Both the position numbers and the translations under genes were made by a program. A model generated the notes under the pieces. It was not told the DNA's origin, ran no database searches, and saw nothing but the letters and a program-made list of their open reading frames with translations. From Octopus vulgaris (Eukaryota), in assembly GCA_951406725.2 (NCBI GenBank), contig OX597833.1:50840001-50904000 (forward strand): a stretch of 64,000 nucleotides of DNA, given 5' to 3'. Within the stretch, counting starts at the first letter, position 1. Each line of letters begins with the position of its first letter. Shown here one piece after another: positions 1 through 64,000 of the stretch.

Positions 1-193
1 AAGTACCAGGCAAGTACTGGAGATCGATTTAATCCTCTTATCCTCTCTTCTCAAAAGCTGTTGACCTTCAATCCTGCAACAGACGGGCGTCTCGTTCAGT
101 GTTCAACTTCTACTTACTTCATCGACCCCCGGAAGCATAAAAGGCGATGTCAACATCGGCAGAATTTTAACATAAAATGTGAGAAGAGATACC

Positions 194-427
194 TATTTCT
201 TTACTACCCACAAGGGGCTAAACATAGAGAGGACAAACAAGGACAGACAAACGGATTAAGTCGATTATATCGATCCCAGTGCGTAACTGGTACGTATTTA
301 ATCGACCCCGAAAGGATGAAAGGCAAAGTCGACCTTGGCGGAATTTGAACTCAGAACGTAACGGCAGACGAAATACCACGATGCATTTCGCTCGGCGTGC
401 TAACGTTTCTGCCAGCTCGTCGCCTTT
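194..427 (-). mobile_element. SINE family A, young full-length copy nested in an older family A copy (111-193 and 447-490)
   Basis: Minus strand reads GGCGACGAGCTGGCAGAAACG (A-box-like) ... GAGTTCAAATTCC (B box) ... TTTCATCCTTTCGGGGTCGAT ... AAAGAAATA. Flanked by a 19-bp direct repeat AAATGTGAGAAGAGATACC at 175-193 and 428-446. Confidence 0.9.
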
Positions 428-552
428 AAATGTGAGAAGAGATACCGCTAAGAATATTGCCCGACACGATAACGAATCTCCCGCTCTGATGACCTCGTAC
501 CTAATTCAGAAACCGAAAAGCAAGAAAAATAATAACAATAAGTATAGTAACA

Positions 553-770
553 ATTCTTTCTACTAAAGGCACATGACCTGAAATCTGGGGGCGAAGGGGC
601 TTGTCGATTACATCGGCCGCAGTGCGTCACTTTTACTTAATTTATAGACTCCGACAAAAAAAAAAAAAATGAAAGGTAAAGTCGGCTCCACCAGAATTTG
701 AACTCAGAACGTAAGGACGAACGAAATGTGACTAACTATTTTGCTAGCGACCTTGCCAGCTCACCGGGTT
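553..770 (-). mobile_element. SINE family A, diverged copy
   Basis: Matches the family A body (GTCGATTACATCG, GAATTTGAACTCAGAACGTAA, GCCAGCTCACCG). Confidence 0.8.
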
Positions 771-793
771 AAGTGTAGCTGAAATGTTATTAG

Positions 794-860
<67 letters not shown>

Positions 861-2145
861 GTGTGTATGCATGTATCTGCATGTGTATGAATGTATACAT
901 ACGTAATTCTTTTACTGGTTCAGGTCAGTGATGTGTGGGCGCCTGTGTAGTGAGTGGTAAGCCATTAAAGTTCTTTCATTTATGCCCGGTATTCAGTAAA
1001 TACTCGCGTTTGATGTCACTTGCCCTGACGTTCCTCTTCCGATGTGAACTAGGCTAATCCCGGATATTGCCTCAGAGCAATTTCAATAAGTTCCCACCCA
1101 CGTGCATGCATATCTGTTACTGGTTTTAAAACTCAATATTAAACGACTTACGTAACATTCATGGCTAATGCTGAAAACCTTCCCCAAATTATTGTGCATA
1201 ACTAGACTCGTGTTTCCATGAAGTGGGACATAACTTTAGTTTAGCTGGTGCATAGAAAAATAAACCGACTTAATCCATTGCCGTAGCCATTTTGCTGTGT
1301 TATGTAGAGACCATAGCTCGAAGCAATAATCGATGGGAGTGTGAACAAAACATCCTTTGCAAAACCAGCATGGAGTCTTTTTCTCTAAATTTTCTTAGAA
1401 TCTACCCTGTCTACCCTCCAAGCCGTCTGCACGTTCTTGGCACAGTAGTACTATGGACATGATACGGGAATTATAACTCATTATTAATCTAAGATATTGC
1501 ATAGTTTCTGATTGGGTTAACAATGACTTTTATCTCTGTACGTTAGGCTTCCAAATTTGAAAGAGCTAACGGCAAAATCTATAAATGTTTCCAGCATCGA
1601 ATTTCTGTACATATTAATTTCATCAGCGAAGTTGCATGTGAAGTGAAGACAATTAATTAAGTTTTTGAGAAAACCATGGAAAATGTTGAATATCTCGATA
1701 GGAGTACATCAACAACAGAGCTAATGACAAGCGCTGTTTCAATAACTGAGAATAAGCCTGCAATATACTTTCAAAGGAAATATTCATTAGCTTTGCTTCC
1801 TGTATTATAATACAAGCTGCAAAGCCTTTTCTTTAAACCTAATGTTTTCTGACTAAGACTTGTCTTTTGTAATTAAAAAGCTATTGTATGATTTACATCA
1901 CTTACTAAGATTTCTAGCTATATGATATTATGTATCCTATGTTGTTATTCTGTAATCGACTTTGTTGAAAGATATGGGACATAAGCGCACACACATGCAT
2001 ACACGCACACACAAGCTCGCACACGTACACCTATCTATAAATACGTATATGTATAGATATATACACACACACAAACATATATGTATACATACATAAGATA
2101 CGTACACATACACACGTGTATACATTGCATATATATGCAATGTAT

Positions 2146-2195
<50 letters not shown>

Positions 2196-2489
2196 TGTGT
2201 GTGTGTGTAACAGTACACTCCGGGTGGAGCAGTGAAGTTCTGCATGGCTAAAAGAAATGGAGATATTTCAAATAAAGAAATGTGTCTTATGCCGTGAGAA
2301 AGAAAACGAGCCTGATGTTTCTGGCAGAAACACTTCATCAGAGTGAAATGAAATATCATCTGGTGCTGAAAGTTATATAAACTGGGCGTCGTAACCAAGA
2401 CGGAAAGAGATTAGAGGAAACATTATTTAGATATTCATAATAATTACAATGAGAAGCACAACATCTAGTTTCGGAGATTTTAGGCATGT

Positions 2490-3830
2490 TTTAAAGTAGG
2501 TTTTGGTCGGTGATTCTAAATATGCCATCAGGTTTTCTCCACCAGCTCTGATTATAGAAGTATTTTAAACCCCTAATCGCTGCGCATACAACGATTGGGC
2601 TCAAGGGTTGATGACTACAAAGCACTATCGTTGCCCTTTGGACGAAAAAGCAAGAACATATTTATTTATGATTAAATTATTCCATAAAGTCAGATAATGG
2701 TGAAACAACGTAGAAAGGCATTATGGACACAATGTTGATTTACTACGAAGTCAGACAAAAGCAGAGCTTCAGAGATTCCTTGTGGTGAGCTGCCTTAAGA
2801 CAATCGCATTGAATGGCCCAGTTTTCATCCACTATCATATGGCAATTGCCGTTATCTTTCTTCCTTATTCCTTAAATATTAGTTAAATCGTTCACCTGTT
2901 CATGTCTTGGGTCACTAAGTTTGTCTGGGAAACGATCCAAATAGCTGTGGATGTAATGCACTTTCACGGAAAAATAGAACATGTTTTCCACTAGTTCAGA
3001 GTAGTTATCTATTTTATATTTCCCCAGAAATTTCCTTACAGCCAGAGTGAACGTGCTTCTACTTCAGAATTGTTTATTGAATCTTGGAAATGTGGGTCTT
3101 TTATGATTTTTGGCCCGTCGAAAATACCTTCAGTTTCTCCTTGCTCGGCGCTTGACGTTCACTGCGTATGTTGTCAAAGCAGTCCTTCAGAGACTATTTC
3201 ATTAAATTTGTAGCGAATTTGAAGTGCTGTGGTGGTAAAAGGATCCTATCTCTTCCAGGCAAGATTTCTGCTATTGCATTCTTTTCTCCAACGAAGATGG
3301 TTTCTTTCAGAGGTCATTGTTTTCTCATCCTGTGCTCATCCTTAGATCTACTATCACAGATACACATAAAGGAGAGGTAATTTGAGTATCCGCTCTGCAG
3401 CTCCAGGAGAAATTTGAAATTTCAAGATTCACACAGATTAGCCTTTGGTGGTCGTGGTATATCTTCTGCAAGACCAACGTAATTATTTCTTATCACCTCT
3501 TCATCTTATATCAGTGACCAATTAGAATCGATCCATATTTGTTGTTATTGTGTAAAGGCATATATTAGGCTTCGCTCTCTATGAAAAGCCGCCATTTACT
3601 TGCAACAAATTTTGATGTACCCATTTTCATCAGCAAGCTTTGAACATCGTTGCGTAAGATGAAATCGATTTCATCTGAGAAGATGAGCAGTATTACAACT
3701 TTTCCACTGCGCAAGTATGTAATTCAGGTTACGTGCATTATATCAGAAACTAACTCTGCTTGAAACCAATGGCAGTTATATTTTTAGGCTCTGGTGTGAA
3801 TATACCTAGAATCGGGACTAAAATCTAAGG
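2490..3830 (-). pseudogene. Degenerate DNA-transposon transposase relic, probably Chapaev3/CMC-like
   Basis: Frameshifted minus-strand peptides GIFDGPKI (~3100-3130), FLGN (~3020-3035), VKVHYIHSYLDRFPDKLSDPRHEQ (~2895-2970) and HMIVDENWAI (~2810-2840) resemble the GIFxGPQIR / HSHLDxFPxNLGxxSDEQGERFHQ / MADYCW motifs. Family name is from memory, not from a search. Confidence 0.6.
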
Positions 3831-4743
3831 CAATAAAAGAAAAAAATCTCTCTTGAAATTGTTCTTCAAATATATTCCTCCAACTTATCGCTATCTTTCT
3901 AATTATTCTGTACCATTTAATATCTCAAATCTGTCAGACGAAGAATGAAGCTTGACATGTTAGCCTTTCCGGCATAAAATATATTCCTTTCATTGATCTA
4001 CAAAGTATATGACAATGACTTATCATTCGATGAGCAGCTGTTTCAGTATTTAATTGCAATGATATACATGTCGTATGAGAGACATTCAACTTTAACGGAA
4101 AATGTACAGATTATCAATTACCAAGTTATTTCCCTCTCAGAAAAAATAAGTTTCTCTCTCATATTTTATATTGCAACCTTTCTAGATATGCAAGCATTTG
4201 TACCTGCTTCGTTGTCTGTACAGCATATGTGCGTTTAGAAGTTTTTTCAAATCTTACCACAGTCAGTGTATCGTCAGATAGTATAAGAAATGGTTTAGCT
4301 TGAAACTTTTTCCATAGTTTTAGAAGAAAACGGGAAGCATCAGTAGTTATCTGTATAACATTTGATCTCTGTCAAGAATTCGTTACGTAGTTATGCTCAT
4401 GAATGCATCACTTTCTACATATGTATGAGAGTATATGATAATACACAGGCGCGCATGTGTATTTGTACGTGAGCGTGTGTGTGTATGTGAGTGTGTGTGT
4501 GTGTGAGTGTGTGTGTGTTTTATGTGGTTGCTGTGATTGATTAAATGTATGCATAATGTAGATATTGACAATTAGAATATTCCAAAATTTTTCACTGATA
4601 TGAAAGGCGTGTGTATCAGTTTATGTGTGTGATTCTGTATGTGTATGTGTTTGTGTATTTGTGTGTGTATATGTGTGTGTGAATGTGTTTCTATGAGTGC
4701 TTGCATGTGTGTATGGTTGTTTCTGTCTTTCTATGTGTATGTG

Positions 4744-4792
<49 letters not shown>

Positions 4793-5294
4793 TTGGTTTT
4801 GTGACTGCTTGCATGTGTGTGTCTCTTTCTTTCAGTGTATGTGTTTATGTGTGTATATGTGTGTATGTGTGTGAATGTGTTTCTATGAGTGCTTGCATGT
4901 ATGCATGGTCGTTTTTCTTCGTGTGTATGTGCATGTGTGTGCGTGCGTGTGTCTCTGTGTGTGCATATGTGTGAGTGGTCACACACACATGAAGATATAT
5001 TGCAATGCTTCTTACTTTGACTAAATTCACACACATAAGCAGATATCACAGATATCACAGAAGCTTTATCCAAACACACTCGCATACACAAGGTCACACG
5101 CAAATGCATAAGAGTGAAACAGATATATGCATTATTACTGCATATATGCATATGCATCAGATTATGTGAGCTTTTACTTACAGCCGAGTATTCACCAGTT
5201 TAAATATCAACGGGAGTGCGATTGTACAAATAGACATATATTGGCAGCAGATATATGTATGTGCGCGGGAGTTCGTACTATATGCATAAATCTA

Positions 5295-5400
<106 letters not shown>

Positions 5401-5426
5401 TAAATATATATATATATTTATATCTA

Positions 5427-5491
<65 letters not shown>

Positions 5492-5558
5492 GTGTGTCTG
5501 TGTGTGTGTATCTATATATCTGTATGAATATCTACCTATCCACACACTCACACACACA

Positions 5559-5623
<65 letters not shown>

Positions 5624-6325
5624 GTATATATATGACTGTCCATATTGCAGGCATTTCATTATGGAAGTTATAGCTATCCAGAACGTCAGTTCCAATCGAG
5701 AACCAATTGTAGCCAAGTTCGAAATTATACATTTGAAAAATCTTTTTATTTCCTAAGTTAATCATTTTACCAGAGAATAAATTCTTAGACAATAATATGA
5801 AGTGGCTAATATTCCATTCCTGATTTTAATGGCTGACTTCTGGGACAATGCATATATGGTAACAATAGAAATGAAATGGCGAAACTTTGGAGAGCATTTA
5901 ATGCTGCATTCCTCAAATGAAAAATAAATTCATTTTCGCATTTCGCTTTTCATTAAAATCATTCTTCGGGAATGTCTGTCTTCAGAAGACTTCTGAGAAC
6001 ATAAAGTCACGAGATGTAAAGATATTAAATATTTGGAGTGGATATTGAAATATTAATATCATCTGCGTCGTATGTCTTTCGTGTTTGGATGCGTGCTTGT
6101 ATGGGAAGCGTGCGTGTATGGCCACATGCGTGTAGATCCGCGTACGTCGTAGAGCCGAGTGTATGTGTGATGATGTCGATAAATGTGTGTGACTGTGCAT
6201 CTTTGCACCAATGTGTATGTATGAATGCGTATGAGCATATGTATTCAGATGCATGTGTAGATGCATAATAGAATGTATGTGCGCGTGTGAATGCGTATGC
6301 AATTGTGCCTCTTTGTATCTACGTA

Positions 6326-6712
6326 TACTCTTTTACTCTTTTACTTGTTCCAGTCATTTGACTGCGACCATGCAGGAGCACCGCCTTTAGTCGACCAAAT
6401 CGACCCCAGGACTTATTTTTGTAACCCTAGTACTTATTCTATCGGTCTGTTTGGCCGAGCTGCTAAGTTACAGGGACGCAAACAAGCGATGTTATGGGGA
6501 GTGGGGGCAAACACCACAAACACACACACACACACACATACACACACACACGACGGGCTTCTTTCAGTTTCCGCCTGCCAAATCCACTCACAAGGCTTTC
6601 GTCGGCCCGATGCTATAGTAGAAGACACTTGCCCAAGGTGTCACGCAGTGGGACTGAACCCGAAACCATGTGGTTGGTAAGCAAGCTACTTACCATTCAG
6701 CCACTCCTGCGC
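6326..6712 (-). mobile_element. SINE family B (tRNA head, CORE-like segment, internal microsatellite)
   Basis: Head GCGCAGGAGTGGCTG..GGTAAG, B box GGGTTCAGTCCC, CORE-like CACCTTGGGCAAGTG, internal (CA)n, tail AAACAAGTAAAAGAGTAAAAGAG (all on the minus strand). Confidence 0.9.
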
Positions 6713-7050
6713 GTGAAAATCTGTATGAATGTATACATGCGTGAGATTCTATGTGTCCATGTGTATACTGGATGTGCGACTCTCCTTGTGTTTGATTTTA
6801 AATGGTGATGGTCATCTGTGTTGGTACGTTTGCACACAAATGTGGGTATATCTTGTTTCTGCGTCTATGCCATATATGAAAGTGAGTTTTATATAATCGT
6901 GTGAGGCTGTACATGAGTGTATGCGAGCATCCTTCTTATTTATGGTGGCGTGTATACGTATGTATGTATGTATGTATGTATGTATGTATGTATGTATGTA
7001 TGTATGTATGTATGTATGTATGTATGTATGTATGTATGAATGTATGTATG

Positions 7051-7082
<32 letters not shown>

Positions 7083-7083
7083 A

Positions 7084-7118
<35 letters not shown>

Positions 7119-7329
7119 TATATGTATGTATGTATGTGTATGTATGAATATGTATGTATGCATTATGTATGTATGTATGAATGTATGTATGTATGTATGT
7201 ATGTATGTATGAATGTATGTGTGTATGTATGTATGTACGTATGTATGTATGTATGTATATATGTATGTATATCTCGCTGAAATTTTGGTGACTATCTCTG
7301 TCACTGTCTCATGACCATCTCTCTCACAC

Positions 7330-7361
<32 letters not shown>

Positions 7362-7748
7362 ACTCTCTCTCTCTCTCTCTCTCAATGTCTTTCTTCTGAA
7401 TAGTAATCCTATGTTTCGCGACCTTCACATATACATACATATTCTCTGTTTTTATATCTGCACATATTTTCTGTATCCATATCAGCACATATATACACAT
7501 ATTTTTTTCTGTATCGATATCTGCCCACCTATATCTTAACGAGCCGCATCCACAAACGTACAGACACACGAGGACACACAGACACACATTCTTATATACG
7601 TTCAAGCATACAAACATATATACATTTATCCATGTGTATATCCATGCATAAATACATATAGAAATACATACATACATACATACTTAAACACACACACTAA
7701 CGCATGCATACTTACAACCATACAGCATATATATATATATATAAAGTC

Positions 7749-7870
7749 TGTGGCTTCCCAACCACATATTTCCGGGTTCAGTCCCACTGCGCGGCACCTT
7801 GGGCAAGTGTCTTCAACTATAGCCCCGAGCCGGCCAAATCCACTCATAAGTGCATTTGGTAGACAGAGAC

Positions 7871-7872
<2 letters not shown>
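7749..7872 (+). mobile_element. SINE family B, 5' part
   Basis: CCGGGTTCAGTCCCACTGCGCGGCACCTTGGGCAAGTGTCTTC, running into (TA)n. A matching 3' part occurs at ~10010-10085. Confidence 0.8.
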
Positions 7873-7917
<45 letters not shown>

Positions 7918-7926
7918 ATATATCTA

Positions 7927-9789
<1,863 letters not shown>

Positions 9790-10390
9790 TAGATAAACTT
9801 AGATATGTTTCGACCAGAGATTGGTCCAGGCCATGTCTAACTTAATAGCACCACCTGATAGTATTATTCGAATCCTGTTTAAGTCAAGTTTTGTTCAAGT
9901 AGTGAGTTCTTGTTGGGTGAGTTGTATCCAGTTTTGTTCAAGTAGTGAGTTCTTGATGTATATATATATATATACATATATATTTGTATATATTTAAGTA
10001 TATTAAGTTACGTCCCTGTAACTTAGCGGTTCAGCAAAAGAGATTGATAGAAGGACCAAGCTTACAAAGAATAAGTCCTGGAGTCGTGTGTGTGTATATG
10101 TATACATTTACGTATTTATGTATTTAAATGGAATAAATATAAAAATTATTCTCTTATATGGTTTTTGCGCAGACTGGTTGATAAATTCTTATATAGATAT
10201 TTTCCTATATTAAATTTTCAATACATGCTTAAATATATATGTATGCATACATAAACATATGTATATTGGTATAAATTAATATCCCTAATAACATACAACA
10301 GAAGATATGCGCATTTTTATAACTATATAAGATAGTTGAAATTCACCTAAGATTAACATGTAAGATCAATACATACATACATGCATACAT

Positions 10391-10463
<73 letters not shown>

Positions 10464-11493
10464 CATGTACTTTTGCATGTATACATATACATCTATGATT
10501 GCATCTGTGTATTTATGCATATATCATGCAGCTCATGCATACAGTGTAATTGGTGAAAGTAATATGGCGAACCTACATACATATACACATAGGCACACAA
10601 CCAATTTCAGTTACGTACGCTTATCTCCCCATATTCATGAACGAAGCATCCTAGGGCGACCTGCTGGCATCGTTCGGTTACACAAGAAACCTAATGCTAA
10701 ATACATGCATGCATACACAGACGTATATATACACACACACGCACTTACTCACAGATATGTTTCTGTATGTGTGCTTATGTATGTATATGTATGTATTTAT
10801 ATGTATGTATGCATATATGTATGTATACATATGTATATGTATGTATATGTTTGTATTTATGTATTTATGTTTGAATATATATGTACGTATATATGTATGT
10901 ATATGTATGTATATATATGTATATGTATTTATATGTTTGCATTTATGTATTTATGTATTTATGTATGTATATTGCCATTGACTGTCATCAATTTGAAGAA
11001 CTGAACTTTCTTGGAAATGTTCTCGAATATATACCAATTCCATTGATTCTAATCTGCATCAATTCGACGTGAGCTCTGACATTTCTATTTTCTCTAAAGC
11101 ACACATCAACCTATTTTAGCGATTCATTGATATTTTTATAAATTACTTGTTTGCTTCAATCTTCGTTGCTTTCTTTAGTTACTTTATCATTTCAAGTTAA
11201 GTTTGGTTCAGACCCTGCCTTGCATTTCAAAAACAGTGTCCAGCTATCGTATTGTGTTGTACAGAAGGGATTTCTTGGCGAAAATATCCCTACCATATTA
11301 TATGTAGTCTTTTATCCTGTATATAAAATATATGCGTCACACACACACACACAAACGTATACATACAGGCACATAAGAACACGCAGAGTATATACACATA
11401 CTTACACATATATGTGAATACTCACACACACACACACACATATATATATAAGTGTATACATCTATAGCTATATAGCTATTATATATGTGTATA

Positions 11494-11556
<63 letters not shown>

Positions 11557-12252
11557 CTATTATATATGTATACATGTGTGTGTGTACACATGTTATATAT
11601 ATACATGCATACAGGTGTGTGTATGAGTGTGCACGCAGCGCGCGTGTGTGTTGTTCAAAATAGTTTCGTTCGGATTCTGTGCTATTTCAGGTTTCGAAGG
11701 CCGTTCAAACTTGAACTAGCACGGAATCCAAAACAAACTTTGTTTGCTACAATACTTGTAAATCCTAATCAATGTGGTGAGTGCCCTTCCTTTCGTTTGT
11801 CCATATATATACAATCGCAAACACAGACACAAACAAACACACAAACTCACACAAAAACACACACTCTCTCTCTCTCTCTCTCTCTCTCGCACACACATAC
11901 ACACAGACTCACACATATACATATATAAAGTTATTATCGCAGCTATATACGAACAGATATCAAACTCTGCTTGTAACAGGCCCATTTTAGGATCGTGTTC
12001 TCAGCGCAGTAGTTGGGGCAAACTTCATCTGCTATATGATAGACTTGACCAGTTATACTTTGCGAATGGAATTTATTGGGAGAAAACTGCGCGGAACAGC
12101 TTTTTAAGATGCACTATATCATGTACATTGTTATTCAGTTAGCAAAAGAAAAACCCCACAAGAAATGATGTTTTAAGACACATAAAGTAGACTTTTTTTT
12201 TACGAGTATTAGAAATTTTGTCTATAAAATTTTAATCATTATAATCTTGTCT

Positions 12253-12545
12253 GCGGAGGCGCAATGGCCCAGTGGTTAGGGCAGCGGAGTCGCGGTCGGA
12301 GGATAGCGCTTTCGATTCCCAGAGCGAAAATACCTAAAACTCCACGAGGCTCCGGCAGGGTGTGGTGGCGACTTCTATTGTACTCTTTCGCCCCAACTTT
12401 CTCTCACTCTCTCTTCCTGTTTCTCGGGGAACGCTGCGATGGACTGACATCCTGTCCACCTGGGGGGAACACATACGCCACAGAAACCGGGAAACCGGTC
12501 CCATGAGCCTGGCTAGGCTTCAAAAGGGCGCATCAAAAAGTAACT
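12253..12545 (+). mobile_element. SINE family C (tRNA-derived head), tail type 1
   Basis: GGAGGCGCAATGGCCCAGTGGTTAGGGCAGCGG..TTCGATTCCC head; 11-bp TSD TAATCTTGTCT at 12242-12252 and 12546-12556. Confidence 0.9.
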
Positions 12546-12946
12546 TAATCTTGTCTACTTTAACATTCCTCTCAGAATATATATAGACGTCACATGTATG
12601 TATATATGTACACCGATAAATGTTCGTGTGCGTATTTAACGTTCACATTGACTTTTTTTCTATACGGTGTGCCGTATTTTGTTTTATAAGTTACTGGGGC
12701 GAAGAAGAGATTTCGATAATGTACGGACTAAAGATAATTAAAACTCCTGAGTGTATGTGGTGAATACCAAAACAATCCTTTGAAACAGATGATGCTCCAG
12801 CATTGCCACAGTGTTATGAATGTAACTGGTGAAAGAACAAACCTATAACCAATAAGAATCTTTGCTTTTAGACTTTCATATATCTTGACAGTACATATAT
12901 TTGAATATGGAACGCAAGTATATTGGTGTATATGTGAATAAGTGTG

Positions 12947-13027
<81 letters not shown>

Positions 13028-13794
13028 GCACACACAGACACACACGCTCACACACTGGCATTCAAAAGTGCTTACATACGTATGTATTCGTGTGTACGCA
13101 TATGCAAGCGTTTTCTGTGGGGGCTTGTGTGTGTATGCGCACGCATATATATATGCACTTTAGAAAAGGAAACTCTTAATATAAACATATATTCATATAT
13201 AGATCATGTCCATTTATCATATGAATATCATTGCCACAAGATATATCGGTATTGATATAATTTCAAGGATACATTGCAAATATCATGGAGGGAGGTAAAC
13301 CTAGTTTATAGATAATGTATTGTTATAAACATATTTACGTATAAGCGCGCCCGCATATATTCACACGCACACGCACGTATTCGTTCATATAGATAGCTAT
13401 ATAAATTAAGATATAAGCACACATACATCATAAGTCTACAATTCTAACACAATTAGGTCGATGGAAACTTAAGCACAGTCATCCTTATATGAAGCTATCA
13501 CAATGAGATAAAGTTACTTGTAAGACATACGTAGATGAATATGTATATATACGTAGGTACGTACGTACAACGTACATACGTATCTATATGCGTCTTGCGT
13601 GCGTTTGAATGCATTGGTATGTATTTCTGTGCATCTGTGGTTTGTGTGTGTAAGTAAAAATAAGCTCGTAAATACCACAGACACAATTGTGAATAACTTA
13701 TGCTGATATAAAAAGCCCCTTCCGGTATGAATGCATCATCTTATCCATCAAGGCCACAGATATCTGTATACACACACAGAGATATATATCTATC

Positions 13795-13925
<131 letters not shown>

Positions 13926-15949
13926 TGTTTATGAAAATGTATAACAAAGAAATAGATATAGTTTATTGATTGTGTCTATTTTTACCATCTATTCATTATT
14001 GTAGGAATATATATCATTGTTGAGTTTAATATAGTAATAGTACCCCTTTCACAAAACATGATACTTGATGCAGTGGACTTGATGGTCAAATGACCATCTC
14101 AGTCTTGAATGCCTTCGGTAATTTTCCACTGTATTATACGAAACTCTCTCATGTTATGTGTGTACCAACTTCTACTTTGGTTCACGTTTTTATATACCCA
14201 AACAAAATAATCTCTCAAATTTGAAATCTTCCCTGTTCGACACAAGCAACAAAGTTAACTAATTTAGCAATAATATAATTAAACCCATTTTTAAAATAAT
14301 TAATTTTGTTGTGATATGTGTAAAGATAAATAAGTACGACTTGATCACTGGATCGATTTGTCTTGACTACTCCTGGGTTTGAATATAAAAACTGTCAAGC
14401 TATGTCGAACCAGAGCGGCAGAGTTAGGCTCATGAAACCAGTATCATTGCAAGCTCAAATTCCCGGCCCTCACATCTGACCGTGGCTGGTGGTGAGTAAA
14501 TGCAGAGGCCTTCGTAGTGTAGTGGACTGAAAGTGTACAATCCAATCCAATTCAAGTGTAAAGTTAGACCTATTTTCATTTTAATTTAGATTAAACAGAT
14601 CATTAAAAAAAGTCATGTTCTTAAAGCACACATTGATTTAGCAGAGACGCTAATACGTTGGGTAGAATGTTTTACAGTATCACTTCTGTAACTTTGCACC
14701 CCGAGTTTAAATTCCGTCGATATTTACACAGCTTTTCGTCTTCCCGAGATTGATAAAATGTACCAAGTCTATCCGATTGATTAGCAGAACTGAAAGAAAA
14801 AATTACGTTGCGGTATTTGTCTTGCTGACTTCAACTTTATCTTTTATCGTTTCTGAGTCTTAATGAATTAAATGCATTTTGATTTCAGCAGAGCATATTC
14901 AAGAATAAAAAAAAAAGGTTTAGTGCATTGAGACCCAAAACGTTGGATTAGTGAAAGTCTAGGAACTTGGGCCAGATCATTTTCCCCATTTTTCCCGGCT
15001 GTTTTGAGTGCTGAATTCAAATTTTATACCTTCTATGTTCTACTTGGGTGGGAAACTTAAAACATGATCCGGTTTTGCACAACCATATTAGCTTAAAGCT
15101 TTTAACAGAGAACTCACCTCTAAAGGTGTCGACCTCGGGGCCCTGATTGAATTTATTCTGTTGCAAGTATTCGGGTAAGCAATCCAGTTTGAGGATCTCT
15201 CTCGCTCTCTCTTTCTTTCTCTCTCTCCGCATTACCAGTTTCTGTTAGTAATGAGATAAAAATGGCTCTTTGTTTAAAAAATCTGTTTCAAGTCTCTATT
15301 TCTACACTCTTTGGGTTGCGAAAGAAGACAAAACTTGCCTATTTATTGTTACTGCCCTCATGAAGGACACAATGCTCGTTTGCACAATTGAATCCACGAT
15401 CTTATTAACATAAACCAAACATCCTTAACCACTTGGCCTTCAGCCTCCTTCATTGTTTTTAGTCACATAGTTTCATAAACATAGTACCGTCCTTACAATG
15501 TTTAAACACTAGTATGACACTTCGCTTCTCTCTTCACCGAATGTTCATAGCATTTTCGTAGGTTTCCGCAGTCATTTGATCCCTGTTCATTCAATACTCC
15601 ATCGTACATTAAATCACTATTCCATCCATAATAAATATTTTTTAAACTTGATATATCATCTAATTGTTCATGAATTAATAATGAACATTATCCACTTAAA
15701 TAATGCAACAGCGCCTCTACTTGAAGCACTTCAACTCTTCCCTGATTACATGAATAATAATTATGTTATGAAAGAAACCATAAACCATAGCTGTCGGTAT
15801 TTAGCTCCCATCAGACTCGATCAAGTAGATTTGAAAACGTGCAAGCCATGGCCATTGTGTCTTATTTTCAGACAGTTTAAGCAAATCTATATACAATGAG
15901 ACCCTATTCTAAAACAGTTATGTCGTAATGCGTTGGCAACATGGCTATT

Positions 15950-16367
15950 ATTTCTTATTTCTTTATTGCCCACAAGCGACTAAACACAGAGGGAACAAAC
16001 AAGGACAGACAAAGGGATTAAGTCTACTACAGTGACCCCAGTGCGTAACTGGTACTTAATTTATCGACCCCGAAAGGATGAAAGGCAAAGTCGACCTCGG
16101 AGGAATTTGAACTCAGAACATAACAGCAGACGAAATACCTGTTTCTTTACTACCCACAAGGGGCTAAAAACAGAGAGGACAAACAAGGACAGACAAACGG
16201 ATTCAGTTGATTATATCAACTCAAGTATGTAACTGGTTCTCGATTTATCGATTCCGAAAGGATGAAAGGTAAAATCAACCTCGGAGGAATTTGAACGCAG
16301 AACGTAACGGCAGACAAAATACCGCTAAACATTTCGCGCGGCGTGCTAACGATACTGCCAGCTCACC
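15950..16367 (-). mobile_element. SINE family A dimer (two units, one head)
   Basis: Units end at GAAATACC (16139) and AAATACC (16323); head GCTAAACATTTCGC..GCCAGCTCACCG occurs once. Confidence 0.9.
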
Positions 16368-16683
16368 GAATTATTTCTAGCAATCTGCTCGAAATAACAG
16401 ATGGCTGTTATTTCTAGAAGATTGAGTGGCCTCTTAGACGCCTCTTCATTGGCTCAAGTACCGCATAATATATCATTTTCCTGATTATACCAATCTGCTT
16501 CTAATCTATAACTCATATATGAATGTATATGATTTATAGTTTAGGAGAATTAATAAATACTTGAAACCTCTCACACGGTGGATTAATGCCAACAATATAC
16601 TCCTAAATTCAGACAAAAGAGATTATATATAACTTTAACTCATATAAAAATCAAATCTTATAAAAGAAAATTGGTTTCACAAA

Positions 16684-16902
16684 TACGAGGGCGTGCTGAA
16701 AAGTACCTGGCTTAAAGGGTATGGCGAAAAGCTTGGCTGGAGACCCAAAATTTTGAGTTCTTTTACGAGGCTTAGAGAAATATGGAGCGCTGCAATAAGC
16801 GTATGAATCTGAGTGGGGAATATGTTGAATAAAATCATAATTGACTGATCCTCCTGTATTTTCTTTTATCCAAGGCCAAGAACTCTTCAGAACTCGCTCG
16901 TA
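16684..16902 (+). mobile_element. Mariner-derived MITE
   Basis: TIRs TACGAGGGCGTGCTGAAAAGT / ACTCTTCAGAACTCGCTCGTA with TA ends; internal RCNKRMNLSGEYVE* resembles the mariner C-terminus. Confidence 0.8.
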
Positions 16903-17149
16903 TATGAATTACCCAAAGTTGTAAGTGATCAGATCCAGTGTTTGGAGATGTAGACGAACAACCGAATATGTAAATCATAATTTCGGAAAGTGCCATGGAA
17001 ACATTTTGAACATTATTTGAACATTGAATGGCGGTGCTCCAGCATGGCCACAGATCGTGAGCTGAAACTAGATGAAAATGAAAATGAAATGAAATTACAC
17101 GAATGAAAACTTCTTTGCCAAATTATGCTACTGAAAATAATAAAGGAGC

Positions 17150-18072
17150 GTGCCCAAATGATTAAGTGTGATGGGCTGGCAATCAGAATTCCATGGGCTC
17201 GATTCATAAATTGGGCGTTGTGTTCATGACCAAGGTTTTTCTTGATCAAGATATTGTTTCAGTTTACTGAGGAAAAAAACTGCTAACATTCTGCTGTCAT
17301 ATTCCGGAGGATGGCTGAGGTTCTGTATGTCTACTTTAAACAATTATGGAATGTGCTGATAAGTCAGACTATTTTGTGTAAAAAGTATCCAACATAAAGC
17401 TGATATTATTTTCCATGTTTTTACTCAGGTTTTCTGTACATCTGGTGCAACTTTTGTGCGTCACAGAGTTTGGGAAGCATTTAAGGTTGAATGTCTGGTA
17501 AAACATGGGGATGCTTTTACTATGGTGTAGGCCTGCATGTCTGCCACAGGACGTGGAGAAATATTTTTATGTCAGGGAAGGATGAATCTAGCTACCTAGG
17601 TTTCTACGTTATCGGATGTTTTAGAGCCATTAATTCCTAAATTGCATCCAGGAGCGTCGAAAAACAGTGTTATCTTTCATATAGCAAAGAATACTCTTCA
17701 ATGATTTGAGACTCAATGTATTGTTCCTATGGACTGGCCAGCTCAAAGTCCCGATCTAAATCCGATCGAACACCTATGGGGAACTCTTGGTGAAGCTATC
17801 AGGAACACGATAATTAAAAATAAAGAGCATTTGTATCAAAAGTTGAGAGAAGAATGGAGTAAAATTGCGCCTATCACCTGCAAGAAATTAGTTGAATGAA
17901 TGCCTAACCGTATAAAAGCGGTAACTGGTGCTAAAGGAGCGTCAACCAGATATTAATTCTAAAGTGTATTGTGAAATATACCATAATCTACCATGTGCAC
18001 GAGTTTCATTAACATTGAGATAGCAGAACCCCAAAACATTGAGGTGGCCTAATACTTTTGACCAAGGCTGTA
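17150..18072 (+). pseudogene. Tc1-like transposase relic with right TIR
   Basis: 17729-17956 translates MDWPAQSPDLNPIEHLWG...WSKI...LVE*MPNRIKAVTGAKGASTRY*; upstream VKHG motif (~17500); ends CCTAATACTTTTGACCAAGGCTGTA. Left boundary is approximate. Confidence 0.85.
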
Positions 18073-18749
18073 TATGTATACATATTTTTATATATTATAC
18101 ATGTGCGTGGGTGGGATGGGGGGCTGTGCGTGTGTGTATGCTACAACAGAAGTTATATCATAAAGGAAACATCTAGAATTGTCTATAATTTTAATGCAAT
18201 ATGAAGTGACTGCACCAACTCAACCTGTATAATTTCATATGTCATTTAATATGTCGAAATATCTATTTTAGATATCAACGTTTTTTTTTAAATGTTCATT
18301 CTGCGTTTAAAATTAAACGTTCTATAAATACTATTATAGAACTAGAAGTGAAAGTATTATTAACACTAACAAGCTTCCCTTTGCGGAACGAAATTATCGT
18401 TTATGCAAGAATACGTCTTCATAAATTTTGTTTTTCAATAAGAATATATATTTGAAGAAACTAGTCTCAATCTGGGAATAAGATTATGAATAGATCTTAG
18501 ATGGATAGAAACTTCACTTGAATGTCTTGGTACTGGTTTGTAGTAGCGAAATGATAAATATAAATATGCAGTGACGAAGGCTGTAGGAAAAAGCAGGAAT
18601 ACACACAGCCAGGCATAGAAATATACACTTACACAAACAAACGCATGCACTAATACATACACATTAAACATACATGCAAGAAGGAGATACACAAAGCATA
18701 CAGAAAATAATCATTTCCAAGTTTAGTACACGGCTAGTAATTTCTTGAG

Positions 18750-18915
18750 GGTGGGTAAATCGATAACATCGATCACTTGGTTCTTATTTTATCGATCCGA
18801 AAATATGAAAATCAAAGTCGACTTCGGCGGAATTTGAACTCAGAATGTAAAATGGACGGAAGTCTGCTAAGCGTTTTGCTCGGTGTGCTAAAGATTCTGT
18901 CACCTCACCGCTTTA
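18750..18915 (-). mobile_element. SINE family A, diverged copy
   Basis: AAAGTCGACTTCGGCGGAATTTGAACTCAGAATG..GCTAAGCG..CTCACCGC. Confidence 0.8.
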
Positions 18916-19055
18916 ACGCATGCAGAAAATATAAATGCCGTTAATTAGATGCAAAGCTTCGTGTCACAGCATAATCACAACACTAATTAATTAGTGTTAA
19001 TGACGTTGATACTAATGAGGACCTGTGATATGTTTATATGATATATATTAAAGAA

Positions 19056-19646
19056 TGGCTGTGTGGTAAGTAGCTTGCTTACCATCCACATGGTCCCGGG
19101 TTCGGTCCCACTGCGTGGCACCTTGGGCAAGTGTCTTCTACTATAGCCTCGGGCCAAGCAAAGAATTGTGAGTGGATGTGGTAGACGGAAAGTGGAAGAA
19201 GCCTTCGCTAGCCACTACACATTCTTTATTTTCTCTCCTTGTTTCTTTCTGTGTCCCTTTCTATAGAAGAGTGTAGGCTCAAAATGTTAAAGACTTTTTC
19301 ACTTGCCGACCGTTAAACTAATACATCTGTTTGTTGTTTACAGCACCTGTCTTCGTCTTTTTTTTTTGTTTTTTTTTTTGGTGGGGAGGGAATTCTCCCC
19401 CCCCCTATATATATGTATATGTATGTGTGTGTATAGTTTGTGTGCCTGTGTTTGTCCTCCTAACATTGGTTGACAATCGATGCTGGTGTGTTTACGTCCC
19501 TTTAACTTAGCGGTTCGGCAAAAGAGACCGATAGAATAAGTACTAGGCTTACAAAGAATACGCCCTGGGGTTGATTTGCTCGACTAAAGGCGGTGCTCCA
19601 GCATGGCCACAGTCAAATGACTGAAACAAGTAAAAGAGTGAAAGAG
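19056..19646 (+). mobile_element. SINE family B, interrupted by a ~200-bp insert (~19208-19406) at its internal microsatellite position
   Basis: Head to GAAGCCTTCG, foreign sequence, then (TA)/(TG) and the normal tail AACTTAGCGGTTCGGCAAAAGAGACCG..GAAACAAGTAAAAGAG. Confidence 0.9.
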
Positions 19647-20719
19647 TATGTATTTAAGGTATCGACCAAAGAAATATGAAACGTGAAATAACAGAGCTGG
19701 AGCTTTCATAGTCTTCAAAATGCAGCAAATGGTGAGATGCGTCTCACTACGACATATAACGCCAGAGATCTCTACTCTCACTTTTGATTTAGCGCACTGT
19801 TTTTTGACTGGATCCATATAACCTCTGGGATCGACGTAAAATTTTTGGCGCCCACGCATGCAAAATGCTAAATCGGTGACTCACAGAGTTTTTGTAAGTG
19901 TCCATGAAATATTTTGATCTAAATGTATTTATTGCGAGAAACAGCTAAGTTTCTTTTTCTAACGTTTTATATAGTTCAGATTCCCAAGTTAATAAGTGCA
20001 AAATAAAATAAGAATTTTGAATATATAAAACGACGTTTTAGATATGAAAGGGTTTGGGGTGTCCTCCGGAGTAAAACAGTATTTAAAGGAGTCTTTTAAT
20101 GATTGAAAAATCTGCTTTGGCGTATCCTCATTTCATGTTTTGTGTTTCTGAAAATAACACCAATGTAAGTGAATGGGTTTTGTCCTATGTCAGAGAGCGA
20201 AATTCTCCATAACATAACATCCTGTATAGACTGGTATTTGGCCTGATTGCTGGTTTTATACCCTGTAAACTATTACAATACATAGGGTAAAGAAAGTACA
20301 ACAAATGCAATCAACTACTGTTTACTGGAAATTACAAATGACCATAATTTGGGATGTACAGATTCACAGAGACATGTTTTTAATTCCAAAACTGTGAAAG
20401 AAATTTTAAATGACATGTAGCTATTAATTAGAAATGCAATTTAGAAAAGAAATGTAGCATAAACTTTGTATTGATTTAACAAAGAAGAATATATATAGAA
20501 AAGAAATGGAGAATCTATACATAGATATATAAGTGAATTGAATTTAATAGATTTTTTTGTGTGTGATCTTAAATGGTTGAGATTGCTCATTCCCGATGCT
20601 GCTTCAACAGTTTTAATACACAGGCATTACATAGGTAGAAGCCCGAAGTGACCAAAGTATATAATGTATTTCATGGCATAAGAGACGTACTGACATATTA
20701 GAGACATCCGATTTCATCA

Positions 20720-21173
20720 GGAAGACAGTAATAAAATCAGTTCTGTGTGCATTAAGATTTATGTGATGGCCAACTTCGCATATAGGATCTGGTGTCTTTT
20801 TCGCTCAATTTTGATACCCGAATAAATCTGCGAAGTCCGTTAAGTCTAGTGATCACTACAGACACCACGATGTTGACTGGATGTTTAATTTTTATCAATC
20901 TCGTTACATGTTTTGGGGACACGGCAAGCCAACGGTCATCCTGTGTGTTCACAATCTGTTCGTGCTAGAGCTTCCGGCGCGACTGCCAAGTAGTACAGCA
21001 TGTCGTTCCGAAATTTCTGGAGGAGTGAATTGCATCATGGTGCTATTTTTCTCACTAACGGTGCCCGACCGGTCTTACTATATTGCGTAGTCGACAAAAG
21101 GAAAAATACGAAAAATGCGCATGCGTGAAATTGAAAATATGAAATGCCGACAAGCTACCCATCGTACCCTGTA
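20720..21173 (-). pseudogene. Tc1/mariner superfamily relic (maT/DD37D-like), internally deleted
   Basis: ORF MNTQDDRWLAVSPKHVTRLIKIKHPVNIVVSVVIT resembles the NxQNxRW..KHPxxxMV region of DD37D transposases; terminus ..ACCCTGTA. Confidence 0.6.
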
Positions 21174-21218
21174 CACATGCATACATACATACATACAAAT
21201 ATACATCTATCTATCATC

Positions 21219-21292
<74 letters not shown>

Positions 21293-21377
21293 GTATACGC
21301 TCACACTCGCACATACGTCTATATATAATAACTGAAGCAAGGAAATACAAAGTATATATGTCTATGTATGTATGTAA

Positions 21378-21417
<40 letters not shown>

Positions 21418-21460
21418 TATATATAATAACTGAAGCAATGAAATATACAACATATATATT

Positions 21461-21491
<31 letters not shown>

Positions 21492-21629
21492 GTATGTATA
21501 TATATATATATAGATATAATATATATATATATATACATTTATATATGTATATACATATATATGTATATACATTTATATATGTATATACTCACGTGTATTT
21601 ATGGGTGTAACTGGGTGTGCACAGAAAGG

Positions 21630-21687
<58 letters not shown>

Positions 21688-22019
21688 AGCAGAGTAAATA
21701 GGATAATGATGCAGCGTAAACAGATACGAACTACACAAATAATAACAAATCTACGACTGAGATCCAGATTCCAATAAAACTCTAAAAAGCTGACGGTAAA
21801 GTCAATTAAAACCGAAGTGAAATTCTGCAATGGCGCTTAGCCACACCTGTCAATCATCATCGTTGAATTATCTGTACATGTCATTCATGGATTTATCAGA
21901 TAAGAGGAGGGGAAATCGGGTTTGCTGCTCCCATACCTATCCTACTCTCTGGCAGGCAGCAACAGCAGAATCAACAATGCTACTACTACAAATAATAAGA
22001 ATATTAATCATAATATCAA

Positions 22020-22482
22020 TATGAATCACAACACCAATATCAACAGTACAGCAGCTACAACAACAAAAATAACAACAATAACGGCAACGAAAACAAGAAC
22101 AACACCATCAACAACAACCATGGTATAGCCGTCAACGAAACGTTCCCGCGTATAACTGATCCTCTTCTGGAGATATATTGTCTTTGGGGGGGGGATGGAG
22201 AGGGAGGGAGTTATGCTGGGTAACTGATTTCTGTAATTCTCGATAATCACGAGAAAATATATAATAGAATTATGAAAAGGAGAAAGAGGTAAAGGAAGAA
22301 GGAAAACAATAAGAATATGAAGGAGGAGGAGGAGGAGGAGAAGAAGAAGAAGAAGTACAGAACAAGAACAAGAGCAACAAGAAGGAGGAGGAGGAGGAGG
22401 AGAAGAAGGAGAAGAAGAAGAACAAGAAAAGAAGGAGGAGGAGGTGTAGAAGAAGAAGAAGGAGGAGAAGAAGAAGAAGAAG

Positions 22483-22514
<32 letters not shown>

Positions 22515-22820
22515 CAAGAACAAGAACAAGAAGAAGAAGGAAAAGGAGAAGGTGAAGAAGAAGAAGGAGGAGGAGAAGAAAAAGAAGAAAGAGAAGGAGG
22601 AGAAGAAGAAGAAGAAGAAGAATAACAACAACAACAACAAGAACAAAAACAAGATGATGATGATGATGATGATGATGATGACAACAACAGCGAATACGTC
22701 GATAATGACGGAGATGCTGTTGCTTCTGCTGCTGATAATGATGATAAAGATAACGATGGAAAAATAAATGAAATGTCTAAGTAGAAGAATTACAACAACA
22801 ACAACAACAACAACACCGGT
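22020..22820. repeat. Compound trinucleotide microsatellite (CAA, GAA, GGA, GAT)
   Basis: Direct inspection. Confidence 0.95.
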
Positions 22821-23646
22821 AGTGGTGGGGGTATGAGTCAAACTGTTGAAGGACAGAAGTAAAACTGGAATTCGTTGATGGCATTCACGGAGATGTATGC
22901 GTGCCAGAGAATATTTCCTATTGTACCACGAATAATCTCCGCTTAGTCACGTGTTGCTTTGTCAATAATGGTCTTTAACAAGATTATTATTTTATTTTAT
23001 TCATGTAATTATTTATTTATTTATTTTGTGGTTTTGACGATGACAGAGCTGAAGGTATCTTGAAATGTGTCAATGAGTCAGTTATATATTTTAAACAATT
23101 TTTTTTCTGTCTCTCTCTTAAATCTTGAAATTAGATGAAGATTTCAATAATTTTCCATTTTATTTTCCCCCTTCTCTCTCTCCCCCCGCTCTCTCTCTCT
23201 CTCTTTCTCTCTCTCTTTATTTCTCCCTCCCAAATCTTAAACCTCAGCATAAACATTAATAAATAGACGAACACACAGATGCGAACACACTCCGATACAG
23301 ATAGAGTTATAGAGATACGAATTCCTTAAGACACACACAGCCATACGCAAACAGAGTTTAGAAAATTACACGTCTGATATCGAGAAATATTCATAAACAC
23401 AAATGCGAAGTAGCACAAACAACACACGCATGCATGCACACACAAGTACGCAGATAAAGGACACACAGCGCACGCACAGAGATAAACACACACGCACGGT
23501 GTGTAATGGCGTGGAATGATCTGACAGAATCATTCCCTGTCACTTTAGAGATTTTTGGTTTATTTAGTGAATCAATGATACCTCAGTGTATATATACACT
23601 ATGCAAAACCACATATACACACAGATAGACAAACAGACCCATGTAT

Positions 23647-23680
<34 letters not shown>

Positions 23681-24233
23681 TGTATGTATGTATGTATGTA
23701 TGTATGTATGTATGTGTGTATGTATGTATGTATGTATGTATGTATGTATGTATGTATGTATGTGTATATGTATCATCCTTTGCCAATTAAATTGTATTCT
23801 ACACATATTATTTAGAGCCGTGATTTTCATAGAGAAAACTGGACAATTTTCGAACACCATAGAGAAGCAGAATGTCTTTTTGTCTTACTTAACTTTTGAA
23901 AATCAAAAAAGAAAATCGAGAAACCGGTTATGCCTTTGAAAATAATCGTCTAAACGACTCCTAGTGCGTTTTCAACTTCTCTTTTCTATGTCGTTAACTT
24001 TCTTATACTAACACACGCATACACACACACACACACACACACAGACACACAAACAGAGAAACACAAACATGCTCAAACATACACACGCGCACACATATAT
24101 GTATATGTATGTATGTACGTCTATACGCATATATATGTATGTATGCATAATTACACATCCATCTTCGGGTTTTAGTTTTTCTTTTGTAAATTCTCACTAT
24201 ATATAAATATATCATTCTCCGTTTTCTTATTTG

Positions 24234-24284
<51 letters not shown>

Positions 24285-24299
24285 AACAGAAACCCCGTC

Positions 24300-24366
<67 letters not shown>

Positions 24367-24375
24367 TGCAGCACG

Positions 24376-24459
<84 letters not shown>

Positions 24460-24463
<4 letters not shown>

Positions 24464-24622
24464 GATAGGCTTTTTTCAGCTTCTGTCTACCAAATCCACT
24501 CACAAGGTTTTGGCCGATCCGTGGCTATAGTACAAGACACTTGCCCACGGAGCCACGCTGTGGGACTGAGCTCAGAACCATGTGGTTGGTAAGCAAGCTA
24601 CTTACCACAGCCGCTCCTGCGC
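24460..24622 (-). mobile_element. SINE family B, 5' part
   Basis: CAAATCCACTCACAAGG..GACACTTGCCC..GTGGGACTGAG..CTTACCACAGCCGCTCCTGCGC. Confidence 0.85.
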
Positions 24623-24727
24623 TTATTCATATATGTTTAACTATATACATATCTATTTATATATCTATATCTATCAACCTACCTACCTACCTATCTAACT
24701 ACCTACCTACCTATACATCAATCAATG

Positions 24728-24760
<33 letters not shown>

Positions 24761-25858
24761 GTCAATGTATCTATAATCTATCTATCTACTTATCTATCTA
24801 TCTATGTATATATTTACCTACCTATCCATCTATCTATCTCCCTACCTATCTATTGGCCTCTCTACCTATCTGTCTACACATATCTACACACATACATACA
24901 TACATACATACATACATACATACATACATACATACATACATACATACATGCACACACGTATAAATGGAGAGAGAGACCCGTACATTTTCACACTTACCCC
25001 CCATACACGCACTCGCACACTCACTCACACACATTCACACACACACAGACGCATACACGAAGTGGATATTTATTCAACTAGAACGAACTTTTCAGAAGTT
25101 TGTCAACTTCCATTTTTAACTTAGCTATCCAGCCTGTTCACGTATTTATACAGAATGCTTAAAAGCGCCGCTTCTACTTACCCCATGCATGATACGCCTA
25201 CTGGAGCGACTAAACAGGAAAGAATAGCTATTATTTCACTCGTTACTCATTTCTAAACATCGCAAGACCTACATATAAACAAAATTGGAAAGAGGCTAGA
25301 TATGCCAGCTGATGGAATAGCGAGACTCAGTTAGTTATTCACTCTTGCATTTTTCGTGAGACACGTTTCATTGTGTTAACCCATTGGTCAGGTGCATTCG
25401 TTCATTCTATGCTGATTCAAAAAAAAAAATCGGTCGGCCGAATTCTACGATTCACAAAATCGAATTTCATCTATGAGCAGGTCTTTTATTATAAAAGGGG
25501 CTGGCTATTATTTTTGAATATAGTCAAACGATGAATAAAGATGGATAGGGTGACAGGGATAGGGTGCAGAATTTAAGTGGTAGAGGAAAAAAGAGATTGG
25601 GAAGAGAATATGAGACAGGAAGATCGATTGCAGGAACAGAAAGGTAGGTATCAATTGTAAACGAGGTATATGACTGGGAGGGAAAGAGAGAGAGAGAGAG
25701 GGAGAGATAGAGAGAGAGTTAGAGGGAGAGAGACAGACAGACAGACAGGCAGACAGATAGAAAGGAGTATGTATTTAAGTATTGAGAGAGAGAATGAATA
25801 GAAGAAGAAAAAGAGTGGGAGGTGAGTGAGATAAAATAACAGAGATAAAATATACAAA

Positions 25859-25933
<75 letters not shown>

Positions 25934-25997
25934 ATGTATTTATGTATATGATTCACATAGTATATACGTATACGTATAGGCATATAGATATGTGTGT

Positions 25998-26158
25998 AAT
26001 GGCTGTGTGGTAAGAAGCTTGCTTCCCACCCATCTGGTTCCGGCTTCAGTCCCACTGCGAGGCACTTTGGGCATATGTCTTCAACTATAGCCACGGGCCG
26101 ACGAAAGCTTTGTGAGTTATTTTGATAGACGGAAACTGAAGGAAGTTCGTCCTATATT

Positions 26159-26191
<33 letters not shown>

Positions 26192-26210
26192 CTGTGTTTC
26201 TGTGTTTGGC
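25998..26210 (+). mobile_element. SINE family B, 5' part with internal (TA)n
   Basis: ATGGCTGTGTGGTAAG..TTCAGTCCCACTGCG..GACGGAAACTGAAGGAAG. Confidence 0.85.
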
Positions 26211-26669
26211 CAGCAACCATCACACGCACACACACAGACACATACACACACACACACACACACATGTATATATGTGTTTGTGTGTGTTAATAGATGTATG
26301 TACTCGTGTTGTTTGTGTATGTAATGCATGCATGTATATGAGGGAGTGTGTATAAAATATATGCACACTAATTAAATAAAAGTGTGAAAGAACGAGTAAA
26401 ATGTAATGAAACAGAACAACGAAAAAGAAAGAAAAGAATTTCACGTATTAAACATGTGAAGTTATCATTTAAGGATAGACAGGGTGAGAGAAAGAGAGAG
26501 AGAGGATGGTAAAAACAGTGAGTGAAAGAGAGTGGGGAGGGAAAGAGAAAGGGAGAAGGGAGGACATTGTGATAGACAAAAAGGTCGAGCATTTGAGGCT
26601 AGTTGTCCGGATGAGAATGAAATATTACCAGTTCTGATACAGAAAATGTGACAGGGAGCTTGCACGTTT

Positions 26670-26745
<76 letters not shown>

Positions 26746-27253
26746 GTGAGTGAGACCAACACGGTCTAGTGATGGCAAAATTGAGACATTGCCAATAGGA
26801 GGTAACTGAATAAATAATGGACAAAAATGTCGCAACAATTTTGGAATTGTTTGTTTTTTTACACAATTTATTTATTTATTTATTCATTCATATCGTCACA
26901 TGAGCGCGTATTGAACTGTGGAATATTGTTCGGATGAGTAGCCAAAGACCCAAACAACAATGACATGGCACTGATACATTGTATCCACGAAACTCCTTTC
27001 TATGGTTTATATTGGAAATTTTAAAGAATGAAGTTTCGTAACCCCTTAACATATTGTCCCGTATATTTTCCTTCAGAGATGTCTTGGACGAAAATATACG
27101 TTCACCGTTCTCTGAGGAATCTGTCATTTAATTCTTACCCGAAATACTTTGTTCAAGATGTTATGCCCGTTTTCTATTGATGTTATCAGTATCTCCATAA
27201 TAAATCATAACTGATCCAAAATAATTTGTATATTTATCCTTTCTTTTATACAG

Positions 27254-27330
27254 TAATGCTATGATGGACCGCGAAGTCTGGCGTAACATGGTAAATTCCA
27301 CTGTCTCAACCATGGTCGAACAATGATGAT
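27254..27330 (+). mobile_element. RTE-type LINE extreme 3' end
   Basis: Translates NAMMDREVWRNMVNSTVSTMVEQ* (AMxDRxxWR motif), then a TGATGAT tail; TTTAYACAG on both flanks as a possible TSD. Confidence 0.6.
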
Positions 27331-28233
27331 TTACACAGATTCAAAAAAAATAATATAAAAAAATATGATGTTTTTTTAATGGAAATTGAAAAAAAAATGT
27401 GTATGTTAAGAGGTTAAAATACTCATTCGCCATCTTATTTTTTACTTCATATATATTCATTCAACGTCATTTTATTTTTGGAGAATAATGGTATAATCTT
27501 ATATTTATCATTTGCACGAAATGTCAGTGAAAGAACCACACAAGCAAACAAACATAAAATGCTTGGTAAAATCTTTACTTGTCTCTGAATTTCAAACGGG
27601 TAGTTATAATGATTTATCGTGGCTTATATTACAAATGATCTCCAAACAGAAAACTTGTCAGTCTTCTCTATATCAAAAGCCAGTGGTTTATTTACAAATT
27701 TATTGAATTATTTTCTGTTTTTCACATTCAAATACTTTGAAATAATTTGATTGCAGACATGTAATGTATAATAATTCGATTGTTAAATTTCTTCATTTGC
27801 TAGACATGATTTTTTTCTTCCTATTCACTAAAGACACACATGTAATATTATGTGTAACTTAGAATAGGATCTACGCTATAGAGTTATTTAACATCTAAAG
27901 CACAATCCCTGGCGTGTTGTTATTACAATAAAGGGATGACTCCCAGATTTATGTGGCGTAACATGGAAACGTAAATGAGCCTTTGTGTAAGAATACGATG
28001 TCGAGCTTTCACAGGGAGCTATATATTTTTCGCTCCGCTTTTATCTAAAATGATGTCATTGTCTGTTTCTCCATATAGAATGACAACGCTAAAACCGTAA
28101 CATATCTCCAAACAATTTTTAGATTCATGCATTGAGAACAAGGCTTTTATCATTGACAGCGGTTCCTTCTAGATGTTTAACCGCAATATATGGCATGGCA
28201 TGCATGTATACATACATACACACATACGTGCAA

Positions 28234-28286
<53 letters not shown>

Positions 28287-28292
28287 TATATA

Positions 28293-28438
28293 CGACAGGC
28301 TTCTTTCCGTTTCGGGCTTTGGTCGGCCCGGGGCTATAGTATAAGACACATGCCCATGGTGCTACGCAGTGGAACTGAACCCGGAACCATGTGGTTGGTA
28401 AGCAAGCTACTTACCACACAGTCACTCTTACACCTACG
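28293..28438 (-). mobile_element. SINE family B, 5' part
   Basis: GGTCGGCCCGGGGCTATAGT..GGAACTGAACCCGGAACCATGTGGTTGGTAAGCAAGCTACTTACCACACAG. Confidence 0.85.
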
Positions 28439-28599
28439 CATGTATATATTCTTTTACTTGTTTCAGTCTTTTGACTACAAAGCCACGCCTACGCCTTTGC
28501 ATATATACATATGTACGTACATGCATGCATGCGTGCGTGTGTACTTACATACATACATGCATATCATATCATATAGAATTGAATTGAATAATAATTCTT

Positions 28600-29567
28600 T
28601 CTACCATAGGTACAAGGCCTGAAATTTGGGGGAGAGCTTAGTCGATTACATCGACCCCAGTAACCAACTGGTTCCTAATTTATAGACCCGAAAAACATGG
28701 ATGTAAGGTAAAGTTGATCTCAGCAGAATTGGAACTCCCAACGTTAAGGCGGAACATATACCTATTTCTTATTTCTTTATGGCCCACAAGGTGCTAAACA
28801 CAGAGGAGACAAACAAGGACAGACAAACGGATTAAGTCGATTAGATCGACCCCAGTGCATAACTGGTACTTAATTTATCGACCCCGAAAGGATGAAAGGC
28901 ACAGTCGACCCCGGCGAAATTTGAACTCACAACGTAACGGTAGACGAAATACCTATTCTTTACTACCCACAAGGGCTAAACACAGAGAGGACAAACAAGG
29001 ACAGACAAACGGATTAAGTCGATTAGATCGACCCCAGTGCATAACTGGTACTTAATTTATCGACCCCGAAAGGATGAAAGGCACAGTCGACCCCGGCGAA
29101 ATTTGAACTCACAACGTAACGGTAGACGAAATACCTATTTCTTTACTACCCACAAGGGGCTAAACACAGAGAGGACAAACAAGGGCAGACAAACGGATTA
29201 AGTCGATTATATCGACCCCAGTGCGTAACTGGTACTTATTTAATCGACCCCGAAAGGATGAAAGGCAAAGTCGACCTCGGCGGAATTTGAACTCACAACG
29301 TAACGACAGACGAAATACGGCAGACGAAATACCTATTTCTTTATTACCCACAAGGGGCTAAACACAGAGAGGACAAACAAGGACAGACATAGGTATTAAG
29401 TCGATTACATCGACTCCAGTGCGTAACTGCTACTTAATTTATCCACCCCGAAAGGATGAAAGGCAAAGTCGACCTCGGCGGAATTTGAACTCACAACGTA
29501 ACGGCAGACGAAATACCGCTAAGCTTTTCGTCCGGCGTCCTAACGTTTCTGCCAGCTTGCCTCCTTT
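28600..29567 (-). mobile_element. SINE family A array: one old copy (28600-28762), four young units, one head
   Basis: Junctions ATACC|TATT at 28762, 28953, 29135 and 29333; head begins after 29517. Confidence 0.92.
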
Positions 29568-30879
29568 GCTTTAATGATAAAAATGAGTAATAACTTAGGT
29601 CAGATATACAGTATACTCTCTTGTTTCTGAAGCTTTGGAAATTAGAGGTTATAATAATAATCGAAGTACCTTCGTTAGAAATCTTCAAGAAAGTTTGAGA
29701 GGTCTTATATAATCAGTCCTCTACTTTCAATAGATTTTTTTCATCTTTTTCATCTATATTTGAATAATTGGAAATATAATAGTTACGGTCTGCTTTATTT
29801 TATCTAGTGAAATCCGAAGAAACTATGGCTTCTTAGCGTCAGACGTTTTAATATTTAATGTCAATAACAAACGTTTTAGGTCGGTAAGTATTTAGATATT
29901 TCATACTTCCACGAACGTAGACTACATTACTGATTTCCATTGAGAATAAATCCCTCTCTCTCCCTTTATAGATAGATGCATATAGAAAGATAGACAGATA
30001 GTTACACACATGAATATATATATATATATATATATATGAGATAAAACCACTATTAGGCAACTCAAACAGTGATAGACGTAAACCAAAACATAAAAAAAAC
30101 AAAAAATAAATATAATTAACATAATATACAAAATATATACAAAATATAAAATTTAAAATTTAAATTATTGAACTTTGAAATTTTAAAATTTATGTTTATA
30201 AATTTTTATATTTTTATATTAAATTTTAAATTTACAAATTTTTAAACTATTAAACTTTTAACTTTTTTTTTAAACTAACCAAAAAGTATTAAAAAGTTTA
30301 ATATAAGATAATATATATATGTGTGTGTATGTATGTAAGTATGTAGGTATGTGCGTATATTTGTATATTCAATCTTTCATTTTAAACCGTTGTTTTCTGT
30401 TAATTTATGTTGCCTATTCTGAATGATTGAGCTACAGTGGGGGAATTCTAATGTTCTAATGATGAACAGACCTACACCGAAAATAAGCCTGAAGTAGATA
30501 ATACGGCAACAATAAACAGAAGTAAGAATAATGATTACAAATAAACAAACTGTTATATTATTGACTTACAACATCTACAGGTTCGACATTTTGAAAGTCG
30601 ACTTTTATATAAATCTTCAATTCCAATCTAGCCGTTCTCATAGTATATATCGTTATCTGGATTTCCTTCCGTATATTTATCGTAGATCGATACAAAAATT
30701 CATTTCATTTCACAGAAGAATATGCACTTAATCTTGATTCGAGATCAATTTTCTCATATCAACTATCAAGGGAAAAGATTTAGATTTCGGAATGTTTAGA
30801 TCAAAATTATAAGATGTTTGGGCTCCTCTTTCACTTTCGGGGGTGTGTGTTCTGAAAACAACGGATTTTGTTGTTGTCA

Positions 30880-31490
<611 letters not shown>

Positions 31491-32299
31491 GTATCTTTTT
31501 GCACTTTACTCATTTTGGAGATACGAAGATTTTGTCCTACATGTTTGTTTGTACGTTACATATCTTTCTGTGTGCCCCAATGGTTATACATATCATCATC
31601 ATCATCATCATCTTTCCTCAGTAGTTCCATGCGAGTTTCTACTGCATCGACTGTTGCACCTCCGTTTCCCTGGGGTGCACGCAGCATAGTGTTTATATAT
31701 GCATGTGGATCGAAGGAGCACAGACCTTTCTTAGTGGTGTGCTACTTCAGTTTTTCTTTATTTTCATCATCATGGGGTAGAGTTTCTTATTTCTTGTTTT
31801 ATTAGTGTTTATTCTACTGCGCTTGGCTTGTGTAATAATGTCGGTCATGTTATTTTAGTGGGCGTTAATCTTGTATAGTATATGTACCGCGAGTTGTGTT
31901 GCTTTAGATTATTAGATGCTTATTGTATTGGGTGTGTGGGATGTGTGAAGATTGCTTTAATTCAGCTACTCAAGTGAATTGATAATATCTTGCACTAGGT
32001 GTAAGCAGTTATTAGCAGAGTTATTTATGGAGAGTCTGTAGAGTTTTGAGCCCATGTGTTTCTTTTCATATGTTTTAACCATGCTCTAAATACTAATGGT
32101 ATTGTTTTCACCGTCATGCCTCACATCTTGTATTATTATTATTGTTTCCATTTTACTTCCGAGGAATCTCGATTTTACCTGCTCCTGTTAATTCTGTAAA
32201 GGCGGACAGCAACCTGTTTGTCAAAGGTCTCAGGGTTTCTGTCCACGATATTTAACACCCAAGTATCAATCGCAAAATCTTTTTTAGTATTTTTTTTTT

Positions 32300-32678
32300 A
32301 TTATTACTATTATTTTCATATACACTCAAGAAATTAGACTCTTGGAAAAGAAAATATAGTAACATCAGGCTAAAACAAGCAACCTTAGATTCCAAGAACC
32401 CTCTTAAGTATCCTAGCTGTTCCAAATAGCACTGTTTTCTGGAGCTGCACTAAACTGGGTTTTATGCCAATTTCCTCAATCCATCTCTTCAGTTCTTTAG
32501 GGTTTGTTCCCAATGCACTTATAACTACTGGGATACATTTTACCCGCACTTTCCCATAGTCTCTGAAATTCAGTAGTTAGGTCCGGGTACTTAACAATTT
32601 TTTCTTTACATCTTATATTAATGTTTTCATCATTTGGGATTGTAAAGTCAATTATCTGACTCTTTCTATTCACGTTGT

Positions 32679-32680
<2 letters not shown>
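32300..32680 (-). pseudogene. R4/Dong-clade non-LTR retrotransposon 3' fragment (restriction-like endonuclease C-terminus)
   Basis: Minus strand gives IIDFTIPNDENINIRCKEKIVKYPDL (DxxxP..EK..KY.DL) and LVQLQKTVLFGTARILKRVLGI* (stop 32385-32387), then a short UTR and a TAA-rich tail. Confidence 0.8.
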
Positions 32681-32748
<68 letters not shown>

Positions 32749-33012
32749 AACTGCTGCTGCTGCTGCTGCTGCTGCCGCTGCTGCTGCCGCTGCTGCTGCC
32801 GCTGCTGCTGTTGTTGTTGTTAAGCAACAAGACGGGTAAGGGTGATTAGGTGATGGTCTAGGGCTTAGGAGCGGGAGACCTCAGACCTTGGAAAAAAAAA
32901 TGTGGTCGTCTTGTTGTAATCGAGGGCTCTTCCTTCACGCCCGACACCACTGGGAGGTCCAAATTCTTGGACGGCTGCTGCTACTGCTGCTGCTGCTGCA
33001 ACTACTACCGCT

Positions 33013-33225
33013 GCGACATGGTGACCTTATATCAAGATAAATAGCGCATGATCTTGCAGGTGGGAGTCCAGTTGGAATTTTCTTCAGATCGAGTAGCCTA
33101 CCCCACTCAAAGGATCCTTGAATAAGGGTTGTTTAAAGATGCTGAACGAAACACCCATGTTTCCAGGGGTGAATTATCCAAAACCCAAAGAATTCCTCTC
33201 AAGACATGGCTATGAGGTTCCCCAC
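33013..33225 (-). mobile_element. Repeat family D fragment (inverted relative to 43330-43540)
   Basis: Reverse complement aligns to CATAGCCATGT..CAACCCTTATTCA..CTGAAGAAAATTC..CACCTGCAAG..TCTTGATAT..CACCATGTCGC. Confidence 0.8.
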
Positions 33226-33687
33226 ACCTTCATACACATCCGCGTGTCAACGTCGCACACAACCATCAATTATAGAGCACAGACAGTTCACCTTGTCCAC
33301 CACCACGTATCACCATTGCGTGGTAGTACGTTTTTAGGTAGATTACTATTAGCCAGTTACTCGTTTTTCGATTCATTGTACGTACAGAACATATTCTAAA
33401 ACCACAAAACTTTTCCTATAAATATATCTACATTCATTCATAGAATCCATTGAAGTGATTTAAACAATGTTACACGGAGCAAAATATCTTGCAGTAATCT
33501 GCTTCTAATACAAGTTACTTGTGATAAATTCATTTCAATTGCATTCAAAATGGAGGATATTAAAAAAGAGAACTGACTTGTAAGTTGGTGAACCGAATAA
33601 ATTATTAGACTTCGTAAGAATCATAATCATCGCCAAACGGACAGCGCAAATTTTCCCCTTATGTAACAGTGTAAATCCTTATTTGCC

Positions 33688-33771
<84 letters not shown>

Positions 33772-33772
33772 G

Positions 33773-33833
<61 letters not shown>

Positions 33834-33933
33834 CTATATGCTCTATCTATTTGTTTGTCTTTCTGCCTGCCTCTCTCTTTGTCTCTGTCTGTCTCTTTAT
33901 GTCTGTCTCTGTCTCTTCTCTCTGTCTCTCTCA

Positions 33934-33992
<59 letters not shown>

Positions 33993-34869
33993 TACATCAC
34001 GCATACACACACATAAACGTACACAAACATATATATATATAAGCATACAAATATATATGTGCATATATGTATGTACGTACTTATGCATGTATACGAAACT
34101 GATTTTTCTGAGGAATTACGGAGAATCTTTAGGCTATATCCATCAAGAAGCAATGGGCCTAAATAATATATCACATTTTTTGTAATTCTCGCTCCTTTCC
34201 ATTCCGCCATCGGTGTTAACATCAATGATACGAATATAATAGCAGAATTAGTGGTTAATGAGCGTCAATGAATTTTGTCAGCAATGGTGTGTTCAGATTT
34301 ATGAGAAGCAATGTTAGCTAAAGTGAGAAATTTCTTCGTCTAATTCTTGATATTTTTGACGTGGTATCTCTTCCGAGCAAGTTATATTTTTGGCGTACTG
34401 CCCAGACTTTCTAGTATGTGTCTAGGCTATTTAAATGCCAAAATCTTTGCCAAAATTGGTCGTATACGTTTAATGACGCTGCATGATATTGGAGAAGTAT
34501 GCGGCCTTTATGCCTGGTCATTACACATCATTCTTTTATAAATTTTCCATTTTCTGTTTTTCTTTACCAAATGACTTTCAGCAGTCACATGCATGCATCC
34601 CCCAATATGCCGATATATATATACATACATTCAGTTCGAAGTTACATTTCCCCACTTTTACTCGCCGTTAATATATCAATCTGTTCTCTACTGATTTAAT
34701 AAAATCCGATTAGAGATTTTGTTGTAGATGGATGGAAGTAAATTCACTGCGGGTAATTACATTAGATTAAATACATCACTAGCTATTTCAGCATTTAGAA
34801 TTTTCATCAAAAATTAATTACATCGCAAATTAATACATCCTTAATAAAGACATTCATCATTCTAAATAC

Positions 34870-35470
34870 TTATTTCTTTATTACCCACAAGGGGCTAAAG
34901 ATAGAGGGTACAAACAAGGACAGACATAGGATTTAAGTCGATTACATAGACCCCAGTGCGTAACTGGTACTTAATTTATCCACCCCGAAAGGATGAAAGG
35001 CAAAGTCGACCTCGGCGGAATTTGAACTCACAACGTAACGGCAGACGAAATACCTGTTTCTTTATTACCCACAAGGGGCTAAACATACAGGGGACAAACA
35101 AGGACAGACATAGGTATTAAGTCGATTACATCGACCCCAGTGCGTAACTGGTACTTAATTTATCGACCCCGAAAGGATGAAAGGCAAAGTCGACCTCGGC
35201 GGAATTTGAACTCACAATGAAACGGCAGACGAAATACCTGCTTCTTTATTACCCACAAGGGGCTAAACATAGAGGGGACAAACAAGGACAGACATAGGTA
35301 TCAAGTCGGTTACATTGACCCCAGTGCGTAACTGGTACTTAATTTATCGACCCCGAAAGGATGAAAGGCAAAGTCGACCTCGGCGAAATTTGAACTCTCA
35401 ACGTAACGGCAGACGAAATACCGCTAGGCATTTCGCCCGGAGTGCTAGCGATTCTGCCAGCTCGCCGCCT
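34870..35470 (-). mobile_element. SINE family A trimer (3 x 184 bp, one head) with a 17-bp TSD
   Basis: Units end at 35054, 35238 and 35422; TSD TTCATCATTCTAAATAC at 34853-34869 and 35471-35487. Confidence 0.95.
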
Positions 35471-36350
35471 TTCATCATTCTAAATACATCGTGGGAAAAT
35501 TCAGCGTTATACCTTTTATCTGAAGAGTAATAACACCTCACTAAACTTTATTTTATATATACTATAAATTTTTTAGTTGCGAAAACAATACGTAATATTT
35601 CATTAACAATGAAAGAGATATGTCAATTTTATAATTCTATATTCACGAAATTTTTAGGGAAGTTGTTGAAGAAACAATAAAAAGAAATGAAGTAATAGTG
35701 GAACCGTGTATCGCGTATGTAGATAGTTCTACGCAGCAAATAAAAGAAAAATATGAAGATAACGCTGCAAAAAATTCAACGCAGTGTCAATGAATATAAA
35801 AAGTACGAAATAACGGAATATTTAAGAGGTATTGTCTAAGATGTGTCTTTATAAGCGTAATTCTTTTTTTTTTTTCTACCTTAAAATAATGTTATTTTCT
35901 TGCTGGAATTTTTTTCTTTTGTGATTCATAGTTTAAAAGAAATTTTAATGCTTTTTTTTTTCATAGAATAATTTTGATGTTAATTTTGTGATTTAATTTT
36001 GAATTCATTTTTATTGTTAAATAAACGCGACATGTTTTCTGTAGGAACAAAAATCTTAAATAATGCTTAATGATGTATTTACTCTGCATTTAATAATATA
36101 CCAGAACAACACAAAACAGCATTCATTGAGACGTTTCGCTTACGGTGTAATTAACATATGATGATTCTCGTGTAGGTTAAGAAGTTTGCTTGCAAGCATA
36201 TGTTTTCAAGTGTCTTCTACTATAATCCCAAGCCGACCAATGCCATCAGAGAATTTGGTAGATAGAAACTGTGTGGAAGCACGTCGAATATATATATATA
36301 TATATATATGAATATAAATGAATATATATATATATATGTATATATATATG

Positions 36351-36435
<85 letters not shown>

Positions 36436-36627
36436 TATATATATCTATATATGCATATACATACATATATATGTGTGTATATATACATACATACATATAT
36501 ATATATGTGCATAGCTGTGCCACCATTCATTCTAATCTCTCCAAAACACACAGATTCGCCATGTTGGACCGCTGAAATCTACAATAGTAGTAGTAGTAGT
36601 AGTATTAGTAGTAGTAGTAGTAGTAGA

Positions 36628-36866
36628 AATCGGTTCATTCACTACAGCTGTTTCAAATGCGTTTTTTATTGATGAATAGAGATATTACGTCTTCGGCTGA
36701 AGTTAGCCAGGAATTATGAAGTGGTACATAACAATTCTTGGAAGGTTTTTAAAGATGTTTAACTCGTGTATATTCACCTGAAGACACGTGTTTTCTCGCA
36801 TGATTTATTATCTCAATTCAACAGTAAAATAATTTGTTTGAAACAGCTGTAGTGAACGAACCAATT
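36628..36866. ncRNA. Inverted pair of degenerate hammerhead-like motifs
   Basis: Plus strand: TTCAC-CTGAAGA(36778)..GAAA-CAGCTG-TA-GTGAA(36856), with a perfect 5-bp stem I. Minus strand (36638-36701): TTCAG-CCGAAGA..GAAACAGCTGTA-GTGAA. Stem II is degenerate in both. Confidence 0.55.
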
Positions 36867-36884
36867 CCCATCTGTTGTTATATT

Positions 36885-36920
<36 letters not shown>

Positions 36921-37798
36921 GGCTTTTGCGTGTGTGTGTGTGTGTGCGTGTTCATGCGTGTGTGTGTTTGTGTGTGTGTGTGAGTGTGTGTATGTGTGTG
37001 TGTGTGTGTGTGCGTGTGTGTGTGTGTGTGTGTGGCAGTGGTTAGGAATAATCAGTGATTAGTTATAAACGAATTATAGGTTAATTACAATATGTTTGTG
37101 ATATTTGGACATTTAAAGCTGAACTCATTGCAGCCATAATGGAGAACATTTTTTCTCTTATGGTAAAAGTTATAAAGCACACCATATCTATCCAGTGCTT
37201 CGCGATATAGATTGCCAGAAGGCCGTTTCTAGCTCTTTAGCCTTACCCAATGGGGAGAAAGATACCGAAGGAAGATAACCCTGGGCAGATTCAATGCCTG
37301 TCATGTGGATGCGAAAATCATGTGATCTAGCTATTCCATCAACGATGCTGGACAATTTTCGTCTGCAACTGATGCTTATGCGCTTTTATGTACGAAATGT
37401 CTACATGAGCTGCTCTTTGAAGACGAAGATCGCAGTATAACGGTGTTCTTACAATAAATCTACGCTAAGTAAGATTAAAGACCCACATCAAACAGAATAT
37501 AAATTGATTCAGAGCCTGTTGTAGAGACACTCACTGAACCAAAAACCACACAACTGCAAGCCGAATGTCTTAACCAGGCTACAAAATTTAACGTTGTCTT
37601 CTTTCCTTAAAAATTAATAATATATATTAAGGAATACATGGAAATTCAACTTAAAAGTTTTATGACTTTACACATTTTTTATTTTAATGTATGCACCAAT
37701 ATTTGTAGATGCTAAAAGCCACGTTAATGTTAACGTTTTCCATTATGTCATTGTTTTCGTTCCATAGTTAACATTGATTCCAGTATAGTACGTAACGT

Positions 37799-38100
37799 AG
37801 AGGCGCAATGGCCCAGTGGTTAGGGTAGCGGACTCGCGGTCGGAGGATCGCGGTTTCGATTCCCAAACCGGGCGTTGTGTGTGTCTATTGAGTGAAAACA
37901 CCTAAAAGCTGCACGAGGCTCCGGCAGAGGGTGGTGGCGACCCCTGTTGTACTCTTTCGCCACAACTTTCTCTCACTCTTTCTTCCTGTTTCTTGAGTAA
38001 CGCTGCGATGGACTGGCATCCCGTCCAGCTGATGGGGAAACACATACGCCACAGAACCCGGGAAACCGAGCCCATGAGCCTGGCTAGGATTGAAAAAGCG
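37799..38100 (+). mobile_element. SINE family C, tail type 1
   Basis: Same head as 12253 and tail CACATACGCCACAGAAC..CCCATGAGCCTGGCTAGG. Confidence 0.9.
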
Positions 38101-38687
38101 GTGTTTTTTTTTATTGTATGTAATTTCTTAAAGATAAATATTTGCATTAAATCTTTGAACTCATCCAGGTTTAAGGTTGTTTAAAATATTTTTGGAAAAT
38201 ACCTCAAGGTTGTGTCAAGCAGAATATTGTGAGCATTTCCATAATATTCCAGCTCTGGTTTAACCTAAGAATAATACTAATTATATGTCAAACTAATCCC
38301 GATACAATTCTACATTGAATTATTTCTTATAATATTTTCTGGCGTTTTGCATTTGATACACTGCATGAAGCAATAGATTTCGCTGGATACGAAAGCAGCC
38401 AACACAGAAAAATATTAATTTTCCCTGAAGAAGATCTGTTAACTCTCTTGCAAAAAATCTTTGCTTTCCAAAAACCTTACAAAAACAAGAGTAAAAAAAA
38501 AGGTAACAATGAAAGGTTCCACTCAAGAATATGACTAGAGATGTCATCAAGGATAAATAACGCCAAAAATCAACTAAAACTGTCAGCAAAACACATCAAC
38601 GGCCGCAATGTCAGAGAAAAAAAGAATAAGAAAAAAAAAGGAGAGGAAAGGTGAGAGAGAGAGAGAGAGAGAACGAGAGAGAAAAAG

Positions 38688-38728
<41 letters not shown>

Positions 38729-38866
38729 TTGGCGGGAGAGATCTGGTGTTATAAAACCGCAAACCACAACTGATATAGTGATAAAATGAATAATTTTCTT
38801 TGGCTTTTCGAAAATCCATGTAAAATAAACAAGATGTAGATATCATTGCAGCGTAATTTTTTCTCT

Positions 38867-38897
<31 letters not shown>

Positions 38898-38916
38898 GTA
38901 CACGTACGCACCACAC

Positions 38917-39000
<84 letters not shown>

Positions 39001-39229
39001 GTGTATATATATATACACATATGTATGTATATACATACAAATTTATAAAAATATATATATACATATGACTATACATACATATATGAATGTATATACATAT
39101 ATATACACACTCACAGTTGAGTGTTTCGTGTTGGTAGGGCAGTTTCCTTTCATGCTGTCAAAAATAATGAAGATGCCTATTCATATTCTGCGCCTTGATT
39201 AATGCTACTGATGAACTTTATGCACGCAT

Positions 39230-39371
<142 letters not shown>

Positions 39372-39437
39372 CACATACATGTATATATATGCATGCATAC
39401 ATACATACATACATACATACATACATACATACATACA

Positions 39438-39468
<31 letters not shown>

Positions 39469-40363
39469 GTATATCGGTATATATGCGCGTGTTTTCGTAT
39501 CGCTTTTTTCCTCAGTTCTGGGGGTGAGAGGTAATACAACTGTAGATTCTCCTTCATCTTTGTGTGTGTGTGTGTGTGCTTGTGTGTAGGTGTTAGCGTG
39601 TGCGCTTGTGCGTGTGCTTGTTTGTGTGTGTGTTTGTCTATGTGTGCGTGTTTGTTGTGGGTGGTGTGTGTGGGTGTGCTTGTGTGCGGTGGTGTGTGTT
39701 TGTTGTGGGTGGTGTTTGTTGTGGGTGTGTATGTGTGTGTGCTTGTGTGCGGTCATTAGCGCCGGCGTGTGTGTGTTTGTGCGTGCCTGTGTGTGTGTGT
39801 TTGTGTATGGGTGTTAGCGTGTGCGTGTGCGTGCGTGATTGTGTGTTTGTACTTGTGTATAGCTGTTAGCGTGTGCGTGCGTGTGTGTGTTTGCTTCTGT
39901 GAGGGTATTAGCGTGCGTGTGTGTGTTTGTGTGTACTTGTGTGTGTGTGTGTATGTATCTGTATGTCTCTATGTATGAATTATATCATTACAATATTAGT
40001 CTTTTGTTTTTTTAACTTAATATTTCTTCCAAATTTTCCTGCAAATAAGATGATATCACAAGAAGAAGAAAGAGAAAAAAAAAAACCAGAAAAAATAAAA
40101 GAAATATAAATTATTTAAATATCCCATTCTTTACTTCATTGCAGCTTCTGTTCAGGCAATCACCATAGTTCTTCTCATTTTTCTTCTTACCCTGGTAGAA
40201 TTATAAGAAGACATACTTTTTAGATTAGTTTATGTGGATCAATATTGACAGATGAACCACGCAGACTATACACCATTATATACGAATGTCTATACATCCG
40301 TAGCTATACGCTTCCCGAAAATATCTAACAACGCGGCCATGTGTGTTTATACGTATAAACATT

Positions 40364-40421
<58 letters not shown>

Positions 40422-40824
40422 CGTATGTCTATATTGTGACAGATGTATATGATTATTATTATTTGACTTTATATTAAGTGTTTTGTCGACGAGTGTATAT
40501 GTGTTGTATATAAGTGCATGTGTGCGTGCGTGCGTGCGTGCGTGCGAGGCGTACGTACGCGTGTATATGCTTGTGTATGTGTCTGTGCGTGTGTGCGTAT
40601 TTTGATATATTTGTGTGCATGTGTTTATGTACTTATCTATCCACTAATGCCTCTAGGTAATTATATATGCAAATATATACATCTTTGCATTTATGCATAC
40701 ATCTATGTTTGTGTCTATGTATCTATATATATACACACAAACATATATATATATGAATATATGTATGTATATATATATATATGTAAATATATATATATAT
40801 ATATAAAAGTATAACATGACAGTA

Positions 40825-40876
<52 letters not shown>

Positions 40877-41136
40877 TATGATCTGATCTTTGGAAACAGA
40901 CACTCTTGTTTAAGACACACCGAATGTAGAAGATGATATCACACAAAATTTGAAGGTTATTAATAATCCATGTCATCTGAACGCTATTTAACTCTCGTTA
41001 ATTCTCGTTACTTTCTCGTCCAATTTGCTTTCACATCTTCCAGTCTTGCCAGCTGCCAGCAATTTGCACTGACAATAAAACACTCACCAATCAAAGAAAT
41101 GGCAACCACAAAAGACTACTACTACTACTACTACTA

Positions 41137-41192
<56 letters not shown>

Positions 41193-41589
41193 GTGGAGGC
41201 GCAATGGCCCAGTTGTTAGCACAACGGACTCGTGATCGTAGGTTCGTGATTTCGATTCCCATACTGGGCGTTGTGGGTGTTTATTGAGCGAAAATACCTA
41301 AATGCTTCACGAGGCTCCAGCAACGCGGGTGGGTTTCGAACCCTGCTGTACTCTTTCACCACAATTTTCTCTCTCACGCTTTCTTCCTGTTTCTGTTGTA
41401 CCTGTATTTTCAAAGGGGCCAGCCTTGTCACACTCTGTCTCACGCTGAATCTCCATCCTCCACCCGAGAACTACGTTAAGGTTACGCGTGTCTGTGGAGT
41501 GCTCAGCCACTTGCACGTTGATTTCACGAGCAGGCTGCTCCGTTGATCGCATCAACTGGAACCCTCGTCGTCGTAACCGACGGAGCCCC

Positions 41590-41590
<1 letters not shown>
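41193..41590 (+). mobile_element. SINE family C, tail type 2, inside (TAC)n
   Basis: Family C head; tail GCCAGCCTTGTCAC..AACCCTCGTCGTCGTAACCGACGG; (CTA)n on both sides. Confidence 0.9.
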
Positions 41591-43851
<2,261 letters not shown>

Positions 43852-44279
43852 TAATAATAATAATAATAATAATAATAATCTTTTCTACTCTAGGCACAAG
43901 AATCCACCCTCCTCCTGCTACTCCTCCTCATCCTCCTCCTCATCACCATCATCACTACCATCATCAATATTTTCAGCTACAGCAGTACTATTAGTAGTTC
44001 CTCAACAGCTTTATGCGTGTCTTTATTGCCACAGCCAGGTGCCCCATCATCTTCTTGAGGTGCATGAATAATTAAAGCTCTAGAATCGAGTATTGATTAA
44101 ATAAGCGTTTGTTTTCGGCTATGTGACAAATTAGCTGAGTTGTTAGAGTGCTTCTGAGAATGCCTCCCAGTAACTGTTCCGGCTGTGCGTGCTCTGAGTT
44201 CAAATTCAACCGCTACCAAATTTCTCTTTCATTATATCATGGGTCGAAGGTACCGAGCTGACAGAAACGTTAGCAGGTT

Positions 44280-44630
44280 AAGGCGGTGAGCTGGCAGAAT
44301 CGTTAGTACGCCGGGCGAAATGCTTAACGGTATTTCGTCTGCCGTTACGTTGTGAGTTCAAATTCCGCCGAGATCGACTTTGCCTTTCATCCTTTCTGGG
44401 TCGATTAAATAAGAACCAGTTACGCACTGGGGTCGATACAATCGATTTAATCCGTTTGTCTGTCCTTGTTTGTCCTCTCTGTAGTTAGCCCCTTGTGGGT
44501 AGTAAAGAAATAAGTATTTTGTCTGCCGCTGCGTTCTGAGTTCAAATTCCGCCGAGGTCGACTTTGCCTTTCATCCTTTCGGGGTCGATAAATTAAGTAC
44601 CGGTTACGCACTTGGGTCGATATAATCGAT
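44280..44630 (+). mobile_element. SINE family A dimer
   Basis: Head AGGCGGTGAGCTGGCAG, junction AAAGAAATA|AGTATTTTGTCTGCCG (~44511), then a second headless unit. Confidence 0.9.
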
Positions 44631-44677
44631 TGGATAAGTTCCATGCTGCGTTTATACAGCGTAGGAGTGAATGTGTA

Positions 44678-44876
44678 GGCGCTTGAGTGGCTGTGTGGTA
44701 AGTAGCTTTCTTACCAACCACATGCCTCCGGGTTCAGTCCCACTGCGAGGCACCTTGGGTAAATCTCTTCTACTATAGCCTTTGGCCGACCAAAGCTTTG
44801 TGAGTGGATAAAGAAACTGGAAGAAAGCAAAGCTTTGTGTGTGGATTTGGTAGATGGAAACGGAAAGAATCCCGTG
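44678..44876 (+). mobile_element. SINE family B, 5' part with internal duplication
   Basis: GGCGCTTGAGTGGCTGTGTGGTAAG..GGGTTCAGTCCC; CAAAGCTTTGTG occurs twice. Confidence 0.85.
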
Positions 44877-44962
44877 GAATCGGTGGGGCGATGCATATCC
44901 TAAATCAGAAATATTAAACTTCTAAATATCTCATAGAGATATGTACGGTGGTGGGGCGATAT

Positions 44963-45225
44963 AATGGTTGTATAATGTAAATTTAACGTGACAGTAGGGG
45001 ATTACACCACCGCTGTTTAGCCCTAGGAAGCATCGACGCCTCCTGATGGCTTCAACACATTTTTTCCCTGTGTCCTTATATATTTATTTCTCCCCTTCGT
45101 AAATATATAAAGACACAGGAAAAACAAATGTGTCGAAGCCATCAGGAGGCGTCGATGCTTCCTAGGGCTAAACAGCGGTGGTGTAATCCCCTACTGTCAC
45201 GTTAAATTGACAGTATACAACCATT
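44963..45225. mobile_element. 263-bp fold-back element (MITE-like hairpin)
   Basis: Arms of ~125 bp (AATGGTTGTATA..TTATATATTTA / TAAATATATAA..TATACAACCATT), 13-nt loop at 45087-45099, CGAT on both flanks. Confidence 0.85.
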
Positions 45226-45516
45226 CGATGCATATCCTGTTTGCAGGTAAATATTTTCGCAAATTATAGTGTGGCTTACAACGCTTTGCTTACCCATGCT
45301 TTTTAATTGAACTGGATTAAATGACTGAAACAAGTAAACGAGTAAAGAGTAAAGAGTAACGAAACAAGTAAACGAGTAAAGAGTAAAGAGTAACAGTATT
45401 TACTATGAGTTCTTTAGGTTCTGAATTCGAATATCATCGAAGCCAAATTTAATCTCCTATGTCTAGAGACGATAATATGAAGTACAAATCGGATATTGAG
45501 AATTGATATCGTCTGT

Positions 45517-45553
<37 letters not shown>

Positions 45554-46033
45554 AATCTGAAGCCTATATAGCAAGCTGGATATCATTAGTTGTACGGTGG
45601 TGAGCTGGATAAGAAGTCGAGATGGTTAAAGTGGTGAGCAGGTGGAATCGTGAAAGCATCAGAAATAACTCGTTGTAGGATTCGTTGCGGCGCTGTAACA
45701 TTTGAGTTCACACCACAGCAATGTCAACGTTACCTTTTTCATCCCACTGGGGTCGATTAGATGTGGTCCCAGTTGACTGTTGGGGTTTAGGGTACGGACG
45801 AAATTCCTAGTCTCGTGGCTAAACCAGACACCAGTATTAGTCATAATGATGAAACATCCCTCCATCCCCAACTCATTGGCTACTAAAACAACATATTGAG
45901 CGTTTTGGCAGCTTCTGTCTGTCTGCCTACATGCCTGTCTGTATGCCTGTCTGTCTCTGTTTGTTTGTCTCTCACTGTCTGTCTGTCTCTGTCTCTCTCT
46001 CTCTTTCCCTCTGGGATATATGTGTATATATAC

Positions 46034-46087
<54 letters not shown>

Positions 46088-46125
46088 GTGTGTGTGTGTG
46101 AGTATATATATATACATCTATATGA

Positions 46126-46159
<34 letters not shown>

Positions 46160-46354
46160 TGAGAGAAATGCACGCATATACCTATTTATGTATATATAGA
46201 TATAAATATATATATATATAATATATATATATATAATATATATATACGTGTGTGTGTGTGATATATATATATACATCTATATGAATATATATATATAGAG
46301 AGAGAGAGAGAGTGAGATGCACGCATATACCTATTTATGTATATATAGATATAA

Positions 46355-46411
<57 letters not shown>

Positions 46412-46528
46412 TATATATATACACATATATTACATATAATATATATATAATACACACACACCTCGCTTCCATACAGGTTTCTTAGCATACTTATTCAATC
46501 TGTTGCTTTATCCTTTCGCCTAAACATA

Positions 46529-46564
<36 letters not shown>

Positions 46565-47538
46565 TTCTCTCTCCCCATCTCTCACTCACTCTGTCGCTTA
46601 CCCTACATCAGTCTATCAGTATATCTATATATCTATATATCTATTTATCTATATATCTATTTCCCTCTTCCATTCAACGCCTACTATTCTAGCTGCGTCT
46701 TCCCGAAGAACAAGTTACCATTCACGTTGAATCATTCTAAATTTATGGCCAACATGCTATTATTTGATCCGAGGACTGTGCCAGGACTCTCCGAGGACAT
46801 GGTAATCCGATACCAATGCCGGACGAGTGAAGTATTCGAATTTCATTCAGCATTATATTATCGAACCAATTTTTCCCAATTCTTTCCTACCAACCCTCAC
46901 AGCCCTATTTATTAAAGATCCGGCTAACCTCTTCATGCGTACATATATAAAGATATAGAGAAGCACGTGAGTATAGTTATATATGTTTAGTCGTATATAT
47001 ATACTTACACACACACCACATATATACACACAGACGCACTCATTCACCCACACATATGCATATGTACATATGCATATATATATGTTTAATTATACATATT
47101 TATTTACATATATATTCATATATATATTTATGTATATTTATATGTATGTATATACATATGGACATGCATATATATATGCATGTTTATGTCTTTATCTATA
47201 TATGTGTGTGTGTATATATATATATTTATATGTATGTATGTATAGTAGGGGGAGAGAGAAAGAGAAATACAATTACAGATATACACTAATAAATTCATTG
47301 TACCTATGGAAACACGTATGATGCATAGAGAAGCCAGACGTGCATATATCATACATAGATAAATCAAACGTGCACATATCATATATACATACACCAACGA
47401 CATACGATGTAAAATATCCATGCATAATTCCAGACATTGATATACACGCACACATACAACACGCATATATATAGATATGTGTGTGTATATGATAAACATA
47501 TATATATATGTGTATGTTTATATATATACACATACATG

Positions 47539-47591
<53 letters not shown>

Positions 47592-47825
47592 CTTCACTAC
47601 ATTTGTTACTAGTCAAGCAATTTATAGGTAAGAGGATAGTGAATTACGTCGAATCCAGTGCATAATCGACTGCGAACGGATGAAAGACAAAATCGACACT
47701 CTATGGAATTTGAAACCATAACGTAAGGAGCCGCAAAAAAGCAGCTAAGCACTTCTTCTTCCAGCGTGCTAACGATACTTCCAGCTAACTTTTTATTCAT
47801 GTATGTATGTATGTATGTATGTATG

Positions 47826-47873
<48 letters not shown>

Positions 47874-47994
47874 TACATATATAAATATGTATATATATAT
47901 GTATGTATATATATATGTGTTGTGTGTATATATGTGTATGTATATGTACACATATATCTATATGTATATGTGTATGTGTATATGTATACATATA

Positions 47995-48111
47995 CAGTGG
48001 TTAGGGCAACGGACTCGCGGTCTTAGGATCGTGGTTTCGATTCTCAACCGGGCGTTGTGAGTGAATTTAGTAGAGGGAAACTGAAAGAAGCCCGTCATAT
48101 ATATGTATATG

Positions 48112-48156
<45 letters not shown>

Positions 48157-48400
48157 ATGTGTGTGTGTGTGTGTGTGTGTACGTTTGTGTGTCTGTGTTA
48201 ATCCCCCCAACATCGCTTGATAACCGATGCTGGTGTGTTTACGTCCCTGAAACTTAGCGGTTCGGCAAAAGAGACCGATAGAATAAGTACTAGGCGGCTT
48301 ACAAAGAATACGTCCTGGTGTCGACTTGCTAAACTATAGGCGGTGCTCCAGCATGGCCACAGTCAAATGACTGAAACAAGTAAACGAGAGAGTAAACGAG
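47995..48400 (+). mobile_element. Chimeric SINE: family C head joined to family B body and tail
   Basis: CAGTGGTTAGGGCAACGGACTCGCGG..ACCGGGCG-TTGTGAGTG-AATTTAGTAGAGGGAAACTGAAAGAAGCCCGTC, then the family B microsatellite and tail. Confidence 0.85.
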
Positions 48401-49195
48401 AATTTGCATAAGTAGTATAGCAAATGTATTTCTATAGACATATTCTGTTTTGTACTAAACACTTAGACAAGATGTATAAACGAAGATATAATCATATAAA
48501 TTATAAATATGTTTGGTTGTGTCTAGACAGAATCATTCTCTTTTAGCGCCTTTTCGAAACGAAAATTGTAGTAAAAAATAAGTAAATTAGTGGAAATCAG
48601 ACCGGCGAGTATGTTAAATTAATAAGCCACTAAAAGAGACTGACTTTCCTCGGATACAATAAAATATGCTTCAACACACGAATTCACATAAATAATCTTG
48701 CAATCCACATATAAAAATGAAGTATAAATATGCTTATATTAACAAAGCCCTTTAAAAGATGTCCCTGGTTTATTCTGCATTGAGTAGCGCATATCACCGG
48801 TCATATAAAATCATCTTCAATTAGATTATTAGCCAGGGTAATGACCTAATATGCATATCTGCGCATTTGACGGTGAATCATTAATTAAACCGTCTTTATG
48901 CATATTATTGTGGCAATTGGATGATTTTCTGCTGAAATGAAGATTGTACAAAATTCTATGCGAGATAAAATTACTGAGTTTTCTGAACTTGTCCTTACTG
49001 CGAGAGAAAGTTAAGGAATACTTAGCGACAATTTCAACCGAATCAGAAGAAAGAAAATTATTTCAGGCAATAATTCGCTGGAATTAGAATACAATACACA
49101 CAATGACAGTAGATCATGTATTGGTTGCGTGCAATCATACATATATGTATTCAAACATACATTTTTACATAGACGCATATATATACATACATATA

Positions 49196-49748
49196 TTGGG
49201 TTGTCCGGAAAGTTCGTGCCGAATTTTAAAGGAAAGAAAAAGGTCAATAAATGTTTGCCATTACATTTTTAATCAACCAAATATGAACCATTTTGTTGCA
49301 CAATGCGTCTCCATCTTTCCTTTAACTTGAAAATACCCTCTTCCCAGAATAGAGGTGGTTTCATGGCAAAGAATTCATCAAGGTATCTTTTTATGTCATC
49401 CAAGGAATTGAAAGTTTTACCATTAAGACTATTCTGCAGAGACCTGAATAAGTGGAAATCCGAAGGAGTACTATCAGGTGAATATGGAGGGTGGGGTAAC
49501 ACATCCCAGCCGAGCTGCAGCAATTTTTGTCTGCTTCCCAAACCAACAAGTGCCGAAAATAAACTTTCTTATCGTCCATTTTAAAGGGTTACAGAATTAA
49601 CACAGGTTATAGGAACATAAAACTTGTTCCCCGAAAAGATAGCTAAATGGACGTGTAGTCAAATCCTATTTTGTGGACTCAACCATGTTCTAAAATATGT
49701 CGAAAGGTAAGCTGCTATAAATCGGCACGAACATTTCGGACAACCCAC
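49196..49748 (-). mobile_element. Internally deleted mariner element with both TIRs
   Basis: TIRs TTGGGTTGTCCGGAAAGTTCGTGCCGA / TCGGCACGAACATTTCGGACAACCCAC with TA flanks. N-terminus MDDKKVYFRHLL lies next to the C-terminus WDVLPHPPYSPDSTPSDFHLFRSLQN..RWRRIVQQNGSY (49269-49541). Confidence 0.92.
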
Positions 49749-50313
49749 TACATGGATATATACATATATAGGTAAGTACATATATAGATGCCTCTAGACA
49801 TGCAAACATATATAATCACAACACATACATATGCATTGATACTTACATATTTACATATAAAAGAGCATTAATCAACAACGTCTTTGTAACAACGCTACCT
49901 TAATAAAATATATTTTGGATATGGAAAAATACTCCGTACAAGAAACAAAAAAAAAATATATATAGCTTATTAGAAGTAACCCAGGAAAATACTGTCGCAC
50001 GAAATAGGAACGTTAGCGTAATATAACGCACGCCCTGAAGAGGAATTGTTCATTACATCATCTGATGATTTTTTTGGTTAGGCTGCACATGAAACTTTAG
50101 GTTATAATATACCAACACTAACGCAGAACATCATTATAACTCTGCTTTGGGCAGTATTGTTAACCAATACTATAAAAGTGTTCGCGTGAACATGATATAC
50201 ACACACACACGCACGCACACACATGTATAGATATGATATATGTGCAGGTAAGGATATTTTTTATTTGTATGTATGCATATATATATAAATATATTTGTAT
50301 ATATGTATATGCT

Positions 50314-50344
<31 letters not shown>

Positions 50345-50503
50345 GTATATATACATATATATCAATATATATTTATATACATTCATGTATTATATGTCTA
50401 TATATATGTGTGTATATATATATGTGTATATATATATATGTGTATATATGTATGTATATATATAACTATAAATCTATGTGTGTGTCTCTCTTCTCTCTCT
50501 CTC

Positions 50504-50549
<46 letters not shown>

Positions 50550-51100
50550 CGTATATATAAAAATATATATCGAATATATATTTATAGACATTCATGTATT
50601 ATATGTCTATATATATGTGTATATATATATATGTGTATATATGTATGTATATATATAACTATAAATCTATGTGTGTGTGTCTCTCTTCTCTCTCTCTCTA
50701 TTTATATATATATATATATATATTTATTTATATATATATATGCGTAATACATACACGTGTTGGTGCAAAGATATGTAGATCTTCAGATATTCGGAAATAT
50801 ATTCGATACATTTTTTTTTCAGTGTCCAAGGAGCAAGCAGTTTCACAGAGTCCAGAACAGAGTGTTTGAGTTTCAGAAATATAGAGGTGTCTCTTTCAAA
50901 AATCAGACACCTCTATATATTTTCAGCAACGATGGGGCAACCAATTAAATAAAAATCAAGAACGGGATATGAATTACATTCTGTAAAGTTATTGAAGAAC
51001 TACCATCATGTAACTATTGATGGATATCATAGTCTGATCCGAAAAGTCTTGCAATATATTTGCACATGAATTATGGATGCTTGCATGTAACATAAAGCAA

Positions 51101-51210
<110 letters not shown>

Positions 51211-51722
51211 GTATATATATATATATGTATATGTATATATATATGTATATATATATAAATATATATATATATGTATATATATATGTATGTATATATCAGA
51301 TACTTATTCATATATAATTCTTTAATTCTTTTAAGCGTATATACATAATGTATGTGCTAAAGTTAATGGGGTTGCTGAGTATGTGTAAGATGTATATACT
51401 ACAGCCAACATATATTTTATCATTTCGCCAATCCCAACATACCCACCCATCATCGAAAATGAAAAAAAAATAAAATAAAAAAGTACACCAAACTAGCAGA
51501 AGGATAGTAATAGCAATAGCAACAACATCATGGACATACTATGTAAAAAAAAAACTAAAAATAAACAAATGTTTACAAATAACCATTACCAATTCCTTGG
51601 ACAGAAATAAAAGAATAAATTCTGTAAACAGATCTATATGGGTTTGCATTTCCATTTACCCCACCACACCCACGGATATTCTTATATAAATATATATGTA
51701 TAAATATATATGTATATATCTG

Positions 51723-51785
<63 letters not shown>

Positions 51786-51919
51786 GTATATCTGTCTATA
51801 TATACATCATCTTATATATACATATATATGTGTGTGTGTGTATTGTGTTCTACGTTTATTTGTGGTGTCCTGTACTCATATATGCATGTATATATACATA
51901 TAGATGTAGGTATGTTACT

Positions 51920-51951
<32 letters not shown>

Positions 51952-51995
51952 TGTATGTTTGCATATGTTATTAAATTGTTATTAAATATATATAT

Positions 51996-52027
<32 letters not shown>

Positions 52028-52485
52028 CCGAGAGAGAAAGAGAGATGTAGGTAGGTCGGTACGTAGGTAGACAACTAGAGAGATATACATAATATATATC
52101 TATATATCATAGATATATTTATCTATAATATTTGTATATTTGTTATGTATGAGTTGTCATTTTCTCTGCTCTTTTATCGTACTTTTTTGCTCCATCTTGG
52201 ATGTAGTTTATTTGGTTGTAGTAGGGTTGGTCAGATTCCAAAGATAAGCGGCAAATACAGATAAATCAGGTTCGTATTCGAAGCTGGTGTTAAGTGTTAT
52301 ATTTCGATTATGTCCTTCAGCATGCTACCAGTGAAATAGAGGCGAAATATCGCCAAAAGTAATAAATAAGTTGAATGTCTATAAAATATCTCACAACAGC
52401 CAACAACTGAAAGAATTCTTATGAACGAAAATTGACTCAAGCAATGAATACTTTGCATAATGTACGGCTTTCATCTACTCTCTAG

Positions 52486-52538
<53 letters not shown>

Positions 52539-52652
52539 TCTTTCTGTATATACACACAGACATACGCACACACATGCACTCTCTCTCTCTCTAACACACA
52601 CATACACGCGTACGTATATATAAATATATATATATACATATATATATATATG

Positions 52653-52710
<58 letters not shown>

Positions 52711-53152
52711 CATATATATACATATACATATATATATATATACGTGTATGTATCTTATTGGTTCCGGCATGACTAATTGTATAAGTTTGTTTTCTGAACA
52801 CATGAACACATGGTTCCAGTTTAAGTCCCAGTGAGCGAGTGGATTTGGTTGGTAGCCGGGCCCTCAAAGAAGCCCGTTGTATATCTTGCGGTGCAGTTTT
52901 GTAGAACTTTTCATCGGATAATGGAACAAATATTATCAATGATATAATTTTCAACTCCTAAATTATAATTGTTTAAGGGTTTTACTTTCATATATAGTAA
53001 AATATATATGAAAGCATATATTTCATATATCACTGTGATCACCGTGACCGACCAAGCTATCAGATATTGCTACACATCGGTGGTCACAATGCGCTTCGCA
53101 GTGTTTTAGCCTTCCAATGACGCCAACCCGCTGGCTAAACGAGCAGGCCAAC

Positions 53153-53195
<43 letters not shown>

Positions 53196-53202
<7 letters not shown>

Positions 53203-53455
53203 CGAGACAAAACCACTATTTTAAAACCAAAACAAGGAAAGACTTAATCAATACATAAAATTTTAATATAAATTAAATAAATAAAATATTTATTTAATTT
53301 ATATAAAAATTTTATGTATTGATTAAGTCTTTCCTTGTTTTGGTTTTAAAATAGTGGTTTTGTCTCGAATTATATTATATAATATTTTACTATAAAATTG
53401 GATTTAACCCTAAATCTGATTTTTCCCTGTAATTTTGGATTCATTCCCTAATATT

Positions 53456-53460
<5 letters not shown>
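53196..53460. mobile_element. ~180-bp palindrome (53196-53374) plus an ~86-bp tail, inside (TA)n
   Basis: TATAATTCGAGACAAAACCACTATT.. / ..AATAGTGGTTTTGTCTCGAATTATA, 3-nt loop; (TA)n on both sides. Confidence 0.85.
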
Positions 53461-53489
<29 letters not shown>

Positions 53490-53491
<2 letters not shown>

Positions 53492-53699
53492 TCTTTTACT
53501 CTTTTACTTGTTTCAGTCATTTGACTGCAGCCATGCTGGAGTACCGCCTTTAGTCGAGCAAATCGACCCCAGAACAAATTCTTTGTAAGCCTAGTACTTA
53601 TTCTATCGGTCTCTGTTGCCGAACCGCCGATTTACGGTGACATAAACACACCAGCATCGGTTGTCAAGCGATGTCCGGGGGACAAACACAGACACACTA

Positions 53700-53738
<39 letters not shown>

Positions 53739-53892
53739 CGACTGGCTTCTTTTCAGTTTCCGTCAACCAAATCCACTCACAAGGCTTTGGTCAACCCGAG
53801 TCTGTAGTAGAAGACATTCGACCAAGTTGCCACGCAGTGGAACTAAACCTTGAACCATGTGGTTGGTAAGCAAACTACTTACCACACAGCCA
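53490..53892 (-). mobile_element. SINE family B, near full length
   Basis: Tail CTCTTTTACTTGTTTCAGTC, internal (CA)/(TA), head CTTACCACACAGCC. Confidence 0.9.
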
Positions 53893-54022
53893 GAAATAAT
53901 TTTTTTTTTATTCTCAAACGCGTGGTAATGCTAATAAATAGCGTAATCAGGATACATTATCTATACATTGCATAAAAATACGTTACTGGCCAGCAATGAG
54001 AATGTCTATAAAATATTTCGAA

Positions 54023-54091
54023 CACAATGAGACTCGAACACACATTCCTGTGATTACGCGTCAAGTGCTTTACCATTGAGCTAAACTGCCC
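54023..54091 (-). other. tRNA-like sequence (pseudo-tRNA or SINE head) within a 25-bp inverted repeat
   Basis: Minus strand GGGCAGTTTAGCTCAATGGTAAAGCAC..GTTCGAGTC has A and B boxes; the acceptor stem does not close. Confidence 0.55.
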
Positions 54092-54147
54092 AGTAACGAA
54101 TTCTTCTGCAAGTTTAGAACTTATAAATTTAGCTTCATAAGACGCTA

Positions 54148-54184
<37 letters not shown>

Positions 54185-54187
54185 AAG

Positions 54188-54229
<42 letters not shown>

Positions 54230-54278
54230 CTGTATGTATTGAGTACCTTACTTACTGTGGTTAACCCGAATCCCGGAC

Positions 54279-54323
<45 letters not shown>

Positions 54324-54443
54324 ATGGGCTCCACTACCTCAAATGTTCTTAAAATTTAAATCCACATATTTGCCTATACATCTACCTTCTCTATAATGTT
54401 GCCACTTGATATGAAATCTTTTGTACTAATGGAAAACCTCTAT

Positions 54444-54536
54444 AATTGGCTGATGAGTACTCAGCATTTTAAAACTGTTGTAATACTTACAACATTTAAT
54501 AAAAAATGATGTAGTACGAATCGATCGTACCAAATT
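54444..54536 (+). ncRNA. Type I hammerhead-like motif with long stem II, in a (TA)n-flanked insert (54320-54570)
   Basis: Stem I TTGG/CCAA, CTGATGA (54450-54456), stem II GTACT/AGTAC with inner TGTTGTAA/TTACAACA, GAAT (one core change from GAAA), palindromic CGATCG, GTA triplet (54527-54529). Confidence 0.7.
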
Positions 54537-54572
54537 ACCAGAGTCATTCTTGTTGTTTATTTTGTAAAGATA

Positions 54573-54647
<75 letters not shown>

Positions 54648-55274
54648 ATATATATGTATATATATGTACATATATATGCGTGTGTGTTTTTCTGTCTATG
54701 TTTGTCCGCGTGACAACCGGTTTGGCGTGTTTACGTTCCTATAAGCTAGCGCGAAGCTATCGATAGAAAATGTAACAGTTTATGTTGATGGATATATCAA
54801 GGTAGGAATAAAATATGCAAATATAGGCATGTGCTTTTATGTTTTTGATCATCACCACCATCTCTTTCTCGAATTTTTCTGATATCTGTACATATATTTA
54901 TACATACCTATACATAAAAATATGTATATATATATATAAAACAGTACTTTGAGAATAAGAACGAAACGAACGAATTGAATCGAATCGACGCGAGTGCGCT
55001 GTCATACAATATAGTGTAATAAATAAAATATGCATACATACATACATATATGTACGTACCTACATCTACATGTATATATACATGCATATATAAATATATA
55101 TACACGTGAGTACAGGACACCACAACTAGACGTAGAACTCAATGAGAAACGAAAACGGAAAAACAAGCATGGAACAAACCATTTTTTTACAACAGAAAAA
55201 CAGAGTACAAGACAAACTACACAAGGAAAAATCCCCTTCATCAGCTGTCCCTTGTTCAACTCTAGCGTGTTTCG

Positions 55275-55315
<41 letters not shown>

Positions 55316-56191
55316 GTACGTATATAGAGAAATATAGATGTTGACAGCTGTTTCGGAGCAACAAGTCGTATGTCGTCCATATGTACTAAAAATCAATATA
55401 GCTGAATATAATAACACACCTATCACTATTCCTCGTTTTCTTTCCATTTCTTTCCTTACGACCCTACTCTATTCGTTATAAACCATCATATTTGTGGACA
55501 CTGTTATGAGAAAACAGCTTATAGTTTCGTTAACAATGAATCGTCCAGGCTGTTTCTTGGTTATTCACTATATGTGTGTGGCAGATAGTAAAATAAAGGA
55601 AGAATTAAATGATCTGTGTATTGAAAAATATGGTAAAATAACCCAAATGCTTTCTAAAGTCAAACATCTCTTATTAATTCATTGAATACGTTCACATTAC
55701 AGAATATTCTCAGTTATCACGCGCTTGACAATAATCTATATCAGATCTAGCATTCCTTCGAAGCGCCCGCAATGTGTGACGTCTTAGCACCGCTAATAAT
55801 CTTGCATGGAAGTAGGCTGTCTCGCCCTGAACTCATAGAAAAGATTACTTTTGAACAGGAACCAAATATTTAAAATACAAGGCAATTCTCCTTTAAATTA
55901 CAGCCATCACCAGTAGATTGGCAGCAGTTCAAGAGGTTATTCAGATTTCAAAGGCGAAATGGTGCTTCAGGAAAACAGTTGTTTTGATGGTCACCAACAT
56001 CTGGAAGAATTTCAAAATGCAGTTGACGACGCGCCGACTGAATCCCTAACAACTGATTTCAGTAAGATAAAAACTGCAATTTTCTCATAAAGATGTTTTT
56101 CAGAGATATTTTCTTTTCTACTTTTCATCCTCTTCTACAATTCCATATGTCTATGCGTGAATGAGTGTGTCTCTGCATATATATATATATG

Positions 56192-56272
<81 letters not shown>

Positions 56273-56302
56273 ATATGTATGTATGTATATATATATATAT
56301 TA

Positions 56303-56396
<94 letters not shown>

Positions 56397-56417
56397 GGTA
56401 TGTATATATATATATAT

Positions 56418-56628
56418 ATACAACAAGAGGCTTCAAATAGGAAAGCCTTGTGCTAGAAAGAGCAGTAGAGTTTGGTTTGAGTTTTCTACTGCTCTTTCTA
56501 GCACAAGGCTTTCCTATTAGGAAGCCTCTTGTTGTATTTCAATGTGAATAATATATAGTCTAATAACTAATTCGTTTTTGTGCTAGGCCACTGGTAATAA
56601 TTTCTTATTATCCTATTGTTATTTATTA

Positions 56629-56636
<8 letters not shown>
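56418..56636. mobile_element. 120-bp hairpin (56418-56537) plus a ~100-bp tail, inside (TA)n
   Basis: ATACAACAAGAGGCTTC..GCAGTAGA / TCTACTGC..GAAGCCTCTTGTTGTAT, 15-nt loop; (TA)n on both sides. Confidence 0.85.
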
Positions 56637-56684
<48 letters not shown>

Positions 56685-58380
56685 ATACTCTGTGTGTGTG
56701 TCTGTATATCTACATACTTACATATCAACATATACACACTCTCTTTCACACATACACATATTTAGTCTGTCTGTGTGTATTTATATATTTTGTCGTAAAC
56801 AATTATCAGTAAGAATTATTGTTTACCATTATCGAGATGTATGCCACGAAGTATTGTAATATATATATATCGATAATTTGTGAGCCTCAAACAAAACACG
56901 TGCATACGTGTGTATATGTGTGCTTGCATGGGAGTGTGCTTCTATGTATGTGCATGTCTGTGTGTGTCTGTGTACGGTGCGCATACGTGGTTTCACAAAC
57001 AGAGAGAAATCAATCGTTATATCTCTCGCCCTTTGTAGGAAACGCTTTTCAGTTACGGGGAATGATTGGAACCATCTCGTATAACTCTCGCTGAGCTAAA
57101 ACCCAGTTTGATTTAGCCTCAAATTAGTCCTTTCACATTTTGTGCTACTGCTGTACCGCTGTTTCCAACACTTACAGGAATTTATCCACTATTTCAAAAT
57201 GGGAGCTGTTTAAATAACACCACTCCTGCAGAAGGAGTTTCAAGAAATCTATTGACAGAATACAAATTCCTTATCTTCACCACAACCCAATCATTATATT
57301 TCCATTAATTTTTTTTTTGTTTCCCTAACAAGTTTTAACATCACAAACCTACCACTCTCAACTTCTCAAGTAAGATAACTCTGTAGATAACATAACAACC
57401 ACAGCTGCTGCTCGTCCTGTTTGTTATTAGAGACCGTGTTGACACGCACACACGCTTGCTCAGAGAATGAAATATATATATATATATATATGGAGAGAAA
57501 GAGAGAGAGAATAAATTTGCTCCAAAAGTATCAAAACCTTTCCGTTTAAAACAATTCATCAGTGTGACCGATTCTGTTGGTGGTCTCCTAAAATCCGTAA
57601 CCCGTACTCTCCAAATCTACTTACTCTTCTAATTGAACTTGATATATCTTTCTCTCTAGGGAGAGCTAACTCAAAATCCCAAAATGCGTGACGGCCTATC
57701 TCATTTTTAAAAATGACGTCGCCTTTTGTCTTTGCCGAGCTCTTCTAGTCCGTCCTCATATCTGACAAGAGAGGAAAATATTTGTGGATTTCCACTTCAC
57801 AAAATTGAATCTTCCTCACGCCACTTCTCACTTTTTTTCGCTAAGTTTCCGTATGGCTATATCATTTAACAATTTAGAGCAGTACTTTTTAAACCTGTTT
57901 CCTTTTTTTTTTTCTTTTTGACTATGGACCCATTTGATTCCTATTTTACTCAGGTGAACCCTCCTAGGTATTAAATATTTTAAAAAAATCCCATTATAAT
58001 TTTATAATTAAATATTATTAGGAATTGTATTAAAAAAAATTGTTGAAAATTGTAACTTAGCGGTTCGGCAAAAGATACCGATAGAATAAGTACAAGGCTT
58101 ACAAAGAATAAGTCCTGTTATCGATTTTCTCAACTAAAAGCGGTGCTCCAGCATGGCCGGAGTAAAATGAGTGAAACAAGATAAAGAGTAAAAAAAAAAT
58201 AAGTATAACAATTTTATTTCAGATAAATTTTAATAACAAACTCCTATATGTACACCCCAAGTGCCCTATGGACTCCAGCTGAAAACCACAGATTTAAATC
58301 CTTGTATCCCTGCATCAACTATCAGTACTCCCTTTTAGCTTGAGAGTTTCGTTAAGTAATGCACTATTATGAAGTGGAAA

Positions 58381-58660
58381 TTTTTTCTTCTTCTTCTTCT
58401 TCTTCTTCTTCTTCTTCTTCTTCTTCTTCTTCTTCTTCTTCTCATCCTTCTTCTTCTTCTTCTTCTTCTTCTTCTCATCCTTCTTCTTCTTCTTCTTCTT
58501 CTTCTTCTCATCCTTCTTCTTCTTCTTCTTCTTCTTCTTCTTCTTCTTCTTCTTCTTCTTCTTCTTCTTCTTCTTCTTCTTCTTCTTCTTCTTCTTCTCC
58601 TCATTCTCCTCCTCCTCCTTCTTCTTTTTCTTTTTCTTCTTTTTCGTCTTCTTCTTGCCA
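58381..58660. repeat. (TTC)n microsatellite with periodic CTCATC interruptions
   Basis: Direct inspection. Confidence 0.95.
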
Positions 58661-58992
58661 TTGACCGGAGGAGGAGGCTGCCCGCTCAACCAATACGCCT
58701 CTGTGGGTACCGCTGCATAACGGACTTTGGTGATGATGGAAACCACTTATAATTAGAACTCCTGAAAAACAACTATCAAAAAAAATCCACTCATATCTTT
58801 ATGCAATGGACTGTCTATAATTTCCCTCACCCCCTCCAACCACCCTCAAAACTTTTATTTGTGTTTAATATAAAATCCTGCAGCTAAGATACCGATCTCA
58901 ATAAGTTTCTCGTCAGAGTGCTCAATCACGAGCTGCGTTGATAGGTCCACTTTCCGACCATACTCCTATTCTATCAACTCTGATATGCTCAC

Positions 58993-59218
58993 CCTTTACT
59001 CTTTACTCTTTTACTTGTTTCAGTCATTTGACTGCGGCCATGCTGGAGCACCACATTTTGTCGAGCAAATCGACCCCGGGACTTATTCTTTGTAAACCCA
59101 GTACTTATTCTATCGTCGGTCTCTTTTGCCGAATCGCTAAGTGACGAGGACATAAACACACCAGCATCTGTTGTCAAGCAATGCTAAAGGGACAAACACA
59201 GACACACAAACATACACA

Positions 59219-59304
<86 letters not shown>

Positions 59305-59472
59305 TATATGACGGGCTTCTTTCAGTTTCCGTCAACCAAATCCACTCACAAGGCTTTGGTCGGCCCGAGGCTATAGCAGAAGACACTTGCCCAAGATGTC
59401 ACGCAGTGGGACTGAACCCGGAACCATGTGGTTGGTTAGCAAGCTACTTACCACACAGCCACTCCTGCGCCT
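58993..59472 (-). mobile_element. SINE family B, full length
   Basis: Complete head (..GCCACTCCTGCGCCT), internal (CA)n(TA)n, tail (TTTACTC)n. Confidence 0.92.
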
Positions 59473-59916
59473 TAACGTTCTTTTTATTTTTCTTCTTCTC
59501 CATAACTCTTTCTTCCGCACGTTGATGACATACACAATACACGTTAATGGCCAACTTCCTGTCGCTGCTAAGCACCCGCATTCCTATACAAGATGTTAAC
59601 ATTCTTCCATGAACATTCTTCATTAATTGAAAAGTGACAATAACTACCCTTACCAAGAAAAGAAAATTTTGCATGTTCTTTCGCCGAGCATGACAACAAC
59701 GAAACTCACTCAAAACTTCCTCTCTTCTGTCCTAGTGACCTCATCTGTATAAAATTGCTTAGCCCTGTCAGGCTGTATTCCTACAACAGCGAGATTAAGC
59801 TAAACGCCATCTCTGCTGGATTCCCGGTGAAGCAGTAATGAACAACAAACGTAGCATAAGAAGACGCAACCGATTCTGTACATTAGCTTTCTTGCAATCG
59901 TCACTCTTGAGCTGTA

Positions 59917-60279
59917 GTGGAGGCGCAATGGCCCAGTGGTTAGGGCAGCGGACTCGCGGTCGTAGGATCGCGGTTTCGATTCCCAGACCGGGCGTTGTGA
60001 GTGTTTATTGAGCGAAAACACCTAAAAGCTCCACGAGGCTCCGGCAGGGGATGGTGGTGATCCCAGCTGTACTCTTTCACCACAACTTTCTCTCACTCTT
60101 ACTTCCTGTTTCTGTTGTACCTGTATTTCAAAGGGCCAGCCTTGTCACTCTCTGTGTCAACGCTGAATATCCCCGAGAACTACGTTAAGGGTGCACGTGT
60201 CTGTGGAGTGCTCAGCCACTTACACGTTAATTTCACGAGCAGAAACCCTCGTCGTCGTAACCGACGGAATGCTTCTATC
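59917..60279 (+). mobile_element. SINE family C, tail type 2, with a 15-bp TSD
   Basis: TSD CACTCTTGAGCTGTA at 59902-59916 and 60280-60294. Confidence 0.92.
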
Positions 60280-60412
60280 CACTCTTGAGCTGTACATGCA
60301 ACAATATATATTTTACTCGAGAGTCCAGGTGAAGGGTAAAATTAGACTAAGGTGTTCAAGTCTGAGAGAGTTAATATGATTCCGAATAACTTCAAGAATA
60401 TGTAACAGGTAA

Positions 60413-60996
60413 AGAAGGTGGCATGAAAAGGTTGCCAGAAAAGGTTATATTTAATAAAAAATAACTTATTTACTTAAGTTTTAACATAATCTCCTTCGAA
60501 ATAGCCCCTTTGTACAGCAAAACATCGGTCGCAGCGTTTCCGCCATTTTTGGAATCTGACCTGGCAGTCACTTTCTGTAAGCGAGTTAAGGACCTTCTAT
60601 GATTCGCTCTGGATATCGACAACGGCATAAAAATGGCCTCCTTTGAGTTGCATTTTTACCTTGGGGGAAGAGATGGAAGGTACAGGTGCTAAATATGGTG
60701 AATAGGGCGGGTACAGTAGCAATACCATGCTGTTTTTCGCGCTCCAGAGATCCGGTCGCTTTCGCTGAATGTCCGACCTAAGATGCTTCAAAACGTTGTG
60801 GGCAATAAAGAAATAACAAAACTATACATGATCACAATGACACAAATTTCACAACTTGCGTAGTAAACATAACGCTGTCACTCGGCACACTGCCCCATGA
60901 AGCTCACTGTTATCTCTCCTAGCGTACGCAACCGAGTTCTGCCATCTGCTGGTGCGTTATAGCATTAGTCTGGGAACTTTTTAAATATCACCTCGT
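60413..60996 (-). pseudogene. Mariner relic, internally deleted
   Basis: YPPYSPYLAP..KMQLKGGHF..DIQ and RCDRCFAVQRGYFEGD on the minus strand; degenerate TIRs (GAGGTG..AAAAGTTCCCAGA). Confidence 0.75.
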
Positions 60997-61788
60997 GAGA
61001 AAATGGATAAGACAACTGGAGTAGTGTTGCTGTTAAAAACCCATAGAATCTATACCACAACAGAATTTGTTTTGTTAAAACGCTTGCCACTCTACATGGG
61101 AAGTTCTCGCCCTAGTTACGGACTTAAGGTAATTTATTCGCTGTGTCTCCTCCCTGCCTCTTCTACCACTACAAACACGGCATCTGCTCTTCTGGACTTC
61201 AATGCTTCGTAAGCGTACTCGATGAAGTTCTTTCCCCAGGTTTTCTTCTTTTCTTTCTGAATGTTACTCCTAACCATCACTAAACGAAGACACTGCTTGA
61301 TCGCCGTTCCAAAATTGCAGCAACGTTGCCCATTAGACCGCTTCGGTTCCAAACTGAATGTCAAATGTATCGGCTCGAACTATCAAAGAGTTTCATTCAC
61401 TGACTGATGCAAAGACATCAAAAACTAAAAACAAAGAACAAAAAAAATGCTTGATAATCGTATTATGTCATTTAACAGAAATATCATATATCACATAGGA
61501 ATAAGAGCAATCTATCTTTAGTAAGAATTGTTAGATTACTGTTCGAATGAAACAGAGCAAGAGACAAAGAGAAATAGTTAGAGGTAAGGTGAGAAAGAAA
61601 GAATGAAAGAATGAGAGAAAGAGAAAGAGAGAGAGAAAGAGAGAAAGCAAGTAATGTCTTTGTGTCCATTTATGATTTTATGTTTACATGTCTTGTTTTT
61701 GTCAGTCTATATATCTTTCCGTTTCTGACGACTGTCCGCGCCATTGCTTCCATTTATGGTTTGTTTGTCTGCTAACTCTGTTCCCATA

Positions 61789-61829
<41 letters not shown>

Positions 61830-62146
61830 TTCTCTATTTATTTCTCTCGCTCCCTCGCTTTCTCCTCTCATTCATCTATCTATCTCCCTCACTTTCTATC
61901 ATTCTTCTTCTCTCTCTCTCCCTCTTTCTCTGTCCGTCTGTTTCTTTTTAATGCATACGTCAGACTCTCTGACGTGCTGTCTTTCTGTGTCTGTCACCGC
62001 ATCTCTCGTCTCCATTTTTATTACCTTTCACTTCAATCTACCCCCTTCACTATTTCTGTCTGTCTAATCTACTACTTATATTCCCTTCATGTAACTGATT
62101 TCTATCAGCCAGCCAGTCTGTCTGTCTGTATCTCTCTCATCTCTCA

Positions 62147-62206
<60 letters not shown>

Positions 62207-62399
62207 GCTTCCTCTCTTTTTCTTGTCTTACAATATCGTTTCACGATTTTCTCTCGAGCCGAGTCTCTTTTCTTACTATTTACTTTGTCCGACCATCTTA
62301 AAGTATCCTTCAGACTTGAATTTTATTCCAGCATTTCAACCAGTCAATCCCTTTCTCTTCACATACATCAAACATCATATATATATATATATATATATA

Positions 62400-62450
62400 A
62401 GCTTCCTGAAGATTTCTCTTGAATGAAACAGTACTAGTCCTGTAGAAGCT
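62400..62450 (+). ncRNA. Compact type I hammerhead-like motif at the start of a (TA)n-flanked insert (62400-62537)
   Basis: Stem I AGCTTC/GAAGCT (6 bp), CTGAAGA (62406-62412), stem II TTC-TCTT-GAA with a T.T closing pair, GAAA (62425-62428), stem III CAG/CTG with loop TACTAGTC, GTA triplet (62442-62444). Confidence 0.75.
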
Positions 62451-63168
62451 CCTTCTATATAATAAATTAATTTTACTCTGCTATGTATTGAGTACCTTAC
62501 TTACTGTGGTTAACCCCGAATCAACCCGGGAACTACATATATATATATATATATATCTTTCTTTCTTTCACCATTTCTACACCTCCCTCTTCTGTCTCCT
62601 ATCAATTTTTTTTATCTCCTTTCTTTTTCCCCTCCCAATCTATCATCACAAATCTCTCCTTCCTCTATTTTATCTTTACCACTATCTCCATCTCAATATA
62701 ACATTTTCTCCTTATTTTCTTCTCACCCATTTCGCCATTATCTCATACCTGTCTATCTGTCTCTACGACACTCGACTCGCATCTCCACCACACATCTACA
62801 AACGCAATACATATCTAACAACATAGGTATATGACAGTCACTCAGCAACCATCAGAAAATGCCACAAAACCCTTTAGGGAAAACTGATATATAAAATATA
62901 TTTTATTTACTTCGCGTATAAATGAGAAAGCAAAAATGCACCGCCATAAAACCTCCTACATGATAAGTCAGGGTATCAAGTCTCACGTTCAAAAGAAAAC
63001 TAAGTTAATCCAGGACGTGTTATCTATGGAATCAACGAAAGGTTTTTTCCTATTTCGGGTCCCCATTTTGTAGCATTCTTTGGTTATATCACACAAACAC
63101 ACATTGACGGCTATGCGTCTATATATATATATATATATATATATACACTGTACATCATCTCTAAACCT

Positions 63169-63675
<507 letters not shown>

Positions 63676-63878
63676 TCAAATTTAGGGAAAACAAAAGAAT
63701 AAGGCAGGTGCAGGAATAGGTAGGTGCGTTAGTTTGACGCTCGGGAAGAATGGAAAAGTCTTTTACGCTTCGAGCCTCTGCTCTTCGACAGAAAGGCTTA
63801 AGAGGATATAAAGGAAAGTGAATGAAAAAATTAAAGAAAGGGTTGTATTTGTAGAACTTCAGTCTATAAATTAATCAC

Positions 63879-64000
63879 AGGCGCGGGAGTGGCTGTGTGG
63901 TAAGTAGCTTGCTAAACAACCTCATGGTTCCGGGTTCAGTCTCACTGCGTGGCATCTTGGGCAACTGTCTTCTGCTATAGCCCTGGGCCAACCAATGCTT
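63879..64000 (+). mobile_element. SINE family B head, cut by the window end
   Basis: GGCGCGGGAGTGGCTGTGTGGTAAGTAGC..GGGTTCAGTCTCACTGCGTGGCATCTTGGGCAA. Confidence 0.88.

What the first reader, a model, noticed from the sequence alone, without database searches (positions are those of the whole stretch)
175..490. A SINE caught inserting into its own family at the array-junction site
Seen: a young family A copy (194-427) splits an older copy exactly at ATACC|GCTAAG and leaves a 19-bp TSD. This is the same position at which the family A arrays in the window join. Inference: this is the unresolved intermediate, kept full length because the target was too diverged for homology-based 5' joining.
Basis: partly seen in the sequence, partly recalled or inferred. 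Interest (0 to 1): 0.72.

Follow-up and report, generated by a model that had tools for sequence, protein, structure and literature searches.

The report
SINE that inserts into its head
A short jumping element has landed inside an older relative at the same internal spot where its stacked copies join, which suggests the element targets itself and that this seeds its small tandem arrays.

Summary
A full-length 234-bp tRNA-type SINE (minus strand, 427 to 194) splits an older relative between consensus positions 50 and 51 and leaves an exact 19-bp duplication. Nine of 11 family 3' ends in the window join family sequence at position 51/52, and a tenth joins unique DNA starting with the same six bases. 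So the array junction can be made by insertion into DNA, and the site is a real target.

The locus is a finished insertion. An equally diverged target at 28762 (23/100 versus 23/95 mismatches) shows the array-type join, which argues against 'too diverged'. Arrays can arise without homology joining: the consensus has no T4 stop, so transcription from an inner copy should read through and retropose a multimer; the trimer at 35 kb sits in one duplication. One unit also looks locally duplicated.

Self-insertion hotspots (Alu), self-nesting arrays (Zepp) and SINE arrays (bivalves, reptiles) are known. A hotspot inside the promoter head, possibly reinforced by read-through RNA pairing with the target, would be the new part. 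It rests on five loci.

The parts
194..427 (-). Young full-length family A SINE, 234 bp; head at 427, tail at 194
   Evidence: 14 differences from the window consensus in 234 bp
175..193 (-). Target site duplication, copy at the element's 3' end; equals consensus 51-74 of the old target (which has a 5-bp deletion)
428..446 (-). Target site duplication, copy at the element's 5' end
447..486 (-). 5' half (head, consensus 10-50) of the older target copy
   Evidence: 31 of 40 identical, above all shuffles and background windows
97..174 (-). 3' half of the older target copy beyond the duplication (to consensus 151; its tail is missing)
   Evidence: 73 of 96 identical over 193-97
343..350 (-). B-box-like motif of the young copy (consensus 78-85)
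   Evidence: one search found the motif in the consensus; the window position is derived from the alignment; the B-box label is recalled
406..414 (-). A-box-like motif of the young copy (consensus 14-22)
   Evidence: read by eye against a recalled consensus; my stricter pattern returned nothing
15956..16366 (-). Two-unit array; 15-bp duplication with 1 mismatch (16401-16415 and 15941-15955) and extra target-like sequence at the 5' junction
28770..29567 (-). Four-unit array of mixed subfamilies; units 3 and 4 identical over consensus 51-196
28590..28762 (-). Old relative with a different tail, entered by the array at consensus 51; no old head or duplication upstream of the array
29303..29332 (-). 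14-bp tandem duplication of consensus 52-65 at the unit 1/unit 2 junction
34871..35472 (-). Three-unit array inside one exact 15-bp duplication (35473-35487 and 34855-34869) of unique DNA that begins like consensus 52-57
44247..44640 (+). Head fragment (consensus 2-30), full-length copy 44280-44512, then a unit from consensus 52 to about 168
31266..31273 (+). 8-bp insertion exactly at consensus 50|51 of an older copy (31218-31345)

Best explanation
Family A is a Pol III-type SINE whose retrotransposition prefers targets starting (G)GTAT(T/C)T, and its own head carries this sequence at position 51, between the A and B boxes. It therefore inserts into itself and its older relatives in the same orientation. 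SHOWN: the focal locus is such an insertion, complete, with a 19-bp duplication, and its 3' junction has the same form as the array junctions. INFERRED: it arose by target-primed reverse transcription using an unidentified partner LINE. INFERRED: arrays (one head plus head-less 184-bp units) are seeded by such nestings and built by up to three routes: (a) transcription from the inner copy reads through its tail into the target's 51-to-end half, and that multimer RNA is retroposed elsewhere inside a new duplication (16 and 35 kb); (b) repeated insertion in place with loss or replacement of the old head (29 kb); (c) local duplication of a unit (29-kb unit 3). SPECULATIVE: read-through RNA carries target-identical bases right after the tail, which could pair with the nicked primer strand and sharpen the preference. 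The focal copy is a by-product of this targeting, not a precursor awaiting resolution.
For: Nesting and register. Nine of 11 family 3' ends join family sequence at 51/52 (12 rows, one dropped as a 20-bp tail-like match inside an unrelated element). Of the 4 outermost intact 3' ends, 2 enter old relatives at position 51, 1 enters unique DNA matching consensus 52-57 and 1 uses a tail-like target; two hits of four at family position 51 has p about 2e-6 under uniform insertion. The 5' junction falls on base 1 of the head, as an RNA intermediate predicts. No run of 4 T in the consensus; the first such run lies 660 bases from the 35-kb head and 873 from the 29-kb head, beyond all young units. 29-kb units are not one clade. 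Units 3 and 4 differ at 0 of 146 sites 5', units 2 and 3 at 0 of 36 sites 3'. Both old targets keep the first five bases of the site; 2 of 3 old relatives with them are hit and 0 of 7 without (p=0.067, classified by eye).
Against: Only five loci, and junctions within arrays are not independent. A short motif preference alone gives 2 of 4 hits with p about 0.09-0.13 (rough site counts), so special self-targeting beyond a motif is not proven. The 16-kb array's outer 3' end does not use the motif. In that array the upstream unit is the more diverged one (22 versus 15 differences in 184), opposite to the expected order. T4 runs lie 251 bases from the focal head and 239 from the 44-kb head, so these loci as they stand could not give multimer RNA. 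Two heads follow older copies cut near consensus 122-127 (31342, 44247), so not every family-on-family join is at 51. No partner LINE was found. No transcript data.
Confidence: 0.68

Rival explanations
1. One reading: arrays grow in place, the new cDNA joining the target by homology so that the old head and the duplication vanish; full-length nested copies survive only where the target is too diverged.
For: The 29-kb array has no old head and no duplication upstream, ends in a resident old copy, and a T5 run in that old body makes retroposition of the whole array through the old tail unlikely. Unit 3 could be a long homology-joined duplication of unit 4. cDNA pairing with upstream target is proposed for R2 (PMC6895275, passages). 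The 29-kb head is more diverged than its unit 1 body (6/50 versus 7/184, p=0.036).
Against: The 29-kb target is as diverged as the focal one, so divergence does not sort the outcomes. The focal head is also 6/50, so the 29-kb head does not look older than a known young head. The 44-kb locus keeps a full-length copy next to a similar unit.
Confidence: 0.2
2. The preference is set wholly by the partner LINE's endonuclease (as for Tx1-mobilised SINEU); RNA-target pairing adds nothing. This is a rival for the targeting step only and is compatible with the rest of the best explanation.
For: The unique-DNA target at 35 kb shares the six bases. An 8-bp insertion at 50|51 of an otherwise unoccupied copy looks like a repaired cut. 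Target choice of non-LTR elements is mainly set by the endonuclease and SINEs can inherit it (PMC4494074, passages).
Against: A six-base motif alone predicts about 13-17% of hits on family sites; 6 of 8 roughly independent junctions would have p about 1e-4 to 4e-4 (the counts were set by hand and multimer copying inflates them). Sequence upstream of the cut is not shared between the focal and 35-kb targets.
Confidence: 0.45
3. Arrays descend from one or a few master multimers plus unequal exchange; the focal insertion hit position 51 only through a mild motif preference and says little about array origin.
For: The 35-kb trimer lies in one duplication and its units share subfamily variants; a T-to-C change at 233 occurs at 3 internal junctions in two loci and at no outer end, as if junctions were inherited. 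Unit 3 at 29 kb is a recombinant-like copy.
Against: Two old relatives are entered at exactly 51; 29-kb units come from different subfamilies; the only short repeat shared by tail and head (positions 39-43) is not where the join lies, so slippage does not give this junction (read directly).
Confidence: 0.17
4. Arrays form at the RNA level: the head is cut at the loop of a hairpin (50|51), and reverse transcriptase jumps end to end between 3'-half RNAs in one insertion event.
For: In the folded consensus RNA position 50|51 is the 3' edge of a 4-base loop on a 13-pair stem. It would give mixed-source units in one duplication. LINE reverse transcriptases jump templates without homology (PMC6895275, passages).
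Against: It cannot explain DNA targets cut at the same place: the focal locus has a duplication, and its target no longer forms the hairpin. As DNA the hairpin is no more stable than shuffles in 5 of 5 stretches folded (z from -1.14 to 0.84).
Confidence: 0.1

Closest known systems
Alu self-insertion hotspot (Levy et al. 2010, PMC2836564; passages and Discussion part 1 of 2)
   Same: A SINE inserts into its own family at one dominant position, in the sense orientation.
   Different: The Alu site follows the A-rich linker, which matches the poly(A) tail, and leaves little or no duplication. Here the site lies inside the promoter head, is not A-rich, gave a 19-bp duplication, and coincides with the junction of multi-unit arrays.
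Zepp and Zepp-like LINEs of green algae (as described in PMC8226300; passages)
   Same: Nested insertion into existing copies builds tandem arrays made mostly of 3' parts.
   Different: Zepp is an autonomous LINE clustered at one place per chromosome with variable 5' truncation; here a non-autonomous 234-bp element forms many small dispersed arrays with a fixed unit start.
Tandem SINE arrays TSD-(SINE)n-TSD in the clam S. broughtonii (PMC11481361; passages and one results section)
   Same: First unit with a complete tRNA head, later units with one fixed head truncation, whole array inside one duplication (as at 35 kb).
   Different: There the internal units also lack part of the tail, about 3% of high-scoring copies are in such structures, and the authors suggest recombination. 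Here tails are complete, 11 of 12 young units are in arrays, and a nested insertion at the junction is present.
SINE-derived satellites of squamates (PMC10702118; abstract and Discussion)
   Same: Tandem repeats of part of a SINE with one longer terminal unit.
   Different: Those reach up to 1000 homogenised units and are attributed mainly to duplication and unequal recombination; these are 2-4 units of mixed subfamily.
SINEU-3 of crocodilians with Tx1-Mar (PMC4494074; passages) and double-insertion tandems (bioRxiv 10.1101/158386; passages)
   Same: A SINE with strong target preference; repeated insertion makes tandems.
   Different: Their target is another element or the old duplication, which stays between full-length units; here the target is inside the element and no duplication separates units.
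R1Bm, I factor, R2Ol priming by RNA-target pairing (as summarised in PMC6007223 section 18 and PMC6895275; the primary R1Bm paper was not held)
   Same: Pairing of the RNA 3' end with the cut strand aids initiation; the model for the proposed feedback.
   Different: Those are autonomous LINEs with a host-gene target; pairing is only hypothesised here.

Membership tests
tRNA-derived SINE (SINE2) | Short (100-600 bp), dispersed, non-coding repeat | tested here: met
   234 bp; 12 young units at 5 loci and about 10 older relatives
tRNA-derived SINE (SINE2) | Internal Pol III A and B boxes in the head | tested here: met
   B-box-like motif at 78-85; A-box-like motif at 14-22 by eye only, the pattern missed it; both consensus motifs are recalled
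tRNA-derived SINE (SINE2) | Head homologous to a tRNA | tested here: inconclusive
   No tRNA hit by ARAGORN or Rfam, which is common for SINE heads; no host tRNA set available
tRNA-derived SINE (SINE2) | Variable-length target site duplications | tested here: met
   19 bp exact, 15 bp exact, 15 bp with 1 mismatch at 3 of 5 loci; none found at 29 and 44 kb
tRNA-derived SINE (SINE2) | 3' tail shared with a partner LINE | tested here: inconclusive
   The only non-family tail match (60796-60815) lies in a mariner-like remnant; 8 open frames scanned gave no reverse transcriptase hit
tRNA-derived SINE (SINE2) | Transcription by Pol III | not testable with these tools
   No transcript data
MetaSINE / CORE-type central-domain superfamilies | About 60-66 bp conserved domain right after the tRNA head | not testable with these tools
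   Resemblance is recalled. The paper's alignments are figures; a search of 2 supplementary files found nothing and file 1 was not searched
Self-insertion hotspot (Alu type) | One dominant position, sense orientation | tested here: met
   9 of 11 3' ends at 51/52, all sense; not independent; window only
Self-insertion hotspot (Alu type) | Site matches the element's own terminal tail | tested here: not met
   The site does not resemble the A-rich tail in the same sense; it would match only a read-through extension
RTE-mobilised SINE signature | Duplication mostly 13 bp or shorter, T stretch about 10 bases upstream (PMC6007223) | tested here: not met
   Duplications of 15, 15 and 19 bp; only 3 events, so a weak test
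Double-insertion tandem (McGurk and Barbash) | Target duplication retained between units | tested here: not met
   Array junctions run tail to position 51/52 with no spacer, except the 14-bp duplication at one junction
SINE-derived satellite | Long homogenised arrays | tested here: not met
   2-4 units; within-locus distances 6-33, mean 14.1, versus 19.5 between loci

The most novel reading that the evidence does not exclude
A SINE that programs its own target: once a copy nests at position 51, read-through RNA carries target-identical bases after the tail; these pair with the nicked strand and steer later insertions to position 51 of any relative. Each hit splits the resident copy's promoter between its A and B boxes, adds a unit behind a working promoter and creates more such RNA. 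That would be an RNA-guided positive feedback by which a non-autonomous element captures its relatives' loci and builds arrays.
Probability: 0.27. Interest if true: 0.72.

Novelty: new variant of a known kind. Interest (0 to 1): 0.47.

Why it matters
How dispersed SINEs turn into tandem repeats is usually put down to chance duplication and unequal exchange. This locus shows directly that the array junction can be produced by insertion into DNA, which makes the question testable by counting in one genome. If the feedback holds, target choice would be partly encoded in a SINE's inherited flank rather than in its partner enzyme, and nesting in the promoter head would be a form of competition among copies. 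Practically, such arrays inflate copy counts and distort age estimates made from nested insertions.

Tried and rejected
1. Partner LINE: the 20-bp tail match at 60796-60815 (E 7.6e-4) sits in an element with imperfect inverted ends and a frame resembling a mariner transposase (the label is recalled, Pfam found nothing). Rejected as a LINE end.
2. Tail pairing with the site in RNA: the last six bases are the reverse complement of consensus 53-58, but pairing probability is 0 in the monomer and about 0.01 across the junction.
3. DNA hairpin or cruciform as the target signal: not better than shuffles in 5 of 5 stretches, and lost in the focal target.
4. Slippage through the short repeat shared by tail and head (39-43): would keep bases 44-50 in the junction, which are absent.
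5. Chance or gene-conversion origin of the focal structure: the repeat is unique among 46,852 positions, and the 5' junction is at base 1 of the head.
6. Dating the 29-kb head to the old or the young copy: inconclusive (p=0.13 against the old body, 0.036 against unit 1, but the focal head is equally diverged).
7. More copies: two scans of the prokaryotic genome collection and one plasmid search found none. Metagenome and viral collections stayed unchecked, and no eukaryotic genome was available.
8. Literature: 10 searches listed no paper describing this family's arrays or site. The library lacks most subscription papers and Repbase/Dfam, and I read only listings for most hits.

Full report
What is there. 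Window 175-193 and 428-446 are an exact, non-extendable 19-bp repeat around a 234-bp element. It is the only abutting repeat of 15 bp or more among 46,852 non-simple positions tested at that spacing. The element reads on the minus strand: a head with a B-box-like motif at consensus 78-85 and an A-box-like motif at 14-22 (by eye, recalled consensus), and a tail ending at 194. ARAGORN and Rfam give no tRNA hit. The window is AT-rich, full of microsatellites and holds several other SINE-like families. From memory the repeats resemble those of octopus genomes and the central part resembles the Meta domain; neither was testable.

The target. I built a consensus from the 12 young units. With the insertion removed, the flanks align to consensus 10-151 at 104 of 136 identities, above 2000 of 2000 shuffles; each half passes alone. 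The break is between 50 and 51, and the duplication covers the target's equivalent of 51-74.

The arrays. One search lists 12 tail matches; one (60800) is a 20-bp match inside an unrelated, mariner-like remnant and was dropped. Of the other 11, nine are followed by family sequence from position 51 or 52. The two others are the outer ends of the 16- and 35-kb arrays. The 35-kb trimer lies inside one exact 15-bp duplication of unique DNA whose first six bases equal consensus 52-57; the 16-kb dimer lies inside a 15-bp duplication with one mismatch that starts like the tail. The 29-kb array ends in an old relative with a different tail, entered at 51, with no old head and no duplication upstream. 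At 44 kb a head fragment (2-30) precedes a full-length copy that is followed by a unit starting at 52; this may be a second nesting with a target deletion, or a partial 5' duplication. So of four outermost intact 3' ends, two enter old relatives at 51 (p about 2e-6 if insertion were uniform), one enters the same short motif in unique DNA, and one does not use the motif. A short motif preference alone would give two of four with p about 0.09-0.13, so the window proves a preference but not its basis.

Further marks at the site. An older copy carries an 8-bp insertion exactly at 50|51. The first 29-kb junction carries a 14-bp duplication of 52-65, which could be copied read-through flank or plain slippage. 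Two of three old relatives that keep the first five bases of the site are hit, and none of seven that lack them (p=0.067; sorted by eye).

How units relate. The four 29-kb units do not form a clade (AU p=0.010): unit 1 groups with the 35-kb units, unit 2 with the focal and 44-kb copies, though those forks have modest support. Units 3 and 4 are identical over 51-196 (0 of 146) while unit 3 matches unit 2 over 197-234 (0 of 36). That is the pattern of an unequal exchange or a long homology-joined duplication; two 1-bp deletions in unit 3 leave an assembly error possible. A change at 233 occurs at three internal junctions in two loci and at no outer end, hinting that junctions can be inherited.

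The locus is a finished insertion: both ends are sealed and the copy has 14 differences from consensus. The divergence argument fails its one available test: the old body under the 29-kb array has 23 mismatches in 100, the focal target 23 in 95 (p=0.87), yet the outcomes differ. Homology-based joining may still explain the missing old head at 29 kb, since a T5 run in that old body would stop read-through, but the head could not be dated.

Most likely mechanism. Shown: sense insertion at 51 with a duplication, producing the array-type junction. Inferred from established SINE biology: target-primed reverse transcription by a partner LINE, which I did not find. Inferred: because the consensus has no T4, Pol III starting at an inner copy should run through the tail into the target's 3' half; the first T4 is 660 and 873 bases from the 35- and 29-kb heads. 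Retroposing such RNA gives one head plus head-less units inside a new duplication, with no joining step needed. The focal locus itself has a T4 at 251, so it could not seed a dimer now. Speculative: read-through RNA has target-identical bases after the tail; over the first eight positions the four targets match it at 7 plus one wobble (focal), 6 (29 kb), 6 (35 kb) and 6 plus one wobble (44 kb), but three of these are relatives and match by descent. Pairing of RNA 3' ends with the cut strand is reported to aid priming in several LINEs (PMC6007223 section 18; PMC3649969 passages). A purely endonuclease-set preference, as for SINEU-3 (PMC4494074 passages), is at least as likely.

Results against this reading. 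The upstream 16-kb unit is the more diverged (22 versus 15 in 184). Two heads follow older copies cut near 122-127. The site also lies at the edge of a hairpin loop in the folded RNA, which keeps an RNA-cleavage and template-jump route open for some arrays, though not for the focal locus.

Comparison and novelty. A single self-insertion hotspot is known for Alu (PMC2836564), self-nesting arrays for Zepp (PMC8226300), arrays with a complete first head inside one duplication for a clam (PMC11481361), SINE-derived satellites for reptiles (PMC10702118) and double-insertion tandems for flies (10.1101/158386). PMC4758252 and PMC6947457 (passages) added nothing specific. Ten searches listed no description of this family's site, but repeat databases and most subscription papers were out of reach, and figure alignments and one supplementary file of PMC4824008 could not be read. 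The distinctive points are a hotspot inside the promoter head, arrays holding 11 of 12 young units, and a nested copy that ties the two together. Verdict: real, a new variant of a known kind, interest 0.47; evidence from five loci in one window.

Noticed in passing
window 60396-60995: Remnant with imperfect inverted ends and a minus-strand frame resembling the C-terminal part of a mariner transposase (label recalled; no Pfam hit). It contains a 20-bp match to the family A tail at 60796-60815, in the variant seen at the outer ends of the 16- and 29-kb arrays.
   Followed up: partly
window 16367-16415: The 5' junction of the 16-kb array holds an inverted and then a direct copy of target sequence between the duplication and the head, which lacks its first bases; looks like templated insertions at the 5' join. 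The target seems to be another repeat.
   Followed up: no
window 31218-31500: Two partial family copies head to tail, the first cut near consensus 122; the second stops at about 143 and is followed by ten bases identical to the focal 3' junction.
   Followed up: partly
window 44125-44247: A very old relative ends near consensus 126 directly before the head fragment of the 44-kb locus; another SINE family begins soon after the last unit (about 44669).
   Followed up: partly
window 545-772, 28590-28762: An older sister family shares the head and central part but has a different tail ending in ATT-like repeats; one copy lies about 60 bp from the focal target in the same orientation.
   Followed up: partly
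window 229-234 of the consensus versus 53-58 (e.g. window 186-199): The tail's last six bases are the reverse complement of the site's bases 53-58, so junctions read as a short inverted repeat; no pairing predicted in RNA.
   Followed up: yes
window 1-39: A fragment of a related central domain on the plus strand, opposite to the focal target (E 0.06).
   Followed up: no
window 6316-6715, 53491-53892, 58991-59480, 63302-63676: Two other repeat families often lie next to each other across a CA/TA microsatellite, as if parts of one composite element.
   Followed up: no
window 59903-60294: A third tRNA-headed family copy with a clean duplication of about 15 bp whose sequence is unrelated to the family A motif; five copies of this family in the window.
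   Followed up: partly
window 8035-9587: A long inverted repeat (8035-8420 against 9127-9587) around TAA/TAT microsatellites, and smaller ones at 36628-36866 and 44963-45225.
   Followed up: no

Follow-up and report, generated by a model that had tools for sequence, protein, structure and literature searches.

The tandem SINE array at 28.6–29.6 kb of a 64-kb stretch of Octopus vulgaris DNA (the whole stretch analysed, hereafter the window) is best explained by serial self-targeted insertion combined with one out-of-register duplication, a reading that we consider likely. The copies in the window display a fixed internal insertion base, TSDs of 17–19 bp, mixed subtypes, and one duplication at the DNA level. 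This evidence is drawn from five loci of one 64-kb window, designated A0 to A4, which carry a common young tail and together contain 11 young 3′ ends. The array at 28.6–29.6 kb, A2, lies on the minus strand and belongs to a tRNA-head SINE: a single head is followed by four headless young units of 184 bp and then by an old body whose tail differs. From the head onward, its features are as follows:

29518–29567, minus strand: the single SINE head, with an A-box-like TGGCAGAAACGT at 29543–29554 and the 5′ arm of the head hairpin
29334–29517, minus strand: young unit u1 (unit 4 of the original prediction), of the ATACCTATG subtype, with a B-box-like GAGTTCAAATTCC, the young tail and 1 private difference
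29319–29333, minus strand: TSD-like doublet, an extra 14–15 bp copy of the unit start
29136–29318, minus strand: young unit u2 (unit 3), of the GATTAAAT/GTAGT subtype, with 2 private differences
28954–29135, minus strand: unit u3 (unit 2), a chimera, with columns 1–146 of u4 type and the tail end of u2 type
28770–28953, minus strand: unit u4 (unit 1), with 8 private differences, the most diverged young unit of A2
28763–28769, minus strand: AGAAATA, an extra 3′ terminal repeat of u4
about 28590–28762, minus strand: old host copy, consisting of the body from the insertion base onward and an older tail ending in ATT repeats

The ATACC|TATT joins that had been proposed to link one diverged and four young units are found on the plus strand at 28762/28763, 28953/28954, 29135/29136, and 29333/29334. 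TRF reports the array at 28770–29517 with a 184-bp consensus, 4.0 copies, and a score of 1167, and it is more than a chance arrangement, since the only three TRF arrays with a period of at least 100 in the 64 kb all belong to the same young-tail SINE family. The body of the old host is identical to u2 at 92/120 aligned positions. Its tail resembles a copy at 545–625 (0/300 shuffles as good) and does not match the young tail (64/300 shuffles as good); with a host that carries a different tail, the young units are not derivable from it by duplication. We regard the array as selfish-DNA debris and found no sign of a host function.

The element is approximately 233 bp long, and searches of the window with it gave 19 hits by BLAST and 31 by nhmmer (E up to 1). 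Its head with A and B box-like motifs and its short, non-coding, dispersed copies are those of a SINE2 element, and its TSDs likewise vary in length as in SINE2 (19 bp in A0, 17 bp in A3, and a candidate of 9 bp in A1). By inspection against the box consensus, we take 29543–29554 to be the A-box and 29480–29492 to be the B-box; ARAGORN detects no intact tRNA in the SINE head. All headless units begin at the same base, roughly nt 51, which is the first base past the loop (the border of loop and 3′ arm) of a 13-bp head hairpin situated between the two boxes. Folding of the element as a whole is unexceptional (z −0.96). The sense strand of the young units in A0, A2, and A3 has no run of four T, so that Pol III could read through and give transcripts with sequence complementary to the target. 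The repeats of the window are suggestive of an octopus genome, and we presume that the element resembles the abundant octopus tRNA-SINEs OK, OR1, and OR2 of Ohshima and Okada 1994. Consensus sequences of OK/OR1/OR2, CORE, Deu, and Meta are absent from the texts and supplements searched, and the parts covered of four papers (PMC4758252, PMC4824008, PMC5786205, PMC3747384) gave no basis for assigning a family. Five sequence motifs of the element had no match in a full-text literature search, nor did its motifs in the supplementary files covered of the octopus repeat literature, including PMC9115989, and scanning GTDB for stray occurrences of the SINE body gave 0 loci.

The remaining young-tail loci of the window are the following:

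97–496, minus strand: A0, an old copy split at the nt-51 base by a full-length young copy (194–427)
15956–16371, minus strand: A1, a head and two young units with 33/184 positions different, and a candidate 9-bp TSD AGAAATAAT
34853–35487, minus strand: A3, a head and three young units of a single subtype, with a 17-bp TSD on either side
44245–44639, plus strand: A4, a head fragment, a full-length young copy (44280–44512), and a tailless body from the nt-51 base

Locus A0 is the direct and strongest evidence of insertion at the nt-51 base of an older copy. Its TSD is an exact 19-bp repeat (428–446 and 175–193) that starts at the insertion base and occurs only twice in the window, and its host and insert are identical at 76/103 positions (26% diverged). 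The 17-bp TSD of A3, also exact and also present only twice in the window, begins with GTATT and lies in non-SINE DNA, and the 3′ flank of this locus starts with AGTATTT. The founding site of A1 is not RGTAT. No TSD was found for A2 or A4, and A2 is without an old-type left TSD. Headed copies directly after about column 70–77 of another copy's body were also observed (31342 and 44245–44249, plus strand), possibly at a second preferred site or by chance.

Across the five loci of the window, 9/11 young 3′ ends adjoin the nt-51 base of another copy and 10/11 lie directly before RGTAT, the non-SINE target of A3 included; one of the nine abutting ends, that of u3, is the product of duplication and so is not independent. 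The natural 3′ end of the element is the unit end at 9/9 SINE-to-SINE junctions. In the SINEU-type criterion more than 20% of copies lie beside one target type (PMC4494074), and the corresponding figure here is 9/11 of 3′ ends, in one window. Founding insertions fell on the nt-51 site in 2/4 cases with the selected locus left out (3/5 overall), for which p is about 4e-7 if insertion is uniform, 0.003 with every RGTAT a possible target, and 0.02 with every GGTAT one, with the number of possible RGTAT and GGTAT sites counted by hand. Among 11 candidate hosts, those with RGTAT were hit in 3/5 cases and those without in 0/6, a difference that is not significant (p=0.06). As a control, a second tRNA-like SINE family had 0/5 copies in arrays, likewise not significant (p=0.17); its copies, of about 326 bp, lie at 12255, 37797, 41193, 47995, and 59917 (plus strand), none of them tandem. 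An 8-nt insert, GGTTTACC, is present exactly at the preferred base of an older copy, the fourth to keep the motif (31266–31273, plus strand), and is possibly a cut-and-repair scar.

Array-mates are not always closest kin, contrary to the pattern that the original prediction had associated with simple tandem duplication. The closest units to u1 are A3u2 and A3u3 (9 differences each, versus 13–17 within its own array), and the closest to u2 is A0u1 (194–377; 8 differences), followed by A4u1 (10 differences). Approximately unbiased (AU) tests were carried out on 10/12 aligned rows, excluding the chimera u3 as well as A4u2, which has no tail, and rejected a single clade for u1, u2, and u4 (p=0.0026) and for u1 and u2 (p=0.0185); monophyly was not rejected for A1 (p=0.17) or A3 (p=0.37). 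Accordingly, A2 is no simple duplication, whereas A3 could be. The unit tree is otherwise poorly resolved, with 0/7 inner branches starred. The different subtypes ascribed to u2 and u1 were borne out, as was the sharing of variants by u4 and u3, which have six in common (columns 13, 37, 43, 52, 95, and 110) and also carry AAACGGATTAAG; five of the six are absent from the other units among the 12 aligned, and the variant at column 37 also occurs in A3u1. No subtype order is common to two arrays.

Judged from their sequence differences, u4 was probably the first unit of A2 to insert, followed by u2 and u1 on the head side, although the age gradient in private differences (8 in u4 versus 2 in u2) is not significant (p=0.10). 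Array A1 shows the reverse order, in which the unit beside the head is the more diverged (16 versus 8 private differences); in this unit, A1u1 (16140–16323, minus strand), private changes cluster around columns 71–120, a pattern that may reflect mosaicism with an older subfamily. The head of A2 differs from the majority of five young heads at 6/50 positions, one of them a shared variant. Taken at 5/50, its divergence exceeds that of u2 (p=0.006), is close to that of u4 (p=0.35), and maybe falls short of that of the old body (p=0.055); given its likeness to u4, this head may be u4's own, replacing most of the host's. More speculatively, AAAGC just upstream of the A2 head could be a remnant of the host head.

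The local duplication included in the original prediction is real, but it is out of register, with its breakpoint at 28990–29000 within a tail and not at a unit junction. Unit u3 differs from u4 at 0/146 of the first columns and at 7/38 of the last, a run reproduced by 12/200,000 random placements, and equals u2 over columns 136–184 save for two 1-nt homopolymer deletions. With u4-like columns 1–146 and a u2-like end, u3 is a u4/u2 chimera with the crossover within 28990–29000, a sequence pattern that bears the signature of unequal exchange by one unit, or of slippage, involving u2 and u4; other possible sources are gene conversion and an artefact of assembly. The short duplication reported at one junction is also present, with CAGACGAAATAC at 29307–29318 and again at 29321–29332. 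This doublet shares its starting base with the TSDs at 175/428 (A0) and 34853/35471 (A3) and is similar in length, and the earlier reading of it as a left ("residual") TSD is plausible, though at column 13 it carries G and u4 carries A, which speaks against that reading. It could also be a 3′ read-through extension on the RNA of u1, or an empty cut-and-fill scar.

The chimeric u3, an out-of-register duplication in its own right, lends weight to the alternative that the arrays grew by recurrent DNA-level duplication, in which slippage or unequal recombination between the GTATTT of the unit start and of the 3′ flank would generate a head followed by n units, and ectopic gene conversion would mix the subtypes. 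The uniform subtype and AGTATTT flank of A3 fit this account, and unequal recombination is suggested for SINE arrays of squamates (PMC10702118) and clams (PMC11481361) in the parts of those papers covered. Such duplication cannot, however, yield A0, with its full-length copy, 19-bp TSD, and 26%-diverged host, nor can it put young-tail units before an old-tail host, and several whole-unit conversions would be required in A2. We therefore regard it as an unlikely general explanation, and for A2 pure tandem duplication is rejected on the strength of the old-tail host and the AU tests.

The mixed arrays might instead have been inherited from a few master loci, with dimers or trimers read through and retrotransposed whole. 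The missing T4 run on the sense strand of young units in A2, A3, and A0, through which Pol III could read, would permit such multimeric sources, and the uniform trimer of A3 inside one TSD and the CA|GG junctions in A1 and A3 are in keeping with them. Against this, the arrays share no subtype order, insertion at a fixed base is still needed for A0 and for the join of u4 to the old host, and serial insertion is shifted to the source locus, not removed; we hold multimeric sources to be quite improbable.

Targeting by position has precedents in Ty3 and in the Dictyostelium TRE elements. Applied here, a LINE complex anchored on SINE copies through Pol III factors or an R-loop would nick beside the head hairpin with no recognition of sequence, which would suit both the position of the site at the loop/3′-arm border of the 13-bp hairpin between the boxes and an enrichment greater than a 5-nt motif accounts for. 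The boxes of the A0 host are decayed, however, the non-SINE target of A3 has the same GTATT, and the motif-less hosts were hit in 0/6 cases, making this a very improbable account. The fixed head-to-tail junction and 184-bp monomer, and the LTR-like ending of A4 at the body end, could recall a ribozyme-bearing or rolling-circle retrozyme, a Penelope-like element, or a TRIM tandem array, but any of these is scarcely credible given no ribozyme family among 9 Rfam matches (E up to 5), no CTGANGA hammerhead core on either strand, and, with regard to TRIM/Cassandra elements, no TG...CA ends and TSDs of 17–19 bp in place of 4–6 bp.

Serial self-targeted insertion, as the original prediction had it, is thus the reading supported by the A0 insertion with its 19-bp TSD, the 9/11 ends at one base, the 10/11 ends before RGTAT, and the AU rejection for A2. 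A young, new-tailed, tRNA-head SINE subfamily would be mobilised by a partner LINE via target-primed reverse transcription, and this LINE would have a loose (R)GTAT preference, with one such site near nt 51 within the head of the SINE itself. If the host differs little from the insert, the cDNA would anneal to the 15–19-nt staggered end or to the host head to give a seamless headless unit, and as the staggered end is equivalent to the first 15–19 nt of a unit, this annealing would conceal the TSD. In a diverged host, annealing would fail and leave a full-length copy with a visible TSD, as in A0. For A2, an old copy would have taken at least three units, and a later u2–u4 unequal exchange or slippage would have given u3. 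The homology-resolved 5′ ends proposed earlier are plausible; the same 5′ appearance would be expected from deletion between two heads or from target-site deletion as at 44245–44280.

The proposed route from SINE to satellite is borne out in part: one satellite-type step has occurred, but the arrays hold only 2–4 young units. SINE-derived satellites are delimited by at least four homogenised middle monomers, and the arrays here have no more than three, which belong to mixed subtypes, such that A2 is no satellite yet. Self-insertion chains with later DNA duplication nevertheless suggest a path from scattered to tandem repeats. We tentatively raise a broader possibility, itself rather doubtful, of a self-reinforcing retrotransposon that has its own head as target, whose read-through array RNA sharpens priming, whose staggered cut merges with the unit start, for which every copy is a landing pad, and whose mixed arrays pass on to unequal exchange.

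Self-insertion of a non-LTR element is known from Zepp of Chlorella, and homology-guided 5′ joining from R2, both of which are autonomous LINEs and not SINEs. Target-specific tandem formation by a SINE has been described in crocodilians, where, in the parts of the source covered, sequential insertion of SINEU-3/Tx1-Mar at one site produces tandem copies with an expected TSD of 16 bp, and co-transcription with the target can reinforce target-specific integration (PMC4494074). SINEU-3 inserts into Mariner-N4_AMi, shows a visible TSD between copies, and has a U2-derived head and a poly(A) tail (PMC4494074), whereas the octopus element targets its own head and leaves mostly seamless junctions. In the parts covered of a study of squamates, SINE satellites resemble A2 in having mostly 4–5 monomers and an extended terminal unit, unlike it in that those loci reach hundreds of units; the 179-nt unit of sSat3Ati2 from whiptail lizards combines the head's 3′ part with the body and a LINE-derived region (PMC10702118). 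The squamate arrays are ascribed mainly to unequal recombination, with one sentence on same-locus insertion; their starts are called non-random with no mechanism given in the parts covered, and neither "TSD" nor "target site" is used anywhere in the main text as covered (PMC10702118). Arrays of the form TSD1-(SINE)n-TSD1 in the blood clam Scapharca broughtonii, for which unequal recombination is favoured, resemble A3 as a molluscan tRNA-SINE with one complete head and head-truncated repeats within one TSD, but their internal units are, in the parts covered, also tail-truncated, as internal duplication gives, while here all units reach the full 3′ end (PMC11481361). Rodent Dip/B2 multimers are likewise frequent and head-to-tail, with up to eight units, but consist of full-length units, and the options named in the parts covered are tail insertion or dimeric templates, not head insertion (PMC8466645).

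The architecture and the target-specific formation of tandem copies are thus known already, and targeting of the element's own head is what would be new. No SINE inserting in its own head was found in the literature searched, though subscription papers, Repbase, Dfam, or supplements may hold one, and octopus repeat papers describe no such arrays in the parts covered (PMC13282606, PMC9115989). SINEs make up 11.6% of the O. vulgaris genome, according to the part of the source covered (PMC13282606). If the presumed identity holds, arrays of this kind bias how copies are counted, how ages are estimated, and how the consensus is built for a possibly very abundant SINE. Self-targeting also provides a testable mechanism for the fixed start positions of SINE-derived tandem repeats, and may amount to a safe-haven strategy that upsets the promoter spacing of older, competing copies. 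If general, the headed "SINE satellites" of whiptails, snakes, and clams could stem from targeted retrotransposition and not from chance duplication.

No partner LINE or endonuclease was found in the 64-kb window; Dong/R4 and Tx1, the candidate partners, each include families with recent activity in O. vulgaris (PMC13282606). A 3′ LINE fragment at 32300–32683 (minus strand) has what we take to be a frameshifted C-terminus like that of restriction-like-endonuclease R4/Dong elements, with a TAA-rich end. Its match to the SINE tail is not significant (21/300 shuffles as good); 32388–32682 within it gave one spurious Pfam hit and no match in protein searches, and the fragment may be followed, at about 31950–32260, by another LINE-like stretch in a more decayed state. 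Tail-only matches in the window amount to just weak 18-nt and 11-nt hits. CCTTGT occurs near the 3′ end of both the young tail (29145–29157) and the A2 old tail (28607–28619; coordinates approximate, minus strand) and lies in a stem-loop in the young tail, though the overall similarity of the two tails is not significant. An RTE insertion VCF of O. bimaculoides contains no GTATT, AATAC, GGTAT, or ATACC (PMC9115989), which argues only weakly against an RTE partner; the TSD of the one row inspected is 1 nt long.

Other repeats were noted elsewhere in the window. An open frame at 49269–49568 (minus strand) resembles a mariner transposase C-terminus, though there was no Pfam hit for it. The segments 8035–8336 and 9284–9585 form a related, apparently inverted pair about 1 kb apart and are possibly the ends of a DNA transposon. 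At 6326–6712, 53489–53892, and 58995–59480, the abundant repeats D and B occur jointly around a microsatellite, in the manner of a single composite element.

Follow-up and report, generated by a model that had tools for sequence, protein, structure and literature searches.

A 138-bp piece of DNA at 62400 to 62537 of the 64,000-nucleotide stretch of Octopus vulgaris DNA that we analyzed (here called the window) begins with a predicted hammerhead ribozyme and lies in a (TA)n repeat. What kind of element leaves such a piece, and what sets its ends? A sequence-only reading of the locus, whose 138-bp sequence we recovered as given, took it for a minimal unit placed there by target-primed insertion with variable 5' truncation. 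We assign a probability of about 0.72 to the reading that this stub was likely copied from an uncut, capped RNA, with copying starting at +138 and running back to the cap at +1, into (TA)n. In the numbering used throughout, +1 is window position 62400, +45 is A62444, +68 is 62467, and +138 is 62537. The features are as follows.

62377 to 62399: (AT)n target, left flank
62400, plus strand: +1, first base of stem I and putative capped transcription start of the parent (arm pile-up, parent TATA box, G at -1)
62400 to 62405 and 62445 to 62450, plus strand: stem I (descriptor scan)
62406 to 62412 and 62425 to 62428, plus strand: hammerhead core strands (descriptor scan)
62413 to 62424, plus strand: stem II, a U·U base plus 3 bp (descriptor scan)
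62428 to 62431 and 62440 to 62443, plus strand: stem III, 4 bp with an 8-nt loop (descriptor scan)
62428 to 62443 (+29 to +44), plus strand: 16-nt near-palindrome of stem III and its loop, predicted to pair between two RNA copies (double hammerhead)
62461 to 62472 (+62 to +73, mode +68), plus strand: the family's second copying start, not an end in the single-arm window copy
62468 to 62537, plus strand: 70-nt "tail" between the two copying starts, the main one being at about +138
62505 to 62537, plus strand: predicted hairpin closing the tail (fold prediction)
62537 to 62556: (AT)n target, right flank, where a target duplication is unreadable
54223 to 54285, plus strand: copy in (TA)n that has just the tail (about +70 to +140) and belongs to the commoner subfamily (similarity to the 3' half)

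A descriptor scan of both strands of the 64-kb window returned one type I hammerhead, at 62400 to 62450 on the plus strand, with stem I directly after the repeat and (AT)n flanks, as the sequence-only reading had it. The match has three stems and the type I core CUGANGA / GAAA / UH, here CUGAAGA / GAAA with a GUA triplet, which puts the predicted cut after A62444, the very base named before. An Rfam search at gathering scores gave no match for this hammerhead, and the folding energy of the 51-mer was no better than that of shuffled sequences (z -0.17). Because the folding energy is unremarkable, the ribozyme status of the 51-mer rests on its core motif and its family context.

The G10.1-C11.1 pair of canonical hammerheads is absent from 62400 to 62450, and a U·U stands in its place at the base of stem II. 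We surveyed 78 related loci, 55 of which carried the motif in the same layout, an arrangement also seen in the Hydra set of PMC8557442 File S2. Among the 50 distinct motifs so obtained, U·U was the commonest state (21 of 50), and a hand count of the same file found it in 14 of 25 published Hydra families. Judged by these relatives, the U·U is normal for Hydra hammerheads and requires no repair, contrary to the earlier suggestion that the closing pair might need it. We also computed that +29 to +44 can pair with a second copy of itself at 14 of 16 bases (-15.2 kcal/mol). A dimeric, or double, hammerhead design has been described (PMC4209133), and published PLE hammerheads were inactive as monomers (PMC4209133) or without the PLE protein (PMC11167929). 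Given these precedents and a stem III near-palindrome suited to dimers, a monomer cleavage assay could well give a false negative.

The 3' part of the window copy had been noticed again near 54228 to 54283, and a match of 88% over 68 columns (E 6e-16) at about 54223 to 54285 bears this out. The second stub differs from the commoner subfamily by 8 deleted bases and 1 mismatch over 71 columns, and the descriptor scan found no hammerhead in it. By its sequence, it is a decayed or mis-assembled sister copy without the ribozyme. We rejected a distinct family for it, since its exact end occurs nowhere else and its sequence can be aligned with that of the commoner subfamily. Elsewhere in the window, related tandem repeats of 184 to 198 bp (15958 to 16323, 28770 to 29517, and 34864 to 35422) have similar sequence in flanks elsewhere in the genome and are probably a common short interspersed repeat.

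The genome identifies the parent of the window copy. All 40 scored genome candidates for the 138-mer were 100% identical over all 138 bp, and a shared 32-mer occurred 1,291 times in the host assembly (2.8 Gb, microsatellite-rich) versus 0 times for the reversed control; the recurrence is thus no accident. Pairs of the 138-mer lie 5,192 bp apart and bracket an ORF, and loci L334 and L346 hold uninterrupted natural versions of 713 amino acids. Rather than a minimal unit, then, the 138 bp are almost certainly the end piece of a young 5.2-kb Hydra-type PLE that encodes RT and GIY-YIG in one ORF and inserts into (TA)n.

The protein assignment runs through homologues. The 713-amino-acid protein shares 41% identity with P0096 over 719 columns; P0096 has a GIY-YIG match, and the homologue P0086 has an RVT_1 match below the cut-off. 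The RT part drew 1,408 relatives among 7,995 scored candidates, and most of the best 120 are about 700 amino acids long. A Pfam search of the ORF itself gave no direct RT or GIY-YIG match and one weak VtrA_C match below the cut-off; a PDB profile search gave nothing relevant. All of the Hydra-clade motifs DKT, the CxCx5C linker, CxxC, and CxH are present in the translation, which has RWR where Hydra has RWK (RWK in two and RWR in four of six aligned homologues). By eye, we spotted no CCHH motif in it.

The element also has the EN+ PLE architecture of partial tandems (pseudo-LTRs), an inverted 5' copy, and an optional tail, together with both Hydra traits of a hammerhead and (TA)n insertion. 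Its likeness to the Hydra clade of Craig et al. 2021 (PMC8557442) thus extends from the single ORF of about 700 amino acids with RT, GIY-YIG, and the above motifs to the type I hammerhead close to the 3' end, the U·U at the foot of stem II, the (TA)n target, the partial tandems, the inverted 5' copy, and the tail. It differs from that clade in its tail (70 nt versus 30 to 40), its loop III (8 nt versus 1 to 3), its RWR, and its unit of 5.2 kb versus less than 3 kb, a size that is typical of Hydra and not strict. The ORF is of normal size, and the surplus lies in a 3' UTR of 2,869 bp, of which 2,036 bp are in short-period repeats and in which two complete copies agree at 99% of 2,823 aligned columns. 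This UTR (L031:4325-7193) is a 2.9-kb degenerate TA/TG microsatellite kept as a conserved part of the element; as such, it spreads microsatellite DNA and with it possible (TA)n targets for the element itself. Compared by eye, the hammerhead sequence is unlike that of Hydra-1_oBim (File S2), and the present element is therefore another family. The clade assignment rests on motifs, and by them the element is a new family within the known Hydra clade; the stub itself is ordinary.

Most assembled copies seem to have a broken ORF. Six C instead of the frame-keeping seven stood in 31 of 34 sampled sites that had been picked by a six-C query (L031:3655-3661), and the seventh C was present in short-read contigs of all four runs examined. 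The break likely stems from a homopolymer error made in assembly, which conceals intact ORFs. A programmed RT/endonuclease frameshift was rejected on account of that seventh C and the uninterrupted 713-amino-acid copies.

We then asked where copies of the family end, using all 92 copies with the exact young 3' 32-mer (52 short ones and 40 extending upstream of +1). At the 3' side, 89 of 92 enter (AT)n right after +136, and 3 continue into the next unit. This is the common 3' terminus that had been predicted, and target-primed insertion into (TA)n, also proposed from the sequence, we judge right. The proposal of a shared 3' end stands in that a common end exists but fails in that it is not single: the family has two ends, +138 and +68. 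At the 5' side, 36 copies start at +1 to +12, 9 at +13 to +40, none at +41 to +51, and 7 at +52 to +104 (p 3e-22), the other 40 being those that extend upstream. Genome-wide, 1,013 arms end exactly at +1 (by a pattern that excluded T at -1) and 1,930 run past it. Instead of the variable 5' truncation first supposed, there is a sharp +1 boundary, with 36 of the 52 short copies at +1 to +12; the 5' ends of long copies fit random truncation, as does the 54228 stub. Cleavage as the main source of 5' ends was rejected, since 0 of 52 short copies start at +41 to +51.

The parent carries TATAAAT at -29. We counted by hand the base at -1 in the first 100 listed of the 1,013 joints: 44 were perfect palindromic joins, and G stood at -1 in 46 of the 56 others. 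Of the 100, 79 are uninformative; in the 21 where the partner arm cannot supply the base, G was present in 15 (p 4e-4). An untemplated G is an accepted mark of a copied cap in L1 and SVA (PMC4859970). Because arms stop at +1, with a TATA box at -29 and frequently an additional G, we infer a cap at this position, and +1 is likely the capped transcription start of the parent RNA. The window copy itself has one arm, no partner arm, and no extra G at -1. In the relatives, a TATA box lies 31 to 37 nt before stem I in 11 of 50 motifs (11 of the 15 with any TATA; the distance range was set after looking). In six other relatives (L260, L279, L284, L295, L304, and L318), a run of pyrimidines with CAG stands in place of TATA, at stem I or immediately before it, much as if the hammerhead marked the end of an intron.

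Insertions of this family usually consist of two head-to-head arms that end at +138 and +68. A partner arm was present in 46 of 52 short copies, 45 of these 46 ending at +62 to +73 (mode +68), and none exceeded +1 by more than 2 chance bases, so that short went with short in 46 of 46. Long went with long: 32 of 37 long terminal copies had a partner, all 32 passing +1 (the remaining 5 have no partner in view), and 30 of 30 visible outer ends of long copies were at +66 to +72. Such agreement suggests that both arms were copied from one template. L323, however, pairs a +1 arm with a +46 arm, so a common RNA for the two is not obligatory. Either arm may be the longer one, and either may be complete; pure fold-back of one cDNA was rejected as the general rule for the inverted arm on the former ground. 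Head-to-head junctions were read in 2013 as self-priming on antisense RNA (PMC3846280). Contrary to that reading, the G found at the sense 5' end speaks for a template of sense polarity, and twin priming at two start sites is the probable origin of the arms.

Some insertions have unusual joints. At L236, L237, and L239, the cDNA seems to jump from +1 to the end of another RNA fragment (+923, +338, and +173), leaving a scar, and one +62-G-+1 joint was seen in a contig of run X15. At L031:7394-7626, L160, and L219, the family has inserted a second time, in (TA)n that directly adjoins an earlier insertion.

Next, we looked for signs of cleavage at the base following the predicted cut. A search pattern for starts at +46 gave 34 raw rows, of which we set aside 23 by hand, 12 as point changes or small indels in continuous copies and 11 as ambiguous stem I joints. 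The other 11 arms begin exactly at +46, at 8 loci, and at 3 loci both arms do so. Control positions gave 1 true start of 4 rows (+43) and 2 of 20 (+49), and the contrast with +46 has p ~0.009 by loci. The peak is about 1% of that at +1; the signal is small but base-exact. At L238, moreover, a 125-bp unit (+45/46 to +170) is joined twice at the cut site. The shapes of these sister copies suggest that the predicted hammerhead does cut in the cell. At L321 and L322, both arms begin at the cut site with foreign DNA between them, a short near-palindrome in the former and about 200 bp of host sequence in the latter. For the Anolis element Poseidon, cleavage was unnecessary for insertion in vitro, and none of the RNA-seq reads had either end at the cut site (PMC11167929).

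The unit-to-unit junction of the element has 91 matches, including those in three arrays (L217, L218, and L219) with units of 277, 333, and 271 bp. Each array has a different deletion, found at one locus, that joins the ORF start (+228 to +246) to the promoter (-38 or further up). Junction matches number 8+6, 19+2, and 22+5 in the two head-to-head arms; in every array, each arm holds several units, and the arm ends lie at +67/68 and +138. A single-copy source of the three deletion joints was absent among the 91 junction matches. The TATA box and 228 to 246 nt beyond +1 are kept in all three arrays, which thus delineate the minimal cis region by natural deletion. Tandem units with a hammerhead in each, the hallmark of retrozymes, were found in L217 to L219 only; the window copy is single.

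We then considered the ORF-complete copies that reach the upstream hammerhead, a count that leaves out the shorter-cut L340, L348, and L350. Of these, 18 of 19 pass +1 without a scar, and the older L349 starts at +9. A linear capped mRNA should stop at +1, and scarless passage therefore points to a circular template. Against circles, a variant unit recurs in L219 at a distance of ten units, as a multimeric template or later duplication would produce, multi-unit masters exist (L147 and L164), and the arrays may owe something to later expansion or to mis-assembly. On these sequences, a circular RNA template is somewhat favored as the means by which complete elements are rebuilt.

The mechanism that we propose would run as follows. 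A TATA promoter in the pseudo-LTR would start the RNA at the first base of stem I. The RT-endonuclease would nick both strands of (TA)n and prime two cDNAs, one at +138 and one at +68 of the sense RNA and probably both on a single molecule, and microhomology would let their free ends join head to head. Where an uncut RNA is primed close to its 5' end, the products would be promoter-less dead-end stubs like the window copy, for which only one arm would have been made or kept. Hammerhead cutting, likely as a dimer and with help from the protein, would release unit-length RNA to be ligated into a circle, and copying round the circle would restore the upstream promoter as partial tandems and make retrozyme-like arrays in one event. 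The hammerhead at the cap may thus be a switch: uncut RNA would give stubs, RNA cut at both hammerheads would give a circle copied by two primers that regenerates the promoter-bearing pseudo-LTR, and deleted circles would give a retrozyme array in a single insertion. We hold the switch as a tentative reading, at a little under even odds.

The strongest competitor of the preferred mechanism keeps the same element and cap but dispenses with circles: complete and tandem copies would arise when transcription reads through tandem masters, the small arrays would grow by unequal crossing-over once inserted, and the hammerhead would be dispensable. The multi-unit masters and the ten-unit spacing in L219 fit such a history, as do the dispensability of cleavage in vitro (PMC11167929) and the local amplification invoked for retrozyme arrays (Li et al. 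2026). Every internal pseudo-LTR has a promoter, however, so many complete copies should stop at +1, and 18 of 19 do not. Nor does it account readily for arrays whose two arms are both multi-unit with normal start-site ends, for deletion joints that have no single-copy source among the 91 junction matches, or for the L238 unit joined repeatedly at the cut site. We consider it doubtful, though it is the best of the alternatives.

Somewhat less likely is that the short copies derive not from the full mRNA's 5' end but from short transcripts, which would begin in the 3' pseudo-LTR of a truncated copy and, SINE-like, be mobilized in trans. The 1,930 arms that retain sequence upstream of +1 and the TATA box kept by most long copies speak for it, as does the (UA)n, a match to the target, with which these RNAs would end; the idea is compatible with the cap at +1. 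Against it, the jump products at L236, L237, and L239 show capped RNAs reaching the ORF (+923, +338, and +173), copying starts are internal and need no 3' end, the minimal RNA of the Anolis element included ORF sequence (PMC11167929), and all three mini-units retain ORF sequence to +228 to +246.

That the +1 boundary is a 3' splice site, or an RT stop caused by the hammerhead fold, instead of a cap seems quite improbable. The parent does have pyrimidines followed by TAG at -1 to +2, an intron of the D. virilis Penelope ends at helix I (PMC4209133), and the several relatives with a pyrimidine tract and CAG just before stem I look similar. But arms keep A+1 and G+2, the 100 listed joints share no common upstream exon, a fold would halt RT before the hairpin and not after it, and the TATA box at -29 and the extra G fit a cap. 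Hardly credible is a minimal element in its own right, or a random 5' truncation whose start falls on stem I by coincidence: random truncation fits the long copies and the 54228 stub, but ends pile up at +1, the parent has been found, and the 138-mer lacks a promoter.

The preferred reading, of a stub copied from uncut capped RNA, has parallels in known systems. Poseidon PAc of Anolis carolinensis (Frangieh et al. 2024, PMC11167929) likewise has two internal RT start sites bounding a tail, both DNA strands cut and extended, and uncut RNA as the dominant template. It belongs to another clade. In the octopus family there is one arm per start site, the putative-cap stop can be seen, and the cut site is where some genomic arms start, whereas the Anolis RNA-seq had no read ends there. 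The two-start-site tail is known from that one in vitro study. Animal non-LTR retrozymes (Cervera and de la Pena 2020, PMC7229834; Li, Clavereau and Pollet 2026, 10.64898/2026.07.22.740005) are tandem type I hammerhead units of 170 to 400 nt, which the arrays of 271 to 333 bp fit, and PLEs have been proposed as both their source and their means of movement (PMC7229834; Li et al. 2026). The window copy differs from them as a lone sub-unit piece and is not a retrozyme; the arrays differ in being near-identical deletion products of an intact parent, at single loci, with the parent's two-arm pattern. In L1 twin priming, the two arms copy adjacent parts of the RNA, whereas here both copy the same part from two fixed sites. 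What the family has in common with L1 is a head-to-head inversion from two priming events and an untemplated G at full-length 5' ends (PMC4859970).

The family type, the target, the tail, and the hammerhead are already published (PMC8557442, PMC11167929, and PMC4209133). No report of a PLE cap-site pile-up, cut-site starts, or two-armed arrays was found in a literature search confined largely to open-access papers. Schostak et al. 2008 (PMC2377424) could see no evident way of regenerating the pseudo-LTR, and Craig et al. 2021 (PMC8557442) called hammerhead function in EN+ PLEs unclear. If the switch reading is true, the octopus copies would provide direct evidence from a genome for in vivo cutting by a PLE hammerhead, and circles, with a template of sense polarity, would explain both the tandems and the inverted ends of PLEs. 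With thousands of near-identical arms and intact ORFs, this young family is a genomic record of the PLE cycle, and it makes base-exact predictions: a cap at +1, a cut at +45/46, starts at +68 and +138, and circles of 271, 277, 333, and ~5,200 nt. Its value lies in this record, against which possible workings of the hammerheads, tails, and tandems of PLEs can be tested.
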